From positions 2,496,001-2,560,000 of the forward strand of contig CBDCTH010000012.1 of the NCBI GenBank assembly GCA_965222155.1: a stretch of 64,000 nucleotides of DNA. The letters are read 5' to 3'. Shown piece by piece: positions 1 through 64,000 of this stretch (positions within the stretch are counted from its first letter, which is position 1; every line of letters begins with the position of its first letter). The translations under genes were made by a program, and so were the position numbers. The notes under the pieces are model-generated. The model saw nothing but the letters and a program-made list of their open reading frames with translations, did not search any database and was not told the DNA's origin. The stretch comes from Gammaproteobacteria bacterium (lineage in GTDB: Bacteria > Pseudomonadota > Gammaproteobacteria > Eutrophobiales > Eutrophobiaceae).

Positions 1-27
1 ATTTTTCGAGAAATCATAAAAAAAGTT

Positions 28-55
28 TTGACAAACTAAAGCAATTAGCTATAGT
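28..55 (+). promoter_or_regulatory. Putative sigma70 promoter of the relE/higA-like operon with overlapping inverted-repeat operator
   Basis: TTGACA (28-33), 16 nt spacer, TATAGT (50-55); AAACTA...TAGTTT inverted repeat overlaps it; ACTAAAGCAAT is repeated at the start codon. Confidence 0.55.
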
Positions 56-75
56 TTTCATAAAGGACTAAAGCA

Positions 76-333
76 ATGTATCAGTTAATTATACGGAAAC
101 AAGCTATCAAGGCATTACAGGGTATGTTGGCCAGGGACTCCAGCCGAATTCGCGGTTTACTGGATACACTGGCGGAAGACCCTGATCGACGGGGCATTGG
201 TGTTAAGCCGTTACGGGGTCGTCAAGGTTTTCGGATGCGGGTAGGCGCTCACAGGGTGATTTTTGAGCGGGACGACGAAGCACATTTGATTGAAGTATTA
301 CATATTGGCCCACGAGGCGATGTTTATAAATAG
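76..333 (+). CDS. RelE/ParE-family toxin
   Basis: 85 aa; 'VKPLRGRQGFRMRVGAHRVIF...IGPRGDVYK' is a typical RelE pattern; upstream of an HTH gene. Confidence 0.85.
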   Translation: MYQLIIRKQAIKALQGMLARDSSRIRGLLDTLAEDPDRRGIGVKPLRGRQGFRMRVGAHRVIFERDDEAHLIEVLHIGPRGDVYK

Positions 334-344
334 GGGTGCATATT

Positions 345-734
345 ATGACCGAACCGCAAATTATTCTCGATAACAGGGGCAATCCGGCGTTTGCCGTAAT
401 CCCGTGGCGGGAGTATCAACATCTGACAGCGGGAAGTGCAGACACGATGCAAACCGACGAGGAGTTATACGACGAAGCAAAATCCGCCGGTGACGAAGCT
501 TTTCCCATTGAGGTGGCAGACCGTCTTCTGGCAGGGGAAAACCCGATCAAGGTATATCGCAGCCAGCGCGGCATGACGCAGAACCAACTGGCGGCAGCGG
601 TCAATATCAATGCGGTTTATCTGTCACAGATCGAAACCGGAAAACGCACCGGCTCGGCAAGAACCCTGGCCGCCATAGCCACCGCCCTGAATGTTGACGT
701 GGGTAATTTAATTTTGACTCATCGCTCGTCGTAA
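345..734 (+). CDS. XRE-family HTH antitoxin (HigA-like, toxin-first TA)
   Basis: 'NPIKVYRSQRGMTQNQLAAAVNINAVYLSQIETGKRTGS' HTH_3 motif; N-terminal 'PAFAVIPWREY'. Confidence 0.8.
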   Translation: MTEPQIILDNRGNPAFAVIPWREYQHLTAGSADTMQTDEELYDEAKSAGDEAFPIEVADRLLAGENPIKVYRSQRGMTQNQLAAAVNINAVYLSQIETGKRTGSARTLAAIATALNVDVGNLILTHRSS

Positions 735-837
735 TATATCCCTGGGATAAGTCAGGGTCTGTCTCCTTTTCTTCCGCGGATAGGACGCTCCTTGCCAGAT
801 TGACAGTATGCCAGAATTAAGTATTGTATCCCCAGAA

Positions 838-1025
838 CTAACTACGGATGTGCTCTAACAGAACCCTGTCTGAGTGCTTATCCTGCCTCATAAAGGCCGC
901 GCATCTTGAAGGATCCGTTCACGAAGCGCGGGGTGCAGGGTGCCCTCGGTCAGCACATCCACCTTTCGCTGCAGCAGATCCTGCGCATCACCCAGCAAAC
1001 CAGCCAGCGCCAGGCCGGTCATCAT
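838..1025 (-). pseudogene. Remnant MNT (nucleotidyltransferase) / HEPN-DUF86 toxin-antitoxin pair
   Basis: 888-1025(-) reads MMTGLALAGLLGDAQDLLQRKVDVLTEGTLHPALRERILQDARPL*, an MNT C-terminal half; ATGA overlap with 838-891(-) MRQDKHSDRVLLEHIRS*, a DUF86-like N-terminus that stops early. Confidence 0.65.
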
Positions 1026-1079
1026 AAATTTTTACAAACTATCAGCAAAAATTCCGAACGGCTCGTCACAGGAGATAGT

Positions 1080-1385
1080 TCAGCGCCCGGAGCGCGGCGG
1101 CAGCCGTTCTTCCAGCAGCGTTTCAATCCTCGCCAGGCGTTCGCTGTTCGCCGCGATGCTGTCGCGAGTGGCTGCGATGCTGTCGCGAGTGGCTGCGATG
1201 CCGTCGTGATTGGCTGCTATACCGGTGGCCAGCCACACGGTGGTAGCGATGTTGATCGCCACCAGCAGGCCTAATACCCACCGGACGGCCGGATCGCCGG
1301 CAGCGGTATTGGCCGCCGCGCGGGCCTGTTCATCGCTGACGTCCGGAATTCGCTTTAGTGCCTCGTACAGGTCGATCGTGCTCAT
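1080..1385 (-). CDS. Small membrane-anchored coiled-coil protein with heptad repeats
   Basis: One hydrophobic segment (VRWVLGLLVAINIATTVWL) followed by IAATRDS heptads. Confidence 0.6.
   Translation of the reverse strand: MSTIDLYEALKRIPDVSDEQARAAANTAAGDPAVRWVLGLLVAINIATTVWLATGIAANHDGIAATRDSIAATRDSIAANSERLARIETLLEERLPPRSGR
1153..1215. repeat. 21-bp tandem repeat x3 encoding heptads
   Basis: GCGATGCTGTCGCGAGTGGCT twice exactly, then GCGATGCCGTCGTGATTGGCT. Confidence 0.9.
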
Positions 1386-1462
1386 CTGTTCAGTTTAGCA
1401 CACGAGTTGTATGTTCGTCCTGATAAACCGCTGTCGGCGTGTATCGAACGTAATCATACCCA

Positions 1463-4153
1463 TCAGATCAAAAAATCCCCCGCCTCCGGCAGGACGGTCA
1501 GGCCCGCCAGCAGGAGGCTGCCGCCGCCGCTGTCGCTGAGGTCGATGGTCACGCCGTCAGCGCCGGTCGTCATGGTGAGCGCATCAATGCCCTCAATATC
1601 GAAGGCCGTGAGGTCCACGCTATCGGTGCCGCCGGCGAAATCCGTCACGGTGTCCGCGCCCTCCCCGGGACCGAATACGAACACGTCATCACCGGGACCG
1701 CCGGCCAGCCGGTCATCCCCGGGCCCGCCGCTGAGGGTATCATCGCCCTGCCCGCCGAACAGCCGGTCGTTACCCGGCCCGCCGGTCATGTCATCGTCAC
1801 CGCCGCCCGGGCCGCCGTACAGGGTGTCGTCACCCGCGCCCCCGTCGATGACATTGTCGCGCCGGTCGCCGGCCAGGATGTCAGCGTGGGCCGAGCCTGT
1901 CAGGCGCTCCACGTCCGGCAGGGAGTCGGTCTGCTCAACGCCGTCCGCATCCGTATAGGCGACGTCCACCAGACCGGGAAAGGTGTCGCCGGTGGCATCG
2001 CCCCCCGCAGCCACCAGACTGTGCAGGCGTACCGTCACGCCCTCAGGGGAACCAGTGTAGGAGACCGTGTCCTGCCCGGCCCCGCCGTAGACGCGATCGG
2101 AGCCCGGTCCACCGATAAGGGTGTCGTCGTCGCCGCTGCTCCAGAGGCCGTCATTGCCGGTGCCGCCCCGGAGCACGTTGTTGCCGGTATCGCCGCCGAA
2201 GGTATCGTTGTAGGCGGAGCCGATGAGGTTCTCGATGTTCGACAGCGTATCGCCTTCGGCATCGCCGCGCGCCCCTGCGCCGGTCAGGAGACGGACGGTC
2301 ACGCCCTCGCGGGAGCCGGAGTAAGACACCGTATCGATGCCGGCCCCGCCGTCCAGCGTGTCGGCGCCGGCGGCGCCTTCAAGGATATTGTCAGAGGCAT
2401 CGCCGCCGAAGGTATCGTTGTAGGCGGAGCCGATGAGGTTCTCGATGTTCGACAGCGTATCGCCTTCGGCATCGCCGCGCGCCCCTGCCCCGGCCAGCAG
2501 GCGCACGGTCACAGCGGCACTGGAGCCGGAATAAGACACCGTGTCGGTGCCGGCCCCGCCGTCCAGCGTGTCGGCGCCGGCGGCGCCTTCAAGGATATTG
2601 TCAGAGGCATCGCCAACCAGGGTGTCATTGTGCGCGGAGCCGGAGAGGTTTTCGATGGAGTCGAAGGTATCGCCTTGGGCATCGCCGCCGGTCGCGGTAT
2701 TGGTGCCCAGGTTGACGGTCACCGCGCCCGCGGAGGCGGCATACCCGGCCGCATCAGCGCCGGGACCGCCCACCAGCACGTCCGCGCCCGCCCCGCCCGT
2801 CAGCCGGTCGTTGCCAGGACCGCCGTCAAGCCGGTTGGCGCCGGCATCACCGTTGAGCACATCGTTATAGCGGGAACCCAGCAGGTTCTCGATACCGGCA
2901 ACGGTATCGCCGGCAGCGTGCCCACCGGTGGCCGTGCCGGTCAAGAGATTCACTGTGACTGCGGCGTGGGAGGCCGTATAGGATGCGGTATCCCTCCCGG
3001 CCCCGCCGTCCAGCGTGTCGGCGCCGGCGGCGCCTTCAAGGATATTGTCAGAGGCATCGCCGATCAGGGTGTCGGCGTGCGCGGAGCCTGAAAGGTTTTC
3101 GATGCTGGTGAAGGTGTCGCCTTGGGCGTCCCCGCCCGTAGCCGTGCCGTCAGACAAGTTGATGGTCACCGCGGTAGCGGAGCCGGTGTAGGCGGCGGTG
3201 TCACTGCCTTCGCTGCCGTCAAGGGTGTTTGCACCTGCGCGCCCTTCCAGCACGTTATCGGCCTCGTTGCCGGTAATGATGTCATCACCTGAACCGGCCA
3301 CGTAATTCTCAATTATCGTGTCGCGGGCAATCACCAGGTTGCCGCGAAGTCCGTAGACATCCGAGGCCGTCTCGGGCTGCAGGACCACGTGCTGGTTATC
3401 GGTGTCCGTGCTGAAATCCAGCGTGTCCTGCCCGCCGCTGTCGAACAGCGTAAAGGTGACGGGGCGATCAAGATTTCCCGCAGTTAAATCGGCGAAGAGC
3501 GCACCCAGGTGTCCGCCGACGCCGGAACCGACTCCGTACACCGTGTCGCCGCCACGCAGGGTGGGGACACCGTACTTATCATGCAGTGCAATAATATCGG
3601 CAATCATCGGCGTGACTGGAAGCGCAAAACTGGCGTCAAGGTTGGTGTTGCTGGTCTGAGAGAAATACGACATCGCTGATGCCTGCACGGAATCATTGGC
3701 AAACAAGTTGTCTTCACCGAATATGGGTAGATTTTCAGAATAAGGCCCTGGGTGGGCAAGACCTAGGGCATGACCGAGTTCGTGAACGAGGGTATCGAAT
3801 ACACCGCTGGTAATTCTCCCTTGACTTTCATTGATGCGGGCAGCAGGTATGTTGATTGTTACCGAAGTGATGATGCCGTTTTTGTGATCTACTTCCGCGA
3901 ATGGCGTGGCCCGCGCATCAGAAAAGTCGATATCAGTATCGTCGCTCTCAACCAGCTCAAAACGGATCCCGGTCACCTCGGTCCAGGCTTCCAGCGCACG
4001 CGTAGCCAGCAATTGGCCAGTCTCGCTCAGCGCAGACACATTAGCAGTCAGCATACCTCCAGTGGTCACTGGAAAAGCCATGCGCGACCAATACTCAGTC
4101 TCAACAATATGATTTGCAAGCTGGGTCAGAAGGTCGTGGTCAAAACGGTTCAT
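1463..4153 (-). CDS. Serralysin-like M10B zinc metalloprotease with extended RTX Ca2+-binding repeats (T1SS substrate)
   Basis: HELGHALGLAHP zinc motif, Met-turn SAMSY, TPMIADIIAL, many GGxGxDxL repeats, C-terminal ...DFLI signal. Confidence 0.9.
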   Translation of the reverse strand: MNRFDHDLLTQLANHIVETEYWSRMAFPVTTGGMLTANVSALSETGQLLATRALEAWTEVTGIRFELVESDDTDIDFSDARATPFAEVDHKNGIITSVTINIPAARINESQGRITSGVFDTLVHELGHALGLAHPGPYSENLPIFGEDNLFANDSVQASAMSYFSQTSNTNLDASFALPVTPMIADIIALHDKYGVPTLRGGDTVYGVGSGVGGHLGALFADLTAGNLDRPVTFTLFDSGGQDTLDFSTDTDNQHVVLQPETASDVYGLRGNLVIARDTIIENYVAGSGDDIITGNEADNVLEGRAGANTLDGSEGSDTAAYTGSATAVTINLSDGTATGGDAQGDTFTSIENLSGSAHADTLIGDASDNILEGAAGADTLDGGAGRDTASYTASHAAVTVNLLTGTATGGHAAGDTVAGIENLLGSRYNDVLNGDAGANRLDGGPGNDRLTGGAGADVLVGGPGADAAGYAASAGAVTVNLGTNTATGGDAQGDTFDSIENLSGSAHNDTLVGDASDNILEGAAGADTLDGGAGTDTVSYSGSSAAVTVRLLAGAGARGDAEGDTLSNIENLIGSAYNDTFGGDASDNILEGAAGADTLDGGAGIDTVSYSGSREGVTVRLLTGAGARGDAEGDTLSNIENLIGSAYNDTFGGDTGNNVLRGGTGNDGLWSSGDDDTLIGGPGSDRVYGGAGQDTVSYTGSPEGVTVRLHSLVAAGGDATGDTFPGLVDVAYTDADGVEQTDSLPDVERLTGSAHADILAGDRRDNVIDGGAGDDTLYGGPGGGDDDMTGGPGNDRLFGGQGDDTLSGGPGDDRLAGGPGDDVFVFGPGEGADTVTDFAGGTDSVDLTAFDIEGIDALTMTTGADGVTIDLSDSGGGSLLLAGLTVLPEAGDFLI

Positions 4154-4490
4154 GGTGATTGTCCCCTTTACGAGTTATGTTCATTTCTGGTGTATGAGCT
4201 TAGTAGTGATGTGGTGCGCCCGGCATTGTAGACTTGTTCTTTAACGAAGACAACAAGCAGTTCCAACCCTGTTTGTATTGCTGTTTACATGAGAGTGTGA
4301 CCCCTGTTTGAAGTAGTTCGGCGAGACTATACAGGGATCATATAACCAGGCGTCTGGATGATGGCAAGGGATAACTCACCAGACAGGTGGGACGGAAGTT
4401 CACACTTGAACCGGTTTAGCTGGGGAAACGCGTACTTTAGTGGTTATAGTGTTGAAAACTCGATAAAAATATTTTTGTGCATCGCAACGA

Positions 4491-4519
4491 TTGATTTAAT
4501 ATGACAAGATAATTATAAT
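4491..4519 (+). promoter_or_regulatory. Putative sigma70 promoter of the atp operon
   Basis: TTGATT (4491-4496), 17 nt spacer, TATAAT (4514-4519), upstream of atpI. Confidence 0.6.
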
Positions 4520-4614
4520 TCCATAACTTTGCCCGTTGCCGTGGATAGAAATAACGACTGAACGGTCCGGTCCCTGGGCAAACAAAAATTTATAACACAC
4601 TTCTCATACAGGAG

Positions 4615-5016
4615 TTGTTCCGGTTGGACAAATTTTTAAAAACTCCATATAACAATGCTGTTCCGAACAGGATTGCATTGATACAAACAGGGCTTGCACT
4701 CTGTGCCGGCGCCGTGTTGTTACCGGCGCTGGGCGGTGTCGCGGCCTGCTCGGCCGTCCTTGCGGGTGGTATCAGTGCGCTGTCAACCTGGTATACGGGT
4801 AGAAAGGTGTTCGGCAGCAGGGCGAAGAGCACGCAGCAGTTTGTGAGGAACCTTTACCTGGCGCAATTTATGAAATTATTGCTGGTGATTGCGCTGTTCT
4901 GCATCGTGTTCTCGTCCTTACCGGTCAATTTTCCGGTGTTCGTGATCACCTATGCCGCGACGCTGGCGGTGTACGGTTGGGCCCTGGTGGTAAACGGGCG
5001 GACTGCGCGCGGTTAG
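4615..5016 (+). CDS. atpI: ATP synthase protein I
   Basis: Hydrophobic ~130 aa protein directly before atpB; 'LYLAQFMKLLL' motif; start uncertain. Confidence 0.85.
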   Translation: MFRLDKFLKTPYNNAVPNRIALIQTGLALCAGAVLLPALGGVAACSAVLAGGISALSTWYTGRKVFGSRAKSTQQFVRNLYLAQFMKLLLVIALFCIVFSSLPVNFPVFVITYAATLAVYGWALVVNGRTARG

Positions 5017-5045
5017 CCCGGTAAGAGGATAACAAGGAGAACTGA

Positions 5046-6196
<1,151 letters not shown>

Positions 6197-6201
6197 GCTG
6201 G

Positions 6202-6672
6202 ATGAGCATTAACCTGACCTTGCTCGGCCAGGCGATCTCGCTGTTTATTTTCGTCTGGTTTTGTATGAAATACGTCTGGCCGCCAATCATCAATGCCCTG
6301 CACGAGCGCGAGAAGCGCATAGCCGACGGGCTGGCCGCAGCCGAAGCCGGACAGAATAAACTGGTGGAAGCGGACCAGCGCTTGTCGGAACTGGTCGACG
6401 AGGGTAAACAGCATGCCAATGAGATCATCGCCCAGGCACAAAAACGCGGCAACGAGATACTGGAAGAGGCGAAGCACGCGGCCAGGGTGGAAGGCGAACG
6501 ATTGGTTGAAGCGGCCCATGCCGAGATTGAACGGGAACGTACGCAAGCCAGGGACCAGTTACGACAGGAGGTGGCTGTACTGGCATTGACCGGCGCAGAA
6601 CGGATCCTTATGCGCGAAGTCGACAAAAATGCGCATGACGAAATATTGGCCAGGTTAGGCGCAGAGTTATAA
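6202..6672 (+). CDS. atpF: F0 subunit b
   Basis: [37 protein letters not shown]. Confidence 0.98.
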
Positions 6673-6682
6673 GTTCCGCAAG

Positions 6683-7222
6683 ATGCTTGAGAATTCAACT
6701 ATTGCCAGGCCGTATGCCACCGCCGTGTTTGAGTTGGCGCAGGAAACGGGTCAGGTCGAGGCATGGTCGGCCATGCTGGGGTTACTGGGTGTGCTTACGT
6801 CCGATAAGGATATGCGCCAACTGATCGCCAATCCCAAAGTCAGCCGCCAACAGCTTCAGGACCTTGTTTTCGATGTATGCGGCGCCGGACTCTCCGATCT
6901 CGGGCGCAACCTGGTCAAGCTCCTGGTTGGGGCGGGCCGCCTGCAATACACGGCCAATATAAAAGATCAGTATGAACAGATGCGCGCGGCCGCAGAGGGC
7001 AAAGTGGACGTGGAGGTTGTGACGGCTTATACGTTGGACCGGCAACAACAGGACAGTATTGCCGAACTCATAGCAGGACGCCTGGGTAAACAGGTAAACG
7101 TCATCACTTCGGTTGATGGTTCATTAATCGGCGGGGCTATTCTCCGTGCCGGCGACTCGGTCATAGACGCGTCCCTGCGCGGCCGCTTGACCGAATTGCG
7201 GAATGAACTTGTCCGCAGATGA
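6683..7222 (+). CDS. atpH: F1 subunit delta
   Basis: TIARPYA, LIGGAILRAGDSVIDAS. Confidence 0.97.
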   Translation: MLENSTIARPYATAVFELAQETGQVEAWSAMLGLLGVLTSDKDMRQLIANPKVSRQQLQDLVFDVCGAGLSDLGRNLVKLLVGAGRLQYTANIKDQYEQMRAAAEGKVDVEVVTAYTLDRQQQDSIAELIAGRLGKQVNVITSVDGSLIGGAILRAGDSVIDASLRGRLTELRNELVRR

Positions 7223-7309
7223 CGCAGATGAACGCAGATAAATACTGTAAACAAGACGACATATACCACCAGACATATTTCATCTGCGGTAATCTGCGTC
7301 ATCTGCGGA
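7212..7309. repeat. Inverted-repeat element built from CGCAGAT units, between atpH and atpA
   Basis: TCCGCAGATGACGCAGATGAACGCAGAT ... ATCTGCGGTAATCTGCGTCATCTGCGGA; contains the atpH stop codon. Confidence 0.8.
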
Positions 7310-7331
7310 TATAACTAAATGAGGAATAACG

Positions 7332-8873
<1,542 letters not shown>

Positions 8874-8908
8874 CAGGCGGTAACGGGGAATAGACTTGGA
8901 GAAAACAA

Positions 8909-9772
8909 GTGGCAGTAGGTAAAGAAATCCGCACCAAGATCGCCAGTGTAAAAAACACGCAGAAGATCACCAAGGCGATGGAAATGGTAGCCGCAAGCAA
9001 AATGCGCAAGGCGCAGGAACGCATGCGCGCGGCGCGGCCCTATGCCGATAAAATCCGCAACGTGATCGCGCATCTGGGCGCGGCCAACCCTGAATATAAA
9101 CACCCGTATCTCACTCCCCGAGAGAAAATCAAGCGCATCGGGCTGGTGATAATTTCAACCGATCGCGGCCTCTGTGGAGGACTTAATTCAAACCTGTATC
9201 GGGAAGTGCTCGGAAAAATGAAGCAATGGGATGATGCAGGGATCAGTATTGATCTCAGCATCATAGGCAATAAGGCAGTGGGCTATTTCCGGCGGCTGGG
9301 AGCAAACATCGTTGCCCAGACGACCCATATCGGCGATTCACCCGGACTGGATACCTTGATCGGCGCCATCAAAGTGATGCTGGATGCCTACCAGGAACAG
9401 AAAATCGATGAGTTGTATATCGTGTCCAATCAATTCATCAATTCCATGACACAGAGACCGACGGTGGAACAACTGATCCCGATCCGTTCCCTGAGTGATG
9501 ATGAAGTGAAGCATTACTGGGATTACATCTATGAACCCGATGCCAGGGAGGTGCTCGACCAGTTATTGCTGCGTTACGTGGAATCCCTGATTTACCAGGG
9601 GGTAGTGGAAAATATTGCCTGTGAACAGGCGGCCCGTATGGTTGCCATGAAAAGCGCTTCCGATAACGCCGGCACCCTGATTGATGAATTGCAGTTGATT
9701 TATAACAAGGCACGCCAGGCCGCGATTACCCAGGAAATCTCGGAGATCGTCGGCGGCGCGGCTGCTGTGTGA
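8909..9772 (+). CDS. atpG: F1 subunit gamma
   Basis: [42 protein letters not shown]. Confidence 0.99.
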
Positions 9773-9817
9773 GATGGCGTTTTAATAATGTGCCGCCTGG
9801 GGCGGTGAGTTGTTTTA

Positions 9818-9912
9818 CTGGATTCCTGCTTTCGCAGGAATGGTAACCGGGGTATGTGCTGGAATGGCGCAGGTTATTTCCGTCGCCATGCCGGGCTTGA
9901 CCCGGCATCCAG
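9818..9912. repeat. REP/RPE-like palindromes (ATTCC-N-GGAAT type) in the atpG-atpD spacer
   Basis: CTGGATTCCTGCTTTCGCAGGAATG and ATGCCGGGCTTGACCCGGCAT; same units recur near 12316, 15651, 54725 and 54790. Confidence 0.8.
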
Positions 9913-9940
9913 ACTGATGATGTGTCGTCGCAGACGGTAG

Positions 9941-11413
<1,473 letters not shown>

Positions 11414-11417
11414 ACTA

Positions 11418-11790
11418 TAGCCCGTATTTCTCACCAGGTCGCTTGTTGCTATCGGATACATGTTTGCTTTAATGAGTTATGACAACCTTTTGACTATGTC
11501 AACATTACGAACTGCGCTTGATGCGCCCTCGCTTGTCTTTTTTGCGCCAATGGGCATGTGTTCATTGCGCCCATCCCCCTGCTCAACTCCATACAGAGCT
11601 TGCCCCTGCGGTTGTAAGCAGGGGGGCAGGCTCTGGGGCGCAACCCTGCGGGCGGCTGTCGCCGTGCAAATTGTCTGTCCTGACAATTTGTCCCTCAACC
11701 AGAGTCCCAGCTATGCTTTCGGTCGCAGGCACCCATTGGCGCAAAAAATCCGGCGCGATCTTCGCATCACCTGATGAGAAATACGGGCTA
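11418..11790. mobile_element. MITE with 22-bp terminal inverted repeats (TA-flanked) carrying an internal inverted-repeat segment
   Basis: TAGCCCGTATTTCTCACCAGGT ... ACCTGATGAGAAATACGGGCTA; inner IR TTTTTTGCGCCAATGGG (11538-11554) / CCCATTGGCGCAAAAAA (11732-11748); related short copy at 22935-23063. Confidence 0.85.
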
Positions 11791-11793
11791 ATT

Positions 11794-12219
11794 ATGGCTA
11801 CCATACACGTTGATATCGTCAGCGCGGAAAAGGAAATCTTTTCCGGAGAGGCGGCAATGGTCTTTGCCCCGGCAATACTGGGGGAGGTGGGCATCGCACC
11901 GGGCCATACGCCACTGGTCACGCAACTTGCCCCGGGCGAAGTCCGCATTAAACATGACAACGGCGAGGAAGAAGGCTTTTATGTCTCCGGCGGTATGCTG
12001 GAGGTCCAGCCGGACGTCGTAACGGTGCTCTCGGATACGGCAATGCGGGCCGAGGACCTGGACGAGGCGGCGGTACTCAGGGCCAGGGAGGAGGCGGAAC
12101 ACGAGCTGCACGACCGCGATGCGAATATGGATTATGCAATGGCCCTGGCAAAAAACGCGGAAGCCGTAGCGCAATTACAGGCGATTCGCCGGATGCGTAA
12201 ACGGACGGGACGCGCTTAG
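11794..12219 (+). CDS. atpC: F1 subunit epsilon
   Basis: [39 protein letters not shown]. Confidence 0.97.
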
Positions 12220-12315
12220 ACAAGCTATTTGTTAATATTTTTGTTCCTCCCCCTGCACTGCTACAATTACTCTATGGGTACAGGGCAAGCGCATACTGTA
12301 GAATCCAGCCTGTCT

Positions 12316-12341
12316 TCATTCCGGCGAATGCCGGAATCCAG
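12316..12341. repeat. REP-like palindrome
   Basis: TCATTCCGGCGAATGCCGGAATCCAG. Confidence 0.7.
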
Positions 12342-12400
12342 TCGAAACAAATGATTCCTTTTATTGAGCAGGGCGCAATCAATTCCGCGCAGACAGCGTC

Positions 12401-13765
12401 ATGCCCCTGAGCGCCGTTATTCTCGCTGCCGGGAAGGGCAAGCGTATGCGCTCCTCCCTGCCGAAGGTGATGCACTCCCTGGCAGGCAAAACCTTGCTGG
12501 CGCATGTGTTTCATACTGCCGGTCTCCTATCGTGTGATGAGGTCTATATCGTCTACGGGAACGAGGGGGATCGGGTACGCGCAGCCCATGAAGCGTTCGA
12601 TGCCCGCTGGGTCAGGCAGGAACGGCAGTTGGGAACAGGCCATGCCGTACTACAGGTAATCGATTCCATTCCTGCCTTCCATCACGTTATCGTGCTCTAC
12701 GGCGACGTACCGCTGATTACCGAGCATACCTTGGCAACTCTTGTGGAAACAGCTGGTGAAACCGGGTTCGGCCTCCTGACCTCGCAGCTTAATGATCCGA
12801 CGGGCTACGGCCGAATAGTGCGGGACGACACCGGCGATATCCTGAGAATCGTCGAGGAGAGGGATGCAGATGACCGGGAGAAATTGCTGTGCGAGATCAA
12901 TACCGGGATGATGGTTGTACGCGCCGACCTGCTGAAAAATTGGCTGGGCATGTTGACCGATGACAACGCCCAGAAGGAATACCTGCTGACGGACATTGTC
13001 GGGCACGCCGTCAGTGAGGAAGTCGGCGTTCGGTCCACAAGCCCGGCTTCGGTCATGGAGATAAAAGGGGTGAATGACCTGGCCCAGTTAGCCGAGTTGG
13101 AAAGACATTACCAGCTTGTGCAGGCCAGGAAGCTGATGAGATGGGGAGTGGCCCTGGCCGACCCTGCCCGGTTCGACCTGCGCGGGGGCCTGAAAGTGGG
13201 AGAGGACGTCTTCATCGATATAAACGTCGTCATCGAAGGGGATGTCAGTATAGGTAATCATGTCTCAATCGGGCCTAACTGCGTCATCCGGGATACACAA
13301 ATCGGTGATGGGGCGACAATCTTCGCCAATTGTGTTATCGATAATGCCGTCATCGGTAATAATAACAGGATAGGGCCTTTTGCCAGGATGCGCCCCGGTT
13401 CAAGACTGGACCAAGACGTGCATATCGGTAATTTCGTTGAAATTAAAAAAGCGGATATCGGCCAGGGCACGAAAGCCAACCACCTTAGCTATATCGGTGA
13501 CGCCGAGGTCGGCGAACGGGTTAACGTCGGCGCCGGGACGATCACCTGTAATTACGACGGGGTTGACAAACATAAAACCGTCATCGGCAACGATGTCTTT
13601 ATCGGCTCTAATACCGAACTCATCGCCCCCCTCAGAATAAACGACGGCGCTACTATTGCCGCCGGCGCCACGGTTTCCAAAGACGTGGAAGCCGACGCTC
13701 TGGCAATGAGCAAGCGGGAAAGCAAAATCGTAAGCGGTTGGAAGCACTACAGGCGGAACAAATGA
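12401..13765 (+). CDS. glmU: Bifunctional UDP-GlcNAc pyrophosphorylase / glucosamine-1-P acetyltransferase
   Basis: ILAAGKGKRM..PKV, QLGTGHAV, hexapeptide repeats, HLSYIGDA, TCNYDG; conserved position after atpC. Confidence 0.98.
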   Translation: MPLSAVILAAGKGKRMRSSLPKVMHSLAGKTLLAHVFHTAGLLSCDEVYIVYGNEGDRVRAAHEAFDARWVRQERQLGTGHAVLQVIDSIPAFHHVIVLYGDVPLITEHTLATLVETAGETGFGLLTSQLNDPTGYGRIVRDDTGDILRIVEERDADDREKLLCEINTGMMVVRADLLKNWLGMLTDDNAQKEYLLTDIVGHAVSEEVGVRSTSPASVMEIKGVNDLAQLAELERHYQLVQARKLMRWGVALADPARFDLRGGLKVGEDVFIDINVVIEGDVSIGNHVSIGPNCVIRDTQIGDGATIFANCVIDNAVIGNNNRIGPFARMRPGSRLDQDVHIGNFVEIKKADIGQGTKANHLSYIGDAEVGERVNVGAGTITCNYDGVDKHKTVIGNDVFIGSNTELIAPLRINDGATIAAGATVSKDVEADALAMSKRESKIVSGWKHYRRNK

Positions 13766-14247
13766 CGTTCTCGACAGCGGACCTCTACGATGAACATGAA
13801 GGAAAGGTACAGGTGGTTAACGCCTTCCTGCAGAACTTCGGAGGAAAGAAACACTTTTTCGGCCCCATTTCAACGGTCAAGTGTCTTGAAGACAATTCCC
13901 TGGTGCGTGCGGCCCTGGAAGAGCCCGGTAGGGGACGCGTGCTGGTCGTTGACGGCGGCGCCTCAAACCGCTGTGCTTTGGTAGGAGATATGCTGGCAGA
14001 AATGGGCATGAAGAATGGCTGGGCCGGCTTGGTCATCTACGGCTGTATACGGGATTCTGCGGTCGTATCATCACTGGACATCGGCATAAAAGCCCTCGGC
14101 ACAAACCCTAGGAGAAGCGTTAAGAAGGGCGTCGGTGACCACGACATCACACTGAATTTTGCTGACGCGATCTTTACGCCGGGAGACTATCTCTACGCTG
14201 ATGAAGACGGCATTCTGCTCAGTCGAGCGAAGTTGCCATCATTGTAA
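13762..14247 (+). CDS. rraA: RraA / HMG-aldolase family protein
   Basis: STADLYD, EDNSLVR, VLVVDGG, GCIRDS, YADEDGI; ATGA overlap with glmU. Confidence 0.92.
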   Translation: MTFSTADLYDEHEGKVQVVNAFLQNFGGKKHFFGPISTVKCLEDNSLVRAALEEPGRGRVLVVDGGASNRCALVGDMLAEMGMKNGWAGLVIYGCIRDSAVVSSLDIGIKALGTNPRRSVKKGVGDHDITLNFADAIFTPGDYLYADEDGILLSRAKLPSL

Positions 14248-14267
14248 AATGGAGCCGATGTGATTTA

Positions 14268-14480
14268 TCAGGCAGATACTTCAAGATAGTTTGGGTAGCT
14301 ATGGGGCTCAGGTATGTCCTGAATTTCGATTGCTAATCCTTCCAGGTGAAATTCAATAGCCTCTTTCATGTTTTTTTCCACCTCATCTTTGGTTGTCCCC
14401 GTTGCTATACAACCATCAATATCCGGAGAGTAGGCTGAATATCCAGTATCAGTCTTTTCAACCACAACCAAATATTTCAT
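14268..14480 (-). CDS. HicB-family antitoxin
   Basis: YSAYSPDIDGCIATGTT..EAIEFHLEGL. Confidence 0.88.
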   Translation of the reverse strand: MKYLVVVEKTDTGYSAYSPDIDGCIATGTTKDEVEKNMKEAIEFHLEGLAIEIQDIPEPHSYPNYLEVSA

Positions 14481-14515
14481 TTCTTTAACTCCGCTTGTTT
14501 CAAAATGTTATGTAG
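14477..14515 (-). pseudogene. HicA toxin C-terminal remnant
   Basis: Reads LHNILKQAELKK* and overlaps the hicB start (ATGA); no intact upstream part. Confidence 0.55.
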
Positions 14516-14520
14516 CCGGT

Positions 14521-14634
14521 GATAAACAGAGCCGTTATGACTGGCTACATCGGACACTGGTTAAATTCACATCAGCTCAGGCTGTGGCAAACAAGGGGGT
14601 GCTGATGCGTTATCTGATGAAGGTGAGCGGGTAA
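14521..14634 (+). pseudogene. Fragment resembling the N-terminus of an integrase-core (IS481-like) transposase
   Basis: Reads DKQSRYDWLHRTLVKFTSAQAVANKGVLMRYLMKVSG*; recognised from memory only. Confidence 0.35.
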
Positions 14635-14641
14635 ACATCTC

Positions 14642-15058
14642 TCATTTGTCACTGTCTACTTTATCCTCCAGCAGTTCAACCCCTTCAAGTCGTGCTGCCT
14701 TCTGGTCGAAGGTATAAAGAGGATGCGCTTCTGATCGTTGGGTGGCTGCCAGAATCATCAGGTCGGCAAAACCTGCGACTTCCGAACGATAGCGGGAAGC
14801 CGCGCGTATCACGTCGGCAGCGGCCTCGACTACGAGACTGTCGGTTGTTACCAGTTGTTCCAACACTGTCGTGATCCGGTCACGAGAACATCTGTACGAC
14901 CGCTCCAGCACCCAGACAAGTTCGACGATGACCTCGCGACACACAAAGCCGGGACGTTCAACGGTGAGCGATTCCAGCAGCGTCCGCGCAGCCTCTGCCT
15001 GCTTCGCATCGTCGCGTACCAGGTAGCGAACCAGGACGTTGGTATCAAGCCCGATCAT
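14642..15058 (-). CDS. vapC: VapC PIN-domain toxin
   Basis: GLDTNVLVRYL, ELVWVL, FADLMI, YTFDQKA. Confidence 0.92.
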   Translation of the reverse strand: MIGLDTNVLVRYLVRDDAKQAEAARTLLESLTVERPGFVCREVIVELVWVLERSYRCSRDRITTVLEQLVTTDSLVVEAAADVIRAASRYRSEVAGFADLMILAATQRSEAHPLYTFDQKAARLEGVELLEDKVDSDK

Positions 15059-15287
15059 TTTCGCAGGACCCGCTGATTACAGCCTGCTCCATCTCATCCA
15101 GCGTGACAGCAGGACCGGTATGCTGCAACACGCCGAACAACCTGTTGACCGGACAAACCGACAAAATCCGCACATCGTCATCAAAAATGACGTAGCGCAC
15201 CCGGTCTCCGGCCTGCACTCCAAGAGCATCCCGAACAACTTTGGGCAGAGTTGTCTGGCCTTTGCTGGTAATAACAGATTCAATCAT
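15045..15287 (-). CDS. AbrB/MazE-family antitoxin (VapB)
   Basis: ITSKGQTTLPKVVRDALGVQAGDRV; overlaps vapC. Confidence 0.88.
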   Translation of the reverse strand: MIESVITSKGQTTLPKVVRDALGVQAGDRVRYVIFDDDVRILSVCPVNRLFGVLQHTGPAVTLDEMEQAVISGSCENDRA

Positions 15288-15545
15288 AGCAATCTCTCTT
15301 TTTTCATTACAAAAAACCATAATGCCTTACTAATTATTAAGTCACAAGGAGAAATCGACAATTTAAAGATAATATACGATTGTATCCGTATGCCATATTT
15401 CATGGTTGTCCCGGATTATCTTTTTCCCTATAATAGGCTGTTTTACCTTACTTTTTATGAACATACAAGGAGATATAAAAAATAAAAAAATGGGCGGGAG
15501 ATAAGGACTTTTATCACCTCCTTATTTTTCTCCCAGTGCCTCAAT

Positions 15546-15678
15546 GTCATTCCCGCTCAATCGGAGTAGTGGCACAGGAATGTGCCGTTTTTGGATTAAA
15601 GGACGGAAATCCAGTTAAAATTATTCTTTGTGATAAGGAAGGTTTGCTTACTGGATTCCAGCTTTCGCTGGAATAACG
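15546..15678. repeat. Composite REP-like element
   Basis: GTCATTCCCG...GGAAATCCAG ... CTGGATTCCAGCTTTCGCTGGAATAAC; same layout as 54725-54816. Confidence 0.6.
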
Positions 15679-15745
15679 GAGGGTCTTTGGATTTAAACAG
15701 CAAGATTCGGGTGGATGGGTTGAGTGATTAACTTATACTTGTTTC

Positions 15746-16645
15746 ATGAAAACCGTTTCCCCTTCAGGTTCGGCAAGTGATTACGAACGTATTGCCAAGG
15801 CGATAGCCTTTATCCGGGATAACGCCAGGCTGCAACCCTCTCTTGAGCAGATTGCGTCCCAGGTCGGATTGAGTCCCTGGCATTTCCAGAGGAAATTCAA
15901 GGCCTGGGCGGGAGTCAGTCCCAAACGATTCCTGGAGTTTCTGACCGTGCAGCATGCCAAGGAATTGCTGGATAAATCGGTCGCTGTTCTTGATACCGCG
16001 TTTGATCTGGGGTTGTCCGGACCGGGTCGGCTGCATGAACAGTTCGTTGCCATCGAGGCAGTTACCCCCGGTCAATACAAGCAATTCGGCAGCGGGTTAA
16101 AGATATATCATGGCATTCATCACAGTCCGTTTGGGTTGATGTTGCTGGCGTTGACCGATAAAGGGATATGTGAACTAGCATTCGGATCAGAGGAGATACT
16201 CACCCAGGAAGTAAAAGGCCTCTGGCAGCGCTGGCCTGCCGCACAGATTTTCCATGATCCGCAACGTACCGCCCCCATCGCTGACAGGATATTCAGCCCG
16301 CGTACCCGGATGCAAACCGGGCGCCAAGCTGGATTTAACCTGCTGGTTAAAGGGACGAATTTCCAGGTTAACGTCTGGCGCGCGCTGCTCAGGATCCCGG
16401 AGGGCAGTCTTATATCTTATAAACAGTTGGCGCAATTAACCGGCAATCCGGCAGCCATAAGAGCAACCGCCTCTGCAGTGGGCGCCAACCCTGTCTCTTA
16501 CCTGATACCCTGTCACCGCATTCTCCGCTCATCGGGGGAACTGGGCGGTTATCATTGGGGAATAGAGCGCAAAAGAGCAATCATCGCCTGGGATTCGGCA
16601 CTTGCCGAAGCCGCCGCCGGCGGTCATTGTGAGATGATCGTGTAG
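15746..16645 (+). CDS. AraC-HTH / O6-methylguanine-DNA methyltransferase (Ada-like, lacking the N-terminal Zn domain)
   Basis: SPWHFQRKFKAWAGVSPK, GTNFQVNVW, IPCHRI active-site motif. Confidence 0.92.
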   Translation: MKTVSPSGSASDYERIAKAIAFIRDNARLQPSLEQIASQVGLSPWHFQRKFKAWAGVSPKRFLEFLTVQHAKELLDKSVAVLDTAFDLGLSGPGRLHEQFVAIEAVTPGQYKQFGSGLKIYHGIHHSPFGLMLLALTDKGICELAFGSEEILTQEVKGLWQRWPAAQIFHDPQRTAPIADRIFSPRTRMQTGRQAGFNLLVKGTNFQVNVWRALLRIPEGSLISYKQLAQLTGNPAAIRATASAVGANPVSYLIPCHRILRSSGELGGYHWGIERKRAIIAWDSALAEAAAGGHCEMIV

Positions 16646-16671
16646 AATAGCCGCTTGTTGATTCGTATCAT

Positions 16672-16724
16672 ATATTTGGGGTCAGTGTAAAAACGCACAG
16701 GGTTTTTACACTGACCCCAAATAT
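16672..16724. repeat. Long perfect hairpin (GGGGTCAG-type REP-like palindrome, possible bidirectional terminator)
   Basis: ATATTTGGGGTCAGTGTAAAAAC-loop-GTTTTTACACTGACCCCAAATAT. Confidence 0.8.
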
Positions 16725-16752
16725 TAAAAGTGGGATAGAGGAGGAAAGACAG

Positions 16753-17484
16753 TTGAAACTGACGTTTGTACTGGTGCATGGATCCATGCACGACGGTTCC
16801 TGCTGGGACCAGGTGATTGCAGAACTCAACCGGCAGGGCCATGTCGCTTATGCGCCGACCATGGCCGGTCATGGTGAGGATGCCGGCAATTTTTTCACCC
16901 AGGCGGATTGTGTGAAGTCCGTGGTTGACTACATCCTCGACAAAGACATCCACGACTTCATCCTGGCGGGTCACAGCTTTGCCGGGATCGTCATCCCCAA
17001 CGTTGCCGAGCAGTTATCCGACCGGGTCAACCGGGTGGTCTTCCAGAACGCCATGGTGATGGAAGACGGGGAATGCATTTATGACGTTATCCCTCCCGGT
17101 TATCAGCAAATGTTTGACGCGCTCATCAAAAAAGACGGTGAAAACGCCAACTGGTTATTATCCTTCGAATTATTTCGTGAAAGGTTTATCAATGATGCGG
17201 ACCTGGAGACAGCCAAAGAGGTCTTTGCCAGGCTGCGCCCGGTCTGCGTTTATTCCCAGAAGGAAAATATCCGGATGCAGGGCTTTCAAAGACTACAGAT
17301 CCCCAGGAGCTACATCAACTTCACCGATGACACAGTCCTGCCCCATGGAGACTATGCCTGGTATCCCCGCATGGCGGAGCGCCTGGGTTTATGCAGGTTG
17401 GTGCAAAAGCCGGGCAGCCATGAAGTCTGCTACACCAACCCGAAAATCCTGGCCGAGGCGTTGATTGAGGCGGGCAGGCCATAA
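16753..17484 (+). CDS. Alpha/beta hydrolase (salicylate esterase-like)
   Basis: FVLVHG, GHSFAG nucleophile motif, PGSHE. Confidence 0.88.
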   Translation: MKLTFVLVHGSMHDGSCWDQVIAELNRQGHVAYAPTMAGHGEDAGNFFTQADCVKSVVDYILDKDIHDFILAGHSFAGIVIPNVAEQLSDRVNRVVFQNAMVMEDGECIYDVIPPGYQQMFDALIKKDGENANWLLSFELFRERFINDADLETAKEVFARLRPVCVYSQKENIRMQGFQRLQIPRSYINFTDDTVLPHGDYAWYPRMAERLGLCRLVQKPGSHEVCYTNPKILAEALIEAGRP

Positions 17485-17564
17485 ACATGCCTGCGGGCAC
17501 ACATTTATGCTAAATTGTAAAGCTGGTTCAAATTCCGAAAGTAACCGCTTCCTGAAGAAGGGTA

Positions 17565-18227
17565 ATGTCGAGAAACTATAAGAAAACCAGGAACAGCTCC
17601 AAGCGGGAACGGGCCTTTGTGGCCGGAAATATCCTGGCCTTTCTTTCCGGGTTATCAATCGGTTTACTGGTCGCGTTTATTGTCTTTATCCGTTACCAGT
17701 TGGTTGAGCCTGATCCGACCGGTGATGTCACCAGTCCTGCTAAAGACAGCCAGGTACAAACCGACGAGCAGCAACTGGAACTCAAATTTACTTTTTACGA
17801 TACGCTGCGTAACAAGAAGGTCAATATCTCTGAGTGGGTTGCCGGTGAAAAGGAGAGATGGGAAGGTGATGATGACAAGAAAATAGACGAAACCCGGGAG
17901 CGGGACGCGAGTCAGGAGAGTGATGAGAACCAGGGGCAGTTGGCAGAGCGAAAACGCGATGTAAAAGATGGCGTATTTGGTTACATACTCCAGGTGGGTT
18001 CATTCAGGGATTTCAATTCCGCAGATCAAGTCAAGGCCGAACTTGCTTTACTGGGTATTTTTGCCGATATCCAACGGGTTATGCTCAATGGGCAGGACGT
18101 TCGTCATCGGGTTCGACTCGGGCCGTACAAGAGCATAGACGAGATGAAAGAGATCAGCAGCAGACTGGAAGACAATCAGATAGAATTCATGCTGTTGGAA
18201 CTGCGCGCGGAAGAGGATACAACCTGA
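17565..18227 (+). CDS. SPOR-domain cell division protein (FtsN-like)
   Basis: N-terminal TM, FTFYDTL, LQVGSF...RVRLGPY. Confidence 0.88.
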   Translation: MSRNYKKTRNSSKRERAFVAGNILAFLSGLSIGLLVAFIVFIRYQLVEPDPTGDVTSPAKDSQVQTDEQQLELKFTFYDTLRNKKVNISEWVAGEKERWEGDDDKKIDETRERDASQESDENQGQLAERKRDVKDGVFGYILQVGSFRDFNSADQVKAELALLGIFADIQRVMLNGQDVRHRVRLGPYKSIDEMKEISSRLEDNQIEFMLLELRAEEDTT

Positions 18228-18249
18228 TCATTCACTGATTACTCGTAAA

Positions 18250-18274
18250 GGGGACGGATTTCAAATCCGTCCCC
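18250..18274. repeat. Hairpin between convergent genes (terminator or REP-like)
   Basis: GGGGACGGATTT-C-AAATCCGTCCCC. Confidence 0.65.
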
Positions 18275-18296
18275 GGATACTATGGGAACCGATGGC

Positions 18297-20498
18297 TCAT
18301 AACATATCCTGGGGGTCAATATCCAAAGACCATCTTGTCCGGTTTGCTCCCGGTATGGATTCCAGTAACCGGCACCACTGCGCCATCGCTTTCCTCAGTA
18401 CATTCCTGTTCCCGGACTGGATAAGTAACTGATTACGATAGCGCCCTCTTCTCTTTTCTATAGGCGCGTTGACAGGCCCGAATATTCTCAGGTCGGCACT
18501 GTATTGTTTCAGACGGTTCCGGGCCTCATGCAGAAATTTCTCTGCGGCTTCACGGCCGGCGGCCTCAGCTCCCAGTAAGGCGAGGTAGGAATAAGGCGGC
18601 AGTTGCGCCTTCTTTCGTTCAGCAAGCAACAGGCCGGCAAACTGGTCATAACCCTGTGCCACCAGGGTTTGCAGCAACGGATGTTCGGGGAAATGGGTCT
18701 GGATGAAAACGACGCCCGGCCGATCTTCCCGTCCTGCCCTGCCGCTCACTTGAACGATCAACTGGGCCAGGCGCTCACTGGCGCGAAAATCGGTGCTCAG
18801 GAGGCCCGCGTCCGCATCGATAATCCCCACCAGCGTCAACCTTGGGAAGTGATGACCTTTGGCAAGCATCTGAGTCCCGATCAATATGTCGGCTTTACCC
18901 GTTGTAATCTCTTTTATCATCCTCTCCATCGACCCCTTGCGGCGAGTGCTGTCGCGGTCTATACGCAGTATCCTCGCATCGGGGAAATGTTCGGTGAGGG
19001 TCTGGTCCAGGCGCTGGGTGCCGTGGCCTACTTCAATAAGTTCCGCCTCGTCACAACTCGGACACTTGGCAGGCAACACCCGGCGCGCATCACAGTGATG
19101 ACAAATCAACTTGCTTTTATCTTTATGGTAGGTCATCTTGACACTGCAATGCCCGCATTCGGCGTACCAGCCGCAACTGTGGCAGAGAATGACCGGCGCA
19201 TAGCCTCTCCGGTTCAAAAATAACAGCACCTGATTGTTTTTTTCCAGGGTGATGGCAATCTCATCAAGTAAAGTCTTCGATACGGCGCCGGAGACAGGTT
19301 CATTGCGGAGATTTATGAAGCGGATTTCCGGTGATCTGGCCCCGGACGCCCGCGTCGGCAGGCGTTGTTCTCCATATTTCCGGCTTCTTATATTCTTTAA
19401 AGTCTCCAGTGAGGGAGTAGCAGAACCCAGCACCACCGGCACGTTGTCTAACTTGCCCCGAACAATGGCGATGTCCTTGGCCGAATAACGAAACCCGCTT
19501 TCCTGTTTGTATGACGGATCGTGTTCCTCATCGACTACATATACCCCTGGTGATTTGAGTGGCGTCCAGATCGCTGAACGGGTCCCGATAATTACCGCGG
19601 CTTCGCCGTTTCTCGCGGCCAGCCAGTTGCGCAAGCGTTCCGTTTCATTCAACGCGGAATGCTGTACCCTGATATCGACAGGCAAGCGCCGTTTAAGTCG
19701 ATCAATGAACTGCGTCGTCAAACCGATTTCCGGCACCAGGATCAAGGCTTGCCTGTTCTGCTCAACCACTCGTCTGACGGCTTCAATATAGACTTCGGTC
19801 TTGCCACTGCCGGTAATCCCCTGCAAAACGTGGGTGCGATGGGCATCCATCTTCGCCGTGATTGAGTTGATCGCCTGGATTTGCCGCTGATTTAATGCAA
19901 ACCCCCTGTCCTCCGTCTCAGTGGCAACGGGGCCGGAAACTCCGGCTTTGAGGCGCCTGACCAGCCCTTTTTCAAGCAGCGCTTTCAGCGGTTTGGCATA
20001 CCGGGTCTGTCTGGTTCTCAGTTCCTGCCGGGTTAATCCTCCCGGATAGGTGCGCAAAATCCGCAACAATGATTTTTGTGCAGGAGCGTTATTTCCCGGA
20101 TCTGTCTTTCTCCCCTCGGCACTGACCCTGAATATTTCGTCATAACCTCTTTCAACCGACTTGCCCTTGCGCAACAGGCCGGGGAGAGTGCTGAACAACA
20201 CCTCGCCGACAGGATAATGGTAATAGTCGGCGGCCCAGCACAGTAACTCAAAATGACGTGGAGAGAACAGCGGTTCGTAATCAATGACTTTACTGACGGA
20301 CTTGAGCTGTTCGGGTTGCAGGGGAGTTTGATCGACGACACCGAGAACCATACCGACCTGCTCTTTACGCCGTCCGAACGGCACGCTTACCCGCGTCCCC
20401 GGAAGAAACTCGACCTGCCTGAAATTCTCGCCGATTACATAGTCATAATGCCGGCGTAACGGCACCGGTAACGCCACCTGTAAAAATCGATTTTTCAC
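18297..20498 (-). CDS. priA: Primosomal protein N'
   Basis: GITGSGKTEVY, DEEHD, LNRRGY, Zn-binding CxxC pairs, GTQMLAKGHHFP. Confidence 0.98.
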   Translation of the reverse strand: MKNRFLQVALPVPLRRHYDYVIGENFRQVEFLPGTRVSVPFGRRKEQVGMVLGVVDQTPLQPEQLKSVSKVIDYEPLFSPRHFELLCWAADYYHYPVGEVLFSTLPGLLRKGKSVERGYDEIFRVSAEGRKTDPGNNAPAQKSLLRILRTYPGGLTRQELRTRQTRYAKPLKALLEKGLVRRLKAGVSGPVATETEDRGFALNQRQIQAINSITAKMDAHRTHVLQGITGSGKTEVYIEAVRRVVEQNRQALILVPEIGLTTQFIDRLKRRLPVDIRVQHSALNETERLRNWLAARNGEAAVIIGTRSAIWTPLKSPGVYVVDEEHDPSYKQESGFRYSAKDIAIVRGKLDNVPVVLGSATPSLETLKNIRSRKYGEQRLPTRASGARSPEIRFINLRNEPVSGAVSKTLLDEIAITLEKNNQVLLFLNRRGYAPVILCHSCGWYAECGHCSVKMTYHKDKSKLICHHCDARRVLPAKCPSCDEAELIEVGHGTQRLDQTLTEHFPDARILRIDRDSTRRKGSMERMIKEITTGKADILIGTQMLAKGHHFPRLTLVGIIDADAGLLSTDFRASERLAQLIVQVSGRAGREDRPGVVFIQTHFPEHPLLQTLVAQGYDQFAGLLLAERKKAQLPPYSYLALLGAEAAGREAAEKFLHEARNRLKQYSADLRIFGPVNAPIEKRRGRYRNQLLIQSGNRNVLRKAMAQWCRLLESIPGANRTRWSLDIDPQDML

Positions 20499-20502
20499 TA
20501 AT

Positions 20503-22929
20503 TCAGAAAAGCCGGCCGGGTAACTCGGTTGTTTTCGAGGTGGTATCGTAGGGGATCAGCAACTTGCTACATTCGTTGGCATCAGGTAACCGGTCAGCCA
20601 TAAAGACCTCAAATTCCGCATTGCTATCGTCTGTGTTTGCCGGACAACCCGTTTCCTTGTTAATCCTGATGTTGACAATATCCGCAGGCCGGGCTGCCGG
20701 CTTAACCGGTATGCCCGCTAAAGCGGTGCGCATATACTCAATCCAAATCGATAAGGCTGTAATGCCCCCGACTTCACCCTGTCCCATAGGCGTGAAGTCG
20801 TCAAAACCTACCCAGATAACGGCAACGACAGATGGATTAAACCCGGCAAACCAGGCATCACGTTGCTCATTTGTAGTGCCCGTCTTCCCGGAGAGGTCAT
20901 CCCTTTTCAATTCCCGGTAAGCCCTTGCGCCGGTGCCGCGCCGGATCACGTCACGGGTAAGTTCGTTCATGATCCAGATGTTTTGCGGACTTACCACTCG
21001 CGCAGCAATATTTTTACTGACCGGGATGGCATCGGCTGTTTCGGTTTCCTCCACCGCGCCGGGTGTTGTTACGTCCATCTCATCTGCACCGTTGTCAGGA
21101 CAATCGGGACATACGGTAACGGGATTCGCCTGAAATAACAGGTCTCCCGTATAAGTCTCAATCTGTTTGATGAAGAACGGCTCCACGCGGTAACCGCCGT
21201 TGGCGAACACTGTGTAAGAACTGGCTAGTTGCCAGGGGGTAATTGCGCCGCTGCCCAGGGCCAGGGAGAGATTTTTGGGCAACTCGTCAATATCAAAACC
21301 GAATTTAGCTACATGCCGGAGCGCACTACGCACACCCATGGCGTGCAGCAGGCGGATGGACACGAGGTTTCTTGAGCGGCGCAATGCCTCCCTCAATCGG
21401 GTTGGGCCAAATGTCCTGCCGCTGTAATTTTCAGGGCGCCATTTATCTTCAATACTGGGATCGTCGTAAACGATAGGTGCATCATTGATGATGCTGGCCG
21501 GCGTGAAGCCGTGTTCCAATGCAGCCGAGTAGATAAACGGTTTGAAGCTCGATCCCGGCTGGCGTTCGGCCTGGGTGATACGGTTGAACTTACTGCGATA
21601 AAAATCAAAGCCACCGACCAGGGCCAGGGTGGCGCCGTTTTGCGGGTCCAATGAGACCAGACCACCTTCTATAGTGGGTATCTGTGCCAGACGCCACTCA
21701 GCATCGGCACCCTCTCTTACCCTGACGATATCACCAACCTTGACGACATCGCCGGCATTCCTGGGCGCGGGTCCCCTCCGATTTTCATTTATATACCTGC
21801 GCGCCCAACTCATGCCATTCCATTTTATCTCGATTAAACCAGTGCCGGTGAGCCAGGCCGACGCGGAAAAATCGTTCACCTCGGTAATCAACGCCGGCAA
21901 CAGGCTACCGATGGCGGAATACGAGTCCAGCAATTGATCCCATGCCTCACCACCATCATCCTGGTCCAGTTCAAAATTGCGCTCAGGACCGCGATAGCCG
22001 TGTCTTTGATCATATTGCAGCAGGGCCAGGTTATGGGCGCGATTCGCGGCAAGCTGGAGTGTGTCACGCACGGTTGTCGTGACCTTGTAGCCGACACTGT
22101 AGGCATCGTCACCGTACTCTTCGACCATGTGCTTGCGCACCATTTCGGCAACATAGGGGGCCTCCATGTCAATACCTGGACTGTGCAGTGACGCGCTGAC
22201 CGGCGCGCTGACAGCCGCCTGGAAATGGACCTGATCAATGTAATCGAGTTCGAGCATACGCCGCAGCACGTAAGCCCGGCGTTTGACCGCCAGTTCAGGA
22301 TCGGTTACCGGATTCGTTCTTGAGGGTGCTTTCGGCAAGCCCGCTAACATCGCGTATTGCGCCAAGTTCAGGTCTGATATATCAGCGCCGTAATAAACCT
22401 GGGCAGCGGCGCCCACACCATACGCGCGTTGACCCAGATAGATTTTATTCAGGTAAAGTTCCAGAATTTCGTTCTTGGTCAGCTCTCTCTCTATCTTGAA
22501 TGACAGGAAAATTTCATTCAGTTTTCTCATGTAAGATTTTTCCCGGGACAGGAAAAAATTGCGGGCAACCTGCATTGTGATAGTACTGCCACCCTGTTTT
22601 TTCTCCCCGGTCCTGATCAGGGAGATAGCGGCTCGCACCAGGCCCTGCCAATCCACTCCCGGATGGATGAAGAATCGATCATCTTCAGCCGCGATAAAGG
22701 CCTGGATCAACTGTTCCGGAACCTCGTCAATCAAAACCGGGGCGCGTCGCTTCTCACCGAATTCCGCGATCAGTGATCCCTCCTGACTGTAGACGCGCAA
22801 GGGAACCTGCATACGTACATCGCGCAACACATCGATATCCGGCAGATTGGAAATAATAAAAAAGATCGCCGTGGTGATGCCAATGATAAAAACCACCACC
22901 AACGCTTTGAATAAGGACATCGCCCGCAT
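20503..22929 (-). CDS. mrcA: Penicillin-binding protein 1A
   Basis: EDDRF, GGSTITMQVARN, SSFK (SxxK), SRN, KTG. Confidence 0.96.
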   Translation of the reverse strand: MRAMSLFKALVVVFIIGITTAIFFIISNLPDIDVLRDVRMQVPLRVYSQEGSLIAEFGEKRRAPVLIDEVPEQLIQAFIAAEDDRFFIHPGVDWQGLVRAAISLIRTGEKKQGGSTITMQVARNFFLSREKSYMRKLNEIFLSFKIERELTKNEILELYLNKIYLGQRAYGVGAAAQVYYGADISDLNLAQYAMLAGLPKAPSRTNPVTDPELAVKRRAYVLRRMLELDYIDQVHFQAAVSAPVSASLHSPGIDMEAPYVAEMVRKHMVEEYGDDAYSVGYKVTTTVRDTLQLAANRAHNLALLQYDQRHGYRGPERNFELDQDDGGEAWDQLLDSYSAIGSLLPALITEVNDFSASAWLTGTGLIEIKWNGMSWARRYINENRRGPAPRNAGDVVKVGDIVRVREGADAEWRLAQIPTIEGGLVSLDPQNGATLALVGGFDFYRSKFNRITQAERQPGSSFKPFIYSAALEHGFTPASIINDAPIVYDDPSIEDKWRPENYSGRTFGPTRLREALRRSRNLVSIRLLHAMGVRSALRHVAKFGFDIDELPKNLSLALGSGAITPWQLASSYTVFANGGYRVEPFFIKQIETYTGDLLFQANPVTVCPDCPDNGADEMDVTTPGAVEETETADAIPVSKNIAARVVSPQNIWIMNELTRDVIRRGTGARAYRELKRDDLSGKTGTTNEQRDAWFAGFNPSVVAVIWVGFDDFTPMGQGEVGGITALSIWIEYMRTALAGIPVKPAARPADIVNIRINKETGCPANTDDSNAEFEVFMADRLPDANECSKLLIPYDTTSKTTELPGRLF

Positions 22930-22934
22930 ATTAT

Positions 22935-23063
22935 CTAGACCGGATTTCTCACCAGTTCGCTTGTTGCCATCTGATATGTGATTGCTGTCAATAAGTTATG
23001 GTAATCTATTCATTATGTCGTCACAACATAGCTGCGCATCAACTGGTGAGAAATCCGGTCTAG
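22935..23063. mobile_element. Short MITE, same family as 11418-11790
   Basis: Perfect 23-bp IR CTAGACCGGATTTCTCACCAGTT ... AACTGGTGAGAAATCCGGTCTAG; internal sequence similar to the ends of the atpD-atpC element. Confidence 0.85.
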
Positions 23064-23131
23064 TGTAATAGATTTATTTACGGGACATACTGTTTTAACC
23101 CGCACGCGCCTGAATGCAGATAAAATTGAAG

Positions 23132-23644
23132 ATGACCGATAACATCTTTCTCATCGGCCTGATGGGTGCAGGCAAATCCACTATCGGCAGGCAACTGGCG
23201 CGGGAACTGGACAAAGATTTCCGGGATTCCGACAGTGAAATTGAAAAAAGGACCGGAGTTAACATTGATGTGATATTTGACATAGAAGGGGAGCAAGGGT
23301 TCCGCCGGCGAGAAACCGGTATGCTGAAGGAACTGGTGGAGGAACGCGGGATCGTGCTGGCTGCCGGTGGCGGGGCAGTGCTGGCTGTCGAAAACCAGCA
23401 ATTACTCAAAGATAACGGACAGATCATTTATCTTCGGGCATCAGCGGAACACCTGGCTGGCCGGGTCAGGCTGGACCGTAGACGTCCGTTGCTCCAATCC
23501 GGTGATAAACTGGAAAAGATTGGTGACCTGCTGGCCCAGAGAGAACCGATTTATCAAAAATTGGCGGACCTGGTCGTTGAGACCAGTAACAGGAGTGTGC
23601 CGGGTGTCGTCAGAGAGATAAGCAGGATGGTAAAACAGGCATGA
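23132..23644 (+). CDS. aroK: Shikimate kinase
   Basis: GLMGAGKSTIG, EGEQGFRRRE, RPLL. Confidence 0.97.
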   Translation: MTDNIFLIGLMGAGKSTIGRQLARELDKDFRDSDSEIEKRTGVNIDVIFDIEGEQGFRRRETGMLKELVEERGIVLAAGGGAVLAVENQQLLKDNGQIIYLRASAEHLAGRVRLDRRRPLLQSGDKLEKIGDLLAQREPIYQKLADLVVETSNRSVPGVVREISRMVKQA

Positions 23645-24720
23645 AACAGGTTGTTGTTGAACTGGGAAATCGATCCTATCCCATTTATATTGGCGCCGGT
23701 TTGTTGCAGCGAGCAACTGATCTTATCGGTACTCGACTGAGCGAGCAGACCCTGGTCGTCAGCAATACCGTTGTAGCCCCGTTATACCTGGAAACATTGC
23801 TGGACGGATTGACGGGCATACGGGCGCAAACCCTGATCGTCGAAGACGGTGAGCGCCTTAAAACCGTGGAAACCATGAACGGGATTATTACCCGCTTACT
23901 GGAACAACAATTCAACCGTACCTGTACGCTGATTGCCCTGGGCGGAGGGGTGATCGGCGACGTGACCGGGTTTGCCGCGGCCTGTTACCAGCGCGGCGTC
24001 CGCTATATCCAGGTGCCCACCACTTTGCTTGCCCAGGTTGATTCTGCCGTGGGCGGCAAGACTGCGGTGAATCACAAACTGGGAAAAAATATGATCGGCG
24101 CGTTTCATCAACCCGCCGCGGTGCTCAGTGATACGGATGTGCTTGCTTCCTTGCCGGCGCGGGAATTGCGCGCCGGGATAGCCGAGATCATCAAGTACGG
24201 GCTCATCAATGATGTCCAATTCTTCGGCTGGTTGGAGGACAATATTGACGGGCTTGTGCAACGGGACGCGGCCTGCCTGGCCCATGCAATAGAGGTATCC
24301 TGCCGCAACAAGGCAAGGATCGTAGCCCTGGATGAACGCGAAGCCGGCTTGCGCGCCATTCTTAACCTGGGACATACCTTCGGGCACGCCATCGAGACGG
24401 CTTTGAGTTACCAGACCTGGCTGCATGGCGAAGCGGTAGCCGCGGGCATGTCCATGGCCGCTCACCTGTCCGTAAAGACGACCGGGTTCAGCGAGAACGA
24501 TGCCCGGAGGGTGAACTCACTGCTGGAAAAGGCAGGACTGCCTGTCAGTCTGCCGGATGCAATCGGGCGGGAACAACTCAGGGAGTTGATGGCCGTCGAT
24601 AAAAAAACCCGTCATGGCCGTTTACACCTGGTGTTGCTCCGGGAGATAGGCAAAGCCGTGGTCACGCCGGAGTTCGAGGAGGCGGACCTGGAGGATACTC
24701 TGACGCGTTATGCGGAGTGA
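23641..24720 (+). CDS. aroB: 3-dehydroquinate synthase
   Basis: GGGVIGD, PTTLLAQVDSAVGGKT, NLGHTFGHAIE, LHGEAV. Confidence 0.98.
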   Translation: MKQVVVELGNRSYPIYIGAGLLQRATDLIGTRLSEQTLVVSNTVVAPLYLETLLDGLTGIRAQTLIVEDGERLKTVETMNGIITRLLEQQFNRTCTLIALGGGVIGDVTGFAAACYQRGVRYIQVPTTLLAQVDSAVGGKTAVNHKLGKNMIGAFHQPAAVLSDTDVLASLPARELRAGIAEIIKYGLINDVQFFGWLEDNIDGLVQRDAACLAHAIEVSCRNKARIVALDEREAGLRAILNLGHTFGHAIETALSYQTWLHGEAVAAGMSMAAHLSVKTTGFSENDARRVNSLLEKAGLPVSLPDAIGREQLRELMAVDKKTRHGRLHLVLLREIGKAVVTPEFEEADLEDTLTRYAE

Positions 24721-24860
24721 GGGTTGCGTATTTCATAGCAAAGCTGCCACCGATTACACGGCAAAGCTGCCACCCCCAGGGAGGTAGATAGTCGGCGCGT
24801 TTGACGTGGATAACCAACGGTATCCTGTGTCCTTATTTCTACTGAAAGGAGGAGACACAG

Positions 24861-26402
24861 ATGCCTGCAAAGAGGTTGTCCATGAGAAAGATAAAAGACG
24901 TATTACGCCTGTGCTGGGGCCAGGGTCTGAGCAAGCGCAAGGCGGCCGGCAGTTGCGGGGTCTCACGCCCGACGGTGGATGATTACCTGCGCCGTGCTGA
25001 GGCGGCCGGGATGAGCTGGCCGCTGCCTGCGGCGCTGGATGACGGGGCGCTGGAGCGCTTGCTGTTTCCGCCCGCCCCGGCCGTGCCCGCCGCGGCCCGC
25101 GGGGTGCCCGATTGGTCACACATTCATCGGGAGTTGAAACGCCCGGGCGTCACCTTGCAGTTGTTATGGCATGAGTATCGCCAGACTCACCCGCAAGGCT
25201 ATCAGTACACCTGGTTCTGCCAGCATTATCGGACGTGGCGTGGCAAGCTGGACCTGGTCATGCGCCAGGAGCACCGGGCCGGTGAGAAGCTGTTCGTGGA
25301 TTATGCCGGTATGCGTGCCCAGGTCATCAACCCGGCAACCGGGGAAGTCCGTGAGGCAGAGGTGTTTGTGGGCGCGCTGGGCGCGTCGAACTACACCTAT
25401 GCCGAGGCCACCTGGACCCAGGGCCTGGAAGACTGGATCGGCGCCCACGTGCGCTGTTTTACCTACTTCGGTGGTGTGCCGGAGGTGGTGGTGCCGGACA
25501 ATTTACGCGCCGGGGTGAGCCGTGCGCACCGGTATGAGCCGGATATCAACCCCACCTACCAGGACCTGGCTACGCATTACGGGGTAGCCATCATTCCGGC
25601 ACGGGTGCGTCGTCCCCGTGACAAGGCGAAAGCCGAGGTGGGGGTCCAGGTGGTAGAGCGCTGGATCCTCGCCGCGCTGCGCCAGCGTCAGTGCTTCTCC
25701 CTGGCCGAGTTGAACCGCGCCATCCGGGCGTTGCTCGAGACGCTCAACAACCGGCCCTTCAAGAAACTGCCGGGCACCCGGCGCGAGCAGTTCGAGCAAC
25801 TGGATAAACCGGCCCTGCGGCCCCTGCCTGTCGAACCGTACGAATACGCCGAGTGGAAGCAGGCCCGGGTCCATATCGACTATCACGTCGAGGTCCACGG
25901 CCATTACTACTCCGTGCCCCATGCGCTCATCAAAAAACAAGTGGACGTGCGTATCACCGCCAACACCATTGAGTGTTTCCACCGTGGACAACGGGTCGCC
26001 AGTCATCGACGCTCCTGCCACAAGGCGCACCATACCACCGTCCCGGCCCACATGCCCGAGTCACACCGCCAGGCCGGCGAGTGGTCCCCGCAACGCCTGG
26101 GCCGCTGGGCCGCGCAGGTCGGGCCGGCCACGGAAACCCTTATCCTCCGTGTCCTGTCTGCTCGTAAACACCCCCAGCAGGCCTACCGCAGCTGCTTAGG
26201 GATCCTACGCCTTGACAAACACTACGGCGACGACCGGTTGGAGGCCGCCTGCCAGCGCGCCCTCACCCTGGGCAGCCACAGTTACAAGAGTCTCGAATCC
26301 ATCCTCCGCCACGGCCTCGACCGGCAACCCCTTGCCGAGCAGACCGAAGCGGACTTGCCCGAGGACCACGACAACATCCGTGGCCCCTCCTATTATCACT
26401 GA
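24861..26402 (+). CDS. istA: IS21 transposase
   Basis: FVDYAG, VPDNL, DKAKAE DDE motifs; IRGPSYYH end. Confidence 0.96.
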   Translation: MPAKRLSMRKIKDVLRLCWGQGLSKRKAAGSCGVSRPTVDDYLRRAEAAGMSWPLPAALDDGALERLLFPPAPAVPAAARGVPDWSHIHRELKRPGVTLQLLWHEYRQTHPQGYQYTWFCQHYRTWRGKLDLVMRQEHRAGEKLFVDYAGMRAQVINPATGEVREAEVFVGALGASNYTYAEATWTQGLEDWIGAHVRCFTYFGGVPEVVVPDNLRAGVSRAHRYEPDINPTYQDLATHYGVAIIPARVRRPRDKAKAEVGVQVVERWILAALRQRQCFSLAELNRAIRALLETLNNRPFKKLPGTRREQFEQLDKPALRPLPVEPYEYAEWKQARVHIDYHVEVHGHYYSVPHALIKKQVDVRITANTIECFHRGQRVASHRRSCHKAHHTTVPAHMPESHRQAGEWSPQRLGRWAAQVGPATETLILRVLSARKHPQQAYRSCLGILRLDKHYGDDRLEAACQRALTLGSHSYKSLESILRHGLDRQPLAEQTEADLPEDHDNIRGPSYYH

Positions 26403-26881
26403 CCCACAACAGGAGAGTACTATGTTGACACATCCCACCCTGGATAAACTCCACACCCTGAAATGCACCGGTATGGTTGCCGCCCTCACCGAGCAAATGA
26501 CCCTGCCCGATATCGATACCCTCAGCTTCGAGGAACGCCTTGGCCTGCTCGTCGACCGGGAGATAACCGAGCGGGATAACCGGCGCACTTCCAACCGGTT
26601 GCGCCGCGCCCGGCTCAAACACAATGCCGCCCTGGAGGATATCGACTATCACCACCCGCGCGGACTGGATAAATCCCTGATGCAATCACTGGCCACCTGC
26701 CAGTGGGTCCGCGAACACCTCAATATCCTCATCACCGGCCCCACCGGCGTCGGTAAAACCTGGCTCGCCTGCGCCCTGGCGCATAGCGCCTGCCGGCACG
26801 GCTACACCGCCCTCTACCTGCGCCTGCCCCGACTCCTCCAGGACCTGACTATCGCCAAAGGGGACGGGCGCTACCCTAAAC

Positions 26882-28453
26882 TAGTCGATCCTGAAAAACC
26901 CGATTTCAGGCTGCCATTATGGGTACCGGTAGCGGAGCCAGACCAGCCAGCTTTCGGTTCAACTGTGTGCCGGCACCTGACAGACGCGCTGCGGGCACCA
27001 ACACGCGGAGCCAAGCCAGTATAAGTATCCTTTTTTCGAGACAAAAAAACCTGAGCCGTCTCAGGATCAGGCGCAGGTTGTGGCCAGCACAACTCAACAG
27101 GACATTTAATTGGTCGCCGTCTGTCCCGTTCAGGTGATTGCGCCCTAACAGTCCGTCGGCTTTCAAATGACCGATCACCGGTTCAATTGCCTGGCGGCGC
27201 TTGAGCGACCGTTTTAACCGCTGTGTCTTAATACCGCGCTTCTGCCCGGCGATGTACACCGTACTCGCCGTTTCATCATGCCCCCGATAGCCCCTGTCCA
27301 CAAACGCCTCGTCAATACTCGTCCCGGTCAAGTGCCGTACCTGCTCCAACGCTTGTTTCAAGGTGTGCCCGTCATACGGACTGCCCGGCAAGGCCATACC
27401 CCCCACCACGAAGTTACTCTTGTTCGTGGTGGCAATGCTCGCCTTCACCCCGAATTCATACCGCTTGTGCGCCTTCCCTTTACTGATACATTCCACCGCC
27501 GGGGCGTGCAGGCTGTACAGCTTGTTTTTATCCTGCTTCTGCTGCGCCAGCAGTCGCTTGGCTAAGGCCAATTCATCGGCAAAGATACGCTGCTGTGCCG
27601 GATTGCCCGCGGTGTTACGCTCACTGTCACGCACCACCCGGCCCAGGTACGTGCGTAACCGCTTCACCTCGCGCCGCAGCCGCCGATACTGTTTGGCATG
27701 ACCGTAGCGGTTCGCCTGTTGTAACGCCCGCGGCCCCTTGCGGGCAGTGCTCTGGCGTAACACCACCCCCTGTTTGTGACATAACCGTACCCACCGCACC
27801 CGGGACCGATTCAGCAACTTGCTGTCGGTCGGATAACTCACCGCTTATCTCCTGTACCGTGGTGTCCACCGTCACCCGTTTGAAGTCCGTCGTCTTCACT
27901 GCCTTGCTCTGCACCCCCAGCGCCACCGTCACCTGTAAAATCCGCGCACACCCCGACTCCCCAATGCGTTGGCGACAGCGCGTCAGGCTGCTCGGGTCTA
28001 CCGGCGCCTCATGCTGAAAATACACCGCCCCGCAGACATACTGCCAATACGGATTCTCCACCCAGCCCGATACCACCGCCTCATCGGATAACCCGTAACA
28101 ATGCTTCAGATAGTGCAACCCCACCATTAACCGAGTCGGTTTCCCCGGACAACCGTTGTCCGGGCAGTACAGTGACCCGAACTCCTTATCAAACACCGAC
28201 CACTCTATCAGGTCGGCCAGGCGATATAAGGCATGGCGTTGATTGAGCATATTGTCCAGGCGTTCGCGGAACAGGTCGGTTGCGGTGCGGGTTGCGGCGT
28301 CAGGTTGTCTGGGCGTCATTTTTATCTCCGATATTGCAAGAAAATGAAGCCCTATGATACCAAAACCGGCAATATCAGTCCAGAAAAAAATACAACTTAC
28401 ATCAATATGATCAATCAGTTAGGACGATTTATTGAGTTTTTCAGGGGCGGCTA
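26882..28453 (-). mobile_element. IS5-family element nested in istB
   Basis: IRs TAGTCGATCCTGAAAAAC / GTTTTTCAGGGGCGGCTA; CTAAACT at both junctions (3-7 bp duplication depending on where ends are placed). Confidence 0.9.
26906..28319 (-). pseudogene. IS5-family transposase, frameshifted
   Basis: WVENPYWQY, VDTTVQE | (KAV)SYPTD, KGKAHKRYEFG, DRGYRG, IEPVIGHLK; one extra base near 27848. Confidence 0.9.
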
Positions 28454-28773
28454 AACTCCTGTCCACCCTGGCGAGGACCCAGGTCCTCATCCTTGATGAC
28501 TGGGGCCTGGTCAAATTGAACGCAGCGCAGCGCCGTGACCTGCTGGAAATCCTGGAAGACCGCCACGGCGCACGCTCCACCCTCGCTACCAGTCAATTAC
28601 CGGCCGAAAAATGGCATCACAGCATCGGCGACCCCACCCTCGCCGATGCCATCCTTGACCGCCTGGTGCACAATGCTTACAAAATACAACTCAAGGGTGA
28701 ATCCATGCGAAAACAGAAAAAAACATTGACGACGATGACCCCAACAGAGTCATAATGACCAACACCCACGTCA

Positions 28774-29526
28774 TCACGCGCCTGGGGGTGGCAGCTTTGC
28801 TGCGTTCCGGGTGGCAGCCTTCACGTGAAACGGGTGGCAGGATTCAGTGAAATACGCAGTGAGGGTCTCCAAACTGTCAATCCACTCGCTGAAATGTCTA
28901 CATTTCAATAGCAATGACGACAACCCAATCTTTCCAGCTACAATAGGACCTGCGGATGCCTTCATTTTTTCGTATTCCGGTATTTCCTTGATAATTCGCT
29001 TTGATGGAGGAGTTTTGTCATTAATCAACTCCGGTGAATCGAATTCAGAGACTATTTTAACAAGCTTCTTAATTTGGGTTGCACGGTCGAAAAACTGGGC
29101 ATCAAGTTTTTGAGGGTCGGACAACAATAACGCTTCAGATTCGTAAAGCTGGAAATAGGGAATAAATCGGGAATCAGAGATATCTTCCTTTAACGAATTT
29201 TCCAAAGTCGTGATGCGTTCGTATGGATTGTTTTTTCGTTGGGCGTCTTCATAGCCGGGGAAATCAGTTGGAAGACCATAAAGATCAATCATGGTTGTAA
29301 ATCGTGCATCCGGGTTTTGATCTTCTTTCATCCAGGCTTTAATGTCCTTCTTAACTTGAGCATACTTCCCGATACCTCCCCTATATTTGATTCCCCGTTT
29401 GTGACTCGTCATGACGCATCGAGCCTTCACCCAAATGGACAACTCGGCTAAATGCGGGTTTAGGGTCTGCTTTACAAATGTTTCTTCTGTCTGTCCCTCG
29501 ACGATGAAATGCAGCCTTATCGTCAT
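28774..29526 (-). CDS. DUF4276-family (TOPRIM-like) protein; 3' end reads into IS21
   Basis: FIVEGQTEE, TTMIDLYGLP, PELIND..PSKRI, CRHFSEW. Confidence 0.8.
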   Translation of the reverse strand: MTIRLHFIVEGQTEETFVKQTLNPHLAELSIWVKARCVMTSHKRGIKYRGGIGKYAQVKKDIKAWMKEDQNPDARFTTMIDLYGLPTDFPGYEDAQRKNNPYERITTLENSLKEDISDSRFIPYFQLYESEALLLSDPQKLDAQFFDRATQIKKLVKIVSEFDSPELINDKTPPSKRIIKEIPEYEKMKASAGPIVAGKIGLSSLLLKCRHFSEWIDSLETLTAYFTESCHPFHVKAATRNAAKLPPPGA

Positions 29527-30610
29527 TAAGGACGTCCGCCGATTACATTCTTTTCCCACAATTCAGAAAGAGAATAGTCCTCGAGCCATTCTGCCAGAGC
29601 TTTCGCATCCAGTCTTCTGAAGACAGAACTGCGACCTTCGCGTTCGACAACAACTATATCAGTTGGCCCAAAACAATCGATAAGTGGCATGGATTGCGTA
29701 GCGACAATGACCTGTATTTTAGTCGAAACTGCGTGAATCAAACCGCCGACAACATTAATAGCGTACGGGTGCAATCCAAGTTCCGGCTCATCAAGAATCA
29801 ATACGTCTGGCAGGTCCTGTTCAGATTGCAAGAGAAGTGTAACAAGAGCCACAACTCGCAACATGCCATCCGACGCTTGCGAAACACTGAAAACCTGATC
29901 GCTGTTTCGTTCACGCCAATTCAGAAGAAGAGAGTCGTAATGTGGTTCCAGTTCAAAGTCAGAAAAAAAAGGCAGGATCAGGCGGATAGTATCTACTATG
30001 CGTTGATAGCACCTGCCATTTTCCTCCCTAAGGCGAAGTAATACGGGAGCGACATTGGCAGCATCTTCCTTGAGCCACCGGTTACGCATACGAGCGGTAG
30101 CTGACGTATTATGGAATTGGTACACGACGATTTTTCGCAGTATGTCTCGAATAACTCTAGCGGTTTTATCATCACCAGCATCGATAAGAAGTTGCGGAAA
30201 GCGTTGCCCTGCGTCCGTTTCTCGCCAGGATGCAGTACTAGGGCGTGCTTTGTGGGAGAATCGGTATCGTTCATCGGCAAAAATCAATGTGTCGCCTGCT
30301 GCAAAAATCAACCGGAATGCGTACTGGTTCTCGCCGGCGTCAGTTTGAAGCGTTAATTCGGTTTCTATCTCACGAGTCATAGAAGGGCCGTCGTGCAGAA
30401 ATGTGCTGGCTCCCCCTGCTCGCTAATGTAAAGTTGGATGTTGTCGGGATCCGCCAATGCCCAACTCAGCATACGAAAGAAGGAAATGAAATTGGACTTG
30501 CCAGCGCCGTTAGGGCCGATAAGCAGCGTTAATGGATGAGGCTGGAAACTCTCCAGTGCTTGAATAGTCTTAAACCCTTTGAGAGTTATCGACACAAGCT
30601 TGCTTTTCAT
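29526..30610 (-). pseudogene. AAA_21/ABC-type ATPase, frameshifted at a G5 run
   Basis: IGPNGAGKSN in the first ORF; SDGMLR, LDEPELGLHP, ATQS in the second; adding one G at 30412-30416 gives continuous ...EQGGASTFLHDGPSMTREIE. Confidence 0.85.
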
Positions 30611-30769
30611 ATTACATTTTCCTCTGGCGCTACAGTCAGGGTATTGGTTGAACCAACAGGCGGTATATTAGTCTCATTATAGCTGTTAAATTGTTATTTG
30701 AGTTGGAATAGAACTGCAGCGATTTCAAAGCTCTTTATATTTGACGCATGAAATCACATCAAACTAAAT

Positions 30770-33700
30770 TCATATTCCTAATTTAGTCTGTATAATATCG
30801 TCATTAGTATAAGTTATATCAAAAACAGTCTCTTGCAGCCAGCGCCGGAAGGAATCGTTATCCATAAACTGCTTGAAAAGCTCCGTGTCGTCCCTGAGTA
30901 AACCGGTTATCACACGGGACAGGGCGTTGTCACATTCGATGCGTGCGTTTTGCCTGTCGGAATTGATCCTGGCGTTTTGGTAAGACGTATCCGTTGCGAC
31001 ACTGATCGGAATTTCCTCGGTAATCAACTTGCGCACGCGGTCTTCATCACTCCACTCTATACCGCCAAACAGTTCATTGAAATTCCTGATGATGTTTGAC
31101 AGGCGGTCAAGCTCAGGTTCCGGTCTGCCGCCTACGCCTGTGGGCGTCGGTTCGATTTCAGCGTCCTCATCCGGTAGTTGAAGCTTCACTGTGGCCTGTT
31201 TTTCGACCAGGTAGCTGTCCATATCGATTGTTTCAAGGATGCCTTTTGAAAGATCCTCTTCGACCGGCGCCGGCAATTTGGGAACCAGGAAGGTAAGAAA
31301 AATAGAGAGTTTTTCCCATTCCAGATGCTTGTATGACAGAATTTGAGAGAGAAAACCATAAGTACGCAGGAATGCCTTGGCCTTGCCTTTAAATTCCACC
31401 TGTCCATCCTCATCGAGGTCTGCCTTATAATTGGCGACACAGGCATCCAGTATCGGGTCGAGCTTGTCACGCGCTGCATTGTTCAGGAATAATGTCACCA
31501 AATCCTCAACCTGTGTGTCTGTATATACCTCACAGGCATCAAGTTCGCCCTTGAGATCGTGCAGCTTATTGGGGTCGGTCTCATCCGCGAGGATGGTGGT
31601 TCGATAGTAGTCGGCAAACGCTTCTTTTATAGTATCCGTGTCATTCATGAAATCCAGAACAAAGACATCGTGCTTCTGTGGGTGGGCGCGATTCAGCCGC
31701 GATAATGTCTGTACTGCCTTGATGCCGGAGAGTAATTTGTCCACGTACATGGTATGCAACAGAGGCTCGTCGTATCCGGTCTGGAACTTGTCTGCGCAGA
31801 TCAAGATTCGGTAAGGGTCTTCCTGTATCCTGTCAACAATCTTAGCGGATGAGAATCCATTCAGGGATGCCTCACTGACTTTTGCGCCTCCATACTCATG
31901 CTCGCCGGAAAAGGCAATAATCGCCCGGTACCGGCTTTTGCGCTCAGTCAGGTAGTCGGAAACGGCATGGAAGTATTTTATTGTGCGGTCAATACTGCCC
32001 GTCACCAGCATGGCCCGCGCCTTTCCGCCGATCTTGCCAGGGGCCAGCACCTGGTCGTGGAAGTGATCCACCATAATCTCCGCCTTCAGGCGGATAGCGT
32101 GTTCGTGGCCTTCGACATAACGGCGTAGCTTCTTCTGCGCCCGGCGGCTATCGAACATCGGGTCATCTTCAATTTTCTTGACCAGCCAGTAGTAGCTGGA
32201 AACCGGCGTGTAGTGGCGCAGCACGTCCAGGATGAAACCCTCCTGGATGGCCTGCTTCATGGTATAGCTGTGGAATGGGAGATGCCGCACTGCGCCGTCC
32301 GGTTGTGGCTGCGGTATTCCAAAAATTTCCAGCGTCTTGTTCTTGGGCGTGGCAGTAAAGGCAAAGTAACTGGCGTTGGGGAGTAGCTTTTTGGACTCAA
32401 TGAGGCGGTTGATACGATCTTCTACGGTTTCATCGTCATCCTCTTCCCCGGCTTCGGAAAGAGCCTGCGCCAGGGCCGAGGAAGTACGTCCTCCCTGGCC
32501 CGAATGCGCTTCGTCAATGATAATGGCAAAATTTCGCCCACGGTGTGTGTCACTTATTTCATCAAGGATGAACGGGAACTTCTGAACCGTGGAAATGATG
32601 ATCTTTTTGCCTTGCTCAATGAACCCGCCCAGGTCACCTGAAGTGTTGGCGTGCCCCACCGTGGAACCTACCTGAGCGTATTGTCTGATGGTGTCGCGAA
32701 TTTGTTTATCCAGGACGATGCGGTCGGTCACTACGATGATCGAGTCAAAAATCGAAGTGTCGTTCTTTTCCAGTCCGATTAGTTGGTGTGACAGCCAGGC
32801 GATGGAATTTGACTTGCCGCTGCCTGCTGAGTGTTGGATCAGATAGCGCTGTCCCGCGCCTTCGGCGCTGGCATCGTCCAGAAGTTTACGTACTACGTCC
32901 AGTTGATGGTAACGCGGCCAGATCTGGGTTTTCTTCTTCTGTCCGGTCTTTTCATCCTTTAAGATCACCACTTGGGCATAGTTTTCGATGATGTTTGTCA
33001 AGCTTTCCCGTGCCAAAATCTGTTTCCACAGATAGTCAATCTTGAGGCCGTTGGGGTTGGGGGGATTGCCGGCGCTATCGTTCCAGCCCTTGTTGAAAGG
33101 CAGGAACCATGATGCCTTGCCCTTCAAGTGAGTACAGAACTTTATTTCCTGTTCATCTACGGCAAAATGCGCCACACAGCGGCCAAATTTGAACAACTTT
33201 TCGTTCGGGTCGCGGTCACGCCGGTATTGTTGAACTGCATCTTCAACCGTCTGCTTTGTCAGGTTGTTCTTCAACTCAAAGGTGATTACCGGCAAACCGT
33301 TGATGAAGAGCCCGAGGTCAAGCGAGTTTTGCGTATTTGCGCGGCTGTAACGCAACTGCCTGGTAACCGAAAAACGGTTCATTCCGTATCGTGCTGAGGC
33401 TCGCTCATTGCCCGGTGACGGAGTTCCGTAAAACAGGCCGAAATGGTGCGCGCCGTGATTAATGCCCTTATGCAAAACCTCTATAATGCCGCGGTTGGTA
33501 ATTTCACGTTCCAGTCTTGCAAGGAACTTGCGCCGCGCCGGACCGTCTTCATCAAGAGAAAGGGAACCGGCAGTCTCGGGCTGTGTTGCGTGCAGGAAGG
33601 TGGAGAGTTGCTCCAGGTCTGTGCAGTACTCACGATCGTAGTCGTTCGGAGAACCGCAGATCCAGCCGATGCCACCGTATGGAACCCTTGTTTTTCCTAT

Positions 33701-33835
33701 TTCATCGAAAATTACTTGCTTTCGGGTCGGCGGGATTTCCGTTAGCGTATTATCCCTAGGCGGGTCACAGGGATGACCCGTCAGCGCGGCGCATATTATT
33801 CTTTCCAGACCGCGCTCAGTGGTGTCGGTAGTCAT
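30770..33835 (-). CDS. hsdR: Type I restriction endonuclease subunit R
   Basis: DLGLFINGLP..FELK nuclease motif, QHSAGSGKS, DEAH, FTATPK, KFQTGYDEP, QTLSRLNR. Confidence 0.96.
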   Translation of the reverse strand: MTTDTTERGLERIICAALTGHPCDPPRDNTLTEIPPTRKQVIFDEIGKTRVPYGGIGWICGSPNDYDREYCTDLEQLSTFLHATQPETAGSLSLDEDGPARRKFLARLEREITNRGIIEVLHKGINHGAHHFGLFYGTPSPGNERASARYGMNRFSVTRQLRYSRANTQNSLDLGLFINGLPVITFELKNNLTKQTVEDAVQQYRRDRDPNEKLFKFGRCVAHFAVDEQEIKFCTHLKGKASWFLPFNKGWNDSAGNPPNPNGLKIDYLWKQILARESLTNIIENYAQVVILKDEKTGQKKKTQIWPRYHQLDVVRKLLDDASAEGAGQRYLIQHSAGSGKSNSIAWLSHQLIGLEKNDTSIFDSIIVVTDRIVLDKQIRDTIRQYAQVGSTVGHANTSGDLGGFIEQGKKIIISTVQKFPFILDEISDTHRGRNFAIIIDEAHSGQGGRTSSALAQALSEAGEEDDDETVEDRINRLIESKKLLPNASYFAFTATPKNKTLEIFGIPQPQPDGAVRHLPFHSYTMKQAIQEGFILDVLRHYTPVSSYYWLVKKIEDDPMFDSRRAQKKLRRYVEGHEHAIRLKAEIMVDHFHDQVLAPGKIGGKARAMLVTGSIDRTIKYFHAVSDYLTERKSRYRAIIAFSGEHEYGGAKVSEASLNGFSSAKIVDRIQEDPYRILICADKFQTGYDEPLLHTMYVDKLLSGIKAVQTLSRLNRAHPQKHDVFVLDFMNDTDTIKEAFADYYRTTILADETDPNKLHDLKGELDACEVYTDTQVEDLVTLFLNNAARDKLDPILDACVANYKADLDEDGQVEFKGKAKAFLRTYGFLSQILSYKHLEWEKLSIFLTFLVPKLPAPVEEDLSKGILETIDMDSYLVEKQATVKLQLPDEDAEIEPTPTGVGGRPEPELDRLSNIIRNFNELFGGIEWSDEDRVRKLITEEIPISVATDTSYQNARINSDRQNARIECDNALSRVITGLLRDDTELFKQFMDNDSFRRWLQETVFDITYTNDDIIQTKLGI

Positions 33836-34331
33836 ATGAAACACCAGTCAAATGGCAAGACCCCTTATTTGCCAACGCGTTACTCGGCTCGAACACAATA
33901 ATTGTCAAATCGCTGAATTGCTCCAGTATCTTCTCAATACGCGGACGTACTTCAAACCAATCCAATCCTCCCAGTCCGCAGCCCAAAGCTGGTCTGGCAA
34001 TCGAGCAAATGTTGTATGACCGGATTTCTTCTACCAGCGCAATAAGACCGGCGTCAATGTACTCCATTCGGCTCTTGTCGCGCCAATGACGTTTAGTTGG
34101 AAAGTTGATGATATATTGCGGATTCGTCAGTTGACCTGTTTCGTATACAAACATTCGCCCAGGTTTTATTTCTTTTCGCTTGCAAGCTGCGGAGTAGGAC
34201 TTGAAGTTATCGGGAAAGACTTTTTTGAACTGAAGCGCCATACCGCGCCCCATGATACCAACACAATTGACGGTATTGACCAAGGCTTCAGCATCTTCGG
34301 TGAGGATGTCACCTGTCTTGAGATCGATCAT
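33816..34331 (-). CDS. Macro-domain protein (DarG-like ADP-ribosylglycohydrolase domain only)
   Basis: ALVNTVNCVGIMGRGMALQFK, IINFPTKRHWR, ALGCGLGGLDW. Confidence 0.88.
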   Translation of the reverse strand: MIDLKTGDILTEDAEALVNTVNCVGIMGRGMALQFKKVFPDNFKSYSAACKRKEIKPGRMFVYETGQLTNPQYIINFPTKRHWRDKSRMEYIDAGLIALVEEIRSYNICSIARPALGCGLGGLDWFEVRPRIEKILEQFSDLTIIVFEPSNALANKGSCHLTGVSYDYRHH

Positions 34332-34410
34332 GTCTTACCATCCTCCTCTAGTGGTACCGCTTACCTTTAATTTCAACCTGCGGGTTTGTACGGAGTAGCC
34401 ATTATGCTGT

Positions 34411-35799
34411 TCAGCCCGATTGTAGTTCCGGTTTGTCGGCGATACTCAACTCGTCATGGGCTTCCGGTAGTTTAAATGCCGCCTCACGCACGTCAAGTTT
34501 ACCGGTAACTACGTCGGCAATCAGGCGGGTGCGGTATTCTTGCAAGAATTCGATTTGGCGTTGGGTAGCGCTGACAGCAGCTATGAGTTGTTCCGTCTGA
34601 GCCCAAGTTTCAGTAAGAATACGTTGCTGTTCTGAAATATCAGGCAAAACAATCTTAAAGTTGCGAATTGAGTCCAATGTAAGTCCTTCACGGGATGCTC
34701 CATTTTGTTCAAAATGTATCTCGCGTTGCATAAAGGTGGTAGACAAGTATGATGCCAAAAAGCCAGACAGCAGACGATTCTTCTTGGGTCTGATGATGCA
34801 AACGTGTTGACTCACATTGCCTTCTCCAAAATCGCTGGGAACAGAACAGACACGCCCAATAGAAGCCCCAGTTATATTCAGTAGAACATCATCCGATTTC
34901 ACATGCGTATTTGAGAGTGTTTGATGAAGCCTCGGTGTTATTCGAGCAACATCTTCAAGGCGAAGTCCGTCAAAATAGACATTCTGACTTCGGAGGAATG
35001 GAATTCCAGTATTTTGATATATGGTTGCTCCACCACGAGGAGTAACGCCGCTACCGAACTTCGTTGCCAGATAACGTAGCGCAATCACCTCCCAATGCGC
35101 CGGCACATCGCCGAGCCACTCGACCCCGGAGGGATTGAGGCGAACATTTGGGTCGAGCCCCCGGGTTACTGCACGATGGATGACGACCTGTCGTTGCTCC
35201 TCTAGTAGGTTGATGAGCTGCTCTTTGGCGTTGATGTGGCTGCGGATGTGTTCGGTAGCATGCTTGAGATAACGAACAATAGCGTTTTGTTCGGGGAGGG
35301 GTGGAACAAGACAAGGTAGATACTGGAAATCGCGCCAATTCAGATTCTGCCGTAGACCTGAACCCAAGCCATAGAATATTTTCTTGAGATCATAGGTATG
35401 GAGCAATAGGTGTCCATATTCACGCGATATTATTCCTCTTGTGTGGAAACACATATAAGCTGAGGTGATAGCCCCATGATGACGACTCAGGCCAAAACGA
35501 AGGCTAGTCCAGTCATTCTGTAAATCTGTCGGCCGAATAATTATATCGCCCGGTTCAATCACTTGGTATGTTTCAAAAGAAGCAGGAACTAGTCCGTGAT
35601 GTTGCTCAACCGGTTTGATTACGATTTGTCCATAGCTCAAGGAAAGAATCGTTGTTTCTTGCATACCGGTATTTGGTGATTTTTTTTCGTAATAACAGGC
35701 TCTACCAGGTAACAGCTCCCAATGTGCTGGTATGTCACCCAGCCATTCAACGCTGGAAGGTTTATACGCAGGGTAGGGTGTAGGTTTCAACGATTTCAA
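34411..35799 (-). CDS. hsdS: Type I R-M specificity subunit
   Basis: Repeated PSxVEWLGDxPAHW spacers, PPLPEQ, EYRTRLIADVVTGKLDVR; two TRDs. Confidence 0.95.
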   Translation of the reverse strand: MKSLKPTPYPAYKPSSVEWLGDIPAHWELLPGRACYYEKKSPNTGMQETTILSLSYGQIVIKPVEQHHGLVPASFETYQVIEPGDIIIRPTDLQNDWTSLRFGLSRHHGAITSAYMCFHTRGIISREYGHLLLHTYDLKKIFYGLGSGLRQNLNWRDFQYLPCLVPPLPEQNAIVRYLKHATEHIRSHINAKEQLINLLEEQRQVVIHRAVTRGLDPNVRLNPSGVEWLGDVPAHWEVIALRYLATKFGSGVTPRGGATIYQNTGIPFLRSQNVYFDGLRLEDVARITPRLHQTLSNTHVKSDDVLLNITGASIGRVCSVPSDFGEGNVSQHVCIIRPKKNRLLSGFLASYLSTTFMQREIHFEQNGASREGLTLDSIRNFKIVLPDISEQQRILTETWAQTEQLIAAVSATQRQIEFLQEYRTRLIADVVTGKLDVREAAFKLPEAHDELSIADKPELQSG

Positions 35800-37265
35800 T
35801 CCCGCATGAATGATTGGGATAACTCGATCAACCCGGAAAGACGAGTAATAGTGTCTTTTGAAAAATCATTAACATAGAAGTCATGCCCGGGATATTCGCT
35901 GGGAAAAGAGGACAGGGTGTTTATTCTTTGTATGTCTGATTTTTGGGTCCGTTCAGACAGGTAAGGCGTGTGGGGTGTTTTCTGTTCATTTTTTAAGTTG
36001 TCATGTAAGCGTTCTAATTCATCCAGAGATCTACTACTATTTTCATGTGTTGCCCTATCTGCTAGATATAAACGGATTTCTAATTCGTTGAAAATGGGTT
36101 CTGACTCTCGAAGCCGGTTTTCAAGGAAAGCCAATTCGTCAATATAGTTCATTACCTCACTGCCGGTCCGGTCACCTCTGATGTATTCCTGATAAAGAGT
36201 TTTGTTCTTCAAGCGCAGGATTATCAACAGCGGGTGAAGTAGTTGAGTCATAGGAGAATGTGTCGTAGCGTTTTTTCCGATAAAAACAATCATCCGTACA
36301 CAGTAATCAATATCGCGGAGTGATAAACCGAAATAACCGCATAACGCTTGGAAGAATCTGTTGAATTCTTCAAAGCCATGGTAATAAGGCCCGGGTTCTG
36401 TACTTCTACACAGACTGATATAGAGATGTTCCAGTTGGTATCGTTTAATCAGATATTCGTAGAAGGCTTTTGAGTCTATGTCCGGCAGCAAAAACTCCAT
36501 GTCAAAGAAACGTCGGAGGTAGGTGTCCGCGTCGATTTCGCCATAGACTGACCCGATGGACGAACGCAACTCGTCGCGGTTGATCCCGAATACAAAAACC
36601 ATATCAGGAATATCAAAGATATGTTTGACTCGTTCAAGCAATTCGATGGCGAAGGTCGGGCGGCACCGGTCCAGTTCATCAATGATGAAAACCAGGGGAT
36701 GTTTGGTGTCTGCCTTTACCTGTCCCGATAATTCTTGCAATGCTGTTTTGAGTTCAGTCTTTTTTTCTCTTTGCTGTGAATACTCATCCAAAGTCTTGTC
36801 TGCGAATTGTTCCAGAATTTCGTCGATGTTCAGACCGCTGACCTTATGCAAGATACTCAGAGCGCCTTGAATTAGCAGAGATTTTGTGGCCTCCTTGATT
36901 TTATCGTCTAACCCTTCAATCCCTTTTTGTTTTATAAAATCGGACAGTTGGCCAATAATTGCAACGAATGGGTCATCGCAGAAATCATCTTCCCAGGCGT
37001 TGAAATAGATAGCCCGAAAGCCGCCTTTTTCCAACTGCTTTTGCCATCGTTTAAGCAGGAACGTCTTGCCCGTTCCCCAATGTCCGTGCAGGCTGATAAC
37101 GAATGGGTCAGATTGCCCGCTGATAAGTTTCGTCAGTTTTTCAGCGACATCAGATCGTTTCAGTGCGTCATCTGCCCACGGGTTATCCTCCTGAATTGCC
37201 GGTTCGGATAACTTCAATCGAAGCGATTCTTTCAGGTCTTGGGCATCTGACAGGTTGTCGTTCAT
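35796..37265 (-). CDS. KAP-family P-loop NTPase
   Basis: ISLHGHWGTGKT, FNAWEDDF, FIIDELDRCRP, YLRRFFD. Confidence 0.92.
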   Translation of the reverse strand: MNDNLSDAQDLKESLRLKLSEPAIQEDNPWADDALKRSDVAEKLTKLISGQSDPFVISLHGHWGTGKTFLLKRWQKQLEKGGFRAIYFNAWEDDFCDDPFVAIIGQLSDFIKQKGIEGLDDKIKEATKSLLIQGALSILHKVSGLNIDEILEQFADKTLDEYSQQREKKTELKTALQELSGQVKADTKHPLVFIIDELDRCRPTFAIELLERVKHIFDIPDMVFVFGINRDELRSSIGSVYGEIDADTYLRRFFDMEFLLPDIDSKAFYEYLIKRYQLEHLYISLCRSTEPGPYYHGFEEFNRFFQALCGYFGLSLRDIDYCVRMIVFIGKNATTHSPMTQLLHPLLIILRLKNKTLYQEYIRGDRTGSEVMNYIDELAFLENRLRESEPIFNELEIRLYLADRATHENSSRSLDELERLHDNLKNEQKTPHTPYLSERTQKSDIQRINTLSSFPSEYPGHDFYVNDFSKDTITRLSGLIELSQSFMRD

Positions 37266-37287
37266 TTATTCAGGTTTAATCAACGGA

Positions 37288-38904
37288 TCAGGGCTGAATG
37301 TTAAAATGCTCGGCAATAGCGTCCAATTTTTCGACCACCTCAGGATGTATTTCCTCTTCTTTCATCTCTGCCGCAATTTGGTGATAATCACTTTTTTTAA
37401 TGTTAATTTCTGCCTCTTGCATAAGATTGGAGAGCAATTTTTTTCCCTTGGTATCCCGCAGAAAGGCAGTGGTTTTAAATGGATCATTATATACCGTCAA
37501 GGGCAGCTCCTTTTTCATATAATCATCTACTTCGCACGCTACGTTTGTTCCCTTATTTTTTTCTACAAAACAAATAATGGCCTTAGGGTGGATAAGATAG
37601 TTTTCGATTTCATAACGCTGCCAACACAGACTTTTCATGCCGTCAGGGAGCGAACCGCCCCTAGCGTCCTGGTCGCCATCCCGTAACTCCACTCCTCGAA
37701 AATCTGGACCGACCAAACGCATGGAACTGAAATGACTTAATGGGAACCCGTTCTTGCCCCCCTCTTCTGCGGTCCAACGCCAGAAGGGTCTTTCCAGGAA
37801 TGACAACAAGGGATGCCCCAGTATCCGCGCCCACTCCCTGAGTATGTCAATGTCTGTTTTTCCTTCCACGTATAAAATGCCGGGTTCAGTCAGGGCAAGC
37901 ATCATTTCCGTGTTCTCCAACAGGCGTAAAGTCCCTATCGCTTGCTGGCTACTCACTTTCCGCAATTCGCCGATACTTGTCAACACGCACAGGCTTTCTT
38001 TATCGGCAGCATTGATAATCTGCTCTGAGTGCGTCGCAATAATCAATTGTGACCCTTTCTGGAGGGCATATTCGCGCAAATCCTGATATATTTTCTGCTG
38101 CAACAGAATATGCAAATGTGCATCCGGTTCGTCGATAAGAACTACAGACACATCTTCGTGCAATAAGCTGGCGTAAACCATCAAAACTTGCAGAAAACCG
38201 CTTGCCGCGCTATTCAGTTCATACAGTTGATCTTCTTCTGAATGTCGGTAACGCGCGAGTATTTCTGCACCAGCGCTGGGAATTGATAGCTCGTAACCGA
38301 AAAAAGACCTGACGACTTTTTGTAATTTTTCCCATTTTTTTATGTCCTGACTGACGGCAAGAAGCAGGTTGCGTAATACGCTACCCCCACGCCCTCCTGC
38401 CAGTCGCGCTGGGACTACGCCGGGACCAAACAGGGGTTCACTCCTGTCCAGTTGAGAAAAGGGTGGTATGTAAACAGGTATGAGGGGATTATCAATATAT
38501 TTCTCCAAATCCTCCTCTTGGACCTCTTTTGCAGGACGTGCGACAACTAATTCTCTTTCCGCGTATAAAATTTCGAAACCTATTTTCCAGTGGTCGGTAT
38601 GTACCCAGATAGATGCGGGAGATGTTACGTCCTTATCTTTCCAAAGATAATCGAAATCAGCCAGGGGTACTGAATAGAATTTTTCTATGTTGAGGTTGAT
38701 TTTTGGGTAATTCTCGTCCTGCTCTCGCGCCAGATCCGGGCTTTTCTGGCTCCATTGAGAAGCAATTTCCGAACAGGCTGCAATGGCTTGCAACACTGTG
38801 GTTTTGCCGGAATTGTTCGGTCCCGCAATGACGAGATGATGAGGAATTTCGAATTCCACTTGATCGAATTTCTTGATGCTACGAATCTTGACTTTGCGGA
38901 TCAT
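37288..38904 (-). CDS. ABC-ATPase-TOPRIM fusion (OLD-like ATP-dependent nuclease)
   Basis: Walker A GPNNSGKT, ASG signature, LIDEPDAHLH, IIATHS; TOPRIM LYVEGKTD...DGD; EIENYL. Confidence 0.85.
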   Translation of the reverse strand: MIRKVKIRSIKKFDQVEFEIPHHLVIAGPNNSGKTTVLQAIAACSEIASQWSQKSPDLAREQDENYPKINLNIEKFYSVPLADFDYLWKDKDVTSPASIWVHTDHWKIGFEILYAERELVVARPAKEVQEEDLEKYIDNPLIPVYIPPFSQLDRSEPLFGPGVVPARLAGGRGGSVLRNLLLAVSQDIKKWEKLQKVVRSFFGYELSIPSAGAEILARYRHSEEDQLYELNSAASGFLQVLMVYASLLHEDVSVVLIDEPDAHLHILLQQKIYQDLREYALQKGSQLIIATHSEQIINAADKESLCVLTSIGELRKVSSQQAIGTLRLLENTEMMLALTEPGILYVEGKTDIDILREWARILGHPLLSFLERPFWRWTAEEGGKNGFPLSHFSSMRLVGPDFRGVELRDGDQDARGGSLPDGMKSLCWQRYEIENYLIHPKAIICFVEKNKGTNVACEVDDYMKKELPLTVYNDPFKTTAFLRDTKGKKLLSNLMQEAEINIKKSDYHQIAAEMKEEEIHPEVVEKLDAIAEHFNIQP

Positions 38905-39259
38905 GTCTGTTTGTCTCCGGTACAAAAATTGGTGGCGCCTCACTCCATACAATGTGCCCATGCCTCAGCCAGTAATGACACCGGCAAGCCAAGCCAGTGA
39001 CATGCACTGATGGCGATAAGGATATGAGGCCGTCCGGGTGCTCTGTTATACGCCATTTTTTGCGCACGTCAGGTGATACGTCCAGGTGTACAACCTGCTG
39101 GCAAGCCTGACGGGGACAAACAATGGCCGCATAGAACGGATATTCACGTCCACCAACGATATACACTGTGTTTTTAGCGGGATTCTCAGGCAGATCTTCT
39201 ACCCACTCAGTACGATAAGGATGAAATCGCGCCCATAAATTGAATAACCATCTAATCAT
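38879..39259 (-). CDS. DUF6527-like Cys/His protein of ubiquitination-like operons
   Basis: CPRQAC...W...SLSPSV...CRCHYWLRHGHIVW; overlaps both neighbours. Confidence 0.75.
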   Translation of the reverse strand: MIRWLFNLWARFHPYRTEWVEDLPENPAKNTVYIVGGREYPFYAAIVCPRQACQQVVHLDVSPDVRKKWRITEHPDGLISLSPSVHVTGLACRCHYWLRHGHIVWSEAPPIFVPETNRHDPQSQDS

Positions 39260-40646
39260 TGTTGATATTGTTTTTTACGAGCAAGCTCTTGTCACCTGTT
39301 CCTGCATATCGTTTCAACAATGAATGCGGCTTGCCTGTGTCCGTGTCTTTTTCATAACATCCATGCACCAGGCGAAACCGCTGGGTACCGAACTCATGAT
39401 TGTCGTCAAAACGGTAGGTATGAATTCGGGCCAGAAAATCATTAAACGCCATGCAGGCTGCCTGCATATTAATCGACATTACGGCGGGCTGTTCTTCGCC
39501 CACCGCTGCCAGGTATCCGGCTGCCTGCTGCCCCTGGTAGTGCTCCGGAGCGTTTCTCTGCCAGTTTTCGGCTGTGACCTGCTCCATAGTATATGCACCG
39601 CGTGATAGTAAGCTATCGCCTTCCGGATGGATGAAGTGCGAGACCGCATCGGCGCTTGTAATGTCCCCTGTGCCATCGGCCTCAAGGTGTACCCCAACGT
39701 CGAAATACGGAATCAGGTAAGCGCTCGCCAGACAATCCAGGTGGTACCTGCCAAAGGCTGAATCCACACAACCGAAAATGACATCGCAATCTATCAATGC
39801 TGCAACAACATCAGGTGAATCTGTTAAAGCCTGGTAGGTATCTACATCGGTTCCCATTCCGATTTTCTGAATTGCTTGTTTGAGGGCTGAAACCTTGGGT
39901 TGTCGCTTTTTGGCGCCCTCCGTAGTACTGTTGACAATTCGATTCAGGTTTTTTTCTTCCAGCGTATCACTGTCCGCAATGACCAACTCTCCCACACAAT
40001 TACGCGTCAACAACTCAATGATGATACTCCCGGTTCCGGAACATCCGACGACTCCCACCTTCAAGGAACGCAGTAAATTCAAAGTTTTGCTGCCGAAAGT
40101 CTGCGACAATTTTCTTTGATATGCCGATGTTTTTCTTTTTCCCCCCTGCTTCCAGATACGAATGGTGTTACCGACCACAGAAACAGACGCCAATTCGAAA
40201 AACTTTCCATTGACATCCACTATTCGCGCCCGGATTGTGCCATCGGGCATCATTATAGCTGACCCGTTCAGGCGATCATCGTCGAACCAGTTGCAAACTG
40301 ACGCAAATAACTCCCGGTCGTTTTGGTCGTCAATCTCTGAAAACATTTCATATCCATTTGGGTGAGAATGAATGGTTACTACGGACTGACCGCGTCGATC
40401 AATATCACTGATCTTTTCCGGTGTCAGGTAATCTTCAAAAGGCCACGATATAAACCTGTCCTTTCTTTGTGACCGATTGTGGGGCAGACACAAAATTTCC
40501 GAAACGATGAGGCGCTGGCGGTGCTTCCCTGACCCCTGGTTGCAGAGCAAAACAGCGGCTGCTTCCAGCCCATCACCCGGGAAAAGATATTCGAAAACCG
40601 TCTCATGGCGACGTTCAGTCATCACCAGTGAGACGGGTTTCATCAC
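39252..40646 (-). CDS. JAB peptidase - E1/ThiF adenylase fusion (BubCD-like)
   Basis: LEAAA...IHSHP.....FSEIDD JAB motif; GCSGTGS, DSDTLEEKNLNR, GCVD ThiF motifs; no CxxC pairs. Confidence 0.9.
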   Translation of the reverse strand: MMKPVSLVMTERRHETVFEYLFPGDGLEAAAVLLCNQGSGKHRQRLIVSEILCLPHNRSQRKDRFISWPFEDYLTPEKISDIDRRGQSVVTIHSHPNGYEMFSEIDDQNDRELFASVCNWFDDDRLNGSAIMMPDGTIRARIVDVNGKFFELASVSVVGNTIRIWKQGGKRKTSAYQRKLSQTFGSKTLNLLRSLKVGVVGCSGTGSIIIELLTRNCVGELVIADSDTLEEKNLNRIVNSTTEGAKKRQPKVSALKQAIQKIGMGTDVDTYQALTDSPDVVAALIDCDVIFGCVDSAFGRYHLDCLASAYLIPYFDVGVHLEADGTGDITSADAVSHFIHPEGDSLLSRGAYTMEQVTAENWQRNAPEHYQGQQAAGYLAAVGEEQPAVMSINMQAACMAFNDFLARIHTYRFDDNHEFGTQRFRLVHGCYEKDTDTGKPHSLLKRYAGTGDKSLLVKNNINND

Positions 40647-41761
40647 TTTACCTCGTTTTCTATCTCGTTTCTAATGTGCTCAATATGTTTCCAAAGGCAA
40701 TCTTCGCCCGGTTTCCATTCATAATGCCGGGACCAGCGTTGCCAGGTCCGACCGAAATGGTCTTCAGAAGCCAGTGCGTTAATTGTTGCGCCATTCGATT
40801 TGTGGAGTGGCGGATCAAAATAAAACATGTCTAACGCCGAACCGGGATAACCACTTGGAATGAGCACCATCAATGTGGCCTGCGCCATAGTGTAGCCGTC
40901 TGGAACAGGAAATACCCTGATAAGCAAGCCGTGTTTCCCGTTACCCTCTGTTATTTTCTCCCACTTGGAGAAATAATTTGCTTCCAGATATTCAGTATCT
41001 TCCGGCAGTAATTCATAAGGGCCGACATCACCTTGTTGCGCTTGTCGCCGGACAGTTTCAAAGCGTTCAATACCTGGCTGCGCCAAATCAACCTTCGTAT
41101 TAGCCTCGATTCTTTCTCTTTTACCACCACACAACTTCTGATTAAGAGACCACTCGCCGAAACTTTTTTCAACTAACGCTAAAATGTTGACCCCGGTGAT
41201 TTCTGCGGAGTCCACGGTGTGTTTTTCACCATCAATACGGATGCGATATTTTCTTACTTTGGGTGGGCGGCGATTGTGTTTTCCGCATTTTTCGATATCA
41301 ATTGAGTCGTCATCATCGTCGGCAGGGGGAATGACGAAGTATGAATCCTTATCCTGGATAACAATGATCATGTCGTCCGGAATCTCCACGTCAACACTGT
41401 CTTTTATATCAGCAAACAACCGTCCATCGGGAAATTTGTCATCTCGTTCTTTAAGAGCTTTGCCACTGATTTTTGCAGTTGATAACTCTAAATCGTGAGA
41501 ACCATTAAACTCCGGCTGCACGCCATTACGCAATCGCGGGTTATCTTCGATAGAACTTTCCCCAGTCACGAACTTTTCCCCGCCATGGATAAGCAGGTAT
41601 TCCTCGGGCAAGAGAGGGATATCTATACCGTCTTCCCGGTTCAAAAAAATCCGATTTTCACCGCAATCGGCGATTTCATAAAGTGTTGCGACAGAAACAA
41701 GTCCTGCGTGAACCTGTTGTTCTTGACCGTTGATTTGAACGTTCATTTTCATGATCTCCAT
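40643..41761 (-). CDS. Multi-ubiquitin-like domain - E2/UBC-like fusion (BubA-BubB-like)
   Basis: About three beta-grasp-like repeats ending RRQAQQG (G244), then an E2 family-E-like domain (IPSGYPGSALDMFYF, WQRWSRH). Confidence 0.85.
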   Translation of the reverse strand: MEIMKMNVQINGQEQQVHAGLVSVATLYEIADCGENRIFLNREDGIDIPLLPEEYLLIHGGEKFVTGESSIEDNPRLRNGVQPEFNGSHDLELSTAKISGKALKERDDKFPDGRLFADIKDSVDVEIPDDMIIVIQDKDSYFVIPPADDDDDSIDIEKCGKHNRRPPKVRKYRIRIDGEKHTVDSAEITGVNILALVEKSFGEWSLNQKLCGGKRERIEANTKVDLAQPGIERFETVRRQAQQGDVGPYELLPEDTEYLEANYFSKWEKITEGNGKHGLLIRVFPVPDGYTMAQATLMVLIPSGYPGSALDMFYFDPPLHKSNGATINALASEDHFGRTWQRWSRHYEWKPGEDCLWKHIEHIRNEIENEVK

Positions 41762-41865
41762 AATAGCAGGTTGTAATAAATTTTGTTGCCTCTATAATCT
41801 CTGATGAGACAGTGAACAATCACATAATATCATTAAATTCTCAAAACGCAACAAAAATATTCTCA

Positions 41866-42222
41866 ATGAGCAATGAAATAGACAAAAATTTTGCACAGAG
41901 ATTGATAAAGTCTCGACAAATCAGGGGGTTAAAGCAGGCAGATCTAGCCAGGAACGCGGGCATTCCTCCCTCGGCAATTTCCCATTTTGAGGCAGGAGAA
42001 CGAAAACCTTCTTTTGAAACCCTACACCGCCTTGCAGAAGCGCTGGGCGTCACTATAGATTTTCTTCTTGGTAGAATTGATGAGACGGAAGGACTTGCAG
42101 ATGCCGACCCCCTCTATCGCGGCTTCCAGGAAATGAATGATGAAGACAGAAAGCTGACCCAGGATTTTATGGAAATGCTGAGGAATCGGCATTCAGGAAC
42201 GCAGAATGACGAAAACAAATAA
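41866..42222 (+). CDS. XRE HTH repressor (CapH/ImmR-like)
   Basis: LKQADLARNAGIPPSAISHFEAGERKPSFETL; divergent from the Ubl operon; overlaps the peptidase gene. Confidence 0.88.
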   Translation: MSNEIDKNFAQRLIKSRQIRGLKQADLARNAGIPPSAISHFEAGERKPSFETLHRLAEALGVTIDFLLGRIDETEGLADADPLYRGFQEMNDEDRKLTQDFMEMLRNRHSGTQNDENK

Positions 42223-43037
42223 TTATCCTGTTATTCGGGCCAAGGCAAAAGAATTAATTACCCGGTTTGGAATAACAGAACTGCCGGTAAACCCTTTCGA
42301 GATTGCGCATAAACTTGATATCCAAACTCATCCCAAACCCTCGAACCAGAAAGGCGGAATATCCGGGGCGCTGGTCAGAAGCGGCAATAATTTCGGTATT
42401 TTATACGCTACCAATATTCCTAACATCGGTTACCAAAGATTTACCGTAGCACATGAAATCGGACATTACGTACTGGGCGGGCACATGGACCATTTGCAAT
42501 TGAAAGATGGCCATATTCATTACTCGAAAGCGGGATTCCACGGAGATAAATATGAGAGAGAAGCTGATTATTTTGCTGCTCAATTACTTATGCCGGATAC
42601 CCTGTTTACCAAGGCGTTGGCTACCAATGAAGATGGCATGAACGCGATAAAAAACCTTGCTGATAAGTGTCAAACCTCTTTGACTGCGACAGCAATACGC
42701 TACGTTGAGAAAACGGATTCCGTATCGGTAGTTGTAGTAAGTGAGAAGGACAGAATACTATATGCTTTTTTTTCCAGTGAGATGCATAGATTCAGACTGG
42801 ACTACCCAAGGAAAAATTCACCATTACCGGACACTTCATTAACTTCTGAAATCAATCGTGATGAAGTCTCTTTGCGTGAAGGAGAGGCTGATACAAACAT
42901 TGATGATTGGTTTGAAAGCGATTTTGACCTGGAATGCGTATTTCACTGAATCCTGCCACCCGTTTCACGTGAAGGCTGCCACCCGGAACGCAGCAAAGCT
43001 GCCACCCCCAGGCGCGTGATGACGTGGGTGTTGGTCA

Positions 43038-43796
43038 TTATGACTCTGTTGGGGTCATCGTCGTCAATGTTTTTTTCTGTTTTCGCATGGATTCACCCTT
43101 GAGTTGTATTTTGTAAGCATTATGCACCAGGCGGTCAAGGATGGCATCGGCGAGGGTGGGGTCGCCGATGCTGTGATGCCATTTTTCGGCCGGTAATTGA
43201 CTGGTAGCGAGGGTGGAGCGTGCGCCGTGGCGGTCTTCCAGGATTTCCAGCAGGTCACGGCGCTGCTCTGCGTTCAATTTGACCAGGCCCCAGTCATCGA
43301 GGATGAGGGCCTGGGTTTTTGCCAGGGTGGTGAGGAGCTTGGGATAGCGTCCATCGCCCTTGGCGATGGACAGGTCCTGGAGGAGTCTGGGCAGGCGCAG
43401 GTAGAGGGCGGTGTAGCCGTGCCGGCAGGCGTTGTGTGCCAGGGCACAGGCGAGCCAGGTTTTGCCGACGCCGGTGGGGCCGGTGATGAGGATATTGAGG
43501 TGTTCGCGGACCCACTGGCAGGTGGCCAGTGATTGCATCAGGGATTTATCCAGTCCGCGCGGGTGGCGATAGTCGATATCCTCCAGGGTGGCATTGTGTT
43601 TGAGGCGGGCGCATCGCAGCCGGTTGGACAGGCGTCGGTTGTCCCGTTCGGTTATCTCCCGGTCGACGAGCAGGCCGAGGCGTTCCTCGAAGCTGAGGGT
43701 ATCGATATCGGGCACGGACATCTGCTCGGTGAGGGCGGCAGCCATACCGGTGCATTTCAAGGTCTGGAGTTTGTCCAGGGTGGGATGTATCAACAT
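43038..43796 (-). CDS. istB: IS21 helper ATPase
   Basis: [25 protein letters not shown]. Confidence 0.96.
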   Translation of the reverse strand: MLIHPTLDKLQTLKCTGMAAALTEQMSVPDIDTLSFEERLGLLVDREITERDNRRLSNRLRCARLKHNATLEDIDYRHPRGLDKSLMQSLATCQWVREHLNILITGPTGVGKTWLACALAHNACRHGYTALYLRLPRLLQDLSIAKGDGRYPKLLTTLAKTQALILDDWGLVKLNAEQRRDLLEILEDRHGARSTLATSQLPAEKWHHSIGDPTLADAILDRLVHNAYKIQLKGESMRKQKKTLTTMTPTES

Positions 43797-43815
43797 AGCA
43801 GTCTCCTGTCGTGGG

Positions 43816-63950: not shown

Positions 63951-64000
63951 ATGAAAACCGGAGTTATCGGTCTTGGCGCGATGGGCAGCGGCATGGCTTT
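63951..64000 (+). CDS. NAD(P)-dependent oxidoreductase (3-hydroxyisobutyrate dehydrogenase family), partial
   Basis: MKTGVIGLGAMGSGMA Rossmann motif; runs off the window end. Confidence 0.75.
   Translation, partial: MKTGVIGLGAMGSGMA

Follow-up and report, generated by a model that had tools for sequence, protein, structure and literature searches.

A probable Type I Bub operon encoding a fused Ubl-E2 pre-protein, with relatives split beside the junction glycine and an overlapping fourth gene for an OLD-nuclease-like ATPase

The window, meaning the whole stretch of DNA that was analysed, comprises 64,000 nucleotides from a gammaproteobacterium. Its minus strand carries, in order, bubAB, bubCD and bubE, followed by an ATPase gene; on the other side of bubAB lie a divergent capH-like gene and a capP-like gene interrupted by an insertion sequence. 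The genes and the element are as follows, with the evidence for each in brackets.

40643..41761, minus strand: bubAB, Ubl3-E2 pre-protein, 372 aa, stop codon at 40643-40645 (ORF call and Pfam)
39252..40646, minus strand: bubCD, 464 aa, a JAB/JAMM peptidase joined to an E1 adenylation domain (Pfam; 9ea4_A; conservation)
38879..39259, minus strand: bubE, DUF6527 protein, 126 aa, with an S84/H95 dyad and C48/C53/C92/C94 of zinc-binding type (Pfam DUF6527, E 1.3e-14; conservation)
37288..38904, minus strand: OLD-nuclease-like ABC ATPase, 538 aa counted from M20 of a 557-aa ORF (Pfam AAA_21 and AAA_15; Foldseek)
41866..42222, plus strand: capH-like HTH repressor gene, divergent from bubAB (PADLOC capH, E 1.6e-22; Pfam HTH_3)
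42206..42934, plus strand: 5' part of a capP-like M78 metallopeptidase gene, codons 1-243 (PADLOC capP, E 8e-55; PDB CapP 7t5t_A, E 6.3e-14; tblastn)
42935..45493, minus strand: IS21-family element, 2559 bp, inserted in capP, with istA at 43816-45357 and istB at 43038-43856
45495..45623, plus strand: capP 3' remnant, matching residues 242-284 of the homologue at locus L001 (tblastn, 88% identity, E 9.5e-20)

The ORF at 40643-41761 is uninterrupted, and Pfam finds in its 372-aa product both Multi_ubiq (residues 172-236, E 1.6e-11) and Prok-E2_E (residues 251-369, E 8.9e-33); Ubl and E2 do share one reading frame, as the first-pass annotation had proposed. M1, M4 and M6 are all possible starts, and residue numbering shifts accordingly; many homologues are 367-369 aa long. 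A protein database search returned 307 homologues at E <= 1e-5. Searched against PDB sequences, the BubB part matches Citrobacter BubB (9eav_D, E 1e-18), with 37-40% identity over the domain, and BubCD, in which Pfam identifies Prok-JAB and ThiF, matches Citrobacter BubCD over residues 7-455 (9ea4_A, E 1.2e-72). The Ubl part alone gave weak matches, the best to Ubl3 of E. coli ZDHYS365 (E 2.9e-4), and Citrobacter BubA was absent at E <= 10, so that the correspondence to BubA is one of fold and not of sequence. PADLOC returned no family for BubAB and none for BubE. Domain content and gene order agree with the Type I Bub operon as described in PMC11601596 and PMC11601603, and we are confident in identifying the ORF as bubAB, encoding the pre-protein of such an operon (a bacterial ubiquitination-like system, formerly 6E.1/DUF6527). 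One plasmid match to BubCD (H1) was set aside, its record being too sparsely annotated.

An AlphaFold2 model of BubAB, built from 74 fused homologues, has a mean pLDDT of 89.9. Together with Foldseek and VIA-align, the latter run on each part separately, it resolves the protein into three beta-grasp domains and a UBC fold.

41552..41758, minus strand: beta-grasp domain 1, residues 2-70 (AlphaFold2; VIA-align Z 7.5-8.1 to ISG15 and talin F0)
41324..41533, minus strand: beta-grasp domain 2, residues 77-146 (VIA-align Z 10.5, rmsd 1.9 A to 9d5b_A)
41303..41329, minus strand: acidic stretch PPADDDDDS, residues 145-153, between domains 2 and 3 (sequence, alignment)
41033..41260, minus strand: beta-grasp domain 3, residues 168-243, the predicted E1-activated part (Pfam; VIA-align Z 9.9)
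41030..41032, minus strand: codon GGT of G244, the predicted C-terminus of the mature Ubl and predicted JAB cleavage site G/D (conservation, split homologues, pLDDT)
40646..41023, minus strand: BubB E2 domain, residues 247-372, with D311, S344 and H346 (9eav_D, E 1e-18; VIA-align Z 19.8)

Domain 1 superposes on the beta-grasp folds of ISG15 and talin F0 with an rmsd of 1.9-2.5 A over 62-68 aligned residues, and domain 2 on the M. brachiatum multi-ubiquitin protein 9d5b_A over 69. Residues 171-254 match Citrobacter BubA(155-229) (9ea8_B, rmsd 1.7 A, 74 aligned), and residues 247-372 match Citrobacter BubB (9eae_C, rmsd 1.4 A, 124 aligned). Foldseek, run on the whole model, ranks the Citrobacter multi-ubiquitin protein 9d5a first (E 2e-10, 245 columns) and matches BubB 9eae_C with a TM of 0.88. 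The N-terminal region therefore folds in prediction as beta-grasp domains, and the roughly three beta-grasp-like repeats of the first-pass annotation stand as domains by fold; as sequence repeats they are not detectable, because Pfam finds the third only. The acidic linker that it described is present. This stretch varies in length and composition across homologues, with P145, D155 and E157 conserved, and the model blocks spanning it have mean pLDDT values of 88 and 92; the sole disordered stretch, where pLDDT falls below 50, is residues 241-246. D107 and D124 are invariant in all 74 fused rows, and D139 nearly so, while D107 and D139 are also constant in the 26 rows of a second alignment; these three are candidate Ca2+ ligands by conservation. 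PMC11601603 describes a Ubl3 with three beta-grasp domains and conserved acidic Ca2+ ligands that forms Ca2+-dependent dimers and filaments, in agreement with the earlier statement that multi-domain bacterial Ubls oligomerise.

Hand counts along the PDB alignments place D311, S344 and H346 of the E2 opposite Citrobacter D299, S333 and H335, BubCD E28 and D106 opposite E28 and D104 of the Citrobacter JAB domain, and BubCD R236 and Y378 opposite E1 residues R227 (adenylation) and Y370 (crossover loop). All 58 E2 rows have S344 and H346, and 56 of them have D311; the JAMM residues E28, H93, H95, S103 and D106 and the E1 residues R236 and Y378, all seven, are invariant in 54 of 54 BubCD rows. In BubE, whose S84 and H95 were equated with Citrobacter S92 and H102 by spacing only, S84, H95, C48 and C92 occur in all 51 rows, C53 in 50 and C94 in 49. 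The E2 has no conserved catalytic cysteine; its sole cysteine, C355, is not conserved. Judged from these alignments, every published catalytic residue is present at this locus.

The motif RRQAQQG terminates at G244 and is followed at once by D245, with Prok-E2_E beginning at residue 251, which bears out the earlier placement of this motif directly before an E2-like domain. G244 is invariant in 26 of 26 rows in one alignment and in 74 of 74 fused homologues in another. Among the best 120 database matches, 110 bear the junction motif, as AQQG in 107 and AQYG in three, the motif pattern having failed to match the other ten. Edman sequencing reported in PMC11601596 placed the cut made by Citrobacter BubCD in BubAB after the conserved G229, and either BubCD or the lone JAB domain cleaved after this glycine while JAB mutants did not. 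Homology to that system supports the earlier proposal that the JAB domain encoded by the next gene would cut at G244 and expose the glycine, and so do naturally split genes among relatives.

The related genome loci, 57 in number and independent at species level, comprise 18 in which the gene is fused and 39 (for example L015-L022 and L027-L057) in which Ubl and E2 are separate genes. Split relatives encode the same proteins in the same order (BubA, BubB, BubCD, BubE) and mostly keep AQQG; their Ubl is 31-75% identical to the one studied here, and 41-75% in the three-domain forms L015-L053. The split Ubl gene ends 0-9 residues past the junction glycine: nothing follows the glycine in nine loci, one residue in two, two in nineteen, three in two, four in one, five in four, seven in one and nine in one. 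At the 18 split junctions that were read, E2 homology begins 0-7 residues (at most about 20 nt) past the glycine codon, and the E2 start is mostly an ATG, GTG or TTG lying 1-2 nt past it; the separate genes often overlap. The best 120 database hits divide into 76 in-frame Ubl-E2 fusions and 44 stand-alone Ubls, 39 of which end two residues past the glycine. Natural splits at this position give independent support for the cleavage site. A BubCD tree with 54 rows requires five changes between the fused and split states, and its well-supported branches force at least three. In PMC11601596, fusion is stated for every Type I Bub operon.

About a single-base frame shift at the junction separates fused from split forms, and many of the relatives come from metagenome assemblies, so the single ORF might be suspected of being a sequencing or assembly artefact in which a one-base error merged two genes. 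Against this, the fusion recurs in frame, conserved linker residues included, in the 18 fused loci and the 76 fused best hits, and the nearest relative, L001, is also fused; we give an artefact almost no credence. No more plausible is a BubAB that is never cut, in which the beta-grasp domains stay attached to the E2 for good, in the manner of Ubl-domain proteins with an N-terminal module, and nothing is conjugated through G244. Such a reading could appeal to the variable C355 in an E2 that lacks a conserved cysteine, and cleavage of this particular protein is a prediction, but the near constancy of AQQG, the disordered junction in the model, the natural splits adjoining the glycine, and the cleavage and conjugation published for the homologous Citrobacter system (PMC11601596) all speak for a pre-protein that is processed.

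The first-pass annotation had further suggested that the cut could act as an activation switch. This idea finds no support: in nine of the 39 split relatives the Ubl gene stops at the glycine itself, and in all eight of these that were scored the JAMM site is intact. Ubls that are ended in advance, beside an intact JAMM site, argue against the cut as a universal control point, and retention of the site in such genomes means that the JAB domain must have a further role.

The pathway we infer for this locus, modelled throughout on that of Citrobacter, would begin with the JAB/JAMM domain of BubCD cutting BubAB after G244 to free a 244-aa three-beta-grasp Ubl ending in AQQG and a 128-aa E2. The E1 domain of BubCD would adenylate G244 and carry the Ubl on Y378 as an oxyester, the E2 would receive it on S344 with the aid of H346 and D311, and the Ubl would then be transferred to target lysines. 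Its removal from targets would fall to BubE, through S84/H95, and probably also to the JAB domain. Another assignment makes BubE, as a DUF6527 serine peptidase, the main maturing enzyme and leaves the JAB domain only the removal of Ubl from targets. The retained JAB site in relatives with a glycine-ended Ubl is compatible with it, as are the invariant S84, H95 and C92 of BubE, and BubE does cleave a BubA-GFP fusion; that reaction, however, was slow, needing 48 h and termed extremely weak, whereas the Citrobacter JAB domain was sufficient by itself (PMC11601596). We consider this assignment improbable. Because BubE also cuts BubA-GFP, the maturing protease of this organism can be named only with some reserve; it is probably the JAB domain of BubCD.

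Upstream, the longest capH ORF starts at 41812, and homologues align only from residue 19. PMC11601596 reports a capH/capP pair upstream of 168 of its 544 operons, and the pair is found upstream here too. Both families were matched, but the insertion divides capP after codon 243, and the pair is not intact. The inserted element has 12-nt perfect terminal inverted repeats (42935-42946 and 45482-45493) and is flanked on both sides by CCTGGAA; the IS21 family name is our reading of its istA/istB-like ORF pair, not a tool assignment. Since capP is interrupted by this element, the operon may have lost its inducibility in this genome. A promoter scan of the region between bubAB and capH found five consensus-like promoters; an inverted-repeat scan of the same region found no inverted repeat, so no operator was identified there.

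The fourth gene and the 3' end of bubE share 26 nt. A homologue occurs at 36 of the 57 related loci, and its start overlaps the end of bubE in 30 of the 33 where this could be measured. The best Foldseek match of its product is the OLD nuclease 6p74 (E 7.5e-14), with full-length alignments to GajA as well, and its ABC head matches PtuA with Z 20-22, in VIA alignments that cover residues 1-328 and barely test the C-terminal domain. Pfam found nothing below E 0.1 in the C-terminal 270 aa, and a profile of 33 homologues searched against the PDB matched the ATPase motifs alone. Atlas leads for the C-terminal domain are DUF4435 (0.93) and OLD-like_TOPRIM (0.90), and E347, D351, D409, E432 and E434 are invariant in the homologue alignment. 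The Walker A residue of the ATPase head is K34. A predicted complex of the ATPase with BubE scored 0.00 against a mark of 0.32, in a run without controls, and is no evidence either way. When the ATPase was itself the query, 13 of 400 genomes of the same class yielded a further 17 homologues (24-42% identical), with neither bubE nor bubCD in the 1.5-kb flanks of any of them; an obligate partnership with Bub is therefore rejected, and the ATPase family also occurs alone. OLD-family nucleases, Gabija GajA, Septu/retron PtuA and PARIS AriA share the same ABC-ATPase head, and in the literature searched these classes have no reported link to a Ubl operon. OLD-family nucleases pair an N-terminal ABC ATPase with a C-terminal Toprim nuclease domain; the C-terminal 200 aa of the fourth-gene product have no Pfam match, and their Toprim/DUF4435 nature is only a lead. 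One tentative proposal, which we rate as possible but rather doubtful, is that Bub in this clade is a four-gene unit in which the ATPase, translationally coupled to bubE, is an effector or regulated target of Ubl conjugation, and the cut of the pre-protein is an evolutionary convenience giving equal co-expression, not a regulatory switch.

Eukaryotic ubiquitin precursors, such as polyubiquitin and ribosomal-protein fusions, are likewise freed at a C-terminal glycine by deubiquitinases; here, by contrast, the Ubl is joined to its cognate E2, while the E1 carries the peptidase. The closest published parallel is the Type I Bub operon of Citrobacter sp. RHBSTW-00271 (9ea4, 9ea8, 9eae, 9eav; PMC11601596), described with the same three genes, order and fusions (Ubl3-E2 and JAB-E1), and with the same conserved junction glycine and E2, E1, JAMM and BubE catalytic residues. 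Unlike it, the locus studied here has a BubA part without recognisable sequence similarity, a fourth, overlapping gene for an ATPase that its clade carries, and a capP broken by an IS element. A related DUF6527-gene system shares the three-beta-grasp Ubl (Foldseek E 2.5e-9), but is described as having the E2 fused to the E1, usually without a JAB, in place of the Ubl-E2 and JAB-E1 fusions seen here. Bil (bacterial ISG15-like) and Type II CBASS Cap2/Cap3 also place E1, E2 and JAB machinery in defence contexts, with the JAB exposing or recycling a C-terminus; as described, they use cysteine thioesters and a different gene arrangement. A Bil system has an E1 with a catalytic-Cys domain, an E2 with a catalytic Cys and a separate JAB gene. 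Membership in Bil was rejected, because the E2 here has no conserved cysteine and the JAB is part of an E1 with a single adenylation domain, for which BubCD is the closest structure; membership in Type II Bub was rejected on architecture.

A Ubl-E2 fusion freed at its glycine by an E1-fused peptidase is thus a correct idea, published in November 2024 (PMC11601596), and the locus contributes a member, not a concept, to the known Bub system, whose role here is probably in defence or stress response. Record titles place Bub in many phyla at 50-90% identity, which indicates horizontal spread. Set beside the accessible portions of PMC11601596 and PMC11601603, what is added is the conserved fourth gene, the sharing across phyla, and the many close relatives split beside the cleavage glycine, which argue against the cut as a required switch. 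If the four-gene proposal is true, repeated switching between fused and split bubA and bubB would show that the cut of the pre-protein is non-regulatory, and an ATPase acting as effector or target would give bacterial ubiquitin-like tagging a defence output of nuclease type. The conserved OLD-like ATPase could point to the output of Bub pathways.

The intact open reading frame at 40643-41761 on the reverse strand encodes a protein of 372 residues, BubAB, in which Pfam finds Multi_ubiq at residues 172-236 (E 1.6e-11) and Prok-E2_E at residues 251-369 (E 8.9e-33). The first-pass annotation had described a PPADDDDDS stretch and an RRQAQQG junction, and had proposed that the neighboring JAB domain cuts there; the former is located at residues 145-153, and the latter ends at G244 (codon 41030-41032, GGT), followed by D245. 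Because there are three possible starts, all ATG (M1, M4 and M6), and many homologs from the protein search are 367-369 residues long, the true protein may have this glycine at residue 239-244. The genes bubCD and bubE follow downstream with overlapping stop and start codons. The product of 39252-40646 carries Prok-JAB and ThiF domains by Pfam, and its top PDB match is Citrobacter BubCD (9ea4_A, E 1.2e-72, residues 7-455); that of 38879-39259 is a DUF6527 protein (Pfam, E 1.3e-14).

Two preprints from one laboratory describe the same gene arrangement (PMC11601596, PMC11601603). According to the text of the first, BubAB of Citrobacter sp. RHBSTW-00271 is cut directly C-terminal to conserved G229 by BubCD or by the JAB domain alone, with the site mapped by Edman sequencing and the JAB mutants E28A and D104A inactive; Ubl is carried on E1 Y370 and then on E2 S333, with help from H335 and D299, in both cases as an oxyester, and BubE (S92/H102) strips conjugates (PMC11601596). 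Text of the second reports that three-domain Ubls form Ca2+-dependent filaments (PMC11601603). Since Citrobacter BubCD, or its JAB domain, cuts BubAB after the conserved glycine, the proposed cut at G244, freeing Ubl and E2, would by analogy be the published mechanism.

A protein search returned 307 BubAB homologs at E <= 1e-5 among 2461 candidates. The best 120 of these comprise 76 fused proteins (about 365-410 residues) and 44 stand-alone Ubls, 39 of which stop exactly two residues past the glycine. Among the 110 proteins matched by a pattern that missed ten of the best 120, the tetrapeptide up to the glycine is AQQG in 107 and AQYG in three. Fused proteins differ in the residue that comes next (E 19, D 13, S 8, F 8, Q 5, others), as would suit a peptidase whose recognition lies on the Ubl side of the cut bond.

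We compared 57 related loci (L001-L057) taken from species-representative genomes. A BubCD homolog comes next in all 57, and a recognizable bubE reading frame is present in 51. The Ubl and E2 portions are fused in 18 loci and encoded by separate genes in the other 39 (L015-L022, L027-L057), whereas the preprint text describes every Type I Bub operon as fused (PMC11601596). The breaks fall next to the cleavage glycine, with junctions near locus position 6717-6750. Past that glycine the 39 split Ubls extend by no residues in nine cases, one in two, two in 19, three in two, four in one, five in four, seven in one and nine in one. In junction DNA from 18 split loci, E2 homology begins 0-7 residues past the glycine codon, and the E2 start is mostly ATG, GTG or TTG, 1-2 nt past that codon, as in ...GGC C ATG ATT..., or GGT TGA ATG in a locus whose Ubl stops at the glycine; at the junction, fused and split forms differ in frame by about one base. 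A quick maximum-likelihood tree built on 54 BubCD rows requires five changes of the fused or split state; branches with SH-aLRT of at least 95 force at least three of these. Shuffled labels require a mean of 15.2, with none of 500 shuffles as low as five. The gene has been repeatedly cut and rejoined by evolution beside G244, and repeated splitting at this point is expected if the Ubl and E2 halves act as separate proteins.

By record titles, the operon's close relatives, 50-90% identical, come from metagenome-assembled genomes across many phyla, including Latescibacterota, Nitrospirota, Rhodothermota, Thermodesulfobacteriota, Gemmatimonadota, Bdellovibrionota and Alpha- and Gammaproteobacteria. 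Phyla are mixed on the BubCD tree, which indicates horizontal transfer.

It had also been suggested that the cut could be an activation switch. In nine split relatives (L021, L022, L027, L051, L052, L054-L057) the Ubl already ends at the glycine and needs no trimming, and the full JAMM site is kept in all eight that could be scored (L056 lies outside the alignment). The cut is therefore not a universal control step, and JAB must do something else too, most likely deconjugation by analogy with other bacterial systems. Release of equal amounts of the Ubl and E2 halves is a trivial consequence of fusion.

Catalytic residues were matched to those of Citrobacter by hand counting along HMMER alignments, allowing for PDB-chain tag offsets.

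Catalytic residues in Citrobacter and at this locus
JAB: Citrobacter E28, D104; this locus E28, D106 (with H93, H95, S103)
E1: Citrobacter R227, Y370; this locus R236, Y378
E2: Citrobacter D299, S333, H335; this locus D311, S344, H346

Every one of 54 BubCD rows from the related loci keeps all seven JAB and E1 residues, a count that excludes rows with fewer than 400 aligned residues (L002, L042, L047, L056). All 58 E2 rows have S344 and H346, and 56 have D311; C355, the sole cysteine of the E2 domain, is not conserved. BubE retains S84, H95, C48 and C92 in all 51 rows, C53 in 50 and C94 in 49. In its N-terminal extension (residues 7-24), described in the preprint text merely as hydrophobic (PMC11601596/PMC11601603), all 29 rows compared share N7, Y15, W19, E21 and L23, and an FVPE.N motif is conserved at the C-terminus (residues 109-117); such conservation suggests a putative binding site.

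An AlphaFold2 model of BubAB, computed from an alignment of 74 fused homologs, has mean pLDDT 89.9 and pTM 0.63, and pLDDT falls below 50 solely at residues 241-246, the junction itself. The top Foldseek match is a Citrobacter multi-ubiquitin protein (9d5a, E 2e-10, 245 columns); others are a multi-ubiquitin protein of E. coli ZDHYS365 (9cd2, E 2.5e-9) and Citrobacter BubB (9eae_C, TM 0.88 on target, rmsd 1.2 A, 40% identity).

VIA-align matches of BubAB by matched residue range, with the predicted domain
Residues 2-70: beta-grasp domain 1; ISG15 and talin F0, Z 7.5-8.1
Residues 77-146: beta-grasp domain 2; 9d5b_A, Z 10.5, rmsd 1.9 A
Residues 171-254: beta-grasp domain 3; Citrobacter BubA(155-229), Z 9.9, rmsd 1.7 A
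Residues 247-372: E2 domain; BubB, Z 19.8, rmsd 1.4 A, 124 aligned

After BubB, the E2 domain matches TSG101 UEV and E2 enzymes (Z 7-9). From these Foldseek and domain-by-domain VIA-align matches, BubAB is predicted to be three beta-grasp domains plus one UBC-fold domain, and the earlier reading of about three beta-grasp-like repeats before an E2-like domain holds in the model, against the refuting condition set for it, an N-terminal region that lacks the beta-grasp fold. The third beta-grasp domain alone is recognizable from sequence, and a sequence search with the Ubl part does not reach Citrobacter BubA at a cutoff as loose as E 10. The acidic stretch (residues 145-153) is modeled confidently (mean pLDDT 88 and 92 in the two ten-residue blocks that cover it); its length and composition vary across homologs, with P145, D155 and E157 conserved. 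Ca2+ site 1, at the end of domain 2, uses Citrobacter carbonyls 143 and 145 plus E147 in the preprint text (PMC11601603); nearly invariant D139 and invariant D124 of BubAB are candidate Ca2+ ligands.

Downstream of bubE, an open reading frame at 37288-38961 on the reverse strand matches AAA_21 and AAA_15 in Pfam. It most likely starts at M20 (38904), giving 37288-38904 and a 26-nt overlap with bubE. A homolog, 35-70% identical, occurs in 36 of the 57 related loci (L001-L018, L020, L022, L028-L030, L032-L043, L052), and its start (ATG, GTG or TTG) overlaps the end of bubE by 4-26 nt in 30 of 33 measurable loci; in L015, L032 and L040 the match is partial or distant from bubE. The AlphaFold2 model (pLDDT 90.5) aligns over its full length with OLD nuclease 6p74 (E 7.5e-14) and Gabija GajA, and its head matches PtuA with Z about 21-22. 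The C-terminal 200 residues have no Pfam match; E347, D351, D409, E432 and E434 are invariant in this region, for which Atlas offers DUF4435 (0.93) and OLD-like_TOPRIM (0.90) as leads only. Of 400 same-class genomes, 13 carry a total of 17 more distant homologs, and none of these has a Bub gene within 1.5 kb; the ATPase family is therefore also free-standing. The words ATPase, Toprim, nuclease and effector are absent from the main text of both preprints (PMC11601596, PMC11601603), and no paper joining an OLD-type ATPase with a Ubl operon was found among those searched, judged by title and abstract. In this clade of Bub operons, the OLD-like ATPase gene may form a fourth member. Where it is missing, a ResIII-helicase-like reading frame is often present and may be an alternative fourth gene: one of about 920-970 residues starts at the bubE end in all four ATPase-less relatives tested.

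ResIII-helicase-like reading frames
L021: 8774-11674
L027: 4370-7126
L044: 8832-11696
L053: 8630-11416

L046 and L050 have a similar reading frame at the bubE end, judged by size alone.

Two genes run divergently from bubAB: an HTH gene resembling capH (PADLOC capH, E 1.6e-22) and an M78 peptidase gene resembling capP (PADLOC capP, E 8e-55; PDB CapP 7t5t_A, E 6.3e-14). The preprint text places this pair beside 168 of 544 Bub operons (PMC11601596); among our 57 relatives, eight have a CapH match, six a CapP match and five both. Here capP is in two parts.

The capP region
42206-42934: capP 5' part, codons 1-243
42935-45493: putative IS21-family element, 2559 bp, with istA/istB-like reading frames and 12-nt perfect terminal inverted repeats
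45495-45623: capP 3' part, last 43 codons, 88% identical to L001, the nearest relative

The sequence CCTGGAA is duplicated, one copy on either side of the element. In the model for this pair, CapP is needed to relieve repression by CapH; if so, the Bub operon may be locked off, not inducible, in this genome.

The Bub cassette sits between hsdM and hsdS, which with hsdR belong to one type I restriction locus. A defense island lies within that locus (28774-49852).

Other genes of the island
47858-49852: hsdM
47319-47588: Abi_2 fragment
46683-47315: UDG-like gene
45646-46686: PsyrA/DprA-like gene
35796-37265: KAP NTPase, PADLOC type PDC-S20
34411-35799: hsdS
33816-34331: DarG-like macro domain gene
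30770-33844: hsdR
28774-30380: AAA_21 plus DUF4276 pair

The observation of a Ubl-E2 fusion with a glycine junction is confirmed, and its interpretation as a processing site is supported. The Bub mechanism itself is already known, having been in print since 2024; to it this locus makes modest additions, namely the evidence from split and fused junctions, a conserved fourth gene, as the ATPase may be, and a regulator broken by an IS element.
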